A DNA stretch of 64,000 nt from positions 13,440 to 77,439 of the forward strand of contig BTVV01000018.1 of assembly GCA_045863855.1 (NCBI GenBank). The letters run 5' to 3'. The translations under genes were made by a program, and so were the position numbers. This document shows, in pieces, positions 1 through 64,000 of the stretch. The notes below the pieces were generated by a model. The model did not search any database. It was not told where the DNA came from and saw only the letters and a program-made list of their open reading frames with translations. The stretch's first letter is position 1, and every line of letters begins with the position of its first letter. Source of the stretch: Planctomycetota bacterium. Its GTDB lineage: Bacteria; Planctomycetota; SZUA-567; H5-PLA8.

Positions 1-237
1 CAAGTCTTTCAAGCCGACGGACCTTCCGCTGCGCTCGGTCATCTGGAAATCCATGACCTCGGACAGTATCGGAAGCGGCTGAGGCCGTTCGGGCGCGACG
101 GCCTTCGCGTCGCCGGGCGGCGATTTGCGCGCTTGGGTAAGCGCGACGACCACCAGTAGCGCCACGGGGAGGCCGGCAAGAAAGATCAGGAAAAATTTAT
201 TGAGCGCCGGCTGGGACGCCGATTCGGCGGTACTCAT
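1..237 (-). CDS. SCO/SenC-family copper chaperone, N-terminal part (runs off window edge)
   Basis: Manual translation MSTAESASQPALNKFFLIFLAGLPVALLVVVALTQ...PLPILSEVMDFQMTERSGRSVGLKDL: N-terminal TM anchor followed by the typical SCO 'DF.LTERSG..V...DL' start. The ATG overlaps the permease stop (ATGA). Lies in a heme A/O operon. The CxxxC motif is outside the window. Confidence 0.7.
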   Translation of the reverse strand, partial: MSTAESASQPALNKFFLIFLAGLPVALLVVVALTQARKSPPGDAKAVAPERPQPLPILSEVMDFQMTERSGRSVGLKDL

Positions 238-1049
238 GCCAGATCTCCTGCCACGCGCCGGCCCGCGATCTTGTACGAAAGCGCGAACATGACCAGGGCG
301 AACGCAACGGTGACCCCCAGCGCCAGCTCCGGCCCGGGCACGCCGGGGGCCGAAGACTTGGCCGGGTCGAGGTACAGCGCGTGGCGCGTCAGCGCCATGC
401 CGTAGGTGAGCGGGTTAAGCTGGATCGTCCAGTACAGCCACGCCGGCGCGCCGGCCGCCGGAAAAAACGCACCCGAGAGGAGCCACATCGGCAGCATCAG
501 CACGCTGATCACTGCATGGAACCCCTGCGTCGATTCCATGCGCCAAGCGAAGATGAATCCCAATCCCGTCAGCGCGAACGACAGGAGCAGCATGACGCCG
601 AAGAGCGCCGCGACATTCGCCGGCGTGAACGCGATGTCCTGTGTCAGTCCCAGCAGCAGAAAAATCGCGCCTTGCAGCGTCGCCAGGAGCATTCCGCCCA
701 CCAGTTTGCCCATAACCATCGCCCCGCGCGAGACCGGTGCGACCAGCACGCCTTGCAGGAAACCCTCACGGCGGTCTTCGATCACGCTCACCGTCGCGAA
801 GATGGCCGTGAAGAGCAGGATCATCACCACGATACCGGGGAAGAAGTATTCGGCGTAACCAACACCCGCGGCGCCCACGTCGGGCCGGAAGCTGGCGCTC
901 AAGCCGGCGCCGAACAGGGCCCAGAAAATCACCGGCTGCAGGAACGCCCCGGTCACGCGGTTGCGCTGGCGAAAGAAACGGACCAGTTCGCGCCAGGCCA
1001 GCGTATAGACGCTCAGCGCGAAATGTCCGGTGGCGGCGGCTTGGGCCAT
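234..1049 (-). CDS. ABC-2 type transporter permease
   Basis: About 6 TM helices; 'DRREGFLQGVLVAPVSR', 'LSGAFFP' and 'NPLTY' motifs of ABC-2 permeases; adjacent to an ATPase. Confidence 0.92.
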   Translation of the reverse strand: MAQAAATGHFALSVYTLAWRELVRFFRQRNRVTGAFLQPVIFWALFGAGLSASFRPDVGAAGVGYAEYFFPGIVVMILLFTAIFATVSVIEDRREGFLQGVLVAPVSRGAMVMGKLVGGMLLATLQGAIFLLLGLTQDIAFTPANVAALFGVMLLLSFALTGLGFIFAWRMESTQGFHAVISVLMLPMWLLSGAFFPAAGAPAWLYWTIQLNPLTYGMALTRHALYLDPAKSSAPGVPGPELALGVTVAFALVMFALSYKIAGRRVAGDLA

Positions 1050-1050
1050 C

Positions 1051-2076
1051 TCAGCGCCCCTTCTGCTTGGACTTATCTTTGGAGGCCGCGTCCGTTTCGG
1101 CCTGCGCTTCCCAGAATCGATGCCCGGTCAGGCGGATGAAGACGTCTTCCAGCGTGGGCCGGCCCACGCGGACCGCTTCGATCTGTCCCGGGAATGCCTC
1201 GGCCAGTTCGGCCACGAAGCGCGGCCCGTCCGTACGTTCGATCCGCACCACCCCGTCCACAACTTGCGGCGAAACGCCGAAGCGTTCCTGCACCCGCGCC
1301 GCGAACCCTTCGGGCTCACGCACGTTCACGCTCACCACTTCCCCGCCGATCCGTGCCTTTAGCGCATCGGGCGTATCCAGCGCCGCGAGCTTGCCTTGGC
1401 ACAAGAGCGCGAGGCGGTCGCAATTCTCCGCCTCCTCCATCAAATGCGTGGTGAGCAGGCAGGTGACGCCTTCGCGGCTGAGCGACCGCAGGTACGTCAT
1501 CAAGTCGCGCCGCGCACCGGGGTCCAGGCCCGTCGATGGTTCGTCGAGGATCAGCACGTCAGGCTCGTGCAGGAGCCCCTTGGCCAGTTCGACGCGGCGG
1601 CGCTGCCCGCCGCTGAGCGTCTCGGTGCGTTCGTTCGCGCGGTCGAGCAGCCCTACGCGGTCCAGAAGTTTGCGGCAGCGTTCCTTGAGATCCGCGCCGT
1701 GCAGCCCGTACAAGTGGCCGTGGTGGATCAAGTTTTCCTGTGCGGTCAGTTTCTTATCCAGGCTCGGGGCCTGGAAGACGACGCCGATGCGGTGGCGCAC
1801 GGCAAAGGTCTCGCGCACCAGATCTTTTCCAAGAATCGAGAGCGTGCCGCTTTGAGGAGGAATCAGCGTCGAGAGCACCCGGAAGAGCGTCGTCTTGCCG
1901 CTTCCGTTGGGTCCCAACAGGCCAAAGATCTCGCCGCGCGGCACGGAGAAGCTCACGCCGTCCAGCGCCACGCGATCGCCGTAACGAAAGGTCACGCCGG
2001 AGACCTCGACGGCCGTGCCGGCGCCGCTGGCGGCGGCCGTGGCAGTTGCGGGATGCGTCGTCGCGCTAGAAGCCAT
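1051..2076 (-). CDS. ABC transporter ATP-binding protein (DrrA/CcmA-like)
   Basis: Walker A GPNGSGKT, signature LSGGQ, Walker B LILDEP, H-loop TTH. Confidence 0.95.
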   Translation of the reverse strand: MASSATTHPATATAAASGAGTAVEVSGVTFRYGDRVALDGVSFSVPRGEIFGLLGPNGSGKTTLFRVLSTLIPPQSGTLSILGKDLVRETFAVRHRIGVVFQAPSLDKKLTAQENLIHHGHLYGLHGADLKERCRKLLDRVGLLDRANERTETLSGGQRRRVELAKGLLHEPDVLILDEPSTGLDPGARRDLMTYLRSLSREGVTCLLTTHLMEEAENCDRLALLCQGKLAALDTPDALKARIGGEVVSVNVREPEGFAARVQERFGVSPQVVDGVVRIERTDGPRFVAELAEAFPGQIEAVRVGRPTLEDVFIRLTGHRFWEAQAETDAASKDKSKQKGR

Positions 2077-2977
2077 GCGGATACGGATCCCAGAACATCA
2101 GGCCCAGGAGCAGCGGCAAGTAGATGACGGAAGCGAGGAACAACCGCCGCGCCGCGCGGTCGCTGCGTCGCACCGCGAAGTTCACCGCCGCGGCGAAGAA
2201 CAGAATCGAGAGCAAGCCCGCTCCGGCGGCGTAGCCCAGGCCCGTCAGGCCAAAGGCGGACGGCATGCAGGCGACGGGAATCAGGCCGAAGCTGTACAGC
2301 GCCGCGCGCAGTCCGGTGCTTTTACCGTCGGGCTCGACCACCGGAAGCATCTTGAAGCCCCCGCGCGCGTAGTCGGCGCGGTAGAGCCACGCAATGGCGA
2401 AGAAGTGCGGCATCTGCCAGAGAAAGACGATGGCGAAGAGCGTCCCTGCGGCGCCGTCGAGCTTCCCCGCGGCGGCCCAGCCGATCAGAGGCGGTAGCGC
2501 GCCCGGAAACGCGCCCACCAGCGTGTTCAGCGGGGTGATCCGCTTCAGCGGCGTATACAGAAACAAGTACAGCACCCAAGTCAGCACGGCCAGTCCGGCG
2601 CAAACGGTATTGGTCGTCAGGTAGAGGTAGGCGCTGCCGAAGATGGAGATGCTCAAGCCTAAACAAAGCGCGGTTCGAGGTCCCAAACGCCCCGCGGCCA
2701 GCGGGCGCTGCTCGGTACGCGTCATGCGCGCGTCGAAATCGCGTTCGCGGACTTGATTGAGGATGCTGCTGCCCGAAGCGACCAGCAGTATCCCGATCAA
2801 TGCGTGCAGGAGCAGCCACGGTTCGACGGCGCCGGGCGCACCCAGGAAGAATCCGGCGGCCGCGGCCATCAGGACCAGCCCGTTCAGGCGCGGCTTGGTC
2901 AGCGCCGCCAAGTCGCGCAAGCGTAAGCGCCACGTAGGCGCGGGAGGAGCGTTCAGCACGATCACCTCGCCGCTCAT
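2066..2977 (-). CDS. ctaB: Heme o synthase (protoheme IX farnesyltransferase)
   Basis: LTKPR, 'NQVRERDFDARMTRTEQRPL', 'YTPLKR', 'GALPPLIGW' and 'WQMPHF' motifs of UbiA/CyoE. Confidence 0.95.
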   Translation of the reverse strand: MSGEVIVLNAPPAPTWRLRLRDLAALTKPRLNGLVLMAAAAGFFLGAPGAVEPWLLLHALIGILLVASGSSILNQVRERDFDARMTRTEQRPLAAGRLGPRTALCLGLSISIFGSAYLYLTTNTVCAGLAVLTWVLYLFLYTPLKRITPLNTLVGAFPGALPPLIGWAAAGKLDGAAGTLFAIVFLWQMPHFFAIAWLYRADYARGGFKMLPVVEPDGKSTGLRAALYSFGLIPVACMPSAFGLTGLGYAAGAGLLSILFFAAAVNFAVRRSDRAARRLFLASVIYLPLLLGLMFWDPYPHGF

Positions 2978-4122
2978 CGCGAACCTCCCGCCAGCGCCGG
3001 GGCGGCCTCGGCGCCCGCGGATTCGGCGCCTGCGGCAGGCAAGAGCCTATGCGCGCGAAGGGTAAAACACACGGCACTCACCAGCGTCAATCCGCCCACC
3101 GCCACGTGCGCAGTGGCGATCGCTTCTTTCAAGCTATTCGGCGCGTAACCAGCCGGCGTAATCAAACGGTAGATCATGATCCCCACGCCCAGGGCGACTT
3201 GAAGACCGAGCAGCCCGCCCACGGCAAAGGCCGGGCGCGTCAGCGCCTTATTTTCCGGATACCTCTTGAGCGTCTGGACCAGGACGCGCGCAACCGTATG
3301 CGCCACGAACAGGAAGCCCGCGAGATGCGAGCCCAGATGCCACCAGAATTGGGTCTGGTTCTCGCCCTGCGGATCGTAGGGCGTGTGCCGAACGGACGTG
3401 CCCAGCAGAATCTGGAGGTAAATTGCCCCAATCATCCAAGCGCCGAGACGGCGTAGCGGTTTGCGCACTTCGTTCGCGTGCCGTGAAGCCAATGGTTGCA
3501 TTTCGAACCACTCTGGAGCGAGCAGCATCGTCAGCGCCGCAAGCAGGCCGAAAAACGCCTGCGCCAGCCCGCCGTGCGCCGAACTAATCAGAGGCGGGAG
3601 CTGGTACAGCACAGTCAGACCGCCCAGCAGCGCCTGCACGACTACGGCCAGCAGCGCGCATACGGCCAGTTTCTTCACGCTTGGCCGCTTATCGGTTTCC
3701 CAGACTACCGCGGCAAGAATGAACATCAAAAAGCCCACGGTGCCGGCGATCAGGCGGTGGCCGTGTTCCGCGCGCACGCTGGAAATGCGGTACCAGTCGG
3801 GCGCCGGACCGAACAGGTAGTAGGTTCCCGCCAGCAGGCAACCCGAAGCGATGGCGGCGATGGCAAAGAAGCGCGCGCGCGTCGCCAGCCACGTCATGCC
3901 CAACGCCGCGGTCAGCACCAAAAGCCCCAGCGCGATGCTCGACTTCGGCTGCCCGTAACTGAGCGGCCAGTCTGGAACCGAAAGTCCGGCTTCAATGCTT
4001 TTAACCAGTCCGCCGAAGCAGATCAGCACAAACGTGAGTCCCAGCGTCACGCGCGCCAAGTAGCGCACCCCTGGGGGGGGAGGCGCGGGCGGCGCGAGAG
4101 ATGATACTTCGGCTGCATCCAT
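2974..4122 (-). CDS. ctaA: Heme A synthase (CtaA/COX15), cysteine-less loop variant with an insertion
   Basis: GL.VPDWP, EHGHR, QALLGGLTV, AHGGLAQ, QILLG..VRH and TAHVAVG motifs; overlaps the ctaB start. Confidence 0.88.
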   Translation of the reverse strand: MDAAEVSSLAPPAPPPPGVRYLARVTLGLTFVLICFGGLVKSIEAGLSVPDWPLSYGQPKSSIALGLLVLTAALGMTWLATRARFFAIAAIASGCLLAGTYYLFGPAPDWYRISSVRAEHGHRLIAGTVGFLMFILAAVVWETDKRPSVKKLAVCALLAVVVQALLGGLTVLYQLPPLISSAHGGLAQAFFGLLAALTMLLAPEWFEMQPLASRHANEVRKPLRRLGAWMIGAIYLQILLGTSVRHTPYDPQGENQTQFWWHLGSHLAGFLFVAHTVARVLVQTLKRYPENKALTRPAFAVGGLLGLQVALGVGIMIYRLITPAGYAPNSLKEAIATAHVAVGGLTLVSAVCFTLRAHRLLPAAGAESAGAEAAPALAGGSR

Positions 4123-4131
4123 GAAATCGAA

Positions 4132-4154
4132 CGCCCCGCGTTAGGCGCGGGGCG
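4132..4154 (-). terminator. GC-rich hairpin between the cupredoxin-like gene and ctaA
   Basis: cgccccgcg-ttagg-cgcggggcg is a perfect 9-bp stem with only a weak U tract; may be an mRNA-stability or partial-termination element. Confidence 0.45.
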
Positions 4155-4186
4155 ATCCTTTTGGAGGTAATTAACCGGCCGTTCCG

Positions 4187-5062
4187 TTACTTCGCGGGGA
4201 AGACGATCTCGACCGCTTTGCTCTCGCCGTCCGCGACTTCCACTTCGACGCTCTTCGTCTTGAGCTTTTCGTGCCACGCCGTCACGGTGTATTTTCCGGG
4301 CGGCAGCTTCGGCAACGCGAATTTGCCGTCTTTCTCGGTAACCGCGCTCAGGTTGTGCGGCAGGACTCGCGCATAACCGCTCATCCAAGGATGGACGTTG
4401 CAGACCAGCTTCGCCACGCCCTGATCTTCCAGCTTCTTGATATCTGTCTTGCCGGGCGTCTGGCTGATGTTAAAGAGCGCCGAACCGTCCTGCGTGCAGT
4501 TGATGTTATGCAGCGTCGGATCGCTGTTCTTCAGTTCGACAGGCTGGCCGGTCTGAATCGCCACCACGTGCGGAAGGTACTTACAGCCCTTTTGGTCGAT
4601 GACTGCCGCCGCGGACGGCGTAGGAAAGCTGTACTTCTCGACGCCCTTGCTGATGTAAATCACGCAGTTAGCCAGTTCGTTGTTCTCGCCCGTAATCACG
4701 GTCTCGAAAAGCATGTCCTCGCCTTTGCACTTCGGGTCGGCGCTCATGTCGATTTTGCGCATCTTTTCGCCCGGCCCGTCGAGCTTCACCACGCCGGTCA
4801 CCGTGGCCGTGGCCTGAGCCGTTGGGTACGGCTCGTTGCCCGTCTGCACCAAACTGCTTTCGCCCGATCCTTCGGAACCGCTGCCTTCGTCGGTTTTAGC
4901 CGCAACGCCACCGCCGGCCTTCTTGGTACGCGGCGGTTTCACCTCGCCGCCGCAGCCCGAAAGCGCGACTAGACTCAGCGCCAAAAACGCCGTGGCCAAG
5001 AAACCTAAGCACCAAGATGCCTTCACACTCGCCTCCCTTTCGAAGACTTTATCGAGACCCAA
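4187..5062 (-). CDS. Lipoprotein with cupredoxin-like and carboxypeptidase-regulatory-like domains
   Basis: Lipobox ALSGC; DQKGCKYLPHV, NSDPTLHNI, CNVHPWM, GKYTVTAWHE. True start is probably the GTG near 5026. Confidence 0.75.
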   Translation of the reverse strand: MGLDKVFEREASVKASWCLGFLATAFLALSLVALSGCGGEVKPPRTKKAGGGVAAKTDEGSGSEGSGESSLVQTGNEPYPTAQATATVTGVVKLDGPGEKMRKIDMSADPKCKGEDMLFETVITGENNELANCVIYISKGVEKYSFPTPSAAAVIDQKGCKYLPHVVAIQTGQPVELKNSDPTLHNINCTQDGSALFNISQTPGKTDIKKLEDQGVAKLVCNVHPWMSGYARVLPHNLSAVTEKDGKFALPKLPPGKYTVTAWHEKLKTKSVEVEVADGESKAVEIVFPAK

Positions 5063-5695
5063 AACTCACGTGTGCGCCAAGCTTGTCCACGATTGAATGG
5101 GCAACGCCGACGCGTAACGCTAAGTGCTTCCGCAATTTGCCGATGGATGCAACCGAGGGCGTTCTACTGAACCCCCTGGGCAGTGTCAAACCGGATTCAA
5201 CCGCCACGCACCCACTCCTGTGAGAGCAACTGCCCGTCCAGTCATCGCGCCAGCCCATGAGCGGCCGTGTGTTTAGCTTCTTAGTGTATATGTAAAATAG
5301 AGTTATACGAATCGCCATGCGGTTGATACGCCAGTCGAGGCCCCCCACACGCGGGCTGCTCCGTAACGCCAGGGAGCAATTTGTAGCACGGTGAGTTTCG
5401 GTCGGCGGCAAGCCGTGGAAATGCACTTCGTGCGCAGCTGTAATGCACGGCGGTTCGCGGTCGGGCCTAAAGTTTGCAGCATCTATAGGAGGATGCTGGG
5501 CTTGCGGCCATAGTGTGGCGATCGCGCGCAAGCGTGTACCCTCTGGGAACGCGCAAATGCGTCGTCTGCTGTTGACCGTTTCGGAGCGTTCGTTACAGTC
5601 GCTGCAAGTCCTGCACGTACATGATCCGAAGCGGCCTTGGCCTCCCAGCTACCTGGATGCCGGGCTTGATGTTGCATGAAGGGGATACGCCAACC

Positions 5696-6526
5696 ATGGC
5701 GGACACACCAGAGCAACCAGCCGACTCCCAAGAACCCAGGCCCAGCGCCGAAGGCACGCCTGCGCCGGCTCCCGATGCCGCCGCTCAGGCACCGGAAGCG
5801 GCTGCGGGCGACGAAGAAAAGAAAGAGCCTGCGGCCGAAGCGCCCAAACCGGCGGCCGCGGCCAAACCGGCTCCGGCGAAGCCAGCACCCAAGCCCGCCG
5901 CCGCGAAGGCGCCGCTCGATCCGGCCGCCGCCGAAGCCGCCAAGAAAGCCGCGGCAGCGAAACTCGCCGCAGCCAAGGCGAAAGCGAAGGCCAAAGCCGA
6001 AGACCTGCCGCCGCCCGTCGAACTGACGACGCGCCGGTCGTTCATGACTTGGGGCATGGCGGCGTGGGTGATCTTCTTCGGCTGGCTGGGCGGCGTTGCG
6101 CATCTGTGCCTGCGCTTCATGTTCCCGCGCGTGCTGTACGAGAAAGATCCCAAATTCCGCGTGGGCAAGAAGACCGACTTCCCCGAGTTGGGCAAGGTTT
6201 ACGAACTCTATAAGGAATCCCAAGGCGTCTGGCTGGTGAGGTTGACGGAAGAGGGCGAGGACCATTTGGTGGTGCTCTCGACGGTCTGCACGCATCTGGG
6301 CTGCACGCCGAATTGGCTGGAAGCCGAAGCGAAGTTCAAATGCCCGTGCCACGGTTCGGGCTTTTACCGCAGCGGGGTGAACTTCGAAGGCCCCGCGCCG
6401 CGCCCGCTGGAGCGCCATAAAATTTACGTGGATGCGGCCGGCGACGTCATCGTGGACAAGTCGGTGATGTTCCGCCAAGACCTGGGCCAGTGGGGACAGG
6501 CGGGTTCATTCGTAAAAATGGCCTGA
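5696..6526 (+). CDS. Rieske 2Fe-2S protein (QcrA/PetC-like) with Ala/Pro/Lys-rich N-terminal extension
   Basis: CTHLGC and CPCHGSGF boxes, GPAPRPL, Tat-like TTRRSFM followed by a TM helix. Start moved to ATG 5696, downstream of GAAGGGG. Confidence 0.93.
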   Translation: MADTPEQPADSQEPRPSAEGTPAPAPDAAAQAPEAAAGDEEKKEPAAEAPKPAAAAKPAPAKPAPKPAAAKAPLDPAAAEAAKKAAAAKLAAAKAKAKAKAEDLPPPVELTTRRSFMTWGMAAWVIFFGWLGGVAHLCLRFMFPRVLYEKDPKFRVGKKTDFPELGKVYELYKESQGVWLVRLTEEGEDHLVVLSTVCTHLGCTPNWLEAEAKFKCPCHGSGFYRSGVNFEGPAPRPLERHKIYVDAAGDVIVDKSVMFRQDLGQWGQAGSFVKMA

Positions 6527-6572
6527 TGCCGCGGACGTACCTTTTCGAGCCGATTCGCGACCGAGGAAGACC

Positions 6573-9500
6573 ATGGGCAAGAAGTCCGAATTACCTTCGA
6601 TCGTTCCGCATCACATCGCGTTCGCCGCGGGCTGCAGCTTGCTGCTGGCCGCCACGTTCTACGCGTTCGTACAGGATTACTCCGACCGCGAGTACGTGGA
6701 ATACCAGCAGCAGTACCGGCAGCTCGAATACGTCCGCCAGTGGCGCCAGCGCGAGGATGTCGAGGAAGAACTCGGCGTCAACCGCATGCGCCAGCTTGAA
6801 CAGATGCAGAAGGTGCACGAGCTGGAAGGCGCGGAAGCCCAGAACAAACCGAAGCTCGACGAGATTCGCGCGAAGGTGGCCGGAGTCGATGCGCAGCTCC
6901 AGTTGCTCAAGCGGCAGCTCAATTTCGCCGGCACCGACGTGGACGTGCGCAAATACGAGTACACGGCCGCCGCGGAGCCGGACAAGGACGCCAAGCTTGA
7001 AGTGGTCGGCGCACAGCAGAACCTGCGCATGGAGCTTTTCAACAAGGTCGCCGAACTCGAGAAAGAGCGCACTGCGCATTTGGACGAGATCAAACAGATC
7101 GAAGAACCGCTGGTGCGTGCGCGCAAGGAGTTGGCGGCGCTCGTGGCGAAGGAAGAAGAACTGAACCTCGCCTTGAAGCAAACCAAGGGCAATACGGTCA
7201 TCAATGCGTTGCGCGACATGCCCGGCGCCGACTTCATCGGTCCGAAGTACAACCTCAACGACCAGATCATCCTGCGCAACCTGCCGCTGGACGTGAAGTT
7301 CGAACTCACGGCGGCGCGCTACGACCGCTGCATTTCCTGCCACAAGGGCATCTACAATCCCGATCCGATGTACAGCAAGCAGGCGTATGACGAACAGATG
7401 AAGGAGATCGAGAAGCTGGAAGCGGCGGGGAACGAGGCCGAAGCGAAGATCCTGCGGCAGGAACTGGTTCCGGCCGTTATGCGCTCGCACCCGCGTCTGG
7501 ATCTGTTCGTCAACGCCAACAGCCCGCATCCGGCAAAGAGTTTCGGCTGCACGATCTGCCACAAGGGCCGGCCGATGGGCACAAGCTTCATGCGCGCCGC
7601 TCACACGCCGCGCAACGAAGAGCAGAAGCACGAGTGGATCGAGCAGTACGGCTGGTCGGAAATGCACCACCACTTGCCCAGCGTGCCGATGTGGGACGAC
7701 ATGATGCTGCCGATGCAGTACATCGAAGCGTCCTGCAAAAAGTGCCACCAGGGCGTCGACCACGTGCCTCAGGCGGCCAAGCTGAACGCGGGCATGGATC
7801 TCTTCCGCGAACAAGGCTGCGCTAACTGCCATATCGGCGACACGAACAAGGATCTGGCTTGGGTCGGTCGCGTAGGCCCCGACCTGCGCCGCTTGGGCGA
7901 AAAAACCAGCTTCTCCTGGACCGCTCAGTGGATCGAGAACCCCTGGCACTTCCGGCCCGATACCAAGATGCCGCGCTTCTTCGGGCTCGAGAATCGCCGC
8001 GACAGCGGGGATCAGCTTCAGAACGGCCAAGTGGACCGCGAAGCCGTCGAGGTCGATGCGATGGCCACGTACCTGCTTAGCGCCAGCAAGCTGCGCGAAC
8101 GCGCGATTCAGGTCGCGCCCGCGGGCGACACGGCGAAGGGCGAGGCGCTTTTCAAGAGCGTCGGCTGCGTGGGCTGCCACAGCACCGCCCAGGCGCCCAA
8201 GGAGGGCGACCGTTACGCGCACAACGAACACGGTCCGGATCTCAGCCGCATCGGCGAGAAGGTCAGTTCCGGCTGGCTTTACGCATGGCTAAAAAATCCC
8301 CACGAGTATTGGGCCGAATCGCGCATGCCTTCGCTGCGCTTGAGCGATCAGGAAGCCGCCGATATCGCTGCGTACCTGCTGCAATCCATGAAGAAAAGCG
8401 AACCGTTGCGCGGGGGCGAACCGAAGTTCGGCGAAGCGGTGTACGACGAGCTGATCACGAACCTGCTCGAAAACACCACGCCGATGTTCCAGATCAAGCA
8501 ATTCCTGCAGGATCCCGAAGGACTGGTGCGCCGCACGCTGAAGAACAAGGTCAAGTACGTCAACGATGCCGGCACGGATAAGCCGCGCGACAGCGGACAA
8601 GGCGAGTGGACCGAAGCCCAGATCGACGCCGTAATCAAGGCCATGGACAGCATGGCCGGCAGTCCGGCCAAGGCGGCGGTCTACAAGAAGGCGTTTTACG
8701 CCGGCCAAGCGATGATCCAGCAGCACGGCTGTTTCGGCTGCCACAACATCCAAGGCTGGACCTACGCACCGCTCACCTGCGTCAATCTGGACGGCGAAGG
8801 CGACAAGGCGCTGGACCGCTTCGACTTCGGGCTCCACGACCAAGTCGGCATCCCGTACACGCGCTGGGACTGGTTCTATGTGAAACTCACCCGTCCGCGC
8901 GCGTTCGACCGCGGCAAGGAACCGATCCTCAAACCGGCCGACCGTCTGCGCATGCCGTGGTACGGACTTAAACGCGACAGCCTTCCGGCGGCGCATGGGG
9001 CCAAGCCATCGGACGATGGCCACGAACACGGCAAAGACGGCGAACATAAACACGCCGCGACGGAGATCGCTCGGCGCGCGGCGGGCGGAGGCCATGGCCC
9101 GGTCAAGAGCGCCGAAGCGGTGGCGCTGGCCAACGAAGACGAGAGCCGAGAGGGCGGAGCGGGCTTCACGCACGAACAGGTCGAACAACTCGTCACCGCG
9201 TTGCTCAGTTTCACGTCGGAAGCCATACCTCAGGAGATGAAGCGAAAACCCACGCCGCGTGACATCGCGCTGGACCGCGGCGAACGCGTCGTGAATGCAT
9301 TGAATTGCGCCGGTTGCCATCTCATCGGCACGCAGCCCGCACAGCTCCAGACCGATCTTGCCAAGCGCGGACTCCTGCTGCTGGAGGCACTGGTCACGCG
9401 CGAAGCTCAAGGCGCCGCGAAGAACCTCGGCGTCTTCAGCGACGAGGACATTTTCTCTCTTAACGCGCCCGGCATGGACGCACCGGGCTTCCTGCACTTC

Positions 9501-10703
9501 GGGCGCGGCACGTACTACTCAGAGGCTACCGTTCCGCTGGTGCTTTCCGAGAAGAAGGTGCGGCGCAGCGAAGTGGACGCATGGGAAGCTCTCGATTTCC
9601 GCCTCGAACGTAAAATGCCGGAAGTACCCGACGCCGAGAAGGCAAACTGGGTCGAATACGGTTCGCTGGTCACGGCGGAACGGTTCGCCAAGCTGACCTC
9701 GGCTTTCTTCGACGAGAAGGAAGCAGCAGCCGTTTACGCGAAATACAATAAGCGCTTCGTCGACAAGCGCGCTTACGAACGGCTGGCTGGCACCCAGGCC
9801 TTTAACCGCCCCGAACTTCGCGATAGCGCGCACTACATCGGTTCCGTGAAGCTGGCCGATTTGAAGGCGCAGCGCCTGTATTACGATCCCGTCGAGTTGA
9901 AGGTCCGCTGGACCAAGGGCGAAGGCAAGATCGTCGCGCACATGATCGACTTGGCCAAGCAGATTAAGGGCGAGACGGCCTCCCAGCAGGATGCGCCGCC
10001 CAGCCTGGCCTTCGAAGGCGGAAAGGTACACCCCGACTGGCTCTACAACTTCTTCCATAATGTGGAAGATCTGCGCCCGGGCTTGGCCATTCGTATGCCG
10101 AGTTTCTGGAGCCACGGCGGGGCCAGCGATTACAAGACCGTTTATCCGGCCGGAAGGCGAGCGGCGGTGGACAACTCCAAGCGCCCCGAGGGCGTGAACG
10201 GCGAGCCGTACGCGCCGCCTATCGGCGATCTGGGTGACGACGCGAAGGAACTCGTCGATTACTTCGCTGCTTTGGCGAACGAGCCGCCTTACGGCTACGT
10301 GCCTGTACCCTCCTTCACCGAGGAGTCGCGCAAACGGTACGAACAGGGATACCAATTGCTCTTCAGCACCGACAAGGGCGGCTTGGGCTGCAACCAGTGC
10401 CATGCAGTGGGACAGTACAGCCCCAAACAGCCCGTCGGCCCGAATCTGGCCGTTGCCAAGCGCCGCTTTAAAGCCGAATGGCTGCAGCGCTTTATGACTT
10501 ACCCCGCCTCGATGTATCCGTGGACCAGCATGCCGGCGAACTTCTACGACTGGACCAGCTACGAATACAAAGCCACCGATCCGTTGCGCGGCCTTAAGAG
10601 GGATCCGGCCGAGCTAAAAGCCATTGCCGATAAGCTCAAGGCCGTACATTTCTACCTCCGCCACAGCGGCGAAATGGAGATCGGAGCCGGCGGCGAACCG
10701 TAA
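6573..10703 (+). CDS. Large membrane-anchored multiheme cytochrome c with coiled-coil region
   Basis: 8 CxxCH motifs (CISCH, CTICH, CKKCH, CANCH, CVGCH, CFGCH, CAGCH, CNQCH); repeated GPDL...W...P...MP cytochrome c units; N-terminal TM helix followed by a coiled coil. Confidence 0.92.
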   Translation: MGKKSELPSIVPHHIAFAAGCSLLLAATFYAFVQDYSDREYVEYQQQYRQLEYVRQWRQREDVEEELGVNRMRQLEQMQKVHELEGAEAQNKPKLDEIRAKVAGVDAQLQLLKRQLNFAGTDVDVRKYEYTAAAEPDKDAKLEVVGAQQNLRMELFNKVAELEKERTAHLDEIKQIEEPLVRARKELAALVAKEEELNLALKQTKGNTVINALRDMPGADFIGPKYNLNDQIILRNLPLDVKFELTAARYDRCISCHKGIYNPDPMYSKQAYDEQMKEIEKLEAAGNEAEAKILRQELVPAVMRSHPRLDLFVNANSPHPAKSFGCTICHKGRPMGTSFMRAAHTPRNEEQKHEWIEQYGWSEMHHHLPSVPMWDDMMLPMQYIEASCKKCHQGVDHVPQAAKLNAGMDLFREQGCANCHIGDTNKDLAWVGRVGPDLRRLGEKTSFSWTAQWIENPWHFRPDTKMPRFFGLENRRDSGDQLQNGQVDREAVEVDAMATYLLSASKLRERAIQVAPAGDTAKGEALFKSVGCVGCHSTAQAPKEGDRYAHNEHGPDLSRIGEKVSSGWLYAWLKNPHEYWAESRMPSLRLSDQEAADIAAYLLQSMKKSEPLRGGEPKFGEAVYDELITNLLENTTPMFQIKQFLQDPEGLVRRTLKNKVKYVNDAGTDKPRDSGQGEWTEAQIDAVIKAMDSMAGSPAKAAVYKKAFYAGQAMIQQHGCFGCHNIQGWTYAPLTCVNLDGEGDKALDRFDFGLHDQVGIPYTRWDWFYVKLTRPRAFDRGKEPILKPADRLRMPWYGLKRDSLPAAHGAKPSDDGHEHGKDGEHKHAATEIARRAAGGGHGPVKSAEAVALANEDESREGGAGFTHEQVEQLVTALLSFTSEAIPQEMKRKPTPRDIALDRGERVVNALNCAGCHLIGTQPAQLQTDLAKRGLLLLEALVTREAQGAAKNLGVFSDEDIFSLNAPGMDAPGFLHFGRGTYYSEATVPLVLSEKKVRRSEVDAWEALDFRLERKMPEVPDAEKANWVEYGSLVTAERFAKLTSAFFDEKEAAAVYAKYNKRFVDKRAYERLAGTQAFNRPELRDSAHYIGSVKLADLKAQRLYYDPVELKVRWTKGEGKIVAHMIDLAKQIKGETASQQDAPPSLAFEGGKVHPDWLYNFFHNVEDLRPGLAIRMPSFWSHGGASDYKTVYPAGRRAAVDNSKRPEGVNGEPYAPPIGDLGDDAKELVDYFAALANEPPYGYVPVPSFTEESRKRYEQGYQLLFSTDKGGLGCNQCHAVGQYSPKQPVGPNLAVAKRRFKAEWLQRFMTYPASMYPWTSMPANFYDWTSYEYKATDPLRGLKRDPAELKAIADKLKAVHFYLRHSGEMEIGAGGEP

Positions 10704-10731
10704 GCCGGTATCTCGGTCCAGGCGGCACCCG

Positions 10732-10768
10732 GCCCCGCGCGGACGCTCTCCGCGCGGGGCTTTTTATT
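10732..10768 (+). terminator. Rho-independent terminator
   Basis: gccccgcgcgga-cgctc-tccgcgcggggc 12-bp stem followed by TTTTTATT. Confidence 0.85.
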
Positions 10769-10832
10769 GGCGTAGCGGCGAAGAAGCGGCGCGTCCGGCG
10801 CGTCTGAACCGGTACAGGGGCGAGGGGAGCGT

Positions 10833-11684
10833 ATGAGCGCCGGATTGCGAATCGGAGGGGTGCTGCTCGCGATCGCGGCATCGAGCGCGTGGGCGGGCGA
10901 GGACCAAGCCGCGCTGGCCGGAACCGTTCGCTTCGAAGGCGAAATACCTGCGCCGTACCGCTTCGATCTTTCCGCCTCACCGCGCGATGTGCCGGTCTGC
11001 CGCGGCGATAACGCGGAAGCATTCAAGTCTTCCAAGCGCCTGCAGGTGCATCCGCAAAACAGAGGAGTGGCGAGCGTCGTCGCGATCCTGAGCACCCTCG
11101 ACGGCAAAGCGCCTCCCGGCGCGCCGCCCTTCCCCGCCCCGCGCTCGGTGCTGCTCGACCAAGTGGCCTGCGCCTACGTGCCGTTCGTCACCTGGGTCGA
11201 AACCGGGCAGCCGCTCCAGATCCGCTCCAGCGATAAAACACTGCATAACGTCCACGCCTACAAGGACCGCATCGGCGGCGAGACGCTATTCAACATCGCG
11301 ATGCCCGTGCAGGGCCAGACGATCGAAAAGAAGTTCGCCGATCCGGGGCTGGTCGCGCTCGCCTGCGACGCGGGGCATAACTGGATGAGCGCCTATGTTT
11401 TCGTCGTCGAAAACCCCTGCATCGCGGTCACGCCGGAAGACGGGAGCTTCAAATTCGAAGGCCTCGCACCGGGCGAATACAAGCTCACCCTCTGGCAAGC
11501 CGGTTGGAAGGTGACGCCCGTGGGTACCGACCCCGGCACGAAGAAGCCGCGCGGGTACGCTTATTCCGAACCGCTGGTTCTCGAACGCACGGTACGCCTC
11601 AAGCCCGGCGCCAACGCGCTGGAGGCGGTGCTCACGTCTGAGGGCTGGAAAGAACCCGGCGAAACATCGGCGGTCGAGAAGTAA
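10833..11684 (+). CDS. Secreted cupredoxin-like / carboxypeptidase-regulatory-like protein (paralog of 4187-5062)
   Basis: Signal peptide ending AWA; DQVACAYVP, DKTLHNVH, CDAGHNWM, GEYKLTLW. Confidence 0.75.
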   Translation: MSAGLRIGGVLLAIAASSAWAGEDQAALAGTVRFEGEIPAPYRFDLSASPRDVPVCRGDNAEAFKSSKRLQVHPQNRGVASVVAILSTLDGKAPPGAPPFPAPRSVLLDQVACAYVPFVTWVETGQPLQIRSSDKTLHNVHAYKDRIGGETLFNIAMPVQGQTIEKKFADPGLVALACDAGHNWMSAYVFVVENPCIAVTPEDGSFKFEGLAPGEYKLTLWQAGWKVTPVGTDPGTKKPRGYAYSEPLVLERTVRLKPGANALEAVLTSEGWKEPGETSAVEK

Positions 11685-11687
11685 ACT

Positions 11688-12965
11688 TTACTCTCGCCCT
11701 AGTTCCGCGAGCCGAAAGCCGATCTGCTCGGCGAGCGTTTCGTTTGATTCGGAGCGCGCCAGTTGTTCGGCGCATTGCAGCGCGATCCAATCCTGCGGGC
11801 AGGCGGCCAAGCCCAGTCGAGCCAGATCGGCGTTGCCGATTTCCAGCCATTTCAGAGGCATCTCGTTCTTTTGCACCAACACGCGCACGCCAGCGGTAGT
11901 TACACCCACCACTTGGATACGCTCACGCCGTCCCATCACCGGCAAAAAGGACAAGATGGGCCAGCCTGCCTTCGCATGAAGCAGACGCTCGATCAGTATG
12001 TTGCGCTGCGGTGCATCATCCACGGGAGCCGGCGCCTGAGGTTTCGGGGCCGCGGTCTGACTGGAGGATGGCTTGGCTTGCGCCAAGGCAGCAGCAGGCT
12101 TCGCGGTGACGGGCAACAGCGGACCGATGTAGCTCCTGGCCACCACCATGCTGTCTTCGTAACGCTTCTGATCCTTGGGCGACGTCCAATCGCCGCCGAA
12201 GTACGCGCTGTGGTTCACATAATTGATCTTAAGCTTGGCGTCGGTCCTCCAGCGGATTCCTGTGTGCCGGGCCTTAAGCGTCCCGTCGATCCAGAGCTTG
12301 AGTTCCCCATCGCTGGCGCCGGGCGTGTTGGCCTTGAGCATCATCTCGATGGCATACCAGCGCCCGGGCGTCATACTTATCGGCGCACCCTGATTCTGCT
12401 CCCCATTGCTTCCCCACTTGCCCATATCCATGTGATAGTAGTAAAGGTAAGGGGCTCCGCTGGAATGAAAGCAGACCCGCGCTCCGAATTTATCCGTGCC
12501 CGTGGGCTTGATCCCCGCGCCTCCGCCGGCCGCCAGCGCCGGATCTTGCGTGGCCTGCAAGCCCGGTCCCTTTACGCCGCCGCCGAATTCGTAGCCCATT
12601 TCGAAGCATGAATGGAATCGCAGGTACGCCACATCCACTTCGGCGATCTCCATAAACGTATTCAACGGGACGTGTTTACCTTTCAGGTTCTGGCTGGAAA
12701 GACACGCGCGGCCCTGAAAAACCAGTTCCGGATCGCGAACCGTTTCGCGATGGGCGCTCTTGCTCCAAGGCGTGGCGACCAACTTCGGCTGATCGCCTTC
12801 GAAGTCCTCGTAAAATAAGACGTCCGAGTGCCGAGCCAGCCCGTCGTCGTTCGCAAAGCTTGCCGCGAGTCCGGTATCCTCGGAGGCTTGCGGGCCTAAT
12901 GCCGCAAGCACGGCTACCGCCAGACCGGTACGAGCGATCGACAAACGAATTCGCGAAGGATTCAT
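11688..12965 (-). CDS. Secreted polysaccharide-lyase-like (jelly-roll, PL14-like) protein with unknown C-terminal domain
   Basis: Signal peptide; FYEDFE, K.PGL, 'GRWYAIEMMLKANTPGASDGELKLWIDG', YFGG; Pro/Ala linker before the C-terminal domain. Confidence 0.6.
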   Translation of the reverse strand: MNPSRIRLSIARTGLAVAVLAALGPQASEDTGLAASFANDDGLARHSDVLFYEDFEGDQPKLVATPWSKSAHRETVRDPELVFQGRACLSSQNLKGKHVPLNTFMEIAEVDVAYLRFHSCFEMGYEFGGGVKGPGLQATQDPALAAGGGAGIKPTGTDKFGARVCFHSSGAPYLYYYHMDMGKWGSNGEQNQGAPISMTPGRWYAIEMMLKANTPGASDGELKLWIDGTLKARHTGIRWRTDAKLKINYVNHSAYFGGDWTSPKDQKRYEDSMVVARSYIGPLLPVTAKPAAALAQAKPSSSQTAAPKPQAPAPVDDAPQRNILIERLLHAKAGWPILSFLPVMGRRERIQVVGVTTAGVRVLVQKNEMPLKWLEIGNADLARLGLAACPQDWIALQCAEQLARSESNETLAEQIGFRLAELGRE

Positions 12966-12974
12966 GACGGGGCC

Positions 12975-15239
12975 CTATTTCGGAATGCTCGCCAGCAATT
13001 CCAGCACGCGCCTCCGCGCACGGTTCAATTCCTCCGGATCCTGCGTGTAGATAAACATGTTAGTCACCAGTCCCTCGCCGCGAACAAGCCGCTCGGCTTC
13101 GGATTTCGCGTCGCCAGAAAGCGCACCGAGCTTTGCCTTGAGTTGCGTGAGCAGTTCGTGATCTTCCAGGCCGTCGCGCAGACACTCGAAACGCAGCGAA
13201 TTGACCGGCTGCCCGTCGTCACCGGGATAAACCAGATAGCCATCGCCCGGAAGCTGCGGGTTCCCGTCCTTCCACGCGGCCAGCATCGCGCCTTCGGCAT
13301 TGCGTAACCAGCTTCCGTCCTTGGGCGCGTCCTTCGGCCAGGACGTGAGCTGCCAATACTCGAAGCCGTCGACGTTATAGACGCGGCACAGCCAGCCCGC
13401 GATTCGCGCATCCAACAGCGGATAGTGCAGGAACACGTTGGGGCGCTCGCGCGGCCAGATGCAAAGAGCCCACCACAGCTCTTTTCCGCGTGCCTGCCAC
13501 ACCCGCGCCTGCTGCTGATCGGACTGCTGGATGTACACGTCCATGGTATCCGCGTGCTCTTTCAAGTCGTCGAGCGTGCCGACCATATTCAGGCACGAGA
13601 ACACCTTTACTTCCGGATTCGCCGCCTTCGCGATGCCGTAAACCTCCTTCACCTGCGGCACCATATTGGGCGACGGCTCGTCGATGTTGTTGAAGTACGC
13701 CATCTCCAGCCAGCCCTTCCGCTTCACGAACGCGCCGTATTCGCGCAGAACCTTGGTAAGGTGCGCTTTCCACTCGGGCGTGAACTCTTTTGGGAAACCC
13801 CACTTCCCGGGCTTTGGCGTGCTGGCCAGGATGAATGCATTCAGTCCGCGGTCGATTGCGTAGGTCAGTTTCGCTTCGGCGGCGCTGAAGTCGAAGCTCT
13901 CGCCCATCGCCGGCAACGTCGGCTTCGTCCAGCTCATGCCCGTGGCGATGTTGCCGATGCCCAGGCGCTGTTGCAACGCGAGGTCCTGATAAGGCTGCTC
14001 GTGTTTGCCCGCGACGCACATGGTCTTCAGGGTCAGGCGCTTGGGCAGCGTCACGGCGTGAACGGTCAGCCGTATGGGCAGCTTCGCCGTATGCCCCGCG
14101 GCCTCCACCAGCAACTCACCTTGGTACAGGCCCGGCTTCGTCTCCGGCGGCACGTACACGCGCAGGTACACCGGCTGGATCGTCCCGGGCTGCACCGCGA
14201 ATGGTTTATTCGGCGCCAGCGGATCGGCCCACCACTTCTCGTTCGGACCTTCGAACCACGGCCGCTCCCGCGTCGCGGGCAGATAGGCGACCGGATGGAG
14301 CGTCAGGTTCTCTGCGGCGAACGGCCCCGGCCCTTGCAGCGCACTCGCCGATACCGCGACCTCCTTCAGCGCGTCACGCGCGAAGATCAGCGCCTGCGCG
14401 CCTTCGAACTCGTGCCGCGCCGCGTGGATTTCGATCTGCGCCGCCGCCGGTCCTGCGAACGGAAGCTCGCGCGCCACGCGCCGCACGCCGTCGGTGGCCA
14501 GCACGCCGAACGCCTCCGAACCGCTTTGCGCGGAGGCCCACGCGCGAACCAGCGCATCAAGATCCGCGGGGCCTTTCACGGCGGCTTCGAGCGCCTCGAG
14601 CTTCGCGGGCTTGGGGGCGGTCGCGGCTTTTATGGTCTTGGCCAGCGCTTGCGTCTGCGCGGCGACATGCTTCGCCGCGCCTTCCGTGTCCGGCTCGATC
14701 GCGCGGCATTCGATCTCGTCCAGCATCAACGTTCCGCGCCCGTAGAGATAGAACCAGATTTCCAGCTTGAGCGGCGTGCCCGGCGCGGCGTTCTTGCCCT
14801 TCGCGATCCAGCGATGCTCGTAATAAGTCCAATCGGAACTGCCGCCGGCCAGGTCGAACTTCTCGCCCCCTCCTTCGCTCGCGGGGCCCTCATAATTCAC
14901 CCACGTGCCGCCCTGCAAATTTTCGCACTTTGCCCACAGGCTCACACGCAAGGCCGTGCCGGACGGGACGGTCAGGCCCGTGACGTAGAACTTGCCGCGG
15001 TCGGACGTGCCGGTGCTCTTTAGCGCCGCCGCCTGGCCGCCGTTGCGCCCCGGCGCGGCCTGGACGGCAAAGGTCCCCTTGTTGTCGTTCCACTTCCAAT
15101 ACTTGGAGAGTGCGTCGCCCTCGAAATCTCCGCCGGGCACGAGGTTCGGACCGGCCTTTTCGGCCACCTGCGCGAACGCGCCAAAGGCCGCGCACACGCT
15201 CAATACCACGCCCAGCGCACACCATCGCATCGAACGCAC
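12975..15239 (-). CDS. DUF4091/GH123-like glycoside hydrolase with N-terminal carbohydrate-binding domain
   Basis: NLVPGGDFE (CBM4/9-like start), ARHEFEGAQ, PGLYQGEL, IDEP, 'GDGYLVYPG...SLRFECLRDGLEDHE'. Start moved to GTG 15239, downstream of GAGGGGGG. Confidence 0.75.
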   Translation of the reverse strand: MRSMRWCALGVVLSVCAAFGAFAQVAEKAGPNLVPGGDFEGDALSKYWKWNDNKGTFAVQAAPGRNGGQAAALKSTGTSDRGKFYVTGLTVPSGTALRVSLWAKCENLQGGTWVNYEGPASEGGGEKFDLAGGSSDWTYYEHRWIAKGKNAAPGTPLKLEIWFYLYGRGTLMLDEIECRAIEPDTEGAAKHVAAQTQALAKTIKAATAPKPAKLEALEAAVKGPADLDALVRAWASAQSGSEAFGVLATDGVRRVARELPFAGPAAAQIEIHAARHEFEGAQALIFARDALKEVAVSASALQGPGPFAAENLTLHPVAYLPATRERPWFEGPNEKWWADPLAPNKPFAVQPGTIQPVYLRVYVPPETKPGLYQGELLVEAAGHTAKLPIRLTVHAVTLPKRLTLKTMCVAGKHEQPYQDLALQQRLGIGNIATGMSWTKPTLPAMGESFDFSAAEAKLTYAIDRGLNAFILASTPKPGKWGFPKEFTPEWKAHLTKVLREYGAFVKRKGWLEMAYFNNIDEPSPNMVPQVKEVYGIAKAANPEVKVFSCLNMVGTLDDLKEHADTMDVYIQQSDQQQARVWQARGKELWWALCIWPRERPNVFLHYPLLDARIAGWLCRVYNVDGFEYWQLTSWPKDAPKDGSWLRNAEGAMLAAWKDGNPQLPGDGYLVYPGDDGQPVNSLRFECLRDGLEDHELLTQLKAKLGALSGDAKSEAERLVRGEGLVTNMFIYTQDPEELNRARRRVLELLASIPK

Positions 15240-15271
15240 TTGGAAGCCCCCCTCTGTGAACCGCATGACGT

Positions 15272-16390
15272 TTAGTTCCGCGGCGGTGCGATCGACGCAC
15301 CATATTCGACGCGCAGCGGCAGTTCTTGCGCGGCCTGTGCCGTCCCGAGGCCAAGCTGCGCCCACAACGAATCCGCCGCCGCCCGGCCTACGCCTTCGGG
15401 CGAAGCCCACGCGCACGCCAGCGCCACCGGCAAGTCCAGGTCTTCAGCCGGACGGTTGATGCAGACCACCGAGACATCCGCCGGAATTTTGCGTCCGCGC
15501 GCGCGGAGATGCCGGCACGCCCCGGTCGCTTTCTTGTCGTTGTCGCAGAACAGCGCCGTCAGTTTGCCCGTACGGTCGAAGAGCCGCGCCGCCGCCAGTT
15601 CTCCGGCTTCGACGTGCGGCCCGACCTGCCATTCGATGAACTCGGGCGCTGCCAAGCCCGCCGCGCGCAGAGCCTCGAGCGCCCCTTCGGCTTTGGCCGT
15701 ATCCCACTGCAACGGATCGGGTTCCCGCGTGTCTCGAGAACCCAGGATCAAGCCGATGCGTTCGGGGCGATGACCGGCTTGCAGCAGGCGTTCTACGAGC
15801 GCCCGCGCCGCTGCTTTGTGATCGCGCAGCACCACTTGGTAGCCTTCCATCGGCAGCGGTACGTCCAGCACCACGTATGGCGCGCCGGCCAGCCTCAGCC
15901 GGTCGATGTGGGTCCGGTTCCCCGCGAAAAACGGAAAGATCAGCGCTTCCCGCGCGCCTTGCGGATCGCGCAGCGAAGCGAGCACGCGATCCACCAGCGC
16001 CGCGCGGCCGGCTTGATCCAGTTCCTCGTGCGGTTCAAGCCGCGCGCCCAGTTCGCGCAGGCGCTCCAGCAGATCCTGAAACATCTTCAAGCCGCGTTGC
16101 GCCGCCGCTGGGATGCCCACCAGGTGAATGCAAACCGGACGCCCCGTCTTTACGCGCGTCTGTTCGCTCACACGGCTTCCCGAACCCACCAAGCGGGTGA
16201 TAATTCCTTCGCGGACCAGCTCTTGCAGCGCGCGGCTAACGGTGGAGTAACTCAGATTGTGTTCCGCCATCAATTCCCGCTGTGTGGGAATACGACCGCC
16301 GGGCGGGTAGGTGCCACGAGCGATCTGCTCAAGGATTAACTCTTTTAAAAGTAAGTACTTAGGCTGAACTTCGAGGTTGGATTCCGTCAT
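15272..16390 (-). CDS. GntR-HTH transcriptional regulator with LacI-type sugar-binding domain
   Basis: PKY...PTQRELM...TVSRALQELVREG...GSG; C-terminal TALFCDND...IPADVSVV. Confidence 0.88.
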   Translation of the reverse strand: MTESNLEVQPKYLLLKELILEQIARGTYPPGGRIPTQRELMAEHNLSYSTVSRALQELVREGIITRLVGSGSRVSEQTRVKTGRPVCIHLVGIPAAAQRGLKMFQDLLERLRELGARLEPHEELDQAGRAALVDRVLASLRDPQGAREALIFPFFAGNRTHIDRLRLAGAPYVVLDVPLPMEGYQVVLRDHKAAARALVERLLQAGHRPERIGLILGSRDTREPDPLQWDTAKAEGALEALRAAGLAAPEFIEWQVGPHVEAGELAAARLFDRTGKLTALFCDNDKKATGACRHLRARGRKIPADVSVVCINRPAEDLDLPVALACAWASPEGVGRAAADSLWAQLGLGTAQAAQELPLRVEYGASIAPPRN

Positions 16391-16399
16391 TCCCAAGCT

Positions 16400-16462
16400 C
16401 CCTATTCGAACCCTATTTTTAACCTATCTAATTGAATCGATTCACAAGTCAGTATCTGATAC
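16400..16462. promoter_or_regulatory. Candidate operator region with direct repeats and two palindromes
   Basis: CCCTATT/CCCTATT/ACCTATC at an 11-bp period (16400, 16411, 16422); TGAATCGATTCA (16433-16444); GTATC-T-GATAC (16452-16462). Confidence 0.5.
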
Positions 16463-16579
16463 ACCGGCGGGAGGAGCAAGACAGAAACTTTTCAAAACCT
16501 AAGCCGCCCAGACGCGTGCTCGCGGCAGGCATGCCGACTCGGTATGGTTAGAAGACTTCAACGCAAACAGGTGCCCCGG

Positions 16580-17014
16580 ATGGATTACGACCTCGAACGC
16601 CGCTACTTCCTCGAACGGCTCATGGACTACGTCGATGGGCTCGAAGAGGAGACGGGCGATCTGCATCTTGGCGACGAGAACCGGATTCTTTTTCGCGTCA
16701 ACGGGCGGCCGTTCGAAGCACTGGCTTGGATCAACGCCGATTCCGACATGATCTGCATGACGACGCGCACTGCCGACCTGCCCATCGAGAACTTCGACGA
16801 AGCGGTGAAGTTCCTGAAGGCGACGCTCGACTGCTGCTGGGATTACTGCGTCGCCGTCAGCGCGGTGGATTCGCGCTTCGATCTGTCCATGGCGCTGTTT
16901 ACCGGCGGGCTGACCTTCGAAGCCTTCGAAGCGACCGTCTACAACCTGCAGGCGTGCGCAGAAGCGATCGAACAGAGCTTTCAGGACCGCCAGCAGCCGG
17001 AAGCGAAGAAGTAA
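16580..17014 (+). CDS. Acidic hypothetical protein, possibly YbjN/type III chaperone-like fold
   Basis: Coding-like codon usage; size and alpha-beta pattern resemble YbjN (inference). Confidence 0.55.
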   Translation: MDYDLERRYFLERLMDYVDGLEEETGDLHLGDENRILFRVNGRPFEALAWINADSDMICMTTRTADLPIENFDEAVKFLKATLDCCWDYCVAVSAVDSRFDLSMALFTGGLTFEAFEATVYNLQACAEAIEQSFQDRQQPEAKK

Positions 17015-17027
17015 TTCCGGAACTCCT

Positions 17028-18230
17028 CTAAACCAGTTCGCTCAGGATCGCGTCGGCCACCGGAAGTCCGGCGGCGCTGATCCGCAGACGGCCTTCGGCC
17101 GTATGCTCCAGCAGACCCAGCGCGGAGAACTTGGTAATGGCCGCGCCGCAGTGCGCTTCGAGGTCGAAATTCCAGCGCGCGGCGAAGGCGGCGGGATCGA
17201 TCCCTTCGCGCAGGCGCAGGGCCAGTACGAGCGCCTCCCGGGCGCGCGCTTCTTGCCCCAGCCGTTCGCGTTCCGCCACGGGATCTCCGCCCGTTTCGAT
17301 CGCTTCCAGATACCCGCTCACGTCGCGGCGGTTGTTGCGGCGCTCGCCGCCCACGTACTCGGCTCCAGAAACACCCAGCGCGAGGTACGCCTCGCCGCGC
17401 CAGTAGATGGAATTGTGCCGAGCTTCGCGGCCGGGGCGCGCGTAGTTGCTGATCTCGTACATGCACAGGCCAGCGGTTTCGCACGACTCCATCACCAGCC
17501 GGTAGTGCGCGGCTTCGTCCTCGGGACTGGGCCGCGGAAACTGCCCGCGTTCCATGGCCACGGTCAAAGGGGTGCCGTCCTCGTAAATCAGTCCGTAGGC
17601 GCTCACGTGTTCGGGCTCCAAGGCCAGCGCGGCCTCGAGATCGCGGCGCAGGTCATCGAGCGACTGCGTAGGCAGACCGTGCATCAGATCCACGGTCAGG
17701 TTATCGAAACCCGCCGCGCGGGCGCGCCGCACGGCTTCGGCGCCGTCGCGCGCGCCGTGCACACGCCCCAGCAGTTGAAGCAGATGCGGCTGGAACGATT
17801 GAATTCCGAAGCTGACGCGATTCACGCCGCGCGCGCGCAGCAACTCGAGCTTCCCCGTATCGGCGCTGCCCGGATTGCATTCGGCGGTGAACTCCTCCAC
17901 GCGCGAGCAGTCCACATGGCGGCCGATCAGATCGAAGAGCGCGCCGAGTTGATCGGGATCGAGTGCGCTGGGCGTCCCGCCGCCGAGGTAGATCGTGCGC
18001 GGCGCATAGGGTGCTCCGTCCGGATGCAGCAAGCGGAGCTTGGCGATGAGTTCGCGTTCCAATGCGCGTAGATAGCGGTCGGGGCGGTCGGGACCGTATA
18101 ACTCGCGTGCGAAGTCGCAGTAGGTACACAGCGCCGCGCAGAACGGAAGGTGGATGTACAACCCTTCCGGGTATTCGCGCGGATCGCGCGCCGCCCGCGA
18201 TGGCGGGCTCATAGGGACGGAAACGCTCAT
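17028..18230 (-). CDS. hemW: Radical SAM heme chaperone HemW
   Basis: LYIHLPFC-x3-C-x2-CDF, GGGTPS, YEISNYA, HNSIYW (HNxxYW is diagnostic of HemW). Confidence 0.92.
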   Translation of the reverse strand: MSVSVPMSPPSRAARDPREYPEGLYIHLPFCAALCTYCDFARELYGPDRPDRYLRALERELIAKLRLLHPDGAPYAPRTIYLGGGTPSALDPDQLGALFDLIGRHVDCSRVEEFTAECNPGSADTGKLELLRARGVNRVSFGIQSFQPHLLQLLGRVHGARDGAEAVRRARAAGFDNLTVDLMHGLPTQSLDDLRRDLEAALALEPEHVSAYGLIYEDGTPLTVAMERGQFPRPSPEDEAAHYRLVMESCETAGLCMYEISNYARPGREARHNSIYWRGEAYLALGVSGAEYVGGERRNNRRDVSGYLEAIETGGDPVAERERLGQEARAREALVLALRLREGIDPAAFAARWNFDLEAHCGAAITKFSALGLLEHTAEGRLRISAAGLPVADAILSELV

Positions 18231-18426
18231 TCCGTCATGCTACTCGAACTCGCCGAGCCGGCAGAGCGCAGACCCGCGCGGAAAGCTACAGACATTCCAG
18301 GATTGGGAAAAACGCTTGAGTCGCTTATGCTGAATAAACGGTAAGGCGCAGGCGTCCGATGGGATCGCGGGGCAACGCGAAACTCCTGTTCGGGCCAACG
18401 AAGTCTGGCCGTGTTTGTTCACGGTT

Positions 18427-18502
18427 GGGCCCGTAGCTCAGCGGTGAGAGCGAGGGACTCATAATCCCCAGGTCGCTGGTTCGAATCCAGCCGGGCCTAC
18501 CA
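18427..18502 (+). tRNA. tRNA with CAT anticodon, most likely tRNA-Ile2 (lysidine) rather than Met
   Basis: Cloverleaf GGGCCCG/CGGGCCT, D arm GCTC/GAGC, loop CT-CAT-AA, TTCGAAT, encoded CCA. C4-G69 and C5-G68 pairs match Ile2. No initiator-type C1 mismatch. Confidence 0.9.
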
Positions 18503-18508
18503 ATTGCC

Positions 18509-21500
18509 ATGGCCACTCCAACACCGCCCTCCCCCGAACCGCTGCCGGAGACCCTGGGACCCCACGATCCCGTGCCGCCGCGGCCGGCTTCGTCGGGCAG
18601 CACCATGCCGACGGTGCTTTCCGGAAGTATCGCGGGCAAGCGCGGGCGCTCTATAGCCATCGAAAACCTGCTCGAAGACCGGCTCCTGAGCGGCGCCTCG
18701 CGGCTGAATGTGAACGGACGCTCTACGCCGGCGCTGGCGGGCATACCGCTCCTGCGCAAGCTGGGCCAAGGCGGCATGGGCGCGGTTTACCTGGGGCTGC
18801 ACCCGCGCCTGGAGCGCGAGGTCGCGGTCAAGGTGCTGCCGCTGCATCTGATGGAAAGCAACCCTCAGCTCGTCACGCGCTTTCTGCGCGAGGCGCGCAT
18901 CGCGGCGAAGATCCAGTCCCCGCACTTGGTCAACGTCTACGACGTGCACGAAGAAGGCGGGCTCTTCTTCATCGTCATGGAGTTCGTCGACGGGCAGTCG
19001 GCGGGGCAGTACCTGCGCGAGGTCCGCAAGCGCACCAGCGCCGGGCTGCCGGAAGCCGATGCGCTGGCGATCTGCGCGGGCGCGACGGCGGGCTTGGCCG
19101 CGGCGCACGCCGAAGGCGTGATCCACCGCGACGTGAAGCCCGAGAATATCCTGCTGCCGGTGGACGCCGCGGGCGCGCTGCGCCTGGGTGACGCGAAGCT
19201 GGCCGACTTGGGCCTGGCGCGGAGCGAAGATTCCGACCAGGGCCTGACCGGCACGCAGATGGTGATGGGCACGCTGGGCTACCTGGCCCCCGAACAGGCC
19301 ATGGATGCCAAGAGCGTCGGGCCCGCGGCGGATGTCTTCAGCCTCGGCGCGACGCTTTACGCGCTGCTGACCGGCACGCCGCCGTTCGAACGCCAGAGCG
19401 CCGCGAAGGCGCTGATGGACACGTTGCAGCAGCCGCACGTGCCACTGACCGAACTGCGTCCCGATGTTTCGCCGGCCGTCGTCACGCTGGTTGACCGTTG
19501 TCTGGCCAAGGATCCGGCCGCGCGCTTCCCCGATGCGGCGGGGTTGCTGGAATACCTGCAACGCATTCGCGCCGGAAACGCCATACCGCTTTCAACGCCC
19601 GGCCTGCCGCGCGTGCAAGCCGCGGCGCCGGTTTCACCTTGGCGCAAGCGCGGGATCGTCGCCGCGGCGGTGCTTTTGGGCCTGCTGGTTCTGGGCATGT
19701 TGGCGAATCGGGGTAAGCGCAACCCTGGCGGTGCACCGCCGCTGGAAGTGCGCGACCCGTTCGCGGCGGCTCTGGCCGACGGCCGCAAGGCGCTGGAAGA
19801 CCAAAAGTGGAGTGCGGCGGAAGCGGCGTTCAAGCGCGCGGCGGAACTGAAAACCGATTCGCCCGAAACCGCAGACGGCTTGGCCGCGGCGCGGGCAGGA
19901 CTGGCCGCCGACGACCTGTTCAAGCAAGCGCGTGCGGCGCTGGCGGTGCAACGCTACCAGGAAGCCGAAGGCTGCCTTGAGGCGCTCGAAGAACTGCGGC
20001 GCGAAGGCAAGCTCGTGCTGGATCGCCTGCCCGCGCTGCGTTCGACGCTGGACTCTTTGCGCAACGAGACGGGCTTGAAGGCTTGGGCCGCGTCCACGGC
20101 CGGGATGGCCACGATCGACGGCGTCTATGCGCTGGACGATGTCCGCGAAGGGCGCGCGCGCTGGGCCATGGGCCTGCAGCGGCGCGCGGGGCAGCCGGAT
20201 TCCGAGACGCGTGCGCTGGCCGCCAAGCTCCCCGAACTTTTCCGCACCGAACTGCCGCCCGGCGCGCATGCGATCGCGGAGATCCCGAATTTCGCACGGA
20301 CCGATCGGGCGCTGCTGCAACTAAGCGCGCCGTCGGTGCTGCAGGCGTTCCCCGGCGCGCCCCAAGGGGCGGGCGTGCATGCGCTGGATTGGTCGAAGCC
20401 GGTTGTCGGCGTCGTGCAGGTGCCGGGCATGTGGAAGGTCGAAGACCGTACGGCCTGGAAGTTCGGGCTGCGCTTCGAAGCCGCGCCCGGGCGCGAGGAA
20501 CAACTGCGCGGCTTCCTGAACCTGCTCTACTTCTTCGCGCAGTTCCAACCCAACGCGGTGAAGCCCGATACCGAAGGCGCGCGCTGGACAGTGACGAACC
20601 ACGAGGACTGGCGCAAGCTGCTCCCCGCCTTGCCCCGTGACGATGCGCCCGCTCGATTGCGCCGCGCGCAGGCCGACGTGAGCCTCTACGCGCGTGTTCA
20701 GGAATTGATGCGCGACAATTTCGCCGTCGTGCGCGCCATGCAGAACGACATGCCAGCGCACGAACGCGAAGCCTGGGCCTTTTTCGACCGCCTGGGTTCG
20801 GAACTGGCCGGGCTGGCGCTCAAAGCGCAGGTGCAAGCCGACGCCGTCTGGCTGCGCGGGCGCCTCTTCGCGCAGACCGGCAGCGCACTGGAAACGAACC
20901 TGCGCGCGGACAGCGGGATCCGCCGCTTGGACCGGCTCAAGGCGCTTCCGGCCGGCGCCGCGGTGGTGGTCACGGCCGGCCCGCACGAGCACACCTTCCG
21001 GGCGGCCATCGATACGTTCCTGGCCCACTGGCCGCTGCACGATCTGCCCGAAAGCTCCGAGCCGCGCGCCGACCGCGCGCGCAAGGGGCTGGTGGAACTC
21101 GCCCGGCGCGGCCTTGCCGCGTGCGATTCGCAGGCCGTCGGAGCGCTGGTGCCCAGCCCGCGCGCCAAGTACGACCATATCCTCATCGCCGCCGACGTGC
21201 CCGCGCCGCCGCCTAACCTCGAACGCCTTGCCGACGAACTCTCCGGATTCCTGAACCACCTTTTCATCTTTGGCGCTCTGATCGACAAGCAGGACCCGGC
21301 GAACGTTCCGGAGGCCATCGTCTTCGAGAAACTGCCAGGCGTGCAGCACGGGTCGACCCCGATCGCCGGCCGGCAGGTGCGGGAGCAACTGGAATTCCGC
21401 GTGGCCTGCGCGGGCGGCCGAGTCCTGATCGCCGTGGCGCCCAAGGGCAATGCGCTGGAGGCGCTGCAAGCGGCGCTGGATCGCGTGCAAGGGACCCAGG

Positions 21501-21721
21501 ACGAATCGCTCGCCGGGGAAGCCTGGTTCAAGGCGCAGTGGTCGCACTTGCCGCAGGCCGCGGCGTTGCAAGTCTTCTTGCGCCCCAAGCCCGGCCAGTC
21601 CGACGAAGCGCTCGGCTTTTACCTGCGCAGCCTCGATGGCTGCTGGGACGCCGGCCTGCGCGCGCCGGGCGTGATCTTGAAGCTGCTTCAAGCGGGACGA
21701 GAGAACGACGGTAAACCGTAA
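18509..21721 (+). CDS. Membrane Ser/Thr protein kinase with TPR-like and large extracytoplasmic region
   Basis: GQGGMGAVY, VAVK, HRDVKPEN, DLG, APE; TM helix near aa 382-398; TPR-like helices follow. Confidence 0.92.
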   Translation: MATPTPPSPEPLPETLGPHDPVPPRPASSGSTMPTVLSGSIAGKRGRSIAIENLLEDRLLSGASRLNVNGRSTPALAGIPLLRKLGQGGMGAVYLGLHPRLEREVAVKVLPLHLMESNPQLVTRFLREARIAAKIQSPHLVNVYDVHEEGGLFFIVMEFVDGQSAGQYLREVRKRTSAGLPEADALAICAGATAGLAAAHAEGVIHRDVKPENILLPVDAAGALRLGDAKLADLGLARSEDSDQGLTGTQMVMGTLGYLAPEQAMDAKSVGPAADVFSLGATLYALLTGTPPFERQSAAKALMDTLQQPHVPLTELRPDVSPAVVTLVDRCLAKDPAARFPDAAGLLEYLQRIRAGNAIPLSTPGLPRVQAAAPVSPWRKRGIVAAAVLLGLLVLGMLANRGKRNPGGAPPLEVRDPFAAALADGRKALEDQKWSAAEAAFKRAAELKTDSPETADGLAAARAGLAADDLFKQARAALAVQRYQEAEGCLEALEELRREGKLVLDRLPALRSTLDSLRNETGLKAWAASTAGMATIDGVYALDDVREGRARWAMGLQRRAGQPDSETRALAAKLPELFRTELPPGAHAIAEIPNFARTDRALLQLSAPSVLQAFPGAPQGAGVHALDWSKPVVGVVQVPGMWKVEDRTAWKFGLRFEAAPGREEQLRGFLNLLYFFAQFQPNAVKPDTEGARWTVTNHEDWRKLLPALPRDDAPARLRRAQADVSLYARVQELMRDNFAVVRAMQNDMPAHEREAWAFFDRLGSELAGLALKAQVQADAVWLRGRLFAQTGSALETNLRADSGIRRLDRLKALPAGAAVVVTAGPHEHTFRAAIDTFLAHWPLHDLPESSEPRADRARKGLVELARRGLAACDSQAVGALVPSPRAKYDHILIAADVPAPPPNLERLADELSGFLNHLFIFGALIDKQDPANVPEAIVFEKLPGVQHGSTPIAGRQVREQLEFRVACAGGRVLIAVAPKGNALEALQAALDRVQGTQDESLAGEAWFKAQWSHLPQAAALQVFLRPKPGQSDEALGFYLRSLDGCWDAGLRAPGVILKLLQAGRENDGKP

Positions 21722-21743
21722 ACGGTGAGCGGTAACCGGTGAC
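21709..21743 (+). repeat. Five degenerate heptamers (consensus CGGTAA[A/C])
   Basis: cggtaaa ccgtaaa cggtgag cggtaac cggtgac, spanning the kinase stop codon. Confidence 0.75.
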
Positions 21744-21847
21744 GGCCCACGGCGCGGTGATAGCGCGTGCCTTCCTTTTTACGCACTCCTGACGGGCTTC
21801 GCGGCGCGCAAGTGGTAGGTCTGGTCTCCGAATAAGGAGACTGACCG

Positions 21848-22855
21848 ATGGACGGGATGCCCTCTCACTCGAACGCTTCGCCCCGACCCGCGCGCACACG
21901 GTTTCGCTTCACACTGGCCGACCTGCTGCTTTTCGCCGGGTTGTGCGGATTGGCCTTGGCCCTGGTGGAACCACTGATCGCGCAGGGCTTTGGGACGCCA
22001 CCCCAAGATCGCTCGAACGCGGTGGCCTTGGTCCTGATCCTCACCGCCGCCGGGGCATTCATCGGCGTCTGGCGCTCGCGCATGAAATTGGAGAAGGCCG
22101 AGTCGAGCGTGGTGGAAGTCGTCGCCTACGTGGCGATCGCTTGGGCTTGGAGTTTCGCGTTGTACCGCTGGAACTGGATCGACGGTTTCTATGCAACTTT
22201 GGTGGCTATACCGGGCTTCGCACTCGCTTGGTGGGTAAGTGCGAAATTGGAGCTTCGGGGCGAATGGCATGTAGTAGCAATACTTACCTGTCAAATTTTT
22301 CTCCTTCCGGTGGCCAATTTTATTGCTCACCCTGCCTACCGAGTTTGGACGCGGCATCGAGTGAGTGGCTGGCAAGAATACGCTGTTATTGATGCGTGCA
22401 AGACCTACGCCGAGGCTCAGGATATTTATCGTCGCGTGGACTACGACGAGGACGGCGTACGGGAGTACGCGCTTGCAGGCATCGGCGACTACTCGCTCTA
22501 CGAAGTTCATCGCGGTCAAGGCGATCTGACCCTCATTGACGCGGCCATGGCCCAAGCGTTTGCGGGTGTGCAACCCAAAGCGGGGTACTTCTATAAGATC
22601 CTAACCGCGCAAGGACCTGCGGCGTACAACGGAGCACTCAACTACCTTGAAGAAAGCGAAGATGGCCAAGAGAACTTGGTGAATGGATACGCCATGGTGG
22701 CGTGGCCCGCGACCTATTGCGTATCGGGGAAAGATACCTTCATAGTCAGCCACCACGGCACGGTCTACCAAAAAGACCTGGGCCCCAACACCGCCAACCT
22801 CGTCGCCGCCATGTCGGAGTTCAACCCTGACAGCACGTGGGTGGTCAGCGAGTAG
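21848..22855 (+). CDS. DUF2950-domain protein with N-terminal multi-TM region
   Basis: GYFYKILTAQG, GYAMVAWPA.Y..SG..TFIVSHHG.VYQKDLG, FNPDSTW; about 5 TM helices at the N-terminus. Confidence 0.8.
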   Translation: MDGMPSHSNASPRPARTRFRFTLADLLLFAGLCGLALALVEPLIAQGFGTPPQDRSNAVALVLILTAAGAFIGVWRSRMKLEKAESSVVEVVAYVAIAWAWSFALYRWNWIDGFYATLVAIPGFALAWWVSAKLELRGEWHVVAILTCQIFLLPVANFIAHPAYRVWTRHRVSGWQEYAVIDACKTYAEAQDIYRRVDYDEDGVREYALAGIGDYSLYEVHRGQGDLTLIDAAMAQAFAGVQPKAGYFYKILTAQGPAAYNGALNYLEESEDGQENLVNGYAMVAWPATYCVSGKDTFIVSHHGTVYQKDLGPNTANLVAAMSEFNPDSTWVVSE

Positions 22856-22911
22856 ACTCCAGCTTGCAAGATTCAGGTTTCCCGCAGGTGCCGATCCGCT
22901 AATCTGATCGC

Positions 22912-23541
22912 ATGGCGAACGAACAGGATTCTCGTCTCTGCCACACATGCATAGCGCCTGTGCCGCACCGGCGCTACATCGAAGCCACCTATTGGTTGTG
23001 CCCAGCCTGCCATGAAATCTTCCTCTGGGGCCGTGGTCGTCTAACGGAGTACTTGGGAGTTGAGCCCTTAAGCATGACTCCGCGCACGAAGTTCGACGAT
23101 GAATACGGAATAGGTTCTGTGGATCTGGTGGAAATCCTGCTTGAAGTCGATGAGCGTTATGGAGTGTGGATACCCTGTGACTTGGGCATTCCGGGCCGTA
23201 CGGTTGGAGACGCCATCGCCTACATCCGCAATCAGCAAGTTAAGCGAAACGACCTTTATTGCGTATTGGTGGATGATAACAGCCGCAACCGCGACGAGGC
23301 AACTCGCTACGAGCACGGACGATTCGCGGACCGTAACACGGCTCTTACCATCGCTCGAACTATTGTAGACCACTCTCTTGCTCGGCTCCAGCAGACCGGT
23401 ATGACCCCAAACGCTTGGTTAAAAGCCTATCGTCAATTCGGGCTAAGCCCATTCATCGTATGTAATGAAGTTGGACCCATTTTTTCCTCGGAGAACTATG
23501 CCGAGAAGGCCGTTCATACGCACGGAACCGGACACAACTGA
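22912..23541 (+). CDS. Zn-ribbon + acyl-carrier-protein-like + unknown domain fusion
   Basis: CHTC...CPAC; 'DEYGIGSVDLVEILLEVDERYGVWIP...TVGDAIAYI' resembles an ACP; third segment VLVDDN...PFI. Confidence 0.55.
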   Translation: MANEQDSRLCHTCIAPVPHRRYIEATYWLCPACHEIFLWGRGRLTEYLGVEPLSMTPRTKFDDEYGIGSVDLVEILLEVDERYGVWIPCDLGIPGRTVGDAIAYIRNQQVKRNDLYCVLVDDNSRNRDEATRYEHGRFADRNTALTIARTIVDHSLARLQQTGMTPNAWLKAYRQFGLSPFIVCNEVGPIFSSENYAEKAVHTHGTGHN

Positions 23542-23638
23542 AAGCATCCCCTTCTCCCCGCCCTGCCTTTTCAATCCCCGCCGCCCGTGATACGGTGGAC
23601 GCGCAACCTAAGGCGCTCCCTTCCGGCTGGAGGAATTC

Positions 23639-24406
23639 ATGAAGATCGCCGTCTGCCTCAAGCAAGCCCCGTCGACGACCGCACGCATTCAGCCCGCCGC
23701 GGACGGCAAGAGCATCAATCTCGCCGGCGTGGAAGTGGAATTGAGTCCCTACGACGAATACGCGCTCGAAGCCGCGCTGCAGGCGAAGGACAAAGCCGGC
23801 GGCGAGGTGGTGGCGTTGAGCGTCGGGGCGGCCGGAGCGGGCGCGGTCCTGACCCACGCTTTCGCGGTGGGCGCCGACGACGCGCTGCTGGTCCAGGCCG
23901 AAGGGCTCGACGCGGCCGCCGCCGCGCGCTGTGCCGCCGCCGCGTTCAAGTCGATCCAGCCGGGACTCGTCTTCTGCGGGCGGCAGGCCATCGACGACGA
24001 CCAGTGGGAATTTCCGGCGGTCCTGGCCGAAAGCCTGGGCTGGCCGCACGTCTCCGCCGTCTGCGCGCTGGAACTCTCCTCCGATAAAGCCGCCTGCCGG
24101 CGGCGCGTGGAAGGCGGCGAGGAAGTCCTCGAAGTCGCGCTGCCCGCCGTGATCAGTTGCGACAAGGGGCTCAACGAACCTCGCAGCCCCACCCTTAAAG
24201 GAAGGCTGAACGCGAAGAAGAAACAGATCGCGGCAAAGTCGCCGGCCGATCTGGGCCTCGGCGCCGAAGCGCTAAAGCCGGCGCTGGAAGTCGTGAGCTA
24301 CGCGCCGCCGCCCGAAAAGAGCCCCGGCAAAATCGTCACCGCGCCGGCCCCCGAAGCCGCGGCGGCGCTCGTCCAGTGGCTGCGCGACGAAGCCAAGGTG
24401 CTCTGA
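23639..24406 (+). CDS. etfB: Electron transfer flavoprotein beta subunit
   Basis: MKIAVCLKQ, PYDEYALE, GRQAIDDD, NEPR.P..KG...AKKK. Confidence 0.95.
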   Translation: MKIAVCLKQAPSTTARIQPAADGKSINLAGVEVELSPYDEYALEAALQAKDKAGGEVVALSVGAAGAGAVLTHAFAVGADDALLVQAEGLDAAAAARCAAAAFKSIQPGLVFCGRQAIDDDQWEFPAVLAESLGWPHVSAVCALELSSDKAACRRRVEGGEEVLEVALPAVISCDKGLNEPRSPTLKGRLNAKKKQIAAKSPADLGLGAEALKPALEVVSYAPPPEKSPGKIVTAPAPEAAAALVQWLRDEAKVL

Positions 24407-24428
24407 GCCGCCGCGCCAGGAGATTCGC

Positions 24429-24764
24429 ATGCACGCCGAATACGTGATGCGCTGCGAGCGCTGCGGATACGAAGCCGCCGACCGCGTGCTGCACACCAGC
24501 GCCTTCAAGCGCTACGAGATCATGACCTGCACCGACTGCGAAGAAGTAGTCCAGGTTCTGATCACGGAGCTTCCTTATAAGGTGATCAAGACGCTGCCCA
24601 ACGGGATCCAGCACGTGGTCGTGCAGGCCGACCAGTTGATCGACCACGATCCCGAGTGCCCGCATTGCCACGGGCCGCGCGTGGAACCCTGGGAAGATCC
24701 GAAGTGCTGCCCCAAGTGCCGGCAGCATATGGTCAAACGGGAACTCGACAGCCAGTGGAACTAA
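24429..24764 (+). CDS. Small protein with four CxxC motifs (double Zn-ribbon/rubredoxin-like)
   Basis: CERC, CTDC, CPHC, CPKC; strong AGGAG RBS; coding-like codon usage. Confidence 0.7.
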   Translation: MHAEYVMRCERCGYEAADRVLHTSAFKRYEIMTCTDCEEVVQVLITELPYKVIKTLPNGIQHVVVQADQLIDHDPECPHCHGPRVEPWEDPKCCPKCRQHMVKRELDSQWN

Positions 24765-24809
24765 GCGGCCGCCAGCGCCGCGATCGCCATCGAAGGAGAG
24801 CCTCAGATC

Positions 24810-25790
24810 GTGGGACAAGACATCCTCGTCGTCGCCGAACTCAAGGACGGCCAACCGAAGACCGCGGTGCGGGAACTGCTGACCGCGGCGCGGCGCCTGG
24901 CCGAAGCGCTGGGCGGGCAGCCGCGCGCGGTGGCCCTGGGACCGGGCGCGGCGGGCGCTGCGGGCGAACTGGCGGCGTGGGGCGCGGCGAGCGTCCTTAC
25001 CGCCGATGAAGCGCCGTCCGGCGGCTTGCGCGCGGTGCGCGTGCTCGCGGCGGCCGTCGCGCAGATTCAGCCGGCGGCGGTGCTGCTGAGCGTCAACGCG
25101 TTCAGCCGCGACGTGGCGGCGCGGCTGGCCGCGCGGACGAACGGCGCGCTGGCGAGCGACTGCACGGGCTTAAGCGTCGCTGAGGGCAAGCTCCAGGTCG
25201 TCCGCCCGGTCTGCGCGGGGCGCGCGATTCTGACGGCCCGCCCTTGCGCCGCGGGCCCGCTGGTGGCGACCTTGCGCGCGAACAGCATCGGAGCCGAAGC
25301 GCCGGCCGCGCCCGGCGCCGGCACGGTGAGCGCGCTGGACGTTCCGGCCGATCCCGCCGACGCGCGCGTGACGCTGAAGGAGACGACCGCGACCAAGAGC
25401 GAGCGGCCCGAACTGACCGAAGCGGCGGTGGTGGTGAGCGGCGGGCGCAGCCTGGGCAGCGCGGACGCTTTCAAGACGATCTACGAACTGGCCGACGCCT
25501 TTGGCGCGGCCCCCGGCGCGAGCCGCGCGGCCGTCGACGCCGGCTACGCCCCGCACGCCATGCAGGTGGGCCAGACGGGCAAGACCGTCAGCCCCGCGCT
25601 CTACATCGCCTGCGGAATCAGCGGCGCGATCCAGCACCTCGCCGGGATGCGCACCAGCAAGTACATCGTGGCGATCAACAAGGATCCCAACGCGCCGATC
25701 TTCAAGCTCGCCGATTTCGGCATCGTCGGGGACCTCTTCGAAGTCTGTCCGGCGCTGACGGCCGAAGTAAAGAAGGCGAAGACTTCGTAA
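24810..25790 (+). CDS. etfA: Electron transfer flavoprotein alpha subunit
   Basis: VVSGGR, GASRAAVDAG, QVGQTGK, GISGAIQHLAGM, AINKD. Confidence 0.96.
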   Translation: MGQDILVVAELKDGQPKTAVRELLTAARRLAEALGGQPRAVALGPGAAGAAGELAAWGAASVLTADEAPSGGLRAVRVLAAAVAQIQPAAVLLSVNAFSRDVAARLAARTNGALASDCTGLSVAEGKLQVVRPVCAGRAILTARPCAAGPLVATLRANSIGAEAPAAPGAGTVSALDVPADPADARVTLKETTATKSERPELTEAAVVVSGGRSLGSADAFKTIYELADAFGAAPGASRAAVDAGYAPHAMQVGQTGKTVSPALYIACGISGAIQHLAGMRTSKYIVAINKDPNAPIFKLADFGIVGDLFEVCPALTAEVKKAKTS

Positions 25791-25840
25791 GCGAACGCAT
25801 TCGTCGGAGACGTTCCCACCTATAAAAGGAGCGCAGGACC

Positions 25841-27379
25841 ATGGCCTACTACCTGGGCATCGATATCGGCACATCCGGCTCGCGCGCGCTGCTGATCGAC
25901 GCGACCGGCGCCGTCCGTGCCAGCGCATCGGGCGAGCACACGTGCCAGTCGCCCAAGCCGCTCTGGTCGGAGCAGGCGCCCGCCGAATGGTGGGCGGCGG
26001 TCCGGAAGGCCGTCCCCGAAGCCGTGCGGAAAGCGGGCATCAAGCCCGAAGAGATCAAGGGGATCGGGCTCTCCGGGCAGATGCACGGCCTGACGCTGCT
26101 CGACGCGAACAACAAAGTCCTGCGCCCGGCGATCCTGTGGAACGACCAGCGCACCGCCGCGGAATGCGCGGAGATCACGCAGCGCGCCGGCGGCCTGAAG
26201 GAACTCCTGCGCCTCGTCAGCAACCCGGCGCTCACCGGTTTCACCGCGCCGAAGATGCTCTGGGTACGCAAGCACGAGCCCAAGCTGTACGAGCAGGCGC
26301 GCAAGGCGCTCCTGCCGAAAGATTACATCCGCTTCCTGCTCACCGGCGAATACGCCACCGAAGTGAGCGACGCATCGGGCACGCTGCTGCTGGACATCAA
26401 CAAGCGTGCGTGGTCGGCCGAATTGCTCAGCAAGCTCGAGATCGACGCGGCGCTGCTGCCGAAGGTCTACGAATCGCCCGAAGTGAGCGGCCGGATCAGC
26501 CCCGAGGCCAGCGCGGCCTTAGGCGGCGCGGTGCTCCCCGGCACGCCGGTGGTGGGCGGCGGCGGCGACCAGGCCGCCGGCGGCGTCGGCGCGGGCATTG
26601 TGCAGAGCGGGATTGCCTCGGTCAGTCTCGGTACGAGCGGCGTCGTCTTCCTGCACGCCGACGAGGTGAAAACCGATCCGGAAGGCCGCCTGCACAGCTT
26701 CTGTCACGCGGTGCCGGGCAAGTGGCACATGATGGGCGTCTGCCTTTCCAGCGGCGGGAGTTTCCAGTGGTTCCGTAACGCGCTGGGGCAGCCCGAAGCC
26801 GAAGCGGCGCGCAAAAGCGGGGGCGATCCGTACGATCTGCTCGTCGCGCAGGCCGCCGCCGAACCGGCCGGCAGCCGCGGCCTGTGCTTCCTGCCCTACC
26901 TCACCGGCGAGCGCACGCCGCATGCCGATCCCTATGCCACCGGCGCGTACGTCGGCATCACGCCGTCCACCACCAAGGGCGCCCTGGGCCGCGCGATTAT
27001 CGAAGGCGTCTGCTACTCGCTGCGCGACAGCTTCGAGATCTTCAAAGCGCTCAATCTGCCCGTCCGCGAAGTGCGCGTGACCGGCGGCGGCGCGAAGAAT
27101 CCCTTCTGGCGCCAGACGCTGGCCGATGTGTTCGGGCAAGGCACCTGCGGGCTCGTCGCGGCCGAAGGGCCGGCCTACGGTGTCGCGCTCCTGGCCGCCG
27201 TCGGGACCGGCGGCTTCAAAAGCGTCGAAGAAGCCTGCCGCGCGACGGTGCGCACCTGCGATCCGCTCGCCGCGAACCCCGCGCACGTCAAGACCTACAA
27301 CACCTACTATCCGCACTGGCAGCATCTGTACCGTGCGTTGAAAGGCGACTACGAGCGGCTGGCCCAAGTCGCACGGTAA
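25841..27379 (+). CDS. xylB: Xylulokinase (FGGY family)
   Basis: GIDIGTSG, SGQMHG, ILWNDQR, GFTAPK, GGGDQAAG, PYLTGERTP, GGGA. Confidence 0.9.
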   Translation: MAYYLGIDIGTSGSRALLIDATGAVRASASGEHTCQSPKPLWSEQAPAEWWAAVRKAVPEAVRKAGIKPEEIKGIGLSGQMHGLTLLDANNKVLRPAILWNDQRTAAECAEITQRAGGLKELLRLVSNPALTGFTAPKMLWVRKHEPKLYEQARKALLPKDYIRFLLTGEYATEVSDASGTLLLDINKRAWSAELLSKLEIDAALLPKVYESPEVSGRISPEASAALGGAVLPGTPVVGGGGDQAAGGVGAGIVQSGIASVSLGTSGVVFLHADEVKTDPEGRLHSFCHAVPGKWHMMGVCLSSGGSFQWFRNALGQPEAEAARKSGGDPYDLLVAQAAAEPAGSRGLCFLPYLTGERTPHADPYATGAYVGITPSTTKGALGRAIIEGVCYSLRDSFEIFKALNLPVREVRVTGGGAKNPFWRQTLADVFGQGTCGLVAAEGPAYGVALLAAVGTGGFKSVEEACRATVRTCDPLAANPAHVKTYNTYYPHWQHLYRALKGDYERLAQVAR

Positions 27380-27394
27380 GCGCCGCAGGCGCGT

Positions 27395-29374
27395 TCAGAC
27401 GCCGGACGAAGAACCTTTCTCCGACATGACTTCGCGCAGCTTCTGGAGCAGGCTGCGCGGACTAAACGGCTTGGGCAGGAACTGCACGCCCTGCTTGATC
27501 ACGCCTTCGCGGACAATCACATTCTCGGTGTAGCCCGAGATGAACACGACCTTCAACTGCGGCATCGATTTTCGTAAATCCTGGGCCAGATCCATCCCGC
27601 TCATATGCGGCAATACCACATCGGTGATCAGCAAATCGATCGCGCCCGGATGTTCCCGGACCAGCTTCAACGCCTGCTCGCCCGAACCGGCTTGCAGCAC
27701 ACGGTAGCCGCCTAACTCCAGCGCCTCGATGGCCATCTGGCGTAACGCTTGGTTGTCCTCGACGATCAGCACGGAAAGGCCCGGCGAAGGCTCGGCGACG
27801 GCGACGCGTTCTTCCTCCTCCGTGGCCACGGCACCCACATGGCGCGGGAGCAGGATGCGGAAAACCGCGCCCTGACCCACGGCGCTCTCGACTTCGATGT
27901 GCCCTCGATTCTGCTTCACGATCCCGTACACCGACGCCAGCCCCAACCCGGTGCCGCGCCCGACGCCCTTGGTGGTGAAGAACGGCTCGAAGAGGAACGG
28001 CAGGAAATCGGCCGGGATGCCTTGTCCGGTATCGGTGATGGTCATCTTCACGTACTGGCCCGGCAGCAGGTGGTCACGCGACTGGGCTTCCGATTCTTTC
28101 AAGGTCACGTTGGCGGTCTCGATCGTCAGCTTTCCGCCAGCAGGCATCGCATCGCGCGCATTGATGGCCAGATTCAGGACCACCTGCTCGAACTGTCCGG
28201 GATCGATCAATACCGGCGCGAGCGCGGGATCGGGCAGGATCGCCAGTTCGATCTGCTCGCCCAGCAGCGGGCGCAGGATCTGGCTGATCCGGCCGAGCAG
28301 GTCGTTTACGCTGGACACACGGGGCTGAATGATCTGCTTGCGCGCGAAGGCGAGAAGCTGCTTGGTGAGCGACGCGCCGCGTTCGGCCGATGCGCGCATC
28401 TCGCCCACCAAGCGGCGCTCGCGGGGCCGCTCGGCCAGTTGCGTCTCGACCAGTTCGGCGTTGCCCATCACCACCGTCAGCAGGTTGTTGAAATCGTGCG
28501 CGATGCCGCCGGCCAGCCGGCCCACACTCTCGAGCTTCTGCGCGTGCAGGAGATGCGATTCGAGTTCCCGGCGCTTGGTCACGTCCATCACCGTCCCCAG
28601 CATCTTCTGAGGTTTGCCCGACGAACCGAAGAACGCCTGGCCGTGCGCCGCCAGCCAGCGCAGCGGCAAATCCGGATTCTCGAGCCGGAATTCGAAATCG
28701 AAGCGGTCGCGCCCGTCCTTGCGTTCCAGTGCGTCGCGGACGGCGCGTTCCACCTGGATACGGTCCTCGGCGTGAACCAGCATCAGAAACTCGGTGAAAC
28801 TCGTGGAAGCCGTGGACGTGCGGAAAAGTCCGCAAGCTTCTTCGGAGAAGTTTATTTTGCCTTCTGGCACCAGCCATTGCCAAGTGCCCATGCTGGACGC
28901 CTGCAGCGCCAGACTCAGTTGCTCCTGGCGCTCGCTTAACTGCTCCTCGGCGCGTTGGCGCTCGCGGACTTCCCGTTCCAGATTTGCGTTGATCTCCTCA
29001 AGCCTCGGCAGCCGCAGCGCCCGGGGCAGCACGGGAATCAGCGAAATCACCGTGATCCACGAGACCGTAGCGGTGCAGGCTTTGATCACCCCGTTGAAGC
29101 GGTAAGCCGGATACCAGAACATCAACGCTTCGATCAGGTGTCCCAGGCCGCAGAACAGAATGAACGCGCCGAAAGCCCAGAAAATGCGGTGAAACGGGAC
29201 GTCCCGGCGCCGGATCACGAAATACGCAATGAGTGCCGGGATCGTGAAGTAGGCGCCGAAGATGAGCAGATCGGAGACGATATGCAGCCAGCCGTGCCCT
29301 TCCGTCCACGCTCCGCATTGCCAGCGCGCGGGAAAATCGCTCGTATCGAACAGTTTATCGATGAAGTCCAGCAT
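27395..29374 (-). CDS. Hybrid histidine kinase: ETR1-like ethylene-binding TM domain - PAS - HisKA - HATPase - REC
   Basis: [13 protein letters not shown]...[13 protein letters not shown]-box AHDFNN; NARDAM, DTGQG, GTGLGL; receiver LLITDVVLP...KPF. Start moved to 29374, downstream of GGGAGG. Confidence 0.9.
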
Positions 29375-29482
29375 AGGGGCCTCCCGGTGCGAGAGGGGCG
29401 CGGAGGATGCCCCTCTTGGGTTCATAGCTGCTATTGCATTGTGTTAATCGGAGCCAGAATAGTACCTGGATAATTTACCTGC

Positions 29483-29499
29483 TGCGATAGCCGTGCCGA
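29483..29499 (-). promoter_or_regulatory. Candidate sigma54 (-24/-12) promoter
   Basis: Minus strand reads TCGGCACG-GCTA-TCGCA: GG-N10-GC spacing is exact, and it lies about 110 nt upstream of the kinase start. Confidence 0.35.
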
Positions 29500-29560
29500 A
29501 AGGTAGAAGACGCAGGATTATGCGTATGCGCCTGTGCCTTGCCGCCCTATCCAAGCAGGC

Positions 29561-29983
29561 TCATTGGGGCGGCTTGCCGGGCAACGCACAGGTTCCCGAA
29601 ATGCGGTAGCGATTCGAAGCCACCCAGCCGTACGCGCGGGTGAACAGCCCGTAGATGCCCGGACAACCGAATAGAATGCCCAAGGGCCACAGATACCAGA
29701 TGCGCCGAAAGAGAAACAAGTAAGCGTCCGCGCCGTTGTACTGCTCTCCCTCCACGCTCAGGACCCTAAAGGTGGCGATGACTTCTTCCTTCGTGAGCCC
29801 TAATCGTTCGGCCACCCACGGCGCTTGAAGGGGTTCGCAGACGAACCCGCGCTTTTCCAGCGCTCCGCGCGCCACCCGCAGGCACTTGAGGCAAAAGCCG
29901 CAGGAGCCGTCGTAAAGCACCCAACCCGTGCGCGCAGAAGGCTGCGTACTCGGGGCCACCGGAGCTTGAAGCGTTTGCGCCAT
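29561..29983 (-). CDS. DCC1/DUF393 thiol-disulfide oxidoreductase family protein
   Basis: YDGSCGFC (DxxCxxC), GADA, Y.WVA.NRY. Confidence 0.88.
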   Translation of the reverse strand: MAQTLQAPVAPSTQPSARTGWVLYDGSCGFCLKCLRVARGALEKRGFVCEPLQAPWVAERLGLTKEEVIATFRVLSVEGEQYNGADAYLFLFRRIWYLWPLGILFGCPGIYGLFTRAYGWVASNRYRISGTCALPGKPPQ

Positions 29984-30171
29984 ACCACTCTAAAGATAAC
30001 CGCGCGCGGTCGGTTTCCAAACTTTGATATGCTAAGTCGAGAATTGACAGGTGCTTGAATTTCAACTTCACACTCTATTCGGGCATGCTATAAGCATCGC
30101 TCGTGGGTGGGAACGACTTCCCCCTGCCGCTTGTCGAATCGGAAAACCTCAGGCAAAGAGAGGAGCCCCAC

Positions 30172-30693
30172 ATGGCTCAGGAACGCACCGGTGTGATCAC
30201 GTTCAAAGGCGGCCCGCTGACGCTGGTCGGCCCGGAATTGAAGGTCGGCGACAAGGCGCCCGAGTTCAGCGTCGTGGACGGCGGCTTGGCCGAAGTGACG
30301 CTCAAGAGCAGCGCCGGCAAGACGCGGTTGATCAGTGTCGTCCCGTCGCTCGATACACCCGTCTGTGACCAGCAGACCCGCAAGTTCAACGAAGAGGCCG
30401 CGAAACTGCCCGGCAATGTGGCGGTGATCACCGTCAGCGTCGACCTGCCGTTCGCGCAGAAGCGCTTCTGCTCCACCGCCGGCATCGAGAAGGTCCAGGT
30501 GGTCAGCGACTACAAGACCCGCGATTTCGGACACAAGTACGGGCTGTTCATCAAGGAGTTGGCGTTGCTCACGCGCGCGGTTCTGGTGGTCGGCGCCGAT
30601 GACAAGATCAAGTACCTCGAAGTGGTCAAGGAAGTCACCAGCACCCCCGATTACACCAAGGCGCTGAACGCCGCCAAGACCGCGGCCAGCTAG
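30172..30693 (+). CDS. tpx: Thiol peroxidase Tpx
   Basis: PSLDTPVC, SVDLPFAQKRFC, RAV; AGGAG RBS before ATG 30172. Confidence 0.95.
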   Translation: MAQERTGVITFKGGPLTLVGPELKVGDKAPEFSVVDGGLAEVTLKSSAGKTRLISVVPSLDTPVCDQQTRKFNEEAAKLPGNVAVITVSVDLPFAQKRFCSTAGIEKVQVVSDYKTRDFGHKYGLFIKELALLTRAVLVVGADDKIKYLEVVKEVTSTPDYTKALNAAKTAAS

Positions 30694-30729
30694 CCCCTCG
30701 TACGAAACAACCATTGGGAGGATACATCC

Positions 30730-31365
30730 ATGAGCGAAGGACCATGCGGCATCCGCGCGCCCCAGGTGGGCAGCGCGGCTCCGGCGTTTAGCGGTTCGTC
30801 CGTGGTGGGCACTCAGTTCGCGGACCTCAAGTTCGAGGGCGGCGTGCTGAACGTGGGCGGCGAAAGCTTCAAGGGTAAGTGGACGGTGCTGTTCTTCTAC
30901 CCGCTCGACTTTACCTTCGTCTGCCCGACGGAAATCATCGCGTTTCACGAGCATCTAGCGAGCTTCGAGAAGCTCAACACGAAGGTCGTGGGCGCCTCGA
31001 TCGACAGCCAGTTCACGCACCTGGCCTGGAAGAAAACGCCGCGCAAGGACGGCGGCTTGGGCGAGATCGGCTTCCCGCTCCTCGCCGACGTGACCAAGAA
31101 CGCTTCGCGCGACTACGGCGTGCTCCTGCCCGGCGGCGTCGCGGCGCGCGGCGTCTTCATCATCGACGACAAGGGCATCCTGCAATCGTGCACCGTCAAT
31201 AACCTGGGCGTGGGCCGTAACGTGGAGGAAATTCTCCGCACGCTCGAAGGGTACCAGTTCGTGGCCAAGCACGGCGAAGTCTGCCCGGCCAACTGGAAGC
31301 CCGGCGCAGCGACCATGAAGCCCGATCCGGAAGGCTCGAAGGACTACTTCAAGACGGTCAAGTAA
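30730..31365 (+). CDS. ahpC: 2-Cys peroxiredoxin AhpC/Prx1
   Basis: FYPLDFTFVCPTE, GGLG, GEVCPANW. Confidence 0.95.
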   Translation: MSEGPCGIRAPQVGSAAPAFSGSSVVGTQFADLKFEGGVLNVGGESFKGKWTVLFFYPLDFTFVCPTEIIAFHEHLASFEKLNTKVVGASIDSQFTHLAWKKTPRKDGGLGEIGFPLLADVTKNASRDYGVLLPGGVAARGVFIIDDKGILQSCTVNNLGVGRNVEEILRTLEGYQFVAKHGEVCPANWKPGAATMKPDPEGSKDYFKTVK

Positions 31366-31380
31366 GCCTCGCATAAATAC

Positions 31381-31420
31381 AGGGGCGGGATCCGAGCTGC
31401 GGGTCCCGCCCCTTTTTATT
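31381..31420 (+). terminator. Rho-independent terminator
   Basis: aggggcgggatccg-agctg-cgggtcccgcccct stem followed by TTTTATT. Confidence 0.85.
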
Positions 31421-31489
31421 TGAATCGCCCGAATGGCCGCTTCCCTCTCTAGCAGGTCCCTTTTCCGCAAACCATCTTGAGCACAAAGG

Positions 31490-31519
31490 TTGCATTCGAC
31501 CCGGCCTATTGCGTATAGT
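31490..31519 (+). promoter_or_regulatory. Candidate sigma70 promoter for the HD-GYP gene
   Basis: TTGCAT-N18-TATAGT, about 50 nt upstream of the GTG start. Confidence 0.4.
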
Positions 31520-31569
31520 GTAAAGGTACGTGCAAGAGGCTGTCCTACGGCCGCCGGGGGTGGCAGGGC

Positions 31570-32616
31570 GTGAATCAAGACGAAGTCGACCGCTCCGAAA
31601 CCGACCTCGTGGTGCTCGACAACGAGCCGTCCTGGCGGGAGTTCCAGGAACGCGCGCTGCGCCGGGCGGGTTTTCGCCAAGTCGTCGCGTACCCCGGCAA
31701 GTCACAGCACCTCGACGAATACCTGAACCACGGCTCCGGCCGCAAAGCCGATCTCGTCGTCTTCGGAATCCAGCCCGACAACGACGGCTGCTGGGAACAC
31801 CTCCGCGCGATCCGCCAGTTCTACGAAGGCCCGCTCCTCGCGACCACCGAACGCAACCGAGCCGGCCTGCGCGACCGCGTCATCGACTTGGGCTGCGCCG
31901 ATTGCCTCTCCATGGGCGAGTACGGCGAAGAAGGCCTCGAACTTAAGGTCGATACCGTCCTCGCCGCGCACCGCATCAACTCGATGATCGACGAGAACGA
32001 CCACCGCAATCAGCGTCTCTTTGTCAACATCCTCACCGTGATGGTCAAGATCCTCGAGTCCAAGGACCCGTACACGCGCTTCCACAGCCATTCGGTGGCG
32101 CTCTGGTCGCGCATGATCGGGCGCAAAAAGGGCCTGAGCGAAGAAGAATTGATCCGCTTGGGGCTGGCCGCGGTCTTTCACGACTTCGGGAAGATCGGCA
32201 TCCCCGAGGAGATTCTCAATAAGCCCTCGCGCCTCACCGACGAAGAGTTCGAGGTGATGAAGCAGCACCCCACCATCGCGCGCGATCTGCTCTCGTCGCT
32301 CGATCTGCTCCACGATCTCTTGCCGGCCATTACGCACCACCATGAACGCTGGGACGGGCGCGGCTATCCGGCTTCGCTGCGCGCCGAAGATACGCCGCTG
32401 TGGGCGCGCATCATCTGCATCGCCGACGCCTACGACACCATGGCCAGCCGCCGCACCTACAAGGACCCCATGCCCACCGAGCGTGTCATCGAGGAACTCA
32501 AGAAGGGGCGCGCGCAGCAGTTCGACCCCGAACTCGTCGATATCATGCTCGAAATTCTCGCCGAGCGCGAAGCCGAGGCGCAAGCGCAAGGCGCGCCGGG
32601 GAACGGGAAGAAGTAA
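31570..32616 (+). CDS. HD-GYP phosphodiesterase with degenerate N-terminal receiver domain
   Basis: KDPYT..HS, HDFGKIGIP, HHERWDGRGYP, ADAYDTM, QFDP. Confidence 0.9.
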   Translation: MNQDEVDRSETDLVVLDNEPSWREFQERALRRAGFRQVVAYPGKSQHLDEYLNHGSGRKADLVVFGIQPDNDGCWEHLRAIRQFYEGPLLATTERNRAGLRDRVIDLGCADCLSMGEYGEEGLELKVDTVLAAHRINSMIDENDHRNQRLFVNILTVMVKILESKDPYTRFHSHSVALWSRMIGRKKGLSEEELIRLGLAAVFHDFGKIGIPEEILNKPSRLTDEEFEVMKQHPTIARDLLSSLDLLHDLLPAITHHHERWDGRGYPASLRAEDTPLWARIICIADAYDTMASRRTYKDPMPTERVIEELKKGRAQQFDPELVDIMLEILAEREAEAQAQGAPGNGKK

Positions 32617-32827
32617 TCGGTGAAGGCGATACGTGAAAAGTAATTTGTAAAGGTCAACGGCAACTATTGCGGCCGCAGCCATGGCGAGGCGCCACTGGCT
32701 TCGGCCAGCGGCGCCCCTCTCCATCCACAGACCTAGCTCCTTACTTTTTACTCTTAGCCGGTCACCGATCACCGCCTAATGCTCTCAGCCCTTGCGCCTC
32801 ACGCGCCTCCGGCGAAGCTATCCCCCA

Positions 32828-33873
32828 TGGAGCCCCGCCTCATCCGCCCCTTTCCCGAAGCGCCGCCGGCGCAGGCGCCCGAATTGCTCGGGCGGCTCCT
32901 GCTGGCGCTCACCTTCGTCGCGCTGGCGTATGGGCTGACGGCGCCGCGGCTGAGCGACGCCACCGGCGGGGCACGGTTGGAAGCGGTGGTCTTGCTGCGC
33001 GTATTCCTATTCGCGCTGGGCGGGCTCGCGGCGAGTCTGATTCAAGGCGCGCGGGCGCGGGACGCGGCGCTGGGCGCCAGCGCCGCCGTGGCGCTTGCGG
33101 CGCTCTGGTTTCTGGGGCCGCCGCATCCCGAGGCGGCGCCGGTGGTGAACGAGCCCGATGCGCGCTGGGCGTGGAGCGGCAGCGTGCGGGATCTGCTGCT
33201 CGTCCAGGCCGTGCTGCTGGCCGCGGTACTCTCCGGAACCTGGCTGGGAAGGTTGCTGGAACGCCCCGGCCACCTCCTCGCGGTGGTCCTCTGCGCCGCC
33301 GCCGGCGACGCCTGGCTGAACGTCCTGCACGTACCCGAATCGGTGGGCCCCGGCAATCCCGTGCGCCTGATGCGCTTCTCCTGGCCTCCGCCGCTCAGCG
33401 GCCTGCACGCCGCGCCGACGTTCGCGGATATCTTCTTCCTCGCGCTGTATCTCGAAGCCGCGCGGCGCTTCCGCTTCCGTTTGCTGGCCGTGGCCGCCGG
33501 AGCCGTCACCGCCTACGCCGTCGCCTCGCTGCTCTCGCTCATCGCGATGAAGACGATGCTCTCGCTGCCGCTGGTGGGGTTGGGCGTGCTGATGGGCGCG
33601 TGGCCGCAGTTCCGCTGTTCGGCCGGCGACGTGATCCGCGCCTTCGCGCTGGCCCTGCTGCTCTTCGCGGTCCTGCTGGGCTTCAACAGCCTGCGCGACG
33701 CCTTTCACCCGCGCACCGAACCGCCGCCGCATCCGTTCTATTGGCGCCGCGTCGCGAGCCATTCCGAAGGCTCGGTTCAAGACGCGGAAACGAATCCTGC
33801 CATCGCGCGGAGCGCCCGCGCGATGGCCGAGTCTAGCCGTCAGCCATCCGTCGCTGTTGGATCCCAAATCTAA
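32828..33873 (+). CDS. Multi-pass membrane protein of unknown function
   Basis: 8-9 hydrophobic helices; start uncertain (32779 or 32828). Confidence 0.7.
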
Positions 33874-33877
33874 TATG

Positions 33878-33914
33878 AAAAGCGCGGGCCAGCCTCTCGG
33901 CCGCCCGCGCTTTT
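33878..33914. terminator. Bidirectional terminator between convergent genes
   Basis: AAAA-gcgcgggc...gcccgcgc-TTTT. Confidence 0.8.
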
Positions 33915-33965
33915 AAGAACCGTATGCCGTTCCAGCCAAAATCGAAATTCCAAAGTCCAAAATCG

Positions 33966-34418
33966 TTACTGCGGGATCAGGACCTTTGTGCCGACCGAAA
34001 CCTTGTTCGGATCGGCGAAGTTGTTGGCGGCGATGAGCTTCTTGGGCGGGACGTTGTGCTTGCGGGCCACCGCGTAGAGCGTGTCGCCCTTCTGCATCGT
34101 GTAGTAGCTGCCACCGGCGGCGGTTCCTTCGGAAGCCGGGGCGGGCGCGAGCGCTTCGGGCGCCGGCGGCGGCTCGATGCGCGGCAACGGCGCGCTGGCG
34201 CCGGTCTGGCGGTCCTGCAAGAAGGCGTACTCGCCGGACGGCGCGGCGTTTGACTGCGCGACCGAATTCTCGACGCGCACCGGAGCGCTCAGAGAAGGCG
34301 GCGCGGGATTTTGAGCTTTGGCGGCCTTGGTCGAACCGCAGCCGGTCGTCAGGAGCGCGACGCTCCCGCCGAGCACCACCACGGCCACGGACACGAAGCG
34401 CGAAGCAACGCGGATCAT
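33966..34418 (-). CDS. LysM-domain lipoprotein
   Basis: Lipobox-like TTGC; C-terminal YTMQKGDTLYAVARKHNV...LIAAN...GTKVLIP. Confidence 0.88.
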   Translation of the reverse strand: MIRVASRFVSVAVVVLGGSVALLTTGCGSTKAAKAQNPAPPSLSAPVRVENSVAQSNAAPSGEYAFLQDRQTGASAPLPRIEPPPAPEALAPAPASEGTAAGGSYYTMQKGDTLYAVARKHNVPPKKLIAANNFADPNKVSVGTKVLIPQ

Positions 34419-34574
34419 CGGTACTCCCCCCTGGCTTCGGGCGCGGCGCGCCATGGCGGCGGCGACCCGAACGATTCCTGGTCTTCCCCACCCGCCCGGC
34501 GGGCAGGGGCGCAGACAAGAGGGGAATCGGCACGTAGAGGTAGCAACTTGAGCGGATTAGAGCGCGGCTTTTCG

Positions 34575-35000
34575 TCATCGGCACATCGGACACGAGCACG
34601 GCACGACAGGAATGTAATAGGCATAGATCGATATTAGGGAAATCAGGAGTGCCGCGATCGAAAAGGCAAATGCCAGAACTCGCATGCGAGTCTTGGTAGT
34701 GCACCCATAAGTTAAGTACAGCCACGAGCAGGCCAGCATACCGGTTAGGTGCGTGGCAGGGTACTTCACCAGGAATACGCCTGCGTCAAGGATTCCCTGA
34801 GTCAAGAGAGGTAACGCCCCTATTTCGTAGTAAAGGAAGTATCGTTCGAACGCGACAGCTACCACCGAGGCAAACTTGATGGCCATAAAGAGTATGATTA
34901 AAGGCAAAGCATACAGCATGCGGCGGCGCACATCCTCGGTCGCCGTACCCGTGGAAGGCTCCTCCGAACCGGATGTAAGGTGCGCGCCCGCGTCGCTCAT
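34575..35000 (-). CDS. Small 3-TM membrane protein (divergent paralog 3)
   Basis: LPLLTQ...VKYPA pattern shared with the two upstream genes; ATGA overlap with the 34997 stop; C-terminal CSCPMC. Confidence 0.6.
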   Translation of the reverse strand: MSDAGAHLTSGSEEPSTGTATEDVRRRMLYALPLIILFMAIKFASVVAVAFERYFLYYEIGALPLLTQGILDAGVFLVKYPATHLTGMLACSWLYLTYGCTTKTRMRVLAFAFSIAALLISLISIYAYYIPVVPCSCPMCR

Positions 35001-35440
35001 GGGCCCACCCTCATCATCAATCCGTGCATCGGCATCATCAAAGCAATGATAGCGACAAAGGAAGCCACAAACGCGGCCGCCAGCATCAGCGTAGCCAGTA
35101 AGCTGGCTCGCCAGCGCTTCTCGCTGGCCCAGCCCAATTGCAGCCAGAAGGCCGCAAAGAGGCCCCCAGTCAGCAGCGCCGGATACTCGCCCAACAAGCG
35201 CATGCACTCGAAAAGGTGCTGCGTCGGCGCCGGATAGGTTCTCCAGCCCATCTCAAGGTACATCCGTTCGAATTTGGGAATTACCCAACTTAAAAACGTG
35301 AAGGCGATCAGCAACATCATCAACGGCGCCGCCATCTCCCAGCGCTCCTGCCCGCCCAAGCGCTCGTCAGGATCCTTCGGCCGCGCCCAGATAGGCTTGC
35401 CGAAACCATAAACCAGGATCAGCTTCGCCCATATTCCCAT
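34997..35440 (-). CDS. Small 3-TM membrane protein (paralog 2), PilC/GspF-loop-like
   Basis: WVIPKFERMYLEMGWRTYPAPTQ resembles the GspF/PilC TM-periplasmic segment; clear similarity to 35569-36012. Confidence 0.7.
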   Translation of the reverse strand: MGIWAKLILVYGFGKPIWARPKDPDERLGGQERWEMAAPLMMLLIAFTFLSWVIPKFERMYLEMGWRTYPAPTQHLFECMRLLGEYPALLTGGLFAAFWLQLGWASEKRWRASLLATLMLAAAFVASFVAIIALMMPMHGLMMRVGP

Positions 35441-35477
35441 CTAACCCGCAAACTCGGACCAAGTCAGCAGGCGCTCC

Positions 35478-35508
35478 AAAATAAAACGGGGCCGCCGAAG
35501 CGGCCCTG
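35478..35508 (-). terminator. Terminator, copy of the purC terminator
   Basis: AAAATAAAAcggggccgc-cgaa-gcggccctg. Confidence 0.75.
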
Positions 35509-35568
35509 CAACCGAGCCTCGCGCGAGACACTCGGGCTACGCAGACAAACCGCGCGCGACCGCGTCGC

Positions 35569-36012
35569 TCACGAGCCCACGGTCTCCATCAACGGCATCA
35601 GGGCGAGCAAGAGCGCGAACGTGATGACGCCAATCGCCGCCAAAGTTAGCAAGCTCATCAAGATCGCCAGCGCGCGAGCGCGCCGGCGCTTACGGCTGGC
35701 CCAACCCAATTGCACCCAGAAGGCCGCGAAGATACAGCCGGTAATCAGCGCCGGATATTCGCCCAATAACCACATGTACTCAAATACGCGTTGCGAAATC
35801 AGTGGAAATGCGGCCAACTCCAGTTCACGAGACAACTGGTCAACCTCGCGTACCGCCCAGCAAAAAGAAGTAAAGACGACCAGAAACAAGATCAGGGGCG
35901 CGGCCAGCGCCCATCGCTCCGAACGTCCAAGCGGCTCGTCGGGATCCTTGGGCTTCGCACCCATCGGCGGTCCCAATTCGACTGTATGCACGAGATTCGA
36001 ATTCGGGTTCAT
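35569..36012 (-). CDS. Small 3-TM membrane protein (paralog 1)
   Basis: Shares PKDPDE.LG..ERW..AAPL and LLGEYPAL.TG..FAAFW.QLGWAS with paralog 2; both ORFs are 147 aa. Confidence 0.7.
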   Translation of the reverse strand: MNPNSNLVHTVELGPPMGAKPKDPDEPLGRSERWALAAPLILFLVVFTSFCWAVREVDQLSRELELAAFPLISQRVFEYMWLLGEYPALITGCIFAAFWVQLGWASRKRRRARALAILMSLLTLAAIGVITFALLLALMPLMETVGS

Positions 36013-36058
36013 GTGTTCCTTCTATTACGCACGGGAACCCGGATCATTCGTCTCATCG

Positions 36059-36088
36059 AAATAAAACGGGGCCGCAGAGCGGCCCCGT
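36059..36088 (-). terminator. Rho-independent terminator of purC
   Basis: AAATAAAAcggggccgc-aga-gcggccccgt. Confidence 0.8.
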
Positions 36089-36113
36089 GAAAGGCAAGGA
36101 ACGGCCCGTGCGC

Positions 36114-37037
36114 TTACGCCAAATCGTCCTTCCCCGTGATCAGCTTGTACGCCTCCAGGTATTTCTCGCGCGTCTTGGCGACCACCTTCTCGGGCAGTTC
36201 CGGCGCGGGCGGCTCCTTGTTCCAGCCGATCGCTTCCAGGTAATCGCGCACGAACTGCTTGTCGAAGGACATCTGCGTCTTGCCCGGCGTCCACTGGTCC
36301 TTGGGCCAAAAGCGGCTGCTGTCCGGCGTCAGCACTTCGTCCACCACGATCACCTTCCCGTCCTTCAGGCCGAACTCGAACTTCGTATCGGCGATGATGA
36401 TGCCGTGCGCCAGCGCGTGCTCGTAGGCCTTCTGGTACATCTCGATGGTCAGCTTCTTGAGCTGCGTCATGTACGCGCGCGCCTGCTCCAGCGGAAGCGC
36501 CATCAGTTCCACCAGCCGCGCCACGGCCAGGTCGAAGGTCACGTTCTCGTCGTGCCCGACCTTGTTCTTCGAAGCCGGCGTGTAGATCGTCTCGGGCAGC
36601 TTGTCGCCCGACTTCATCCCGCGCGGCAGCGCGATCCCGCAGACGGCTCCGCCCGCCTGGTACTCTTTCCAACCGCTGCCCATCAGGTAACCGCGCGCCA
36701 CGCACTCGACCGGGAAGACCTCGGCCTTGTGGCAGAGCATGCTCCGCCCTTGCAGCACGTCCTTGTGCTTCTCCAGGCCGTGCCCCATCTCGCTCACTTC
36801 GCACGTGATCAGGTGGTCCGGAACCACATCCTTCAGGAAGCCGAACCAGAAGCGCGAGAGTCCGTTGAGCACCTTGCCCTTGTCCGGGATCGGCGTCGGC
36901 AGCACCGCGTCGAAGGCGCTCAGCCGGTCGGTGCTCACGATCAGCAACTGCTCGCCCAGGTCGTACACGTCGCGGACCTTGCCGCGCGCGACCAGCTTAT
37001 AGCCAGGTAGATTCGTCTCGAAGACGGGTGCGCCCAT
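36114..37037 (-). CDS. purC: SAICAR synthase
   Basis: RGKVRDVY, TDRLSAFD, ECVARGY, IIADTKFEFG, DEVLTPDSSRFW, DKQFVRD. Start moved to 37037. Confidence 0.97.
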   Translation of the reverse strand: MGAPVFETNLPGYKLVARGKVRDVYDLGEQLLIVSTDRLSAFDAVLPTPIPDKGKVLNGLSRFWFGFLKDVVPDHLITCEVSEMGHGLEKHKDVLQGRSMLCHKAEVFPVECVARGYLMGSGWKEYQAGGAVCGIALPRGMKSGDKLPETIYTPASKNKVGHDENVTFDLAVARLVELMALPLEQARAYMTQLKKLTIEMYQKAYEHALAHGIIIADTKFEFGLKDGKVIVVDEVLTPDSSRFWPKDQWTPGKTQMSFDKQFVRDYLEAIGWNKEPPAPELPEKVVAKTREKYLEAYKLITGKDDLA

Positions 37038-37335
37038 GGATGCATTCTCCGTAGCAACAGGGAAATGGAAGCCAGCATGATCGGACATTTTTGGCGCGTG
37101 ACAAGATAAGGATGGGAAGGTGCGCGGGGTGCAGGAAAGTTTGAACGGAGGAGGGCCAGGGGCGAAGCGTAAAAAGTAAGGAGCAAGATCAGGAATGGAG
37201 CGGGTGCCCTTACGCTCCAAGCATGGCGCGGAGCTTGAGATAGGTGAACTTGCCAGTGCGATAAATGCAGAAAAGCCAACCGGATACGTGCCCGTGACGT
37301 CACTATTTACCGTTCACTGCCATTTACCGGCCTCC

Positions 37336-38832
37336 CTACGGCTCCGGCACGGCCGGCGGCAAAATCCACGGCACCCCGGCGCCGCCGGCATACACGATCC
37401 GTTCGGAATGCTTGGCCCACCAGCGTAGCGTCTCGGCGCGCCATTTGGCCGCGCCTTCGGCTTCGCCCGGGCAGGGCGTCAGTGCCTCGCCCAGCAGTTC
37501 GTCGAGTGCGTAGCCAAGTAATTGCAGCCCGACGGGATCGGCTTTCGCGACCTCGTCGAAGAGCGCTTTGAGTCCCAAGCGGTCGCCGCCGCGCCCCAGC
37601 ATCAGCGCCGCGGTGCGGCGCACCATGAAATCGTCGCTCTCGGCGCACGCCGCGACGAACGGCTTGGGCAGCTTTCCGCCGCGCGTGTTCACCGCCGTCA
37701 GCAGCACGAACTGCACGTACGCCCCCTTGGCTTCGCCAATCACCTTGCCGGCATGCTCGAGCGCCGCGTCGAGGTCCTCGGGCTTCGCGCGCGCCACCGC
37801 CTGCACCAGCAGCGCCGCCTCGCTCCGCGCGTGCGGGTGCTTCGTCAGCAGTTCGTCCTTCTCGTACGTCCGCGCCGCCTTGGGGTCGGTCAGGCTCAGC
37901 CGCACCGCCTTGGTCAGGTCGTAATCCACTTCCGCCAGGCAGGCGCTCAGCTGCAGGATGCGCGTCGCGCCGCGTTCGAGCCCCAAGGCCACCGCTTTGG
38001 CGAGGCGGCCCTTTTCGGCCGGCGTGTACGCGCGCTGCCCGGCCTCGGGCTCTTCGTCCGGCGCCGCCGGAACTTCGGCGGTATTCGGCGCGGCCGCCGG
38101 CTCGGGCTTGGCCGCCAGCACTTCCAGCGCCTTCTTGCGCACTTCGGGGTACGCAGGCTTGCGGTCCCAGCGCGCGTGCGCCACCTGTTGCGCGCCTTCG
38201 CCTTCAGTCAGCACGTACGCCGGGCCTCCGCCCGCGCGCGCCTGCAGGCGCACATCCAGCGTCCGCACCACTTTTTCTTCGGCCCCGTGCGGGTTGACCA
38301 TCACGAAGGTCCAGAGCTTGTCCTTCTCGCCGTGCTCGTCGAAGACTTCCCAGACGCCGACGCGGAATTCTTCGAGATACACGTGCTCGCGCGTGAAGCC
38401 CTGCGCCTCGCGCGCTTCCTTCGGTCCTTCGGGCCCGCGCAAAGCGTACATCCGCTTGATCGCCTGGATCGCTTCTTCCGCCTGATCCAACTGGTGGCAG
38501 ACGGCCACGCGCTGGACCTGGACCTGCCACTCCTCCTTGCTGCCGGGAGGCACCTGCTTGAGCAGCCCGTCGAAGTAGGAAAGCGACTCCTCGGCTTCGC
38601 CGGCCCAATACGCCGAGACGCCCGCGAAGAGCCGCGCCGGCACGGCCTCGGGCTTCAACCCGATCGCGCCGCGGAACTGCTCCAGCGCAGCGGCGAACTG
38701 CCGCTTTCCGAAAAGCGCCCGCCCTTCGGCCACCTTCGCGCCGTACGCATCCGCCGCCTCGGGCTCGCCCCCGTGCGCGCATGCCGCTGCCAGCAGCACG
38801 AGTCCCCAAGCGCCTCGCCATCGAAACGTCAC
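37336..38832 (-). CDS. Secreted TPR protein with C-terminal HEAT-like repeats
   Basis: GTG start overlaps the upstream stop; signal peptide; TPR helices; VRRTAALMLG HEAT-like segment. Confidence 0.7.
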   Translation of the reverse strand: MTFRWRGAWGLVLLAAACAHGGEPEAADAYGAKVAEGRALFGKRQFAAALEQFRGAIGLKPEAVPARLFAGVSAYWAGEAEESLSYFDGLLKQVPPGSKEEWQVQVQRVAVCHQLDQAEEAIQAIKRMYALRGPEGPKEAREAQGFTREHVYLEEFRVGVWEVFDEHGEKDKLWTFVMVNPHGAEEKVVRTLDVRLQARAGGGPAYVLTEGEGAQQVAHARWDRKPAYPEVRKKALEVLAAKPEPAAAPNTAEVPAAPDEEPEAGQRAYTPAEKGRLAKAVALGLERGATRILQLSACLAEVDYDLTKAVRLSLTDPKAARTYEKDELLTKHPHARSEAALLVQAVARAKPEDLDAALEHAGKVIGEAKGAYVQFVLLTAVNTRGGKLPKPFVAACAESDDFMVRRTAALMLGRGGDRLGLKALFDEVAKADPVGLQLLGYALDELLGEALTPCPGEAEGAAKWRAETLRWWAKHSERIVYAGGAGVPWILPPAVPEP

Positions 38833-39695
38833 TTCGCACCGTCCTTCTTCTTCGATTCCGGGCCGGGCAAAGCATCGGGCGGCGGTGGCGCCGGCCCACG
38901 TTCGGGCACGTCGAAGACTTCCACGTCCGCCGGCAGCGGCTTCACCGCCATCGGCCGGTGCTTGCCCTGCAAGATCTCCTGCACCCGCGTCCGCGCCCAA
39001 TGGTAATCGCGCTCCCCGCTCTGCAATTGCGGGATATGACCCACGTACCAGACCCGCAGCCAGCCGCGGCACGATTCGGTGATGTAAAACATGCGCCGCC
39101 CGTCGGCGTCGAAGAACGGCGCGGCCTCCACCAGAAAACCGCTCTGCGGCTTGCGATGCAGGTCCTCGAGCACGAAGTACCAAAGCTTCCCGTGCTGCGC
39201 CGGCTCGAAGAATTCGTACCCGATCAGGTGCAGCGTCCCCACGGGCAGGTAATCGCGCGTGAAGCCCTGGAAACTCTTGAGCAGCGGACTGCCTTCTTTC
39301 GCGTCGCGCAGCGCCATCAGCTTGTTGCGGTACAGTTCGATCTTCTCGCGCGTCCCCAGCCGCTCGTAGCACTGAATCAGTTTGCGCACGACGAACCAAT
39401 CCTTCGGCCCGTACTTATGCAGGATCTCGAAGTGCTCGACGGCTTTCTGGTACGCTCCGCTGTCGTATGCCGCCATCGCCGCATTGAGGCGCGTGGACAT
39501 CCAGTTGGGGTGGCGCGAAAGGATCGTCTCGTAGCGCACCATCGCTTCGTGGAAGCGCCCCTTGCTGTCCAGGTCGCGCGCTTCCTCGAAGATCTTGCGC
39601 ATCTCGCCTTCGTCGGGGCCGGGCAATTCTTCGCAGCCGGCCAGCAGCAAAACCGCCGCCGCGCAGCAAAGGGCCTGAATGGGCCGTACGTTCAT
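38829..39695 (-). CDS. TPR-containing lipoprotein
   Basis: Lipobox LLAGC; TPR helices; QGFTR domain shared with the downstream gene. Confidence 0.75.
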   Translation of the reverse strand: MNVRPIQALCCAAAVLLLAGCEELPGPDEGEMRKIFEEARDLDSKGRFHEAMVRYETILSRHPNWMSTRLNAAMAAYDSGAYQKAVEHFEILHKYGPKDWFVVRKLIQCYERLGTREKIELYRNKLMALRDAKEGSPLLKSFQGFTRDYLPVGTLHLIGYEFFEPAQHGKLWYFVLEDLHRKPQSGFLVEAAPFFDADGRRMFYITESCRGWLRVWYVGHIPQLQSGERDYHWARTRVQEILQGKHRPMAVKPLPADVEVFDVPERGPAPPPPDALPGPESKKKDGAK

Positions 39696-39777
39696 GCCTC
39701 GTCTCCGCCTGGCGTCGTTCGATAGCCGCTTCGTTATACCCAACCGCCGCACGGGGGTAAAGCCGCGCCGAAAGCGC

Positions 39778-40647
39778 TCACGGCTTGCGCGCCTCCGGCA
39801 ACCGCAGGACGTCCCGCGCCTCCGAGCCGACCAGCAAGTCCGCGCCGTCCCAGCAGACCGCTTCGTACTGTTTCGGCGCGAGCAACCGAAACGCCACGCG
39901 CCCCGCGAACGGCTCGGGCCGCTTGGGCGCTCCCGCGCCCGTCGCTTCCAACGCCGCGGGGAATTCGACCGTCACCACCTTAATGTAAGTCAACAGCGCC
40001 AGGCACTTCCCGTCGGCCGAGAGACTCGCGCCCGTCGCCAGCGCCAGCAGCTTCGATTCGCCCAGGTATTCCGCGACCGCCGGAGCTTCGGGCGGCGTCT
40101 CGGGCAGCGGCACCCGGAACGCGCGCACGCGGTCGGGCTCCTTGGTGAAGACGTACGCGAAGCCCGCGCGCACCACCAGCGCCTCGGCATCCTGCGCGCC
40201 CGTCTCGGCCGGATAAGTGAAGGGAAAGGCCTGCACCGCGCCAAGCTTTTCATCCGGATTGCCCGGATCGGGTTCGGCCAGCCGGTACAGCACCGCGTCC
40301 TTGCGCTTGCGCGCGTTGTCGCCGATGTCGGCGACGATCAAGCGTCCTTGCTCGTCGCGCGCCAAGTCCTCCCAATCGCGGTTCTTGATTCCGTGCAGTT
40401 CCACCGTCCGCAGCAGCCGCCCGGTACCGTCGACGGCCCACAGCTTGGCCGGCGTGCCGCTGTCCCCGTGCGTCCAAAAAACGCCGGTCTGCTTGGCGCT
40501 GGGCGCCAGCCCCGAGGATTCGAGCACGGCTTCCGGAAGCGAAGCCTGCACCACGGGCGCTGGAAGCGTGGCCGGCGCTTCGTCGGCTAGACCAGGGAGA
40601 ACCATCAGCCCCAGACAGGCGGCGAGCAGTCCCTTTAGACCCCACAT
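39778..40647 (-). CDS. Secreted beta-propeller-like hypothetical protein
   Basis: ESSGL, WTHGDSG, DWEDLA, ADIGDN, DAEAL motifs; signal peptide. Confidence 0.7.
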   Translation of the reverse strand: MWGLKGLLAACLGLMVLPGLADEAPATLPAPVVQASLPEAVLESSGLAPSAKQTGVFWTHGDSGTPAKLWAVDGTGRLLRTVELHGIKNRDWEDLARDEQGRLIVADIGDNARKRKDAVLYRLAEPDPGNPDEKLGAVQAFPFTYPAETGAQDAEALVVRAGFAYVFTKEPDRVRAFRVPLPETPPEAPAVAEYLGESKLLALATGASLSADGKCLALLTYIKVVTVEFPAALEATGAGAPKRPEPFAGRVAFRLLAPKQYEAVCWDGADLLVGSEARDVLRLPEARKP

Positions 40648-40802
40648 AGCGCGTCCTCGATAGCGTCCGGTCAGCTTCGCCGAGTTCACATGCCCTGCAA
40701 GACGTGCAAAGTTGCGAATTCTTCGGCTCATCGCCCCAAGGCCTGCACCTATGGGGTATGTTTATTTTTTAGTCTGCCTTTACGAACCGGAGAAGCGACC
40801 CC

Positions 40803-41702
40803 ATGAGCGTAACCCTCGAAAGCACATACCTCAACGAACCCGGCATGGAGTGGCTGACCGGAAACCTGCATGCACACACCACCGAGAGCGACGGTTCGCG
40901 CGCTCCGCAGGAGGTCGTCGACGATTACGCTTCGCGCGGCTACGCCTTCCTGATGATCAGCGACCACGACAAGCTTACTGACCCCGCGCCGCTGAAGTCG
41001 CATGGCATGGTGCTGATCCCCGGCAACGAGGTCTCGGCCAAGGGGCCGCACCTGCTGCACATCGGTGCACAGGCGCGTTTGAACCCGAACCCCGACCGCC
41101 AGCAGGTCCTCGACGCGATCAAGGAAGAAGGCGGCATCGCCGTTCTGAACCACCCGAACTGGCAAGAGCATTTCAACCACTGCCCGCAGGAGCGTTTAGA
41201 CGGCTGGAACCATTACGCCGGCATCGAGATTTACAACGGAGTGATCCGCCGCCTTGCGGGCAGCCCGCTGGCGACCGACCGCTGGGATCGCCTGCTGGGC
41301 GCCGGGCGTGTAATGTGGGGCTTCGCGAACGACGACAGCCATCGCCCCGAAGACGTGCAGTTGGCTTGGAATGTAGTGCAAGCCGCGGCGCGCACACCGG
41401 AAGCGATTATGGAAGCGCTGCGCAAAGGGCGCTTTTACGGTTCGACCGGAGTGGAATTGAGCGCGCTGGCGGTGCACGGGCGCACGATCCACCTCGCCGC
41501 GCCGAACGCCGAACGGATCTGCGTCGTCGCCGACTACGGTAAGCGCATCGCGCAGATCGACCGCTGCGAATGCACCTATCACGTACCGGACGACCTGCCC
41601 TTCCGCTACGTGCGCTTGGAATGCTACGGGCGCGGCGAAGCGATGGCCTGGACGCAGCCGATTTTTATCAAAACGGAAAAGAAGGAAGACGAGAAAAAGT
41701 AA
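40803..41702 (+). CDS. PHP-domain metallohydrolase (CehA/McbA-like)
   Basis: GNLHAHT..SDG, SDHD, NHP, DDSH, AWTQPI. Confidence 0.85.
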   Translation: MSVTLESTYLNEPGMEWLTGNLHAHTTESDGSRAPQEVVDDYASRGYAFLMISDHDKLTDPAPLKSHGMVLIPGNEVSAKGPHLLHIGAQARLNPNPDRQQVLDAIKEEGGIAVLNHPNWQEHFNHCPQERLDGWNHYAGIEIYNGVIRRLAGSPLATDRWDRLLGAGRVMWGFANDDSHRPEDVQLAWNVVQAAARTPEAIMEALRKGRFYGSTGVELSALAVHGRTIHLAAPNAERICVVADYGKRIAQIDRCECTYHVPDDLPFRYVRLECYGRGEAMAWTQPIFIKTEKKEDEKK

Positions 41703-41711
41703 AGCTCAGGC

Positions 41712-42221
41712 TTACAGGACGCACGAAGCGACCGCCTCGTCCATCGAGCGGTGCTCGCGGCGCTGGACCTCGTACTGCTCCTTGAGCGCCGTAAGGTAAA
41801 GCCAGCGGCGCTGGGATGGCTCGGCCCTGCGGTCCACCCGCACAGCGGCCGCGATTTTCGCGCGTAACATGCCCAGCGGAACGGGCTTAGGCAAGAAGTC
41901 GTAGGCCCCCGATTCCATTGCCGCCCGGGCGATCGAATCGTCTTCGGTGGCGCTGAGGAACAGGACCGGCAGGTCTGCGGTCTTCGGATCGTCCTTTAAG
42001 AATCGGCAGGCCGATACACCGTCCAGTTGCGGCATGTGGACGTCCATCAGGACCACCCCAACATCGAAATGCGCCTTGCGAAGCACCTCCCGCCCGTCGC
42101 GCGCCAGCAGCACCGGATAGCCGTCGTCTTCCAGCATCGAACGTAAAATCTCGCGGTTGTCGTCCTCGTCGTCGACGATCAGCACCACAGGTTTCAAATC
42201 GATCAGGTCGGTGGGTCGCAT
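41712..42221 (-). CDS. Response regulator (REC + short C-terminal helix)
   Basis: IVDDE, LMDVHMP, FLSA, PKP. Confidence 0.88.
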   Translation of the reverse strand: MRPTDLIDLKPVVLIVDDEDDNREILRSMLEDDGYPVLLARDGREVLRKAHFDVGVVLMDVHMPQLDGVSACRFLKDDPKTADLPVLFLSATEDDSIARAAMESGAYDFLPKPVPLGMLRAKIAAAVRVDRRAEPSQRRWLYLTALKEQYEVQRREHRSMDEAVASCVL

Positions 42222-42255
42222 AATTGAAACTCCTTGCCGCGCGCCGCGGGGCCGA

Positions 42256-43101
42256 TCAGGCCACACACTCCACAGCGTCGCTGCGCTTGATGCCGAGCAA
42301 CTGGCAGGCCTGTTCGACCAACTGTTCGGGGTCGAAGGGTTTGGCCACGATACCTTTCACTTCGGGGTGACCGGCGTAGCGTTCCATGCTCAAGCCGGCG
42401 GCATACCCGGTTACCAGAAGAATGGGCGGCAACTTTTCGCCGGCGTGCTGCTCTTCCAGGCTCTCGATGACTTGATCGGCAATATCTTCCTCTAATGCGT
42501 AATCCAGCAGCACCAGATCGAATTTCTTTTTGAGACTCAATTCGAGCGCCGCGGCGGCCGTGGCCGCACCGCGCACTTGGAATCCCGCGGACTCGAACGC
42601 CAAAGAGAGCAGATCGCGCACGTCGGGGTCGTCGTCCACCACCAAGACTTTCTTCATGTTCAGGACACACGTCTCGAGCACTTCCTGACGCGGCAGGGTT
42701 TCGACCAAGCTTTCGGCCAGCAGATCGTCCACCTTTTTGCGCAGCACGCACAAATCGAGCGGCTTAAAGAGAATCTCCTGCACATTAACCATGCGCTGGA
42801 CGGCCGCTACTTCTTCGTCGTCCTGATCCATGCCCGTGATCACCAGCACCGGAATATCCATAATGGGAATGCGCTGCTGGCCGATCGTCGCCTGACTGGC
42901 CCGGCGCAACGCCGCCGAACCCGTGCATTGCGGAAGATTCAAATCGGTAATGACGAGATCGAAGGGATGCAAACTCAGCTCATCCGTAAGCGCCTGTCCG
43001 TCCGCCACGATGGTCACGTCGTAGCGAGCACTCAAAGCCGAATGCAGGACCACTCGCAGCGATCGGTTATCGTCTGCCACCAGAATGCGTTTCCGTTCCA
43101 T
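42256..43101 (-). CDS. Tandem dual-receiver protein
   Basis: Two REC domains (ADD..ITDLNLP..TG..KP; VDD..LLDY..TG..KP). Confidence 0.88.
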   Translation of the reverse strand: MERKRILVADDNRSLRVVLHSALSARYDVTIVADGQALTDELSLHPFDLVITDLNLPQCTGSAALRRASQATIGQQRIPIMDIPVLVITGMDQDDEEVAAVQRMVNVQEILFKPLDLCVLRKKVDDLLAESLVETLPRQEVLETCVLNMKKVLVVDDDPDVRDLLSLAFESAGFQVRGAATAAAALELSLKKKFDLVLLDYALEEDIADQVIESLEEQHAGEKLPPILLVTGYAAGLSMERYAGHPEVKGIVAKPFDPEQLVEQACQLLGIKRSDAVECVA

Positions 43102-43499
43102 GATAGTGTCTCCCTGGAAAGGCCCAGCTTCCGTGTCGGAATACCGGTAAACACATCCCAGGCCAATCCCCGGAACCGTCTAAATCTCATGGTAGTAAAG
43201 AGTTAAAATTTGATCCTTCGATCGGGTGTCCGACGCTTCGGATTGGGCGCCTGCGATAGAGATTCTTAGTTGTCCTGATTTACGGAATTCCAAGATGGGA
43301 GATGCACCAGAGCACTTCCGACTTTCTGTCTATAAGCCGTCGCGGGTCCGCGAAATAGCTCCGACGAATCATAGGACTCGTGCTTGCTTCGTTGCTGTCC
43401 ACGTTTGTATAGTGCACTTGGGTCATTTCATTATATGGCTTTGTATGGTGTTGAGGCACCCACATATAGTGGGGTGGGCCATCGGAGCGGCAAGCGGAT

Positions 43500-44936
43500 A
43501 TGGCGTCTGCCCAAGAAATAGTCGTCGTGGACGACGAGACCGATATCCTGGCGCTACAGGAAGCCACGCTGAGCGTGGCCGGCCTGCATGCCAGAACCTT
43601 TTCCAATCCGCTTGAAGCGTGGGAGTACATTCGGCAGAACCGTCCTCGGCTGGTGATCTCCGATTGGGAGATGCCCGGTCTTTCGGGCATGGATCTGCTT
43701 TTTAAAACCCGCGGCCTTCCGGTCGCGCCGTATGTGATCATCTTGACCGGCTTCGGTTCGGTCGATCGCGCCGTGCAGGCGCTGAAGATGGGCGCGTTCA
43801 GCTTCCTTGAAAAGCCCTTCGATCCCGAGAAGTATCTGGAACTGGTTCAGTCGGCGCTCGACATGGTTCCGCCTGGCGCCGGAGATCTGCGCAAGACGCG
43901 CGCGTACGCGACGTCTACCGCCGGCGACGATCCGAAGGAACCGATCGTACGCAGCCCTAAAATGAAGCGCGTGCTCGAAATGGTGCGCGCCGCCGCGCCG
44001 ACGGACAGCAACGTGTTGCTGCTGGGCGAATCGGGTACCGGCAAGGAAGTCGTAGCCGACTACCTGCATGCTTGCAGCGCCCGCTCACGCGGGCCGCTGG
44101 TCAAGGTCAACTGCGGGGCGCTGCCCGAACACCTGATGGAATCGGAGCTGTTCGGGCATGAGAAGGGCGCGTTCACGGGCGCCGACCGGCGCCGCGTGGG
44201 ACGCTTCGAACTGGCGCACAACGGCACGCTTTTCCTCGACGAGATCGGCGACCTGCCGCTTCCGCTTCAAGTCAAATTGCTGCGCGCGCTGCAGGAGCAT
44301 GTGATCGAGCGCGTGGGATCGAGCGCTTCGGTGCCCACGGATTTCCGGCTTGTCAGCGCCACACACAAGGACCTGGCGGGCGGTGTCGGCGAAGGAACCT
44401 TCCGCGAAGATTTGTATTACCGCATCAACGTCGTTCCAATCCGTCTGCCTGCGCTGCGTGACCGCCCCGAAGACGTGGAGCCGCTGGCGCAGTACTTTTT
44501 CTCCGAACTGACGCAGAAACTACCGCGAAAGCCGCAAACCATATCGCAGGAAGCACTGGATTGCTTGCGGGCTTTCGCGTGGCCCGGGAACGTGCGCCAG
44601 TTGCGCAATGCCATCGAGTACGCGCTGGTGATGTGCCTCGGCGATTCGATCGGCGCGGAGCATCTACCTGAAGAACTGCGCACCGATCGGACGCAATGCG
44701 CGCCGGCGGCCGACGCTTCGGCCAGCCGCCAGACTGCCGTGGGGGCAAGCCCGTCCCTCCCCGTCGCCGAAGGCGGCCTGCAGGATACGCTCAAGAATGT
44801 GGAATCCGATTTGATCCGCCAAGCGCTCGATCGCCACCAATGGAATGTGACCGAAGTGGTGCGTGAACTGAAACTCAGCCGCTCCGCTTTGTACGAACGC
44901 ATGAAGCAGTACGGAATCAAGAGGCCAGACGCTTGA
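43500..44936 (+). CDS. NtrC-family sigma54-dependent response regulator
   Basis: REC; GESGTGKE, ESELFGHEKGAFTGA, LFLDEIG, FREDLYYR, WPGNVRQL; Fis-type HTH. Confidence 0.95.
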   Translation: MASAQEIVVVDDETDILALQEATLSVAGLHARTFSNPLEAWEYIRQNRPRLVISDWEMPGLSGMDLLFKTRGLPVAPYVIILTGFGSVDRAVQALKMGAFSFLEKPFDPEKYLELVQSALDMVPPGAGDLRKTRAYATSTAGDDPKEPIVRSPKMKRVLEMVRAAAPTDSNVLLLGESGTGKEVVADYLHACSARSRGPLVKVNCGALPEHLMESELFGHEKGAFTGADRRRVGRFELAHNGTLFLDEIGDLPLPLQVKLLRALQEHVIERVGSSASVPTDFRLVSATHKDLAGGVGEGTFREDLYYRINVVPIRLPALRDRPEDVEPLAQYFFSELTQKLPRKPQTISQEALDCLRAFAWPGNVRQLRNAIEYALVMCLGDSIGAEHLPEELRTDRTQCAPAADASASRQTAVGASPSLPVAEGGLQDTLKNVESDLIRQALDRHQWNVTEVVRELKLSRSALYERMKQYGIKRPDA

Positions 44937-46870
44937 ACACTCCCGCCGCGAAGCCCACGCGCGTATTGCTGATCGAAGACCAGGCGCTGGACAGCCGATG
45001 GGTCGTCGAGGCGCTGAAGCGGGTCGCGCCAGGATGTTTTGAGACCCACGTGGCCGAAACGCTGCGCGAAGGGCTGGCCTGCTTGCAGACTTTCGAGCCG
45101 AACGTTGTATTGACCGATCTGTCCCTGCCGGACAGCCACGGACTGGATACCTGCCTTCAGGTCCTGGACGGCGCGCCGCACCTTCCCCTCGTAGTCCTAA
45201 CCTGCAACAACGACCAATCGCTGGCCCTGGAAGCCGTTCACGCCGGAGCGCAGGGGTATCTGGTCAAAGGCGAATCCAGTCCGGATGTGCTGGTGCGGAC
45301 GATCCGTTATGCGATCGAGCGCAAGCGCATCGAAGATCAGTTGCGGCAAGAACGCGACCGCATGCAACTGTACCTCGAGACCGCGCATACGTTCATGCTT
45401 GCCCTGGATTGCGAGGGGCGCGTAACGATGCTCAATCGCGTCGCGCAGGAAGTCCTGGGTTACAAGGAGCGCGATCTACTGGGACAGGATTGGTTCGAGA
45501 CTTGTGTGCCCGTATCGTTCCGCGCGCGGCTACGCCAGGATTTTACGCGCATGCTCGCCACCAAGGTGGTCCACAACGGGCGCTACGAGTCGCCGGTATT
45601 GACCCGGGACGGCCAGGAACGTCTCTTCGAATGGCGCTGCGGCTTGCTACTCGACGCGCAGAACCAACCCACCGGCTGCCTCAGTTCGGGACAGGACATT
45701 ACGGACCAGAAGCAACTCGAGAATCAGCTTTTCATGGCCCAGAAGATGGAAGCGGTGGGGCAACTGGCGGGCGGCGTGGCGCACGATTTCAATAACCTCA
45801 TGACCGTGGTCACCGGGTATAGCGCGCTGCTGCTCAAACAGTTGCCGGCCGACCATCCGCACCGCTCGTCCATGGAAGCGATCGCCCGCGCTGGCCAGCG
45901 CGCCGCGACGCTCACGCGGCAGTTGCTCGCCTTTTCGCGCAAGCAGGTCATCGCGCCGCAGGTGCTGGACCTGAATGCGTGCATGGCCGAATCCGAGAAG
46001 ATGCTGCGCCGTCTGATACACGAAAGCATCGCACTGGTCACGAAATTCGAGCCCGACTTGTACCCCGTTTTCGTGGATCCCACCCAAATCGAGCAGATCG
46101 TGCTCAACCTGGTGGTCAACGCGCGGGACGCCATGCCCAAAGGGGGCACGCTGGAGTTGGAGACCGCCAACGTAACGTGGGACGCGGCCTACGTGCGCAA
46201 ACACCCCATGGCCAGCCCCGGCGATTACGCCATGCTGGGCGTCTCCGACACCGGCCATGGCATGGACGAACGAACCAAGGCGCGGATCTTCGAGCCCTTT
46301 TTCACCACCAAGGAGCGCGGCCAAGGCACGGGCCTGGGACTCTCGACCGTATACGGCATCGTGAAACAAAACCGCGGGTTCATCTGGGTCCAAAGCGAGC
46401 CCGGGCGCGGAACGTCGTTTAAAATCTATTTTCCGCGCTGCCAACCCGGAGGCAAGAAGTTCGAAAGCCGTACGGCCATGGCGGCGGTTCGCGGCGGGCC
46501 TGAAACGATTCTCGTGGTCGAGGACGAACAGTGGGTCCGGGAACTGGTCGAGAAGATCCTGCGCGAACAAGGCTATCGCGTACTCAGCGCCTGCGACGGA
46601 GTCGCCGCGCTTGAAGTGGCAGGGCAGCACGACGGCCCGATTCACCTGCTAGCCACCGATGTGGTCATGCCGCGCATGGGCGGCCCCGACCTCGCCCGCG
46701 AACTGGTCAAGGAACGGCCGGAAACTCGCGTGCTTTACCTCAGCGGATACGCCGACAACGCCCTGTTCAACCAAGGCATACTGCAGGAGGGGACGCATCT
46801 GCTCGAAAAGCCGTTCCCGCCCGAAGCACTCGCGAGCAAAGTGCGCAGTATTCTCGAAAGCAGCGAATAA
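44933..46870 (+). CDS. Cytoplasmic hybrid histidine kinase REC-PAS-HisKA-HATPase-REC
   Basis: AHDFNN H-box, NARDAM, DTGHG, GTGLGL, two receivers; TTG start overlaps the upstream stop. Confidence 0.92.
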   Translation: MNTPAAKPTRVLLIEDQALDSRWVVEALKRVAPGCFETHVAETLREGLACLQTFEPNVVLTDLSLPDSHGLDTCLQVLDGAPHLPLVVLTCNNDQSLALEAVHAGAQGYLVKGESSPDVLVRTIRYAIERKRIEDQLRQERDRMQLYLETAHTFMLALDCEGRVTMLNRVAQEVLGYKERDLLGQDWFETCVPVSFRARLRQDFTRMLATKVVHNGRYESPVLTRDGQERLFEWRCGLLLDAQNQPTGCLSSGQDITDQKQLENQLFMAQKMEAVGQLAGGVAHDFNNLMTVVTGYSALLLKQLPADHPHRSSMEAIARAGQRAATLTRQLLAFSRKQVIAPQVLDLNACMAESEKMLRRLIHESIALVTKFEPDLYPVFVDPTQIEQIVLNLVVNARDAMPKGGTLELETANVTWDAAYVRKHPMASPGDYAMLGVSDTGHGMDERTKARIFEPFFTTKERGQGTGLGLSTVYGIVKQNRGFIWVQSEPGRGTSFKIYFPRCQPGGKKFESRTAMAAVRGGPETILVVEDEQWVRELVEKILREQGYRVLSACDGVAALEVAGQHDGPIHLLATDVVMPRMGGPDLARELVKERPETRVLYLSGYADNALFNQGILQEGTHLLEKPFPPEALASKVRSILESSE

Positions 46871-46873
46871 GGG

Positions 46874-47233
46874 TTACGAAGCGACTTGAGCGAGCTGGTT
46901 CTTCACCTCTTGAACCAACGCATCGAACTCGATGGGTTTGGTCAAGACGGGGCAGTCCACGCCCGCCAGCTCACCGCTGGCGGTGCCGGTAACGAAGATG
47001 AATCGGCCGCGCAACTCCGGACGCGACTGGCAGATGCGATGGTACAGTTCGAGCCCGTTCAGCCGGGGCATGTCAAAATCCGTAACCACCACCTGCCACT
47101 CGCCTTTAGCCAATAGCTCCAATGCACCCTGGCCGTCGATCGCTTCCACGAGTTCCGCATTAAGCGGAGCAAGCAAGGAACGAATCAGGTTGCGAATGTC
47201 GGTGTTGTCTTCGACCACCAGAATGCGCGACAT
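46874..47233 (-). CDS. Single-domain response regulator
   Basis: VVEDN, VTDFDMP, VTG, TKP. Confidence 0.88.
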   Translation of the reverse strand: MSRILVVEDNTDIRNLIRSLLAPLNAELVEAIDGQGALELLAKGEWQVVVTDFDMPRLNGLELYHRICQSRPELRGRFIFVTGTASGELAGVDCPVLTKPIEFDALVQEVKNQLAQVAS

Positions 47234-47592
47234 GAACGAAACCCGTGGCTGAGCGGTATGCAAAATCGTTGCGGGTTCATTTTGTTTCACGTTTCATCCG
47301 TTGCAAGCGATTCCCGTGGTGGATGGTCGATAAATAGCAATATCGCGGATTTGTGCGTACGAGCTGCAACGAGCGCGTGAGCAATAGGCGCCCAGGATCA
47401 GATGGAGCCGGTTTGTGAAAACGATATATTTGTTGCGCCGCGCAACTCGGTGCAGCACCCATGCAATCACTCATAAATAACCTATTATTATACTAATTTA
47501 CTTGCGTAAGCACGATGTGAAGGTAATTATGGTAAAGCGTTAAACGAAACACGCCGCGCAGCCACCAACTAGAAGGTAAGTGGAGAAGCGCT

Positions 47593-50500
47593 ATGCTTTC
47601 ACACCCTCCAAATCACAATGTTCATATCGACAGTAGTCTGCATGTAGTGATGCTGGTGCTGCTGGCAATCTCTTTCACGATGGCCGCCCCAAGCGCTCAC
47701 GCCGGCTCTGCCAACTTAGAAATCACCAGCATTAGCGATGCGCCCGATCCCTTCGCCGGAGCAGGCGGAGCGCCCTGGATCATGAATGCTCAGGTTCGCT
47801 ATCCGGTGATCCTGCCTAGCCGGCAAGGCGGTGTGCTCAGCAACGCGACCGAAGTGTATGTGCTGACCGAGTTGCAACGCTCGAACGGCTCGACGGTACA
47901 GACGTTGGAGTCGAGCTTTCCGGCCGATCGCCGCCCGGGACAGCCCGTGGGCAGCGCGGTACAGGCGGTCGTGCATTCCTGGAACGGGACGGACATCAAC
48001 GGGCAAGCGCTCCCGCCGGGCCGATATAATTACACGGTTCGCGCCTATTTGGTGGAAACGCTCACCATACGCGTGCTGCGGTTTACCATTCGAATTACGG
48101 TCGTGCTCATGACCAGCTCTCCGCGCAGCGGAACGGTGGAGATCCGCGCGGGCGATACGCAGGCGCCTACGATCACGCCGCTCGCTCCGTCCGACGGCGC
48201 GTGGTTGGCCCAGGCCCAACCCGCGATCTCCGCCGCATTCGCCGATGTGGGCAGCGGCGTGAATCCCGCCTCGGTCTCCGTCTGGCTGGATGGCGTGGCG
48301 CGCAGCGTAAGCGCGAACGCCGGCGGCTTCAGCTTCACGCCCCCCGCGCCGCTGTCCGATGGCCGCCACGACGTTCGCGTCGAACTTCGCGACCTGGCCG
48401 GCAATCCGGCTGCGGCGCAATGGAGCTTCTATACCGATACGGCGGACCCGGTGGTTTCCGGCATGGCACCCGCGGCCGATGCGTGGACGAACAGCCGGAA
48501 CCCGGCGCTGGCCGCAAGCTTCGGCGATCCCGCGCCGGGATCCGGCATCGATCCGGCGTCGATCCGCGTCTTCCTCGATGGCGCGGATCTTTCCGCGAAC
48601 GCCACGGCATCGGGCTTCGCCTTTAATGCTCCGGTACCTTTAATGGACGGTCCGCATACGTTGCTGGTGCAGCTGGCCGACCGGGTCGGTCATGCGGTCA
48701 CGGCCGCACGGAGCTTTTTCGTGGACGCCACCGCGCCGGTCTTCGCGGACCTCTCGCCCGCGAACGGCGCGCTGGTGCCGGACGGCGATCCGGTCCTATC
48801 CGGGAGCTTTTCCGACGGCGGCAGCGGCATCGATGCGAACAGCTTCGCGTTGCGGCTGAACGGCTCGTCCATCGCCGCGACGCTGAGCCCCGACCGCTTC
48901 ACCCATACGCCGCTTTCGTGGCTCGAGGACGGCCTGTATCAGGCCGAGGCCGAAGTGCGCGACGCGGCCGGAAACCGCGGCCTCGCGGCCTGGTCGTTCC
49001 GCATCGATACGCGCGCGCCGGTCATCACGAACTTGATGCCGGCCGGTGGCGGCTGCACGAACGATCCGCGTCCGGTCTTTTCAGCGGTATTCGGCGATGC
49101 CGAGTCGGGCAGCGGGATCGATCCGGCGCGCACGCGCGTGTTGCTGAACGGATCGGATGTAACGGAACAAGCCCAAGTGCTGGCCGGGGGCTTCGTTTTC
49201 CAGCCGGCCGAGCCCTTGCCCGACGGCGTGCACGGCCTGCGGCTGGAAATTTACGATCGCGCCGGCCACTCGGCCGCGGCAGAGACGTCCGTCGAAGTCG
49301 ACACCACGCCCCCGCCGGCGCCGGTGATCGATCAGGTGGTCCGCACGGCCGACCGCGTGACGGTCTCGGGCGATTCGCCGCACGACGTCGTGGCCATCCT
49401 GGCCACGGCCGACGGCGCGATCGTCGAAAGCGCGATCATCGCGAGCTTCGTGGTGGTGTTCGCAAAGGATGGGCAGGAGACCTTCGACTTCTCCTTGCGC
49501 TTCCGCGATTGCGCGGGCAATGTCGGACCGGCCACGTCGGCACAGGAGAGCTTCCTGAGCGATCCGAGCGGTCCTCCCTTGGCATTCCAGAGCGCGGGGC
49601 TCCTGATTCCGTCGGGCAAGAAGCGCGTGGACCGCAACGGGACGATGTTCACCAACAGCACCACGATCACCGCGCGTTTCGCGCTCAGCGGCGGAACCGC
49701 GCCGTACTTCGCGACAGTCAACGGCATCGAAGCCGAGCCCGTGGGTTCGCTGGGCTCGGTGTACGAGGTCACCTTCGCCGGACTCCCCGAAGGAGCGCAC
49801 ACGTTCACGCTCCAAGCCACCGACACGTCCGACCGGACCGTGGAAACGAACCTCGAAGCGTTCGTGGACCTGACGCCGCCCGTGCTGCGGATTCGAAGCG
49901 CGACGCGCACCTTCCCCCTGGACCACCTGATCACCAACCAGGCTTGGCGCTTCTGCGAGGTTTCGGGCGAAGCCGGCGACGATGCTTCAGGCCCAGCCAC
50001 GGTGCAGGTGGATATTTTCTGCTGCACTGATTTCGAATTGAGGCGCGAGACGCTGATTCTGGACCCGGCGAATCCCATGGCGTGGTTCGCCACCTCGGTG
50101 GGCATCGGCGGAGCCGAGCGCCAGTATCCCGTCACGGTGCGTCTCTTCGACGCGCTGGGCAACAGCGTGAGCCAATCGTTCGCCATCGAACTCGATACGC
50201 ACAAGCCCGGCGTGGATCCTTTCGAACCGGGCGCCGGCAACGGCCATCTGCTCCCGTACGGGCACACCGACGGCTGGCTGCAGACCGACACGACGGCTTG
50301 GGGCGATGCCCATGCCTATATCCCGCCCGATTCGGGTACGCCGGTGGCGACGATCCCGCTCCCGCTGACTTCGACGCGCTACCTCCTGGTGCGGCGCGAA
50401 CAGAGCCTCGGACCGGTGTGCGTGACGGTACCCGTGGCCGACCTGGCCGGAAATACGGGCGATCTGATCGTGCATTTCGAGGAACTGCAGATCGAAAACA

Positions 50501-51648
50501 TCACCGCGAGCGCCGCTTCGCCGCTGGTGCTGGTGCCCGCCGGACCTCCCGAATTGCGCCGCGAACACGCCGAAGAGCAGATCCGCAACGCGCTGCGTCT
50601 GGACATCTTGGACCGCGCCGTATTCCTCTTCCAGTCCAACTCGGCGCAAAGCGCGGCGTATGAACTGTCCATGCCCGTCCGGGGCGAGATCGACAACACC
50701 CACAGCTTCCTGACTCGCGGGCAATTGGTTTTCCTGCGCACCAACGGGAACCCCGACACGGCCGACATTCACAACCTGGATCTCGAAGCCTTCGCGATCG
50801 ACGGACTCGACATCGCATCCTCTACGCGCTGGCTGGGTCCGCCGCTGGAAATTCCGCACACGCTCTCGATCACGGCGCGCGTCACCTTCGACGGCGCGGA
50901 CCTGACCGTGACCGAAGCGGTGAACTTCTACATCACCGCCTCAGGGCCGGGGCCGGCCTTCGAGGACGGCGTGCCCACGTTCGACCGTGCTTCGCGCGTC
51001 AGCCCGGGCACGCTGGTACTGCCGCGCGAAGACGAGGATGAAAAGCTGGTGGAAGTCTTTATCGCCGCTCAGCTCGGTACGGCCCCGGAGTCCTACTTCC
51101 CGTATATCGACGGCTTGGAAGTGGTCAGCGCCGACGGCACGCAAGGATCCGCCATGGTACGCTTGCTGCCCAGCCGAGGTACGCCCAACGAAGAGGGATA
51201 CGTGGAAGGTTCGCCCACCGGACTTCTGCCAGTCATGGGCGCCCCAGAGATGCTGAACGTGGTCAGCGTCCGGCCCAGTCAACTGGAGCCCGGCACCAAG
51301 ATGACGCTCACGATCTCCGGCGGCGACTTGCCCGATGCGAACCGGCCCATAGGACCGTTCGACTACGCGGACGACGAAGAGTTGTGGACGCGGCTGGAGC
51401 GCCAGGATCTGGCGGGCAGCTTCGGATTCGAGCGCAGCGTGGGCGACCTGCCGCCACCGGGCGCCGATTCGGCAATCGAAGTCCTGCGCGTCCGCGTGCG
51501 CAAAGATCCGCGCGTGTACACCTCGCTGGGGCACGTGGACCTGGAAGTGCTCGTCGGCGCCGATGTGCCGCAGGGCCTCTACGACCTTGTCGTGCCGCTG
51601 AAAGCCGGCGGAACTCTACGGCTGCCGCACGTCTTACGCGTGCCCTAG
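47593..51648 (+). CDS. Large secreted Ig-like repeat protein (FlgD-like N-terminal domain)
   Basis: Signal peptide (AHA); WNGTD..GQALPPGRY FlgD-Ig motif; multiple DT.AP...D.AGN Ig-like repeats. Confidence 0.8.
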   Translation: MLSHPPNHNVHIDSSLHVVMLVLLAISFTMAAPSAHAGSANLEITSISDAPDPFAGAGGAPWIMNAQVRYPVILPSRQGGVLSNATEVYVLTELQRSNGSTVQTLESSFPADRRPGQPVGSAVQAVVHSWNGTDINGQALPPGRYNYTVRAYLVETLTIRVLRFTIRITVVLMTSSPRSGTVEIRAGDTQAPTITPLAPSDGAWLAQAQPAISAAFADVGSGVNPASVSVWLDGVARSVSANAGGFSFTPPAPLSDGRHDVRVELRDLAGNPAAAQWSFYTDTADPVVSGMAPAADAWTNSRNPALAASFGDPAPGSGIDPASIRVFLDGADLSANATASGFAFNAPVPLMDGPHTLLVQLADRVGHAVTAARSFFVDATAPVFADLSPANGALVPDGDPVLSGSFSDGGSGIDANSFALRLNGSSIAATLSPDRFTHTPLSWLEDGLYQAEAEVRDAAGNRGLAAWSFRIDTRAPVITNLMPAGGGCTNDPRPVFSAVFGDAESGSGIDPARTRVLLNGSDVTEQAQVLAGGFVFQPAEPLPDGVHGLRLEIYDRAGHSAAAETSVEVDTTPPPAPVIDQVVRTADRVTVSGDSPHDVVAILATADGAIVESAIIASFVVVFAKDGQETFDFSLRFRDCAGNVGPATSAQESFLSDPSGPPLAFQSAGLLIPSGKKRVDRNGTMFTNSTTITARFALSGGTAPYFATVNGIEAEPVGSLGSVYEVTFAGLPEGAHTFTLQATDTSDRTVETNLEAFVDLTPPVLRIRSATRTFPLDHLITNQAWRFCEVSGEAGDDASGPATVQVDIFCCTDFELRRETLILDPANPMAWFATSVGIGGAERQYPVTVRLFDALGNSVSQSFAIELDTHKPGVDPFEPGAGNGHLLPYGHTDGWLQTDTTAWGDAHAYIPPDSGTPVATIPLPLTSTRYLLVRREQSLGPVCVTVPVADLAGNTGDLIVHFEELQIENITASAASPLVLVPAGPPELRREHAEEQIRNALRLDILDRAVFLFQSNSAQSAAYELSMPVRGEIDNTHSFLTRGQLVFLRTNGNPDTADIHNLDLEAFAIDGLDIASSTRWLGPPLEIPHTLSITARVTFDGADLTVTEAVNFYITASGPGPAFEDGVPTFDRASRVSPGTLVLPREDEDEKLVEVFIAAQLGTAPESYFPYIDGLEVVSADGTQGSAMVRLLPSRGTPNEEGYVEGSPTGLLPVMGAPEMLNVVSVRPSQLEPGTKMTLTISGGDLPDANRPIGPFDYADDEELWTRLERQDLAGSFGFERSVGDLPPPGADSAIEVLRVRVRKDPRVYTSLGHVDLEVLVGADVPQGLYDLVVPLKAGGTLRLPHVLRVP
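48154..49299 (+). repeat. Four tandem 94-98 aa Ig-like coding repeats (ABAB)
   Basis: Units start at 48154, 48436, 48724 and 49006 (DTQAP, DTADP, DATAP, DTRAP). Confidence 0.8.
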
Positions 51649-51726
51649 AGCGTTATCGGAAATGCTGTATCGCCATCTGCTTGCCCCGGCGAGCCGCATC
51701 TCCGTTGCAACGTATTGGGCCGTATA

Positions 51727-53949
51727 TCATTTCTGAAAACGCTCAAGCGCGACCTCGGGAAGCGCCAAGCGCCGCTGCGTCCCGTTGTAGCGGTGCAGGG
51801 TCAAGCCCGCGGCGTCCCGTTCGACGCGCGCGAGCTCGGGCGATCCACGATGGAATTCCAGCGCCGCGCCGAAGATCCGCGCGTTACCGAGCGCTCGGGC
51901 CAAGATCGTGCCGCGATCCAGCGCAGCCGGATTGCCCGGGGTACGCCCCCACGTGAGTTCGAACGGCGCGTCGCATGTGACGCACAACCTCAGCCAGCCG
52001 CCGTGGCCCAGCCTCCAATCGGCCACTGCATGAGCGAGGCCCGCGGCCGATTGGCGCGCGGTCAAGAGCCCGTAGACGCCTGTATCGGGGAGCGCCGGTA
52101 AAGCGGATGCGGACTCGCTGGAACGCTCCGCATGCACCCGCAGCGCGCCCCGGGCGTGGAACACGAATCCGCAGCGCCGTTCGCCGGAGGCCTCCAGGCG
52201 GTCGGCCAGCGCCACGAAGTCCGAACCGAAAAAAACGGTGCGAGCCAGGCGCGCGCCGTCGTACACGCCTTCGCGCACTTCGTCCCCGCGCCGCTGCATC
52301 ACTTTCCACAACTTGCCGCGCGCGCCTTCGCGATCGCCTTCCACGCAGCCGTAGGCCCACGGCACTTCCGCTTGCAATCCGGACTCGAACGCGAGACTGC
52401 GCATCGGCCCCTGATCGGTTTCGTCCAAAAGCAGCGTGTGGTGGCTAAGGGTTCCGTTCAGAAAAGTGGTCCAGACGCTGTCGCTGAAGCCCGTCAGGCC
52501 TTGGTCGGCCGCGACGGGTTCTCCGCCGGCATGCAGCGAAATCGAGAGCTTGTCGTGATGATGATGCCCTTGGCCGCCCGCGTTGTCCTCGCCGGCCAGG
52601 AACCAGGCGTCCAAGGGCTTGCCGCATGCCGCGCCGCGGAATACCGCCATGCGCGCGGCGGGTAGTACGGTGTGCTTCCGAGCCGGGAATCCTGAAGCGG
52701 GCAGAACGTCCGGCCCGTAGGCCAGCGCCGACAGATGTTCGCGCGTGGCGCCCGAGGTCTCGTACAGGGTCGCCAGTGCCGGTCCAAAACGCTCGGCATC
52801 CACCTGCCCCGCCGCGAACTCGTACACGTGCCGGTACTGCGCCAAGGATAACTGGCCAGCGGCCGATCGGTCGCCGACCGTCACGAAGCGGAGGCCGGCA
52901 TCCACGAGCTGCAGCGGCGCTTCCAGAAGCGCTCGCAGGCGCCCGCGCAGTTCTTCGTCAACGACACCTTCCTGTTCGGCGAGCCGGAAGAGCGGCAGGA
53001 GCGGAATCGCCGCATAGAAGTGGTAGAAGCTGGAGGTCTCGAACCAAAAGCCGTCGATGGCGCCGCTGCGTTCGTCTTTCGGAACGCCCTGAAGCAGAAG
53101 GATCCGGAGCCCGGCGCGTTCGGAGTGCAGCGCTTGATCGATCCATTCGCGCCGGCCAAGCTTGCGCCCCAACAGTCCCAGCGCCGCCGAACCCCAGCAT
53201 GCCATGTTGTGAACGTCCATCACCTTCATCCAGCGCGAGAGAGTTTCGCCGCCGGCGGCGAGCACATGCTGCCGAACGGCCTGCGCGAGTTCCTCCGTAC
53301 CGCCCGGCGCGCCTTCAACCAGTTCGAAGGCCTGCAAGAACTGAAGCTGCGCCTGAGCTTCGTACAAGCCGCCGTAAACCAGCGAGTAGCCTTTCTCGCG
53401 CTGTTCACCCTTGACTCGACCTTCGCCCGACGTTTCCACCCGGCCGGGGCGGTAGAGGTCGTCCACGGCTTGGCGCAAGCCGGCCCAGACCCAACGGGCG
53501 TAACGCTCATCTCCAGTCAACCGCCACAGGAAGCCCAAGCTGCTCATCAAGCGCCGCACGCGCTCGTGCTGCAGGATCCCCCAGCCTTCTCGCTCCAGCG
53601 CGTTCATCGCGCGGCGTTCGCCGGTGCGCGGATCCACTGCGCATTCCGGATCGCGCGGATCGAAGATCAGATGCGTCCCGTCGCCTTGCACGATCATGCC
53701 CACGCGCCCGCCCGTCGATTGCCGGGTGAAGCGCGGTTCCTCTTCAAGCACCGCCTCGGCCTCCGCGCGCCAGCGCTCCAGGGCCCGCGCCGCCCAGGGC
53801 AACGTCTCGATCTTGCGACGCATTTCAGGCACGCGCTCGGCACCCGCGTACAAGCTCGGCCAAACGTCCTCCACCAGCAGACCGCTGGCATCCGGGCAAA
53901 GTACGTTGGGCCAACCGAAGACGGGACGCGAACCGAGCGAGGCAGGCAT
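51727..53949 (-). CDS. Heparinase II/III-like (oligo)saccharide lyase, no signal peptide
   Basis: HNMACW, DGFWFETSSFYHFY, GHHHHDKLSI, SHHTL. Start moved to 53949, downstream of GGAG. Confidence 0.78.
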   Translation of the reverse strand: MPASLGSRPVFGWPNVLCPDASGLLVEDVWPSLYAGAERVPEMRRKIETLPWAARALERWRAEAEAVLEEEPRFTRQSTGGRVGMIVQGDGTHLIFDPRDPECAVDPRTGERRAMNALEREGWGILQHERVRRLMSSLGFLWRLTGDERYARWVWAGLRQAVDDLYRPGRVETSGEGRVKGEQREKGYSLVYGGLYEAQAQLQFLQAFELVEGAPGGTEELAQAVRQHVLAAGGETLSRWMKVMDVHNMACWGSAALGLLGRKLGRREWIDQALHSERAGLRILLLQGVPKDERSGAIDGFWFETSSFYHFYAAIPLLPLFRLAEQEGVVDEELRGRLRALLEAPLQLVDAGLRFVTVGDRSAAGQLSLAQYRHVYEFAAGQVDAERFGPALATLYETSGATREHLSALAYGPDVLPASGFPARKHTVLPAARMAVFRGAACGKPLDAWFLAGEDNAGGQGHHHHDKLSISLHAGGEPVAADQGLTGFSDSVWTTFLNGTLSHHTLLLDETDQGPMRSLAFESGLQAEVPWAYGCVEGDREGARGKLWKVMQRRGDEVREGVYDGARLARTVFFGSDFVALADRLEASGERRCGFVFHARGALRVHAERSSESASALPALPDTGVYGLLTARQSAAGLAHAVADWRLGHGGWLRLCVTCDAPFELTWGRTPGNPAALDRGTILARALGNARIFGAALEFHRGSPELARVERDAAGLTLHRYNGTQRRLALPEVALERFQK

Positions 53950-53978
53950 GAGAAGGTTCTCCGAGGGCCAATTTGCGC

Positions 53979-54092
53979 ATAACCTCTTAATTAGTAGGTT
54001 ATACACTGCCGGCCGCTTGATTCGCCACGGATTTGGGGTTTTCCGATTGACTTCCTGATGTTGTTTTCGCATATACCTATGGACTAAAAGGT
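53979..54092. promoter_or_regulatory. Two ACCT-N10-AGGT inverted-repeat operator candidates
   Basis: ATAACCT-N10-AGGTTAT at 53979-54002 and ACCT-N10-AGGT at 54075-54092, in the divergent intergenic region. Confidence 0.6.
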
Positions 54093-54103
54093 TTTGAGAC
54101 CCC

Positions 54104-55222
54104 ATGGCCCACTCCGCTTCTCGTTCCGATCGTTCCGCTTCCGGCGACGCACAGGTCGCCGAACTTCAAGCGTTGGCGGTGCCCAAGTACAAGCAGCTCC
54201 AAGTGTTGCTAGAACGCCGCATTCGCGATGGCGTCTACGCACCGGGGATGCAGTTGCCCACCGAAAAAGAGCTGATGCAGACGCTCGATTACAGCTACAC
54301 GACGGTTAACCGCGCGCTACAGGCGCTGGTGCGTTCTGGGCTGGTTCGGCGCAAGCGCGGCCACGGGACGTTCGTGCAAGGCGCCGTTTCGGGCGAGGCG
54401 GCGGACAGCGGCGCCGTGGCGCGCACGGTGGCGCTGTTTCACGCGGGGATTCCCGAAGCGTTTCATCCGTATTACTCCCTGCTGCGCGAAGGCTTCATCG
54501 CCGGCGCGGACCGGCACGGCGTGGCGATGAAATTCATCCTCGCCAAGCACGGCGAACTGGGGGTCCACGAGCGCTTTCGGGAGCGGCATGGCATCGTCGG
54601 CTTCGCGGCATCCCAAGCACGCGCCTCCGACCTGCGCGAAGCGCTCGCATTGCGCATTCCAGCCGTGTTGCTCTCGGAAAGTTACCCCGATCTGGCGCTG
54701 GATCGCGTGCATACCGACCATCGCGAAGGCATGCGGCTGGCCTTCGACCGCCTGCGTGCGCTGGGGCACCGGCGCTTCGCCTATTGCGGGACGTTCGACC
54801 GCGGATCGGTCCGCGACACGCTGGCCGAACTCTTCGACTGCGTACCCGAGCAGGTCCCGCTCTCGGAATACTACGCTGGAGGCTGGCAACCCGAGCACGC
54901 GCGCGGAGCCGTGGCTTGGCTGCGCGAGCTGAATCCGCGACCCACGGCGCTCTTCGTCAGCGACGAGTTCCTGTTGGCGCGAATCTGGGAGGAACTGGAT
55001 CGCGTCGGCATACGCGTGCCCAAGGATCTGGAGTTAATCGGGCGCGGCTCGCCGGTCTCGGCGGCCTTTATGGGCCGGCCGGCGACGCTAGTCGAATACG
55101 ATCCGCGCGCCCTTGGACAAGCCGCCGTGGATCTGCTGCTCGCGCCGCGCCCCGGCGGCTTTCGCGCGCCACGCACGATACGCATACCGCCTACGCTCGC
55201 GGTACGAGCATCCATCGGTTAA
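54104..55222 (+). CDS. GntR-HTH regulator with LacI-type sensor domain
   Basis: PKYKQL...LPTEKEL...TVNRAL..L...GLVRRKRGHGTFV; PTALFVSD, VPKDL. Confidence 0.9.
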   Translation: MAHSASRSDRSASGDAQVAELQALAVPKYKQLQVLLERRIRDGVYAPGMQLPTEKELMQTLDYSYTTVNRALQALVRSGLVRRKRGHGTFVQGAVSGEAADSGAVARTVALFHAGIPEAFHPYYSLLREGFIAGADRHGVAMKFILAKHGELGVHERFRERHGIVGFAASQARASDLREALALRIPAVLLSESYPDLALDRVHTDHREGMRLAFDRLRALGHRRFAYCGTFDRGSVRDTLAELFDCVPEQVPLSEYYAGGWQPEHARGAVAWLRELNPRPTALFVSDEFLLARIWEELDRVGIRVPKDLELIGRGSPVSAAFMGRPATLVEYDPRALGQAAVDLLLAPRPGGFRAPRTIRIPPTLAVRASIG

Positions 55223-55228
55223 AGCGCC

Positions 55229-58200
55229 TTACTTCGTCTCCTGGATGGCTTCGATGCCGCACAATACCGGACCGTGCGCCGATCCGGCGACGGGGACCAA
55301 GTCGATCTGCAGGAGTCCGTCGACGCGCACGTTCTTGAACTCCTTCGCCAGCCCGCGTCCAGGCCCGCCCGCTTCGGCGGACACATCCAGTCCGCTCAGC
55401 ACCGACTGCCCCTGCAGCTTCACGTCAAAGACGCGCTGCCCGGCGGCAAGCGAATCGGGCTCCATAAAGTAAAGCTTAATGGTGTACGAGCGGCTCGGCC
55501 CGGCCGGCGTATCTGGGAGCTCCGATTCCTCGCGCTCTAATTCGAGCACCAGCGAAGGCGCTTCGTCTTTGTCGCGATCGAAAGACTTGGCCACCCGCTT
55601 ACCTTTTCCGGTGATCAGAAACGCCATCGCCTGGCCGGACTTCCAGCCCGGCCGGCTGACGATCTCTTTGAGCAGCGGCGCGAGATCCGGTGAACGCTGT
55701 TCCTCGGCCGCATCGTCTTCTTCGACCCAGCGCTTGGGCTTCCAGACCGCTTGGGCCTGTGTGAGCGCCCGCGTGGAGAGGTTATGCCGGTCTCCCGTGA
55801 ACGCGGCCGCCTGGTCCGCGGCCTCGGCACGGATCGTCAATTCGCACGGACCGCCGCTCGGTTCGTCGGTAGAAAATTGCAGATAGGCGCGCAGCAGCTT
55901 GTCCGTGGCGCTCAGCTTGACGCTCCTGAACCGAAGGCCCACGGTCTGCGGAGCGGCATCCTCGCTCAGTTCCAGATCGCTGCTCCTCAGGTCGATCGTC
56001 CCATCGGCGGTTTCTTCGGCATCGTCCGCTCCGTCGGCCAGGATCGACGTATTCAGGGCCGGGCCTTGCGCCACCTGAAGGCGCAGCGTGAGTTTGCGCA
56101 GATTCTTCACGCCCGAGGCCACCACCCACGGGTGGCCGGTGCCGTCCATGCGCATCGCATGATGGCGAAACCATTTCAAGCCTTCGCCTTCGACCTTCAC
56201 TTCCGGTCCCATCGACTTCGCGCCGACCTCCGGGTACTCCAGCCACAGCGTCCCGTCTTCCGCCTGGCGGTCGCCGGGCGCACCCAGGTTTACGCCGGCC
56301 CGCACGATCGAGGCCCCGCCGTTCTGGCCGCCGACACGGTAAGTCCACATCTCCAGTTCCGGCATCGGCACCAGCGCCAATGATGTCTGGTTCTGGTATC
56401 CACAACTGCACGTGCGGGTGTAGTCGGGCGCGTTGAGCACGCCGTCGGCCACGACCAGATTGGAGGTGCAGCCCGACTTGAATCCGCCGAAGTTGCCCGT
56501 ACCGCTCCGATTCGCCCAATCGAAGAAGCCCGCGGCGCCGGATCGGAACGTGAGCAGGTGCTCGCTGGCGATGGCGGTATTGCAGCCGTAGGTGCGCGTA
56601 AAACGCAGCGGTTCGAGTTCGCCGGTCAACGGGTTGGTGTAGCGCTTCTCGCTCCCGTCCAAGAGGCTGAGAATGCCGCTCGATACCTTGTAACTGTTGG
56701 TCGTCGTGATGATCGCATCGCCGTGCAAGATGCACGGACCCGTGTACTTCCGCTTCAAATCTTGCCAGACCGGCGCGCCGTCGGCGCCTTTGAAAACGGC
56801 CATGCCCGCGCCGGCTTCGTCGCGCAGACGGTCGGTCGCATTGGCTCCGGCTTGCAGCAGCAGGTCATGCTCTTCCGAATAGCCCAGCCACGATCCAAAG
56901 AGCGGCTCGGTGCGCTCCCACAAGACCTTTCCGGTCGCCGCATCCAGCGCGACGATCCGGTACGGCTCCTTGATCGCCACGCCCAGTCGCTTGAAGCGCT
57001 CTTCGATACTCAGCGGCAGGCGGTCCAACGCATAGATGCGTCCGTTCCCAGCCACGATCCCATTGTGGATGAACCCGTGCTTGGCCGGAACGGTCCAGCG
57101 CACCGCTCCGGTCTTGCGGTCGATCGCCGCCAAGCCTTCGCTGGCGGAAACGTCCACCGCAAAGCCCCACGTGGTCTGTTTCGCCGCGCCGGCCTCGTCG
57201 AGCTTCTTGCTGAAATGCGCGAAGCCCGTTCCGCCCAGGAGCAGGTCTTCGTACACGCCGATAAAGCCCCACTCCGGGTCACCCGCCTGGCCGGGAAGCC
57301 GCGGTAGCTTGATCGTTTGCCGCGCTTCGCCGGTTTTCGGATCCAGTTCGTGGCAGCCGTCGGCGGCGGCTACGTAGATGGCTTCGGCCGTGGCAATGAA
57401 ATTGGTGCCGCGCGCATTGGCTCCGGGAATGTGGACTTGGTTGTAGGCCGTCTCCAGCGGCGTGTCCTTGTGCGTATGGTCGAAATAAATCCCGCTCACG
57501 CCCAAATCGGCGAATTTTCGCTGCCACAGGACGCGGCCGGTATACACATCGCGCGCGTTCAGGAGGTCCATGCCCATCACGAACAGCCGCCCCCCGATCA
57601 CTTGCTCGGACGGCCCGTGGCCGTGCCGCGGCAATACGTCGAGATTGGAGCTTCCACCGAACCAGAGCAATCCCAGCGGTAAGCGCACGCGCTTGTCGTC
57701 GGACTTCACCGTATTGGCGATGTTGCCGTACAAGTGGGTCCAAGGCGCCGAACCCGGCAGCGCGCCTTCGCGCACCAGGAGAAATCCCCCCGCCTCCTCG
57801 CGCAGTTTCGCGCCTTCCAGTACGCCGTCCTTGACTTGCGCCGCAATGGCTTCGCGCACGCCCGGCGTCTCGGGAATCCATAGCGCTCCGCCATAGGGCC
57901 GCACCGATCGATACAGCGCCGGAAGCGTTTCGGGCGCGGCGTACCGCGCGGCGGCTTCGCGGCCCACCAGGACCAGATGCGCCATATAAGGAGGCGCTTC
58001 GAAAGCGCGCGGTTCGGCCGCGTGGGCCGTCAATCGCGTTCCGTACACACCGGCCGCGTCCGCACGCGCGCGCAACCGCGCGACCGCATCGGCCCGTTCG
58101 TCCAAGGCGATCACTTGCAAGGACGATGCGTTGACCAGAGCCATCGGCCAAGCGCCATCGTCGATGCCGAAACAGAGCGCGTAGCCCGACTTCGCATCGG

Positions 58201-59551
58201 CGGCCGCTGTCAACTTCTCGGCCAAATTGCCGGCATCGGCCGGCACCGCCATCGCTCCGGCCGTTTCGCGCCATTCTTGAGGCGCGGGTTTCGCTTCCGC
58301 TCCGAAACAGAGCAGCCGCCCGTCGCTCAACACCGCCAGTAGCCTGCCCCGCGCGGCCAACAGGCGCAAGATCTCGCCCTGCACCGGAAGCGTCCAAACC
58401 ACCCGCGGCGTGCCGCCCGTAGCGGGCAACTCGATCGCCGCAATGCCCGCTTGCCCGGCCGCATACAATCGATTCCCGGCGCGGATCAGATCGCCGCTCG
58501 CGTCGGCCTCCAGTTCCCAGAGTTTTTTCTTATCGGCTCCGGCGGCCTCGTAGGCGGCAACCTTGGGTTCCTTCGGATCTGCCGCATAAATCGTCGCGCC
58601 ATCCAGGACGGGTTCGTTGGGCGCAAACTTGCCCTTCGCGCCATTCGCCAAATTAAAAGCACGCACGCCGCGCACACGCGTATGGGAGAAAAACTCCTCC
58701 TCATTGGCGCATACGAACGACCCGCCGTTGCCCTTCCCGGCTTTAGCCAATTCGAAATGCGCCAGACGGCCCGTCGCGCGCTCGAAGACCGCGGGGATCG
58801 AGCGTCCGCCGGGCACCACGAGAAATTTCTCGGTCGCCGCCAGCGCTCCCTGGGGCGCGACCCCCGCGAACGCCGGCGCGCTGTGAGGCTGCTGTATGAA
58901 ATCCGAGGACGATCCGTCGTTCAACCACTTCACCTTTCCCGTGCGCGCGTCTAAAGCGTAGATAAAGGTGCCCATGAACGGCCAGATGCTGGCGGCGCAA
59001 TAGACTTCTCCGTCCCGGCAGACCGGCCCGCCGCGCATGGGCCACGCGCCGATCAGGCGTTTGTTGCCCAACACCTTACGCGCCGTCGGGCCTCCCCGGA
59101 TGCGCCAGCGTTCCGCGCCCGTCGCGGCGTCCATCCCGTACAGATAGCCGTCGTCGCTGGCCGCGAAGACCAAACCTTCAGCGGAAGCCGGCGGCAATCG
59201 GACCGGACCGTCCGTGATGAAGTTCCAGGCCTCTGCCCCGCTGTTCAGGTCGAGCGCCACGACGCGATCGCGATCGTTGAGACCCAGGATCACGCGATCG
59301 CCCACGACAATCGGTTCCAGGATCCGGTCGTACGGCATCAGATCCTGGTTGAGCGGGTCGTCCCAGACGGGCGTGCGCGGCGCGTAGGCGCGCGTCCATT
59401 GCAGATGGAGTTGAGCGGGCAATTCGTGCGGCGACGACGCCGATCGGTGAGCGTCGAAACGCCAGTGCGGCCAGTCTCCGCCCTCGCCGGCCGTTGCCCC
59501 GAGAGATACCCAAAGCACGCTGCTAAGACACCAAGCCGCAAGCATCCGCAC
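55229..59551 (-). CDS. Large secreted PQQ-like beta-propeller protein with methyltransferase-like central domain and malectin-like C-terminus
   Basis: DWPHWRFD, repeated DA.TG..W propeller motifs, VRPYGG, RTYGC, RTCSC, YFMEP..GQRVFDVKLQG. Confidence 0.8.
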   Translation of the reverse strand: MRMLAAWCLSSVLWVSLGATAGEGGDWPHWRFDAHRSASSPHELPAQLHLQWTRAYAPRTPVWDDPLNQDLMPYDRILEPIVVGDRVILGLNDRDRVVALDLNSGAEAWNFITDGPVRLPPASAEGLVFAASDDGYLYGMDAATGAERWRIRGGPTARKVLGNKRLIGAWPMRGGPVCRDGEVYCAASIWPFMGTFIYALDARTGKVKWLNDGSSSDFIQQPHSAPAFAGVAPQGALAATEKFLVVPGGRSIPAVFERATGRLAHFELAKAGKGNGGSFVCANEEEFFSHTRVRGVRAFNLANGAKGKFAPNEPVLDGATIYAADPKEPKVAAYEAAGADKKKLWELEADASGDLIRAGNRLYAAGQAGIAAIELPATGGTPRVVWTLPVQGEILRLLAARGRLLAVLSDGRLLCFGAEAKPAPQEWRETAGAMAVPADAGNLAEKLTAAADAKSGYALCFGIDDGAWPMALVNASSLQVIALDERADAVARLRARADAAGVYGTRLTAHAAEPRAFEAPPYMAHLVLVGREAAARYAAPETLPALYRSVRPYGGALWIPETPGVREAIAAQVKDGVLEGAKLREEAGGFLLVREGALPGSAPWTHLYGNIANTVKSDDKRVRLPLGLLWFGGSSNLDVLPRHGHGPSEQVIGGRLFVMGMDLLNARDVYTGRVLWQRKFADLGVSGIYFDHTHKDTPLETAYNQVHIPGANARGTNFIATAEAIYVAAADGCHELDPKTGEARQTIKLPRLPGQAGDPEWGFIGVYEDLLLGGTGFAHFSKKLDEAGAAKQTTWGFAVDVSASEGLAAIDRKTGAVRWTVPAKHGFIHNGIVAGNGRIYALDRLPLSIEERFKRLGVAIKEPYRIVALDAATGKVLWERTEPLFGSWLGYSEEHDLLLQAGANATDRLRDEAGAGMAVFKGADGAPVWQDLKRKYTGPCILHGDAIITTTNSYKVSSGILSLLDGSEKRYTNPLTGELEPLRFTRTYGCNTAIASEHLLTFRSGAAGFFDWANRSGTGNFGGFKSGCTSNLVVADGVLNAPDYTRTCSCGYQNQTSLALVPMPELEMWTYRVGGQNGGASIVRAGVNLGAPGDRQAEDGTLWLEYPEVGAKSMGPEVKVEGEGLKWFRHHAMRMDGTGHPWVVASGVKNLRKLTLRLQVAQGPALNTSILADGADDAEETADGTIDLRSSDLELSEDAAPQTVGLRFRSVKLSATDKLLRAYLQFSTDEPSGGPCELTIRAEAADQAAAFTGDRHNLSTRALTQAQAVWKPKRWVEEDDAAEEQRSPDLAPLLKEIVSRPGWKSGQAMAFLITGKGKRVAKSFDRDKDEAPSLVLELEREESELPDTPAGPSRSYTIKLYFMEPDSLAAGQRVFDVKLQGQSVLSGLDVSAEAGGPGRGLAKEFKNVRVDGLLQIDLVPVAGSAHGPVLCGIEAIQETK

Positions 59552-59725
59552 GCCGCCACCTACCTTCTAAGAAAATGGGACCGCTGGCATTCGAAGCACG
59601 AAAGCTACTCATAGTCTACCCCAACCGAGCTTAATTTGCCGAACCGCCCCGGAGCGCGCCGTTGGGTTGTAAGAATGCCCCTAGGCATTAGGATTCAGGC
59701 TCCAACCGCCCAACGGAGTCCCACC

Positions 59726-60574
59726 ATGCTCGATTCCCTACTGAATCCGGACAAGCGCAAGGTGCAGGCGCAGAAGCAGGCCCTCTTTGCCAAGCGCCAG
59801 CTCGCGATTTTGAAGCTGCTCCAGTACCAGCGCTTCGAACACAGCGGCATTTACGTAAACGACCACGCGCAAATGGCCTTCAGCGTACACAGCAAATGCG
59901 GCGAGGACGGTTTGATTCTGGGGATCTTCGAGCGCGTTGGGGTCGAACGGCACACCTTCGTGGAGATCGGCATTCAGGACGGGCTGGAATGCAATTCGGC
60001 CAATCTCGCGATCCACTTCGGCTGGAGCGGCGTCATGCTGGAAGGCGGCGAGGATTACGCGCGCGAAGCCGCCAAGAATTACGACAGCGTTCCGCGAGTG
60101 ACGATCAAGCAAAGTTTCGTGACGCGCGAGAACATCAATGCGCTGTTCGACGAGACGAAGGCCGATCGCGATTGCGACCTCTTCAGCATCGATATCGACG
60201 GAAACGATTACTGGATCTGGGAGGCCCTGGAAGATTTTCGACCGCGTCTGGTCGTGGCTGAATACAATCCGTACTTCGGCCCCGAGCGCGCGGTGACCAT
60301 CCCCTACGATCCGCAGTTCGCGCATCGCACCAAATACCCGCGCGGCTATTTTGGCGCTTCGCTGGCGGCGCTCAATAAGCTGGCAACGAAGAAAGGCTAT
60401 GCCCTGGTCGCCGGCTCCGATCTGGGACGCAACGCATTCTTCCTACGCCGCGAATTACTCTCGGCCGAAGTACCCGAAATCCCGCTCGAAAGCGTTTACC
60501 TTTCGCGCCAAAAAGAACGTCACGGCGTGCGCGTCGTGGACTCGATTCAGGGTTTGCCGCTGGTGGAGGTCTGA
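59726..60574 (+). CDS. FkbM-like SAM methyltransferase-fold protein
   Basis: S..GEDG, FVEIG, FSIDIDGNDYW, PRLVVAEYN, GASL.AL, NAFF. Confidence 0.72.
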   Translation: MLDSLLNPDKRKVQAQKQALFAKRQLAILKLLQYQRFEHSGIYVNDHAQMAFSVHSKCGEDGLILGIFERVGVERHTFVEIGIQDGLECNSANLAIHFGWSGVMLEGGEDYAREAAKNYDSVPRVTIKQSFVTRENINALFDETKADRDCDLFSIDIDGNDYWIWEALEDFRPRLVVAEYNPYFGPERAVTIPYDPQFAHRTKYPRGYFGASLAALNKLATKKGYALVAGSDLGRNAFFLRRELLSAEVPEIPLESVYLSRQKERHGVRVVDSIQGLPLVEV

Positions 60575-61662
60575 CCGTCCGTACCGCCGACTCCTTCTAG
60601 CTCCAGCCATTCGATCCGGTCCGGAAGCGCCGGATTGTAAAGTCGTTCCCACAGCATGTCGGACGACAGGCGGATCACCGCGTCGAGGTCGACTTCGAAG
60701 CGCAAAGCCGGCAACGCGAAGGCCAACGGTAACTGCTTGTTGGTCTGGACCGCCAGCCGCGGCACATATTCTCCACGCGCGCGCAGGACTTCGCACAACC
60801 CCAGAGCCGTATAGTCGTCGAAAACGATCAGCCCGTCCGGCCGTTCGTGCGGCGGCGCCGCCAGCAGTCCCGCGGCCGTACGGCGGCCTTCTTCCACCCC
60901 GGGCAGCGCCAAGATTCTGCGCCCGGCCGCGGACGGCATTCCCGCAGCCGTAAGCTCTTCGCACACGCCGCTCCACGCGCGATCTTCCGCCGCCCCGGCT
61001 TGGGCATCCCGGTACACCATGCCCAACGAACGGCAGCCGAGCTTCAGGAGTTCCCTGGCCGCACGGCGAGCCGATTGATCGCGGTCGATGCGCACCCCGC
61101 AAGGATACTCACCCGATGAGAAGCAGACTGCAGGCACCTCAAGTTGGCGCAAGCCGGCTTGATCGGATTCGGCCAGGCGCGTCAAGACCGCGATGCCGTC
61201 GAGGTCCCCTCCCTCAAGGTCACCGGCGAGATGCTGGAAACTCGACAAGCGCGCCGGCACATCGGGCTGGTAACGGTAGTAGCAGATGCAGCGGCAGCCG
61301 CGCCGCGAAAGTTCGGCCTGGAGTCCGAACGCAAGCAGCGCGTTGTAGCTGCTGGGGCCTTGGAACGGCGCGGGCAGGGTGGCGATCCCCGCCGACCAGG
61401 CCACCGGCGGCAACGCGGCCATGTCCGCGACGGTGGTGCCCACCTTGCTTTTACGCCGCAAAACGCCCTGCTGCACCAGCGCCTGCATCGCGGCGGAAAG
61501 CGTGTCGTTGTTGGTCGCGAATCGTCTGCACAGTTCCTGCTGCGGGGGCAGCTTCTCGCCGGGCTTAAGGCCATTCGCGCAGACGTACCGCACGATTTTC
61601 TTATACGCTTTGTATGCCTGCGACGTTACGCGCAGCGTAGTCTCTTCGCCCAATCTCGGCAT
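60547..61662 (-). CDS. GntR-HTH regulator with LacI-type sensor domain
   Basis: LKPGEKLPPQQEL...L...GVLRRKSKVGT; RPDGLIVFDD. Confidence 0.82.
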   Translation of the reverse strand: MPRLGEETTLRVTSQAYKAYKKIVRYVCANGLKPGEKLPPQQELCRRFATNNDTLSAAMQALVQQGVLRRKSKVGTTVADMAALPPVAWSAGIATLPAPFQGPSSYNALLAFGLQAELSRRGCRCICYYRYQPDVPARLSSFQHLAGDLEGGDLDGIAVLTRLAESDQAGLRQLEVPAVCFSSGEYPCGVRIDRDQSARRAARELLKLGCRSLGMVYRDAQAGAAEDRAWSGVCEELTAAGMPSAAGRRILALPGVEEGRRTAAGLLAAPPHERPDGLIVFDDYTALGLCEVLRARGEYVPRLAVQTNKQLPLAFALPALRFEVDLDAVIRLSSDMLWERLYNPALPDRIEWLELEGVGGTDGQTSTSGKP

Positions 61663-61692
61663 GGGTGCATTCCCGGGACGACGGCGGGCCGG

Positions 61693-62463
61693 TTACCGCG
61701 CCACCCATTCCTCGAAGAGCGCTTTCGTGAGCTGCAACACGCGCAGAGGATCGTCGCTGGGCTTCAATTCGAGAGAGATCAAGCCTGCATAGCCGTCGTC
61801 GCGAAGCTGCCTGAAAAATTTCTTATGCGGAAACGCCGCATCCAACAGGTCGTGCACGTGCACATGCTTGATCCACGGCCGGAGCTTGGCCCATACTTCG
61901 TCCCAGCGTTCGGGCGGTGTGTTGCCCGGCTGGCCGTTGTGAACAAGATAACAGCGCGGATGCTTGACTTGCTCCACGACCGCCAGCGCATGCTCCCACG
62001 CGGTGAAATGGCCGTGCATCTCGATCGGGCAGTCCACGCCCACGGTCTCGCCGAACTCCGCGCATTCCCTCAGGGCCGTGGCGATCCGCGCGATCGTGAC
62101 TTCTTTGGCTTCGCCTTTGTCTTCATGCAGCCGGTCGCCCAGGCAACGCAGACGCGGCGCACCCAGTTCGCGCGCCAGTTCCGCCCAGCGCTTCGTGGCG
62201 TCGATATTGCGCCGCACTTCAGCCGGATCCTGCGAGTCGTAGCGGCACGTCACCGAGAGCGCCGCGATCTGCACGCCCGACGACTTGAACTTTTCCTTGA
62301 TGCGGGATTTTTCGGACGCCGAAAGCTCCAGCGCGATGCTCGACTTAAACTCCGGATGAATCATGATCTCGAAGGACGCCAACCCGGCCGCGGCGACGAG
62401 ATCGACCATCTCGTCCAGTGTGCGGACCTTGCCCATCTGCCAACCGTGTAGACCGAGTTTCAT
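61693..62463 (-). CDS. Sugar phosphate isomerase/epimerase (xylose-isomerase-like TIM barrel)
   Basis: IEMHG, HVHVHD, GYAGLISLE. Confidence 0.82.
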   Translation of the reverse strand: MKLGLHGWQMGKVRTLDEMVDLVAAAGLASFEIMIHPEFKSSIALELSASEKSRIKEKFKSSGVQIAALSVTCRYDSQDPAEVRRNIDATKRWAELARELGAPRLRCLGDRLHEDKGEAKEVTIARIATALRECAEFGETVGVDCPIEMHGHFTAWEHALAVVEQVKHPRCYLVHNGQPGNTPPERWDEVWAKLRPWIKHVHVHDLLDAAFPHKKFFRQLRDDGYAGLISLELKPSDDPLRVLQLTKALFEEWVAR

Positions 62464-62776
62464 GGCGCCCCCTCATGCTTGGCGTGGATTCCAGCTACCT
62501 TCATATGCGAAGGAAGGCAGCTTGCCAATGCCAAGCTATCCGGGGTCGCGCTCGATGGACTCTTCTTCCTCGATCCTGGTGGCCGCGTGACGCTCAAGGC
62601 CCAGTGCTTCATACCGCTCGGCCAATCGCCTTGGAGGCTTAGAAGCAGGCATAGCTTGCGCGATACTTCATCGGACAGCAGCTTCGGAACTAGAATCTAC
62701 TTTACCTGCACGCCTTCGATTAGGTCGATAGGGGGGTTGTACAAATTCCGTAGCATGGCGGCACCGTACTGCGATT

Positions 62777-63307
62777 TCAACGCGGGCGTGGATTGTTATT
62801 ACGTGCTAAGTTCCAACGCCGATACACGCAATACGCGCAAAGGAGGATTCCACCAAGAAATCCTATTGCGTATGCGGCGGAGTGCGCCCAAAGGTTGGCA
62901 AGAAAGACATGGTGCCTTTCTTTAGGAATGCGCGAGGCCAAGGGCTCTAGCAACCAGACCGTACCGCTTTGCGCCAAGGCGTATCCGACTAGTCCGGATA
63001 CTAACGAAAGCAAGGCCATGGCGCCCATTAACACCAGCAGCGGCCAACGCAACTCCCGCCACGTCAGCATAGGTCCACGGCCGGCTCGGGCGCAACAAAC
63101 CAACGAAATCCCGATAATTGCACCGGCCCACCAAGTCGCTACTATTCCCCACACCATTGCAAGTGCAGTAGGCGAGTTTGATTCGATAATGCGAGGATGG
63201 CCAATGGTGAAATATTCAACGCAAACGCGCGCGGTCACTTGGTCGTGAAGTATGCCGTAGACGGTGGCTGCAATAGTCGCGGCAAATACGATCTTCAACG
63301 CTTCCAC
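62777..63307 (-). CDS. Four-TM hypothetical membrane protein (AT-richer than its flanks)
   Basis: YGILHDQVTARVCVEYFTIGH, WGIVATWW, WAHSAAY..G. Confidence 0.7.
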   Translation of the reverse strand: MEALKIVFAATIAATVYGILHDQVTARVCVEYFTIGHPRIIESNSPTALAMVWGIVATWWAGAIIGISLVCCARAGRGPMLTWRELRWPLLVLMGAMALLSLVSGLVGYALAQSGTVWLLEPLASRIPKERHHVFLANLWAHSAAYAIGFLGGILLCAYCVYRRWNLARNNNPRPR

Positions 63308-63322
63308 CGGTGTAACTTCCGC

Positions 63323-64000
63323 TCAACTTACCGCGGCGACCGGGCTTTCCACCGGCGCGCTACCGCGCAGCTTCAAGCGCGTGCGGAAGTAGGCGCCGAA
63401 GGCTTTGCGCATCGCGGCCAGTTTCAGCCGATGCAGCGGGTACGCATCGCGGTCTTCTTGCGGCAGGAGCCAGCGGCACTCTTCCGGATTCATCACGATG
63501 CTGACGTGCACGTTCGGCGCGACGCCGATCGGCAGCCCGCGCTCCATGCAGCGCCGGTAGTAGTGCGCGAATACCGGGATCATCTCTTCGACCTTCGGCG
63601 GCGGAAGCGCCGCGTAGTCGGTGCCGATCACCGGACGGAACACGCAGACGGTCGGCACCGCGCCGATGGCGGTAAGCCAATCGATGGCCTGCATCGAATC
63701 GCCGGGCGCTTCCAGCCCCGCGATCATTTCCCCGTTGGTCGTGTCGAATTTCACTTCTTTTGCGCAGAACTCGATCGCGTCGAGGTACTTCGCGAGGCCG
63801 GCGCGGCGCGCCTTGCCGGGACAGACCTCCTCGAAGCGTCGCGGATTCCAGATCTCGTAGCACAGCGAGACGTTGTTCACGCCCCAGCGCTTCACTTCGC
63901 GATATTGCTCGTGCTCCCACAGCGGCGGCACCTGAAATCCCGTCAGCATACCGGTCTGCTCGCGCACGCGGCGCAGCACCGGACCGAAGCGTTCGAGGTA
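63323..64000 (-). CDS. Radical SAM protein, C-terminal part (truncated by window edge)
   Basis: Frame is open to the window end; E...CPGK, MIAGLE, GAVPTVCVFRP..GT are typical of radical SAM C-terminal halves. The CxxxCxxC motif is not in the window. Confidence 0.7.
   Translation of the reverse strand, partial: YLERFGPVLRRVREQTGMLTGFQVPPLWEHEQYREVKRWGVNNVSLCYEIWNPRRFEEVCPGKARRAGLAKYLDAIEFCAKEVKFDTTNGEMIAGLEAPGDSMQAIDWLTAIGAVPTVCVFRPVIGTDYAALPPPKVEEMIPVFAHYYRRCMERGLPIGVAPNVHVSIVMNPEECRWLLPQEDRDAYPLHRLKLAAMRKAFGAYFRTRLKLRGSAPVESPVAAVS

Follow-up and report, generated by a model that had tools for sequence, protein, structure and literature searches.

The minus strand of the 64,000-nucleotide (nt) stretch of DNA analyzed here (the window) carries, at 27395 to 29374, a gene for a membrane-bound hybrid sensor histidine kinase of 659 amino acids (aa), called P0001, that its sequence identifies as a real, intact, and well-supported ETR1-type receptor kinase. 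We think it probable that P0001 is a dimeric Cu(I) ethylene receptor in which an Asp35-Lys98 link would pass the signal through helix 3 and the PAS domain to His293, from there to Asp585, and then to an unlinked Hpt protein. The ETR1-type family is already catalogued in Pfam and is partly characterized, and a noncyanobacterial receptor with the order ethylene-binding domain (EBD)-PAS-kinase, AzoEtr1 of Azospirillum brasilense Sp7, is already known (PMC11819568).

The gene and its protein

The open reading frame (ORF) track contains a 676-aa open frame (27395-29425, minus strand), from which ATG 29374 gives the 659-aa protein. We prefer ATG 29374 as the likely translation start over the upstream in-frame ATG 29425 because it is preceded by a GGAGG that is kept in the ortholog of the closest relative (locus L007), where ATG 29425 is replaced by TTG. 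In most related loci, matches to P0001 begin at its residues 1 to 4. Adding 17 to a P0001 residue number gives the ORF-track number. The features, all on the minus strand, are as follows.

27395..29374 (-): hybrid sensor histidine kinase gene, 659 aa (P0001); ORF, Pfam matches, L007 ortholog, dN/dS of 0.092 for the whole gene
29380..29384 (-): Shine-Dalgarno-like GGAGG, 5 nt before ATG 29374
29315..29317 (-): Cys20 in the N-terminal PxRWxCGxW motif; candidate intersubunit disulfide residue, from conservation and the model interface
29009..29296 (-): ETR1-type EBD, aa 27-122, PF25487 ETR1_N
29210..29302 (-): membrane helix 1, aa 25-55, with D35, Y42, I45, and P46 (ETR1 D25, Y32, I35, and P36); AlphaFold2 model and hydropathy
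29123..29191 (-): membrane helix 2, aa 62-84, with I72, C75, and H79 (ETR1 I62, C65, and H69), the predicted Cu(I) site; model and conservation
29012..29104 (-): membrane helix 3, aa 91-121, with K98, T101, S105, and P117 (ETR1 K91, T94, S98, and P110); model and mapping
28928..29002 (-): cytoplasmic helix, aa 125-149, at the end of the modeled part, with a putative signaling role; model
28589..28798 (-): PAS_3 domain, aa 193-262; 43.8 bits versus a cutoff of 25.6
28334..28522 (-): HisKA domain, aa 285-347, with phospho-acceptor H293 at 28496-28498; Pfam and motif
27842..28204 (-): HATPase_c domain, aa 391-511, with N, G1, F, and G2 boxes; Pfam and motif
27437..27772 (-): receiver domain, aa 535-646, with D585 at 27620-27622 and K635; Pfam Response_reg and motif

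The PAS_3, HisKA, HATPase_c, and Response_reg matches were all above the Pfam cutoffs, and Pfam found no GAF domain in P0001. The motifs of the kinase and receiver (H293, the N, G1, F, and G2 boxes, D585, and K635) are unbroken. Together with the model, these matches give the layout EBD-coil-PAS-HisKA-HATPase-REC, anchored in the membrane. A sequence-only reading of this DNA had claimed an EBD-PAS-HisKA-HATPase-REC architecture, and all five domains are indeed over their Pfam cutoffs; the ORF, the motifs, and the ORF-track residues D52, Y59, I62, P63, I89, C92, and H96 are also as it described them. The planctomycete origin that it proposed agrees with the nearest named record, a Planctomycetota MAG, whose ortholog (L007) is equal in length to P0001 and shares 95% amino-acid identity over 659 aa; the DNA identity of the two genes is 92.4%.

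Among NCBIfam models, the best match was to CckA-type PAS-HisKA-HATPase-REC kinases (NF046020 and NF046026), which covered aa 194-650, and P0001 has an H-box (HDFNN) and an F-box (FFTTK) like those of CckA-type kinases. We rejected the possibility that P0001 is CckA itself because NF046020 scored 416.6 bits versus an equivalog cutoff of 1000; the region is a CckA-like module. The source genome contains 15 kinase regions with at least 40% identity over at least 200 aa, that of P0001 included. Because 14 others are so similar, the output half of P0001 appears to be generic.

The ethylene-binding domain and its known relatives

PF25487 (ETR1_N) matched P0001 with 128.4 bits versus a cutoff of 27 (E = 1.3e-37; model positions 2-97 of 97), which upholds the ETR1-type family membership claimed from the letters. 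The match was the only one in the source genome, and there were none in 14 control genomes (0/14). All seven ETR1-type binding residues are present (D35, Y42, I45, P46, I72, C75, and H79); the ETR1 list to which they correspond draws in part on PMC10266040, PMC8879215, and PMC6586836.

The closest comparison is with AzoEtr1. When plasmid records were searched with aa 1-140, 19 of 72,556 matched, 7 of which were from Azospirillum. Among these was an A. brasilense Sp7 gene (L022:5001-6578) encoding a 525-aa EBD-PAS-kinase (P0122), which we take to be AzoEtr1 because its length is the one given in PMC11819568. The alignment of P0001 with AzoEtr1 is gapless from aa 1 to 122 (42% identity across 125 aa), and D35, Y42, I45, P46, I72, C75, H79, K98, and C20 have identical numbers in both; in both, the three-helix domain is followed by PAS and then by the histidine kinase. 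According to the available text of PMC11819568, AzoEtr1[1-130] shows saturable binding of 14C-ethylene, the D35A and C75A variants fail to complement, and D35, C75, H79, and K98 of AzoEtr1 are the equivalents of D25, C65, H69, and K91 of ETR1. Because the match to this receptor is gapless, there is good reason to predict a Cu(I)/ethylene function for P0001.

If the analogy with ETR1 and AzoEtr1 holds, Cys75 and His79 would bind Cu(I), Asp35 would polarize His79, and ethylene, and probably similar small alkenes too, would bind to the copper. On ligand binding, the Asp35-Lys98 link would shift helix 3 and the signaling helix, which, via the PAS domain, would set the autophosphorylation of His293. 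The phosphate would then move from His293 to Asp585, to an unlinked Hpt protein, and on to a regulator, which is the least certain step.

The two proteins also differ. AzoEtr1 has no receiver domain, whereas P0001 is a hybrid kinase with one; the AzoEtr1 stop codon is overlapped by a gene for a single-domain regulator (PMC11819568), whereas P0001 has no adjacent regulator. The N-terminal motif is L-P-H-G-x-C in AzoEtr1 but P-x-R-W-x-C in P0001, and S82 and W84 of AzoEtr1 are E82 and L84 in P0001.

The sequence-only reading had called for alignment with the known receptors and had claimed a constant offset of 27, without gaps, between its numbering and that of ETR1. The alignment with AzoEtr1 was direct, and ETR1 was compared via AzoEtr1 and the published numbering. 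The offset holds for helices 1 and 2 but not for helix 3, where it is 24 in ORF-track numbers: ETR1 K91 maps to AzoEtr1 K98 (PMC11819568), which is K98 here, so the helix-3 offset in P0001 numbers is 7, not 10. By this mapping ETR1 would have three extra residues before helix 3, and the same offset makes T101, S105, and P117 the probable equivalents of ETR1 T94, S98, and P110, residues tied to signal transmission (PMC6586836). The helix-3 output residues K98, T101, S105, and P117 are conserved in P0001, as is F71. G78 sits at the position of ETR1 T68, and ETR1 T68A is described as retaining ethylene binding (PMC10266040).

P0001 thus resembles Arabidopsis ETR1 in its Cu(I) Cys/His pair, its Asp-Lys link, and its helix-3 Thr/Ser/Pro residues (as described in parts of PMC10266040 and PMC6586836). 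Both are hybrid kinases with a C-terminal receiver, and both are homodimers if the dimer modeled for P0001 is correct. ETR1 differs in having GAF instead of PAS and two N-terminal cysteines. The cyanobacterial receptors SynEtr1 (Slr1212) and GeiEtr1/2, compared here by the descriptions in the available text of PMC6682694 and PMC11819568, have the same domain, the seven residues, and one N-terminal Cys, which has been proposed as a disulfide residue in these receptors (PMC6682694). GeiEtr2 shares with P0001 both PAS and a C-terminal receiver. Unlike P0001, SynEtr1 and GeiEtr1/2 carry GAF domains, and SynEtr1 is described as being also a photoreceptor and as having its own regulator. In alignments, the cyanobacterial type was represented by an Acaryochloris homolog (L023; 42% identity).

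We modeled aa 1-150 with AlphaFold2 from an alignment of 69 rows. The model has helices at aa 25-55, 62-84, 91-121, and 125-149 (mean pLDDT, 92.8); the hydropathy peaks are at aa 30-55, 59-88, and 95-120. When two copies were modeled as a homodimer, the score was 0.75, and the best of three controls scored 0.00; among proteins of solved structure, the mark used for the dimer score is attained by 20 of 30 pairs and by 1 of 23 single chains. Contact agreement among the dimer runs was at least 96%, with pLDDT of at least 84. No solved structure resembling the domain was found by sequence or fold search at E ≤ 0.001, so it is unlikely that the dimer score reproduces a complex already solved. The modeled interface consists of residues 20-22, 35, 42, 45, 72, 75, and 98, plus 79 in one copy. 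It includes C20, which would suit a putative disulfide in the predicted dimer, and D35 contacts K98 of the opposite subunit. The model supports homodimer formation by the EBD, and an Asp35-Lys98 switch may act across the dimer. Modeling of the dimer and of its Asp/Cys/His geometry had been proposed from the letters; the model, which is copper-free and covers the contacts between subunits, leaves the site uncontradicted. The native arrangement of the receptor membrane domain is listed as open in the available text of a 2026 review (PMC13012798). Because the membrane domain is without a solved structure, compact bacterial members would be useful structural targets.

Conservation of the domain was assessed by a protein search with aa 1-135, which gave 131 matches among 344 candidates; 120 of these homologs are listed. 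All seven residues are present in 113 of the 120 listed homologs, and in 106 K98 is present too. C75 and H79 are each found in 120/120. The EBD is under purifying selection, and no part of the gene is more constrained: dN/dS versus L007 comes to 0.035 within aa 1-122, compared with 0.107 elsewhere. These data bear on the idea that the membrane domain is a retained dimerization or anchoring module and that the true input comes via PAS. The 14 similar kinase regions elsewhere in the genome, and the joining of the domain to many different cytoplasmic parts, fit this idea. Against it stand the stronger constraint on the membrane domain than on the rest of the protein and the retention of the membrane-embedded polar residues D35, C75, and H79 in 119 to 120 of the 120 homologs listed, and we consider this explanation highly improbable.

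Distribution among bacteria and the PxRW subgroup

The survey of Planctomycetota suggested by the sequence-only reading showed that the domain is not rare: of 401 genomes sampled from the phylum, ETR1_N exceeded the cutoff in 50, from 39 of 280 genera, and 53 had a match at E ≤ 0.001. Among 31 related genomes, 6 had a match, both other members of the genus included. Within the family the distribution is patchy (5 of 16 other genomes, one of them below the cutoff). Of the 30 best-scoring loci from the phylum and family, 26 keep the seven residues. The 15 related loci are of planctomycete, verrucomicrobial, or myxobacterial origin. By hand count, about 48 of the 120 homologs listed have the PAS + HisKA + HATPase + receiver layout. 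One of them, P0056 of Aeoliella sp. SH292, which we take to be a planctomycete, has both the layout and the residues of P0001. P0001 is therefore not special among the bacterial members and adds a candidate but no new principle.

Many putative ethylene receptors have been reported across a wide range of bacteria (PMC6682694), and PMC10266040 covers 1,221 ETR1-related sequences, eukaryotic as well as prokaryotic; planctomycete names used as search terms gave no match in its supplementary file. We found no characterized planctomycete member in the literature searched, although broad surveys and their supplements may already name planctomycetes. If P0001 binds ethylene, a planctomycete with no evident plant link would join the cyanobacteria and the one plant-associated alphaproteobacterium in which ethylene perception is proven, and the same capacity would be shared by roughly one of every eight genomes sampled from the phylum.

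Other homologs carry the same membrane domain in front of different parts. It is fused to an HD domain in P0058, to kinases with PF07536 or PF07568 in P0006, P0017, P0079, and P0094, and to kinases with PF07730 in P0039 and P0041. By the look of these fusions, the ETR1-type membrane domain is a freely shuffled input module. A 1464-aa open frame in L011 was considered as a fusion to a pump and was rejected, there being no Pfam match ahead of ETR1_N. A split layout occurs in genome G007, of the same family: a stand-alone ETR1_N protein of about 190-210 aa with one long helix (L053:7497-8132, minus strand) has a stop codon that overlaps the open frame for a membrane-bound PAS-HisKA-HATPase kinase (L053:5878-7500, minus strand). 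This stand-alone protein would suit structural work as a minimal construct. In G001, of the same genus, an ortholog with the order EBD-PAS-kinase-receiver (L051:7090-9053, minus strand) lies at a different locus; its domain is 74% identical. Just ahead of the H-box of this ortholog, a run of Gs carries a 1-nt frameshift, which is either an assembly error or a real break.

The N terminus of P0001 belongs to a subgroup with the motif P-x-R-W-x-C-G-x-W (PxRW), in which R17 and C20 are found in 120/120 of the homologs listed. At that place AzoEtr1 and the cyanobacterial L023 have P-H-G-x-C; P15, R17, and W18 of the subgroup are M, H, and G in AzoEtr1. Position 82 is E or D in 120/120 of the listed homologs, S in AzoEtr1, and E in L023; W84, which AzoEtr1 and L023 share, is not a common residue in PxRW-type homologs. 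A tree was built from 67 of the 170 domain sequences collected, taking every sixth protein match and each locus apart from two frameshifted pieces of L021; its 59 PxRW-type sequences grouped at a support of 0.41 and 58 of them at 0.86. Because this support is weak and the sampling is biased toward the query's kin, the subgroup is defined by its motif and is not a proven clade. Both N-terminal forms coexist within the phylum, since some of its genomes (L024-L027, L041, and L005) carry the form P-H-G/R-x-C. No tested PxRW-type member was found in the literature searched.

The source organism has no evident plant link. Its 94%-complete genome had no match to TIGR01274 or PF00148 (ACC deaminase and the nitrogenase fold). 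It also had no match to PF02332 (alkene-type monooxygenase), but this blank is uninformative because none of the controls matched either. Sequences closely related to the P0001 gene were present in RNA libraries, of which 4 of 12 runs were compared with it: contigs from X1 and X2 (one bioreactor study) and from X6 (wastewater) span the greater part of the gene, membrane domain included, with roughly 90-93% identity, and X5 gave short pieces only. These contigs are the sequence of a relative, and DNA carryover is possible.

These observations raise the question of which ligand the copper site would serve. The site could be real and its ligand another Cu(I)-binding small molecule, such as propylene or another alkene, an alkyne, CO, an isocyanide, or an organosulfur volatile, with ethylene being one among several. 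ETR1 itself binds CO and other pi-acceptors. The outer face of the domain differs from that of AzoEtr1 throughout the subgroup, the domain reaches 39 genera that include lineages without an obvious plant link, and close relatives turn up in libraries from a bioreactor and from wastewater. For a model of a mouse olfactory receptor, organosulfur odorants are described as being sensed by a Cu(I) site of Cys, His, Asp, and Lys (PMC10266040). Against this, the residues known to matter for ethylene binding are all identical to those of AzoEtr1, the acidic residue 82 and G78 are present in the cyanobacterial L023 as well, and soil ethylene has microbial and abiotic sources (PMC11819568). On balance, a broader or different ligand is unlikely. 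A bolder version, which we regard as doubtful, holds that the PxRW subgroup of planctomycetes, verrucomicrobia, and myxobacteria, with its acidic residue 82 and its lack of W84, would detect some gas that is not ethylene through a Cu(I) site of the plant type, and its Asp-Lys switch would work across subunits. If so, bacteria would use the ethylene-receptor fold as a general copper-based gas sensor, and the plant hormone receptor would be one specialized form of it.

Neighborhood and possible signaling partners

Downstream, a gene for an FGGY carbohydrate kinase converges on the receptor gene. Upstream are a DCC1-like gene on the same strand and, on the opposite strand, genes for two peroxiredoxins and an HD-domain protein. 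The DCC1-like protein, with a CxxC-type motif, and the two divergent peroxiredoxin-family genes make up a thiol-redox group at 29561-31365.

This group suggests another role for the domain, namely, that it reports the Cu(I) loading of C75/H79 or the oxidation of C20 rather than a gas. In addition to the upstream thiol-disulfide protein and the peroxiredoxins, the invariance of C20 among the 120 homologs listed would fit such a role, as would the raised H2O2 sensitivity described for AzoEtr1 disruptants (PMC11819568). However, the closest relative (L007 and L052, one stretch counted once) is alone in having the redox genes beside the receptor gene, and none of the 17 other window genes tested recurs in the other 20 of 22 loci examined. 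Because the neighborhood is not conserved beyond the closest relative, we did not treat the redox neighbors as functional context. In addition, the hydrophobic residues Y42, I45, P46, F71, and I72 are kept, as expected of a gas pocket. We consider redox or copper reporting improbable, and return to the Cu(I) ethylene receptor as the preferred reading. Points that weigh against the preferred reading are the identity of only 42% to AzoEtr1, the outer-face differences of the PxRW subgroup, the lack of an evident plant link, the patchy occurrence of the domain within the family, and the frameshift in the G001 ortholog.

As had been noted from the letters, no cognate regulator is adjacent; the next Response_reg match is about 12.5 kb away. 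In the source genome, receivers were matched 77 times and Hpt domains 4 times; two of the Hpt matches are in short stand-alone frames, L057:1408-1785 and L059:1477-1974. The genome also has Cu-type P1B ATPases above the cutoff. Two candidate partners within the window were rejected. The HD-domain protein at 31570-32616 had no Response_reg match and no Asp at the usual phospho-acceptor place. A cluster of seven receivers at 41.7-47.3 kb has its own hybrid kinase, and there is no evidence linking it to P0001. Searches for promoter-like sites (1 versus 0.8 expected) and terminator-like sites (1 versus 2.8 expected) gave nothing usable.

Several other features of the window were recorded. The HD_5 protein at 31570-32616 (plus strand) has, by eye, a degenerate receiver-like N terminus and is 99.7% identical in the closest relative. 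The signaling cluster, at 41712-47290, has its seven receiver matches in single- and double-receiver proteins, an NtrC-type sigma-54 activator, and a REC-PAS-HisKA-HATPase-REC hybrid kinase whose kinase region is 51% identical to that of P0001. At 21848-23541 there is a DUF2950 membrane gene plus an acyl-carrier-like gene; in syntenic L052 the DUF2950 part is present (56% identity), but the acyl-carrier-like gene was not found, and thus this appears to be a variable spot in an otherwise syntenic stretch. At 47593-51648 (plus strand), a gene adjoining a heparinase II/III-like gene encodes a 1351-aa protein with several bacterial Ig-like domains.
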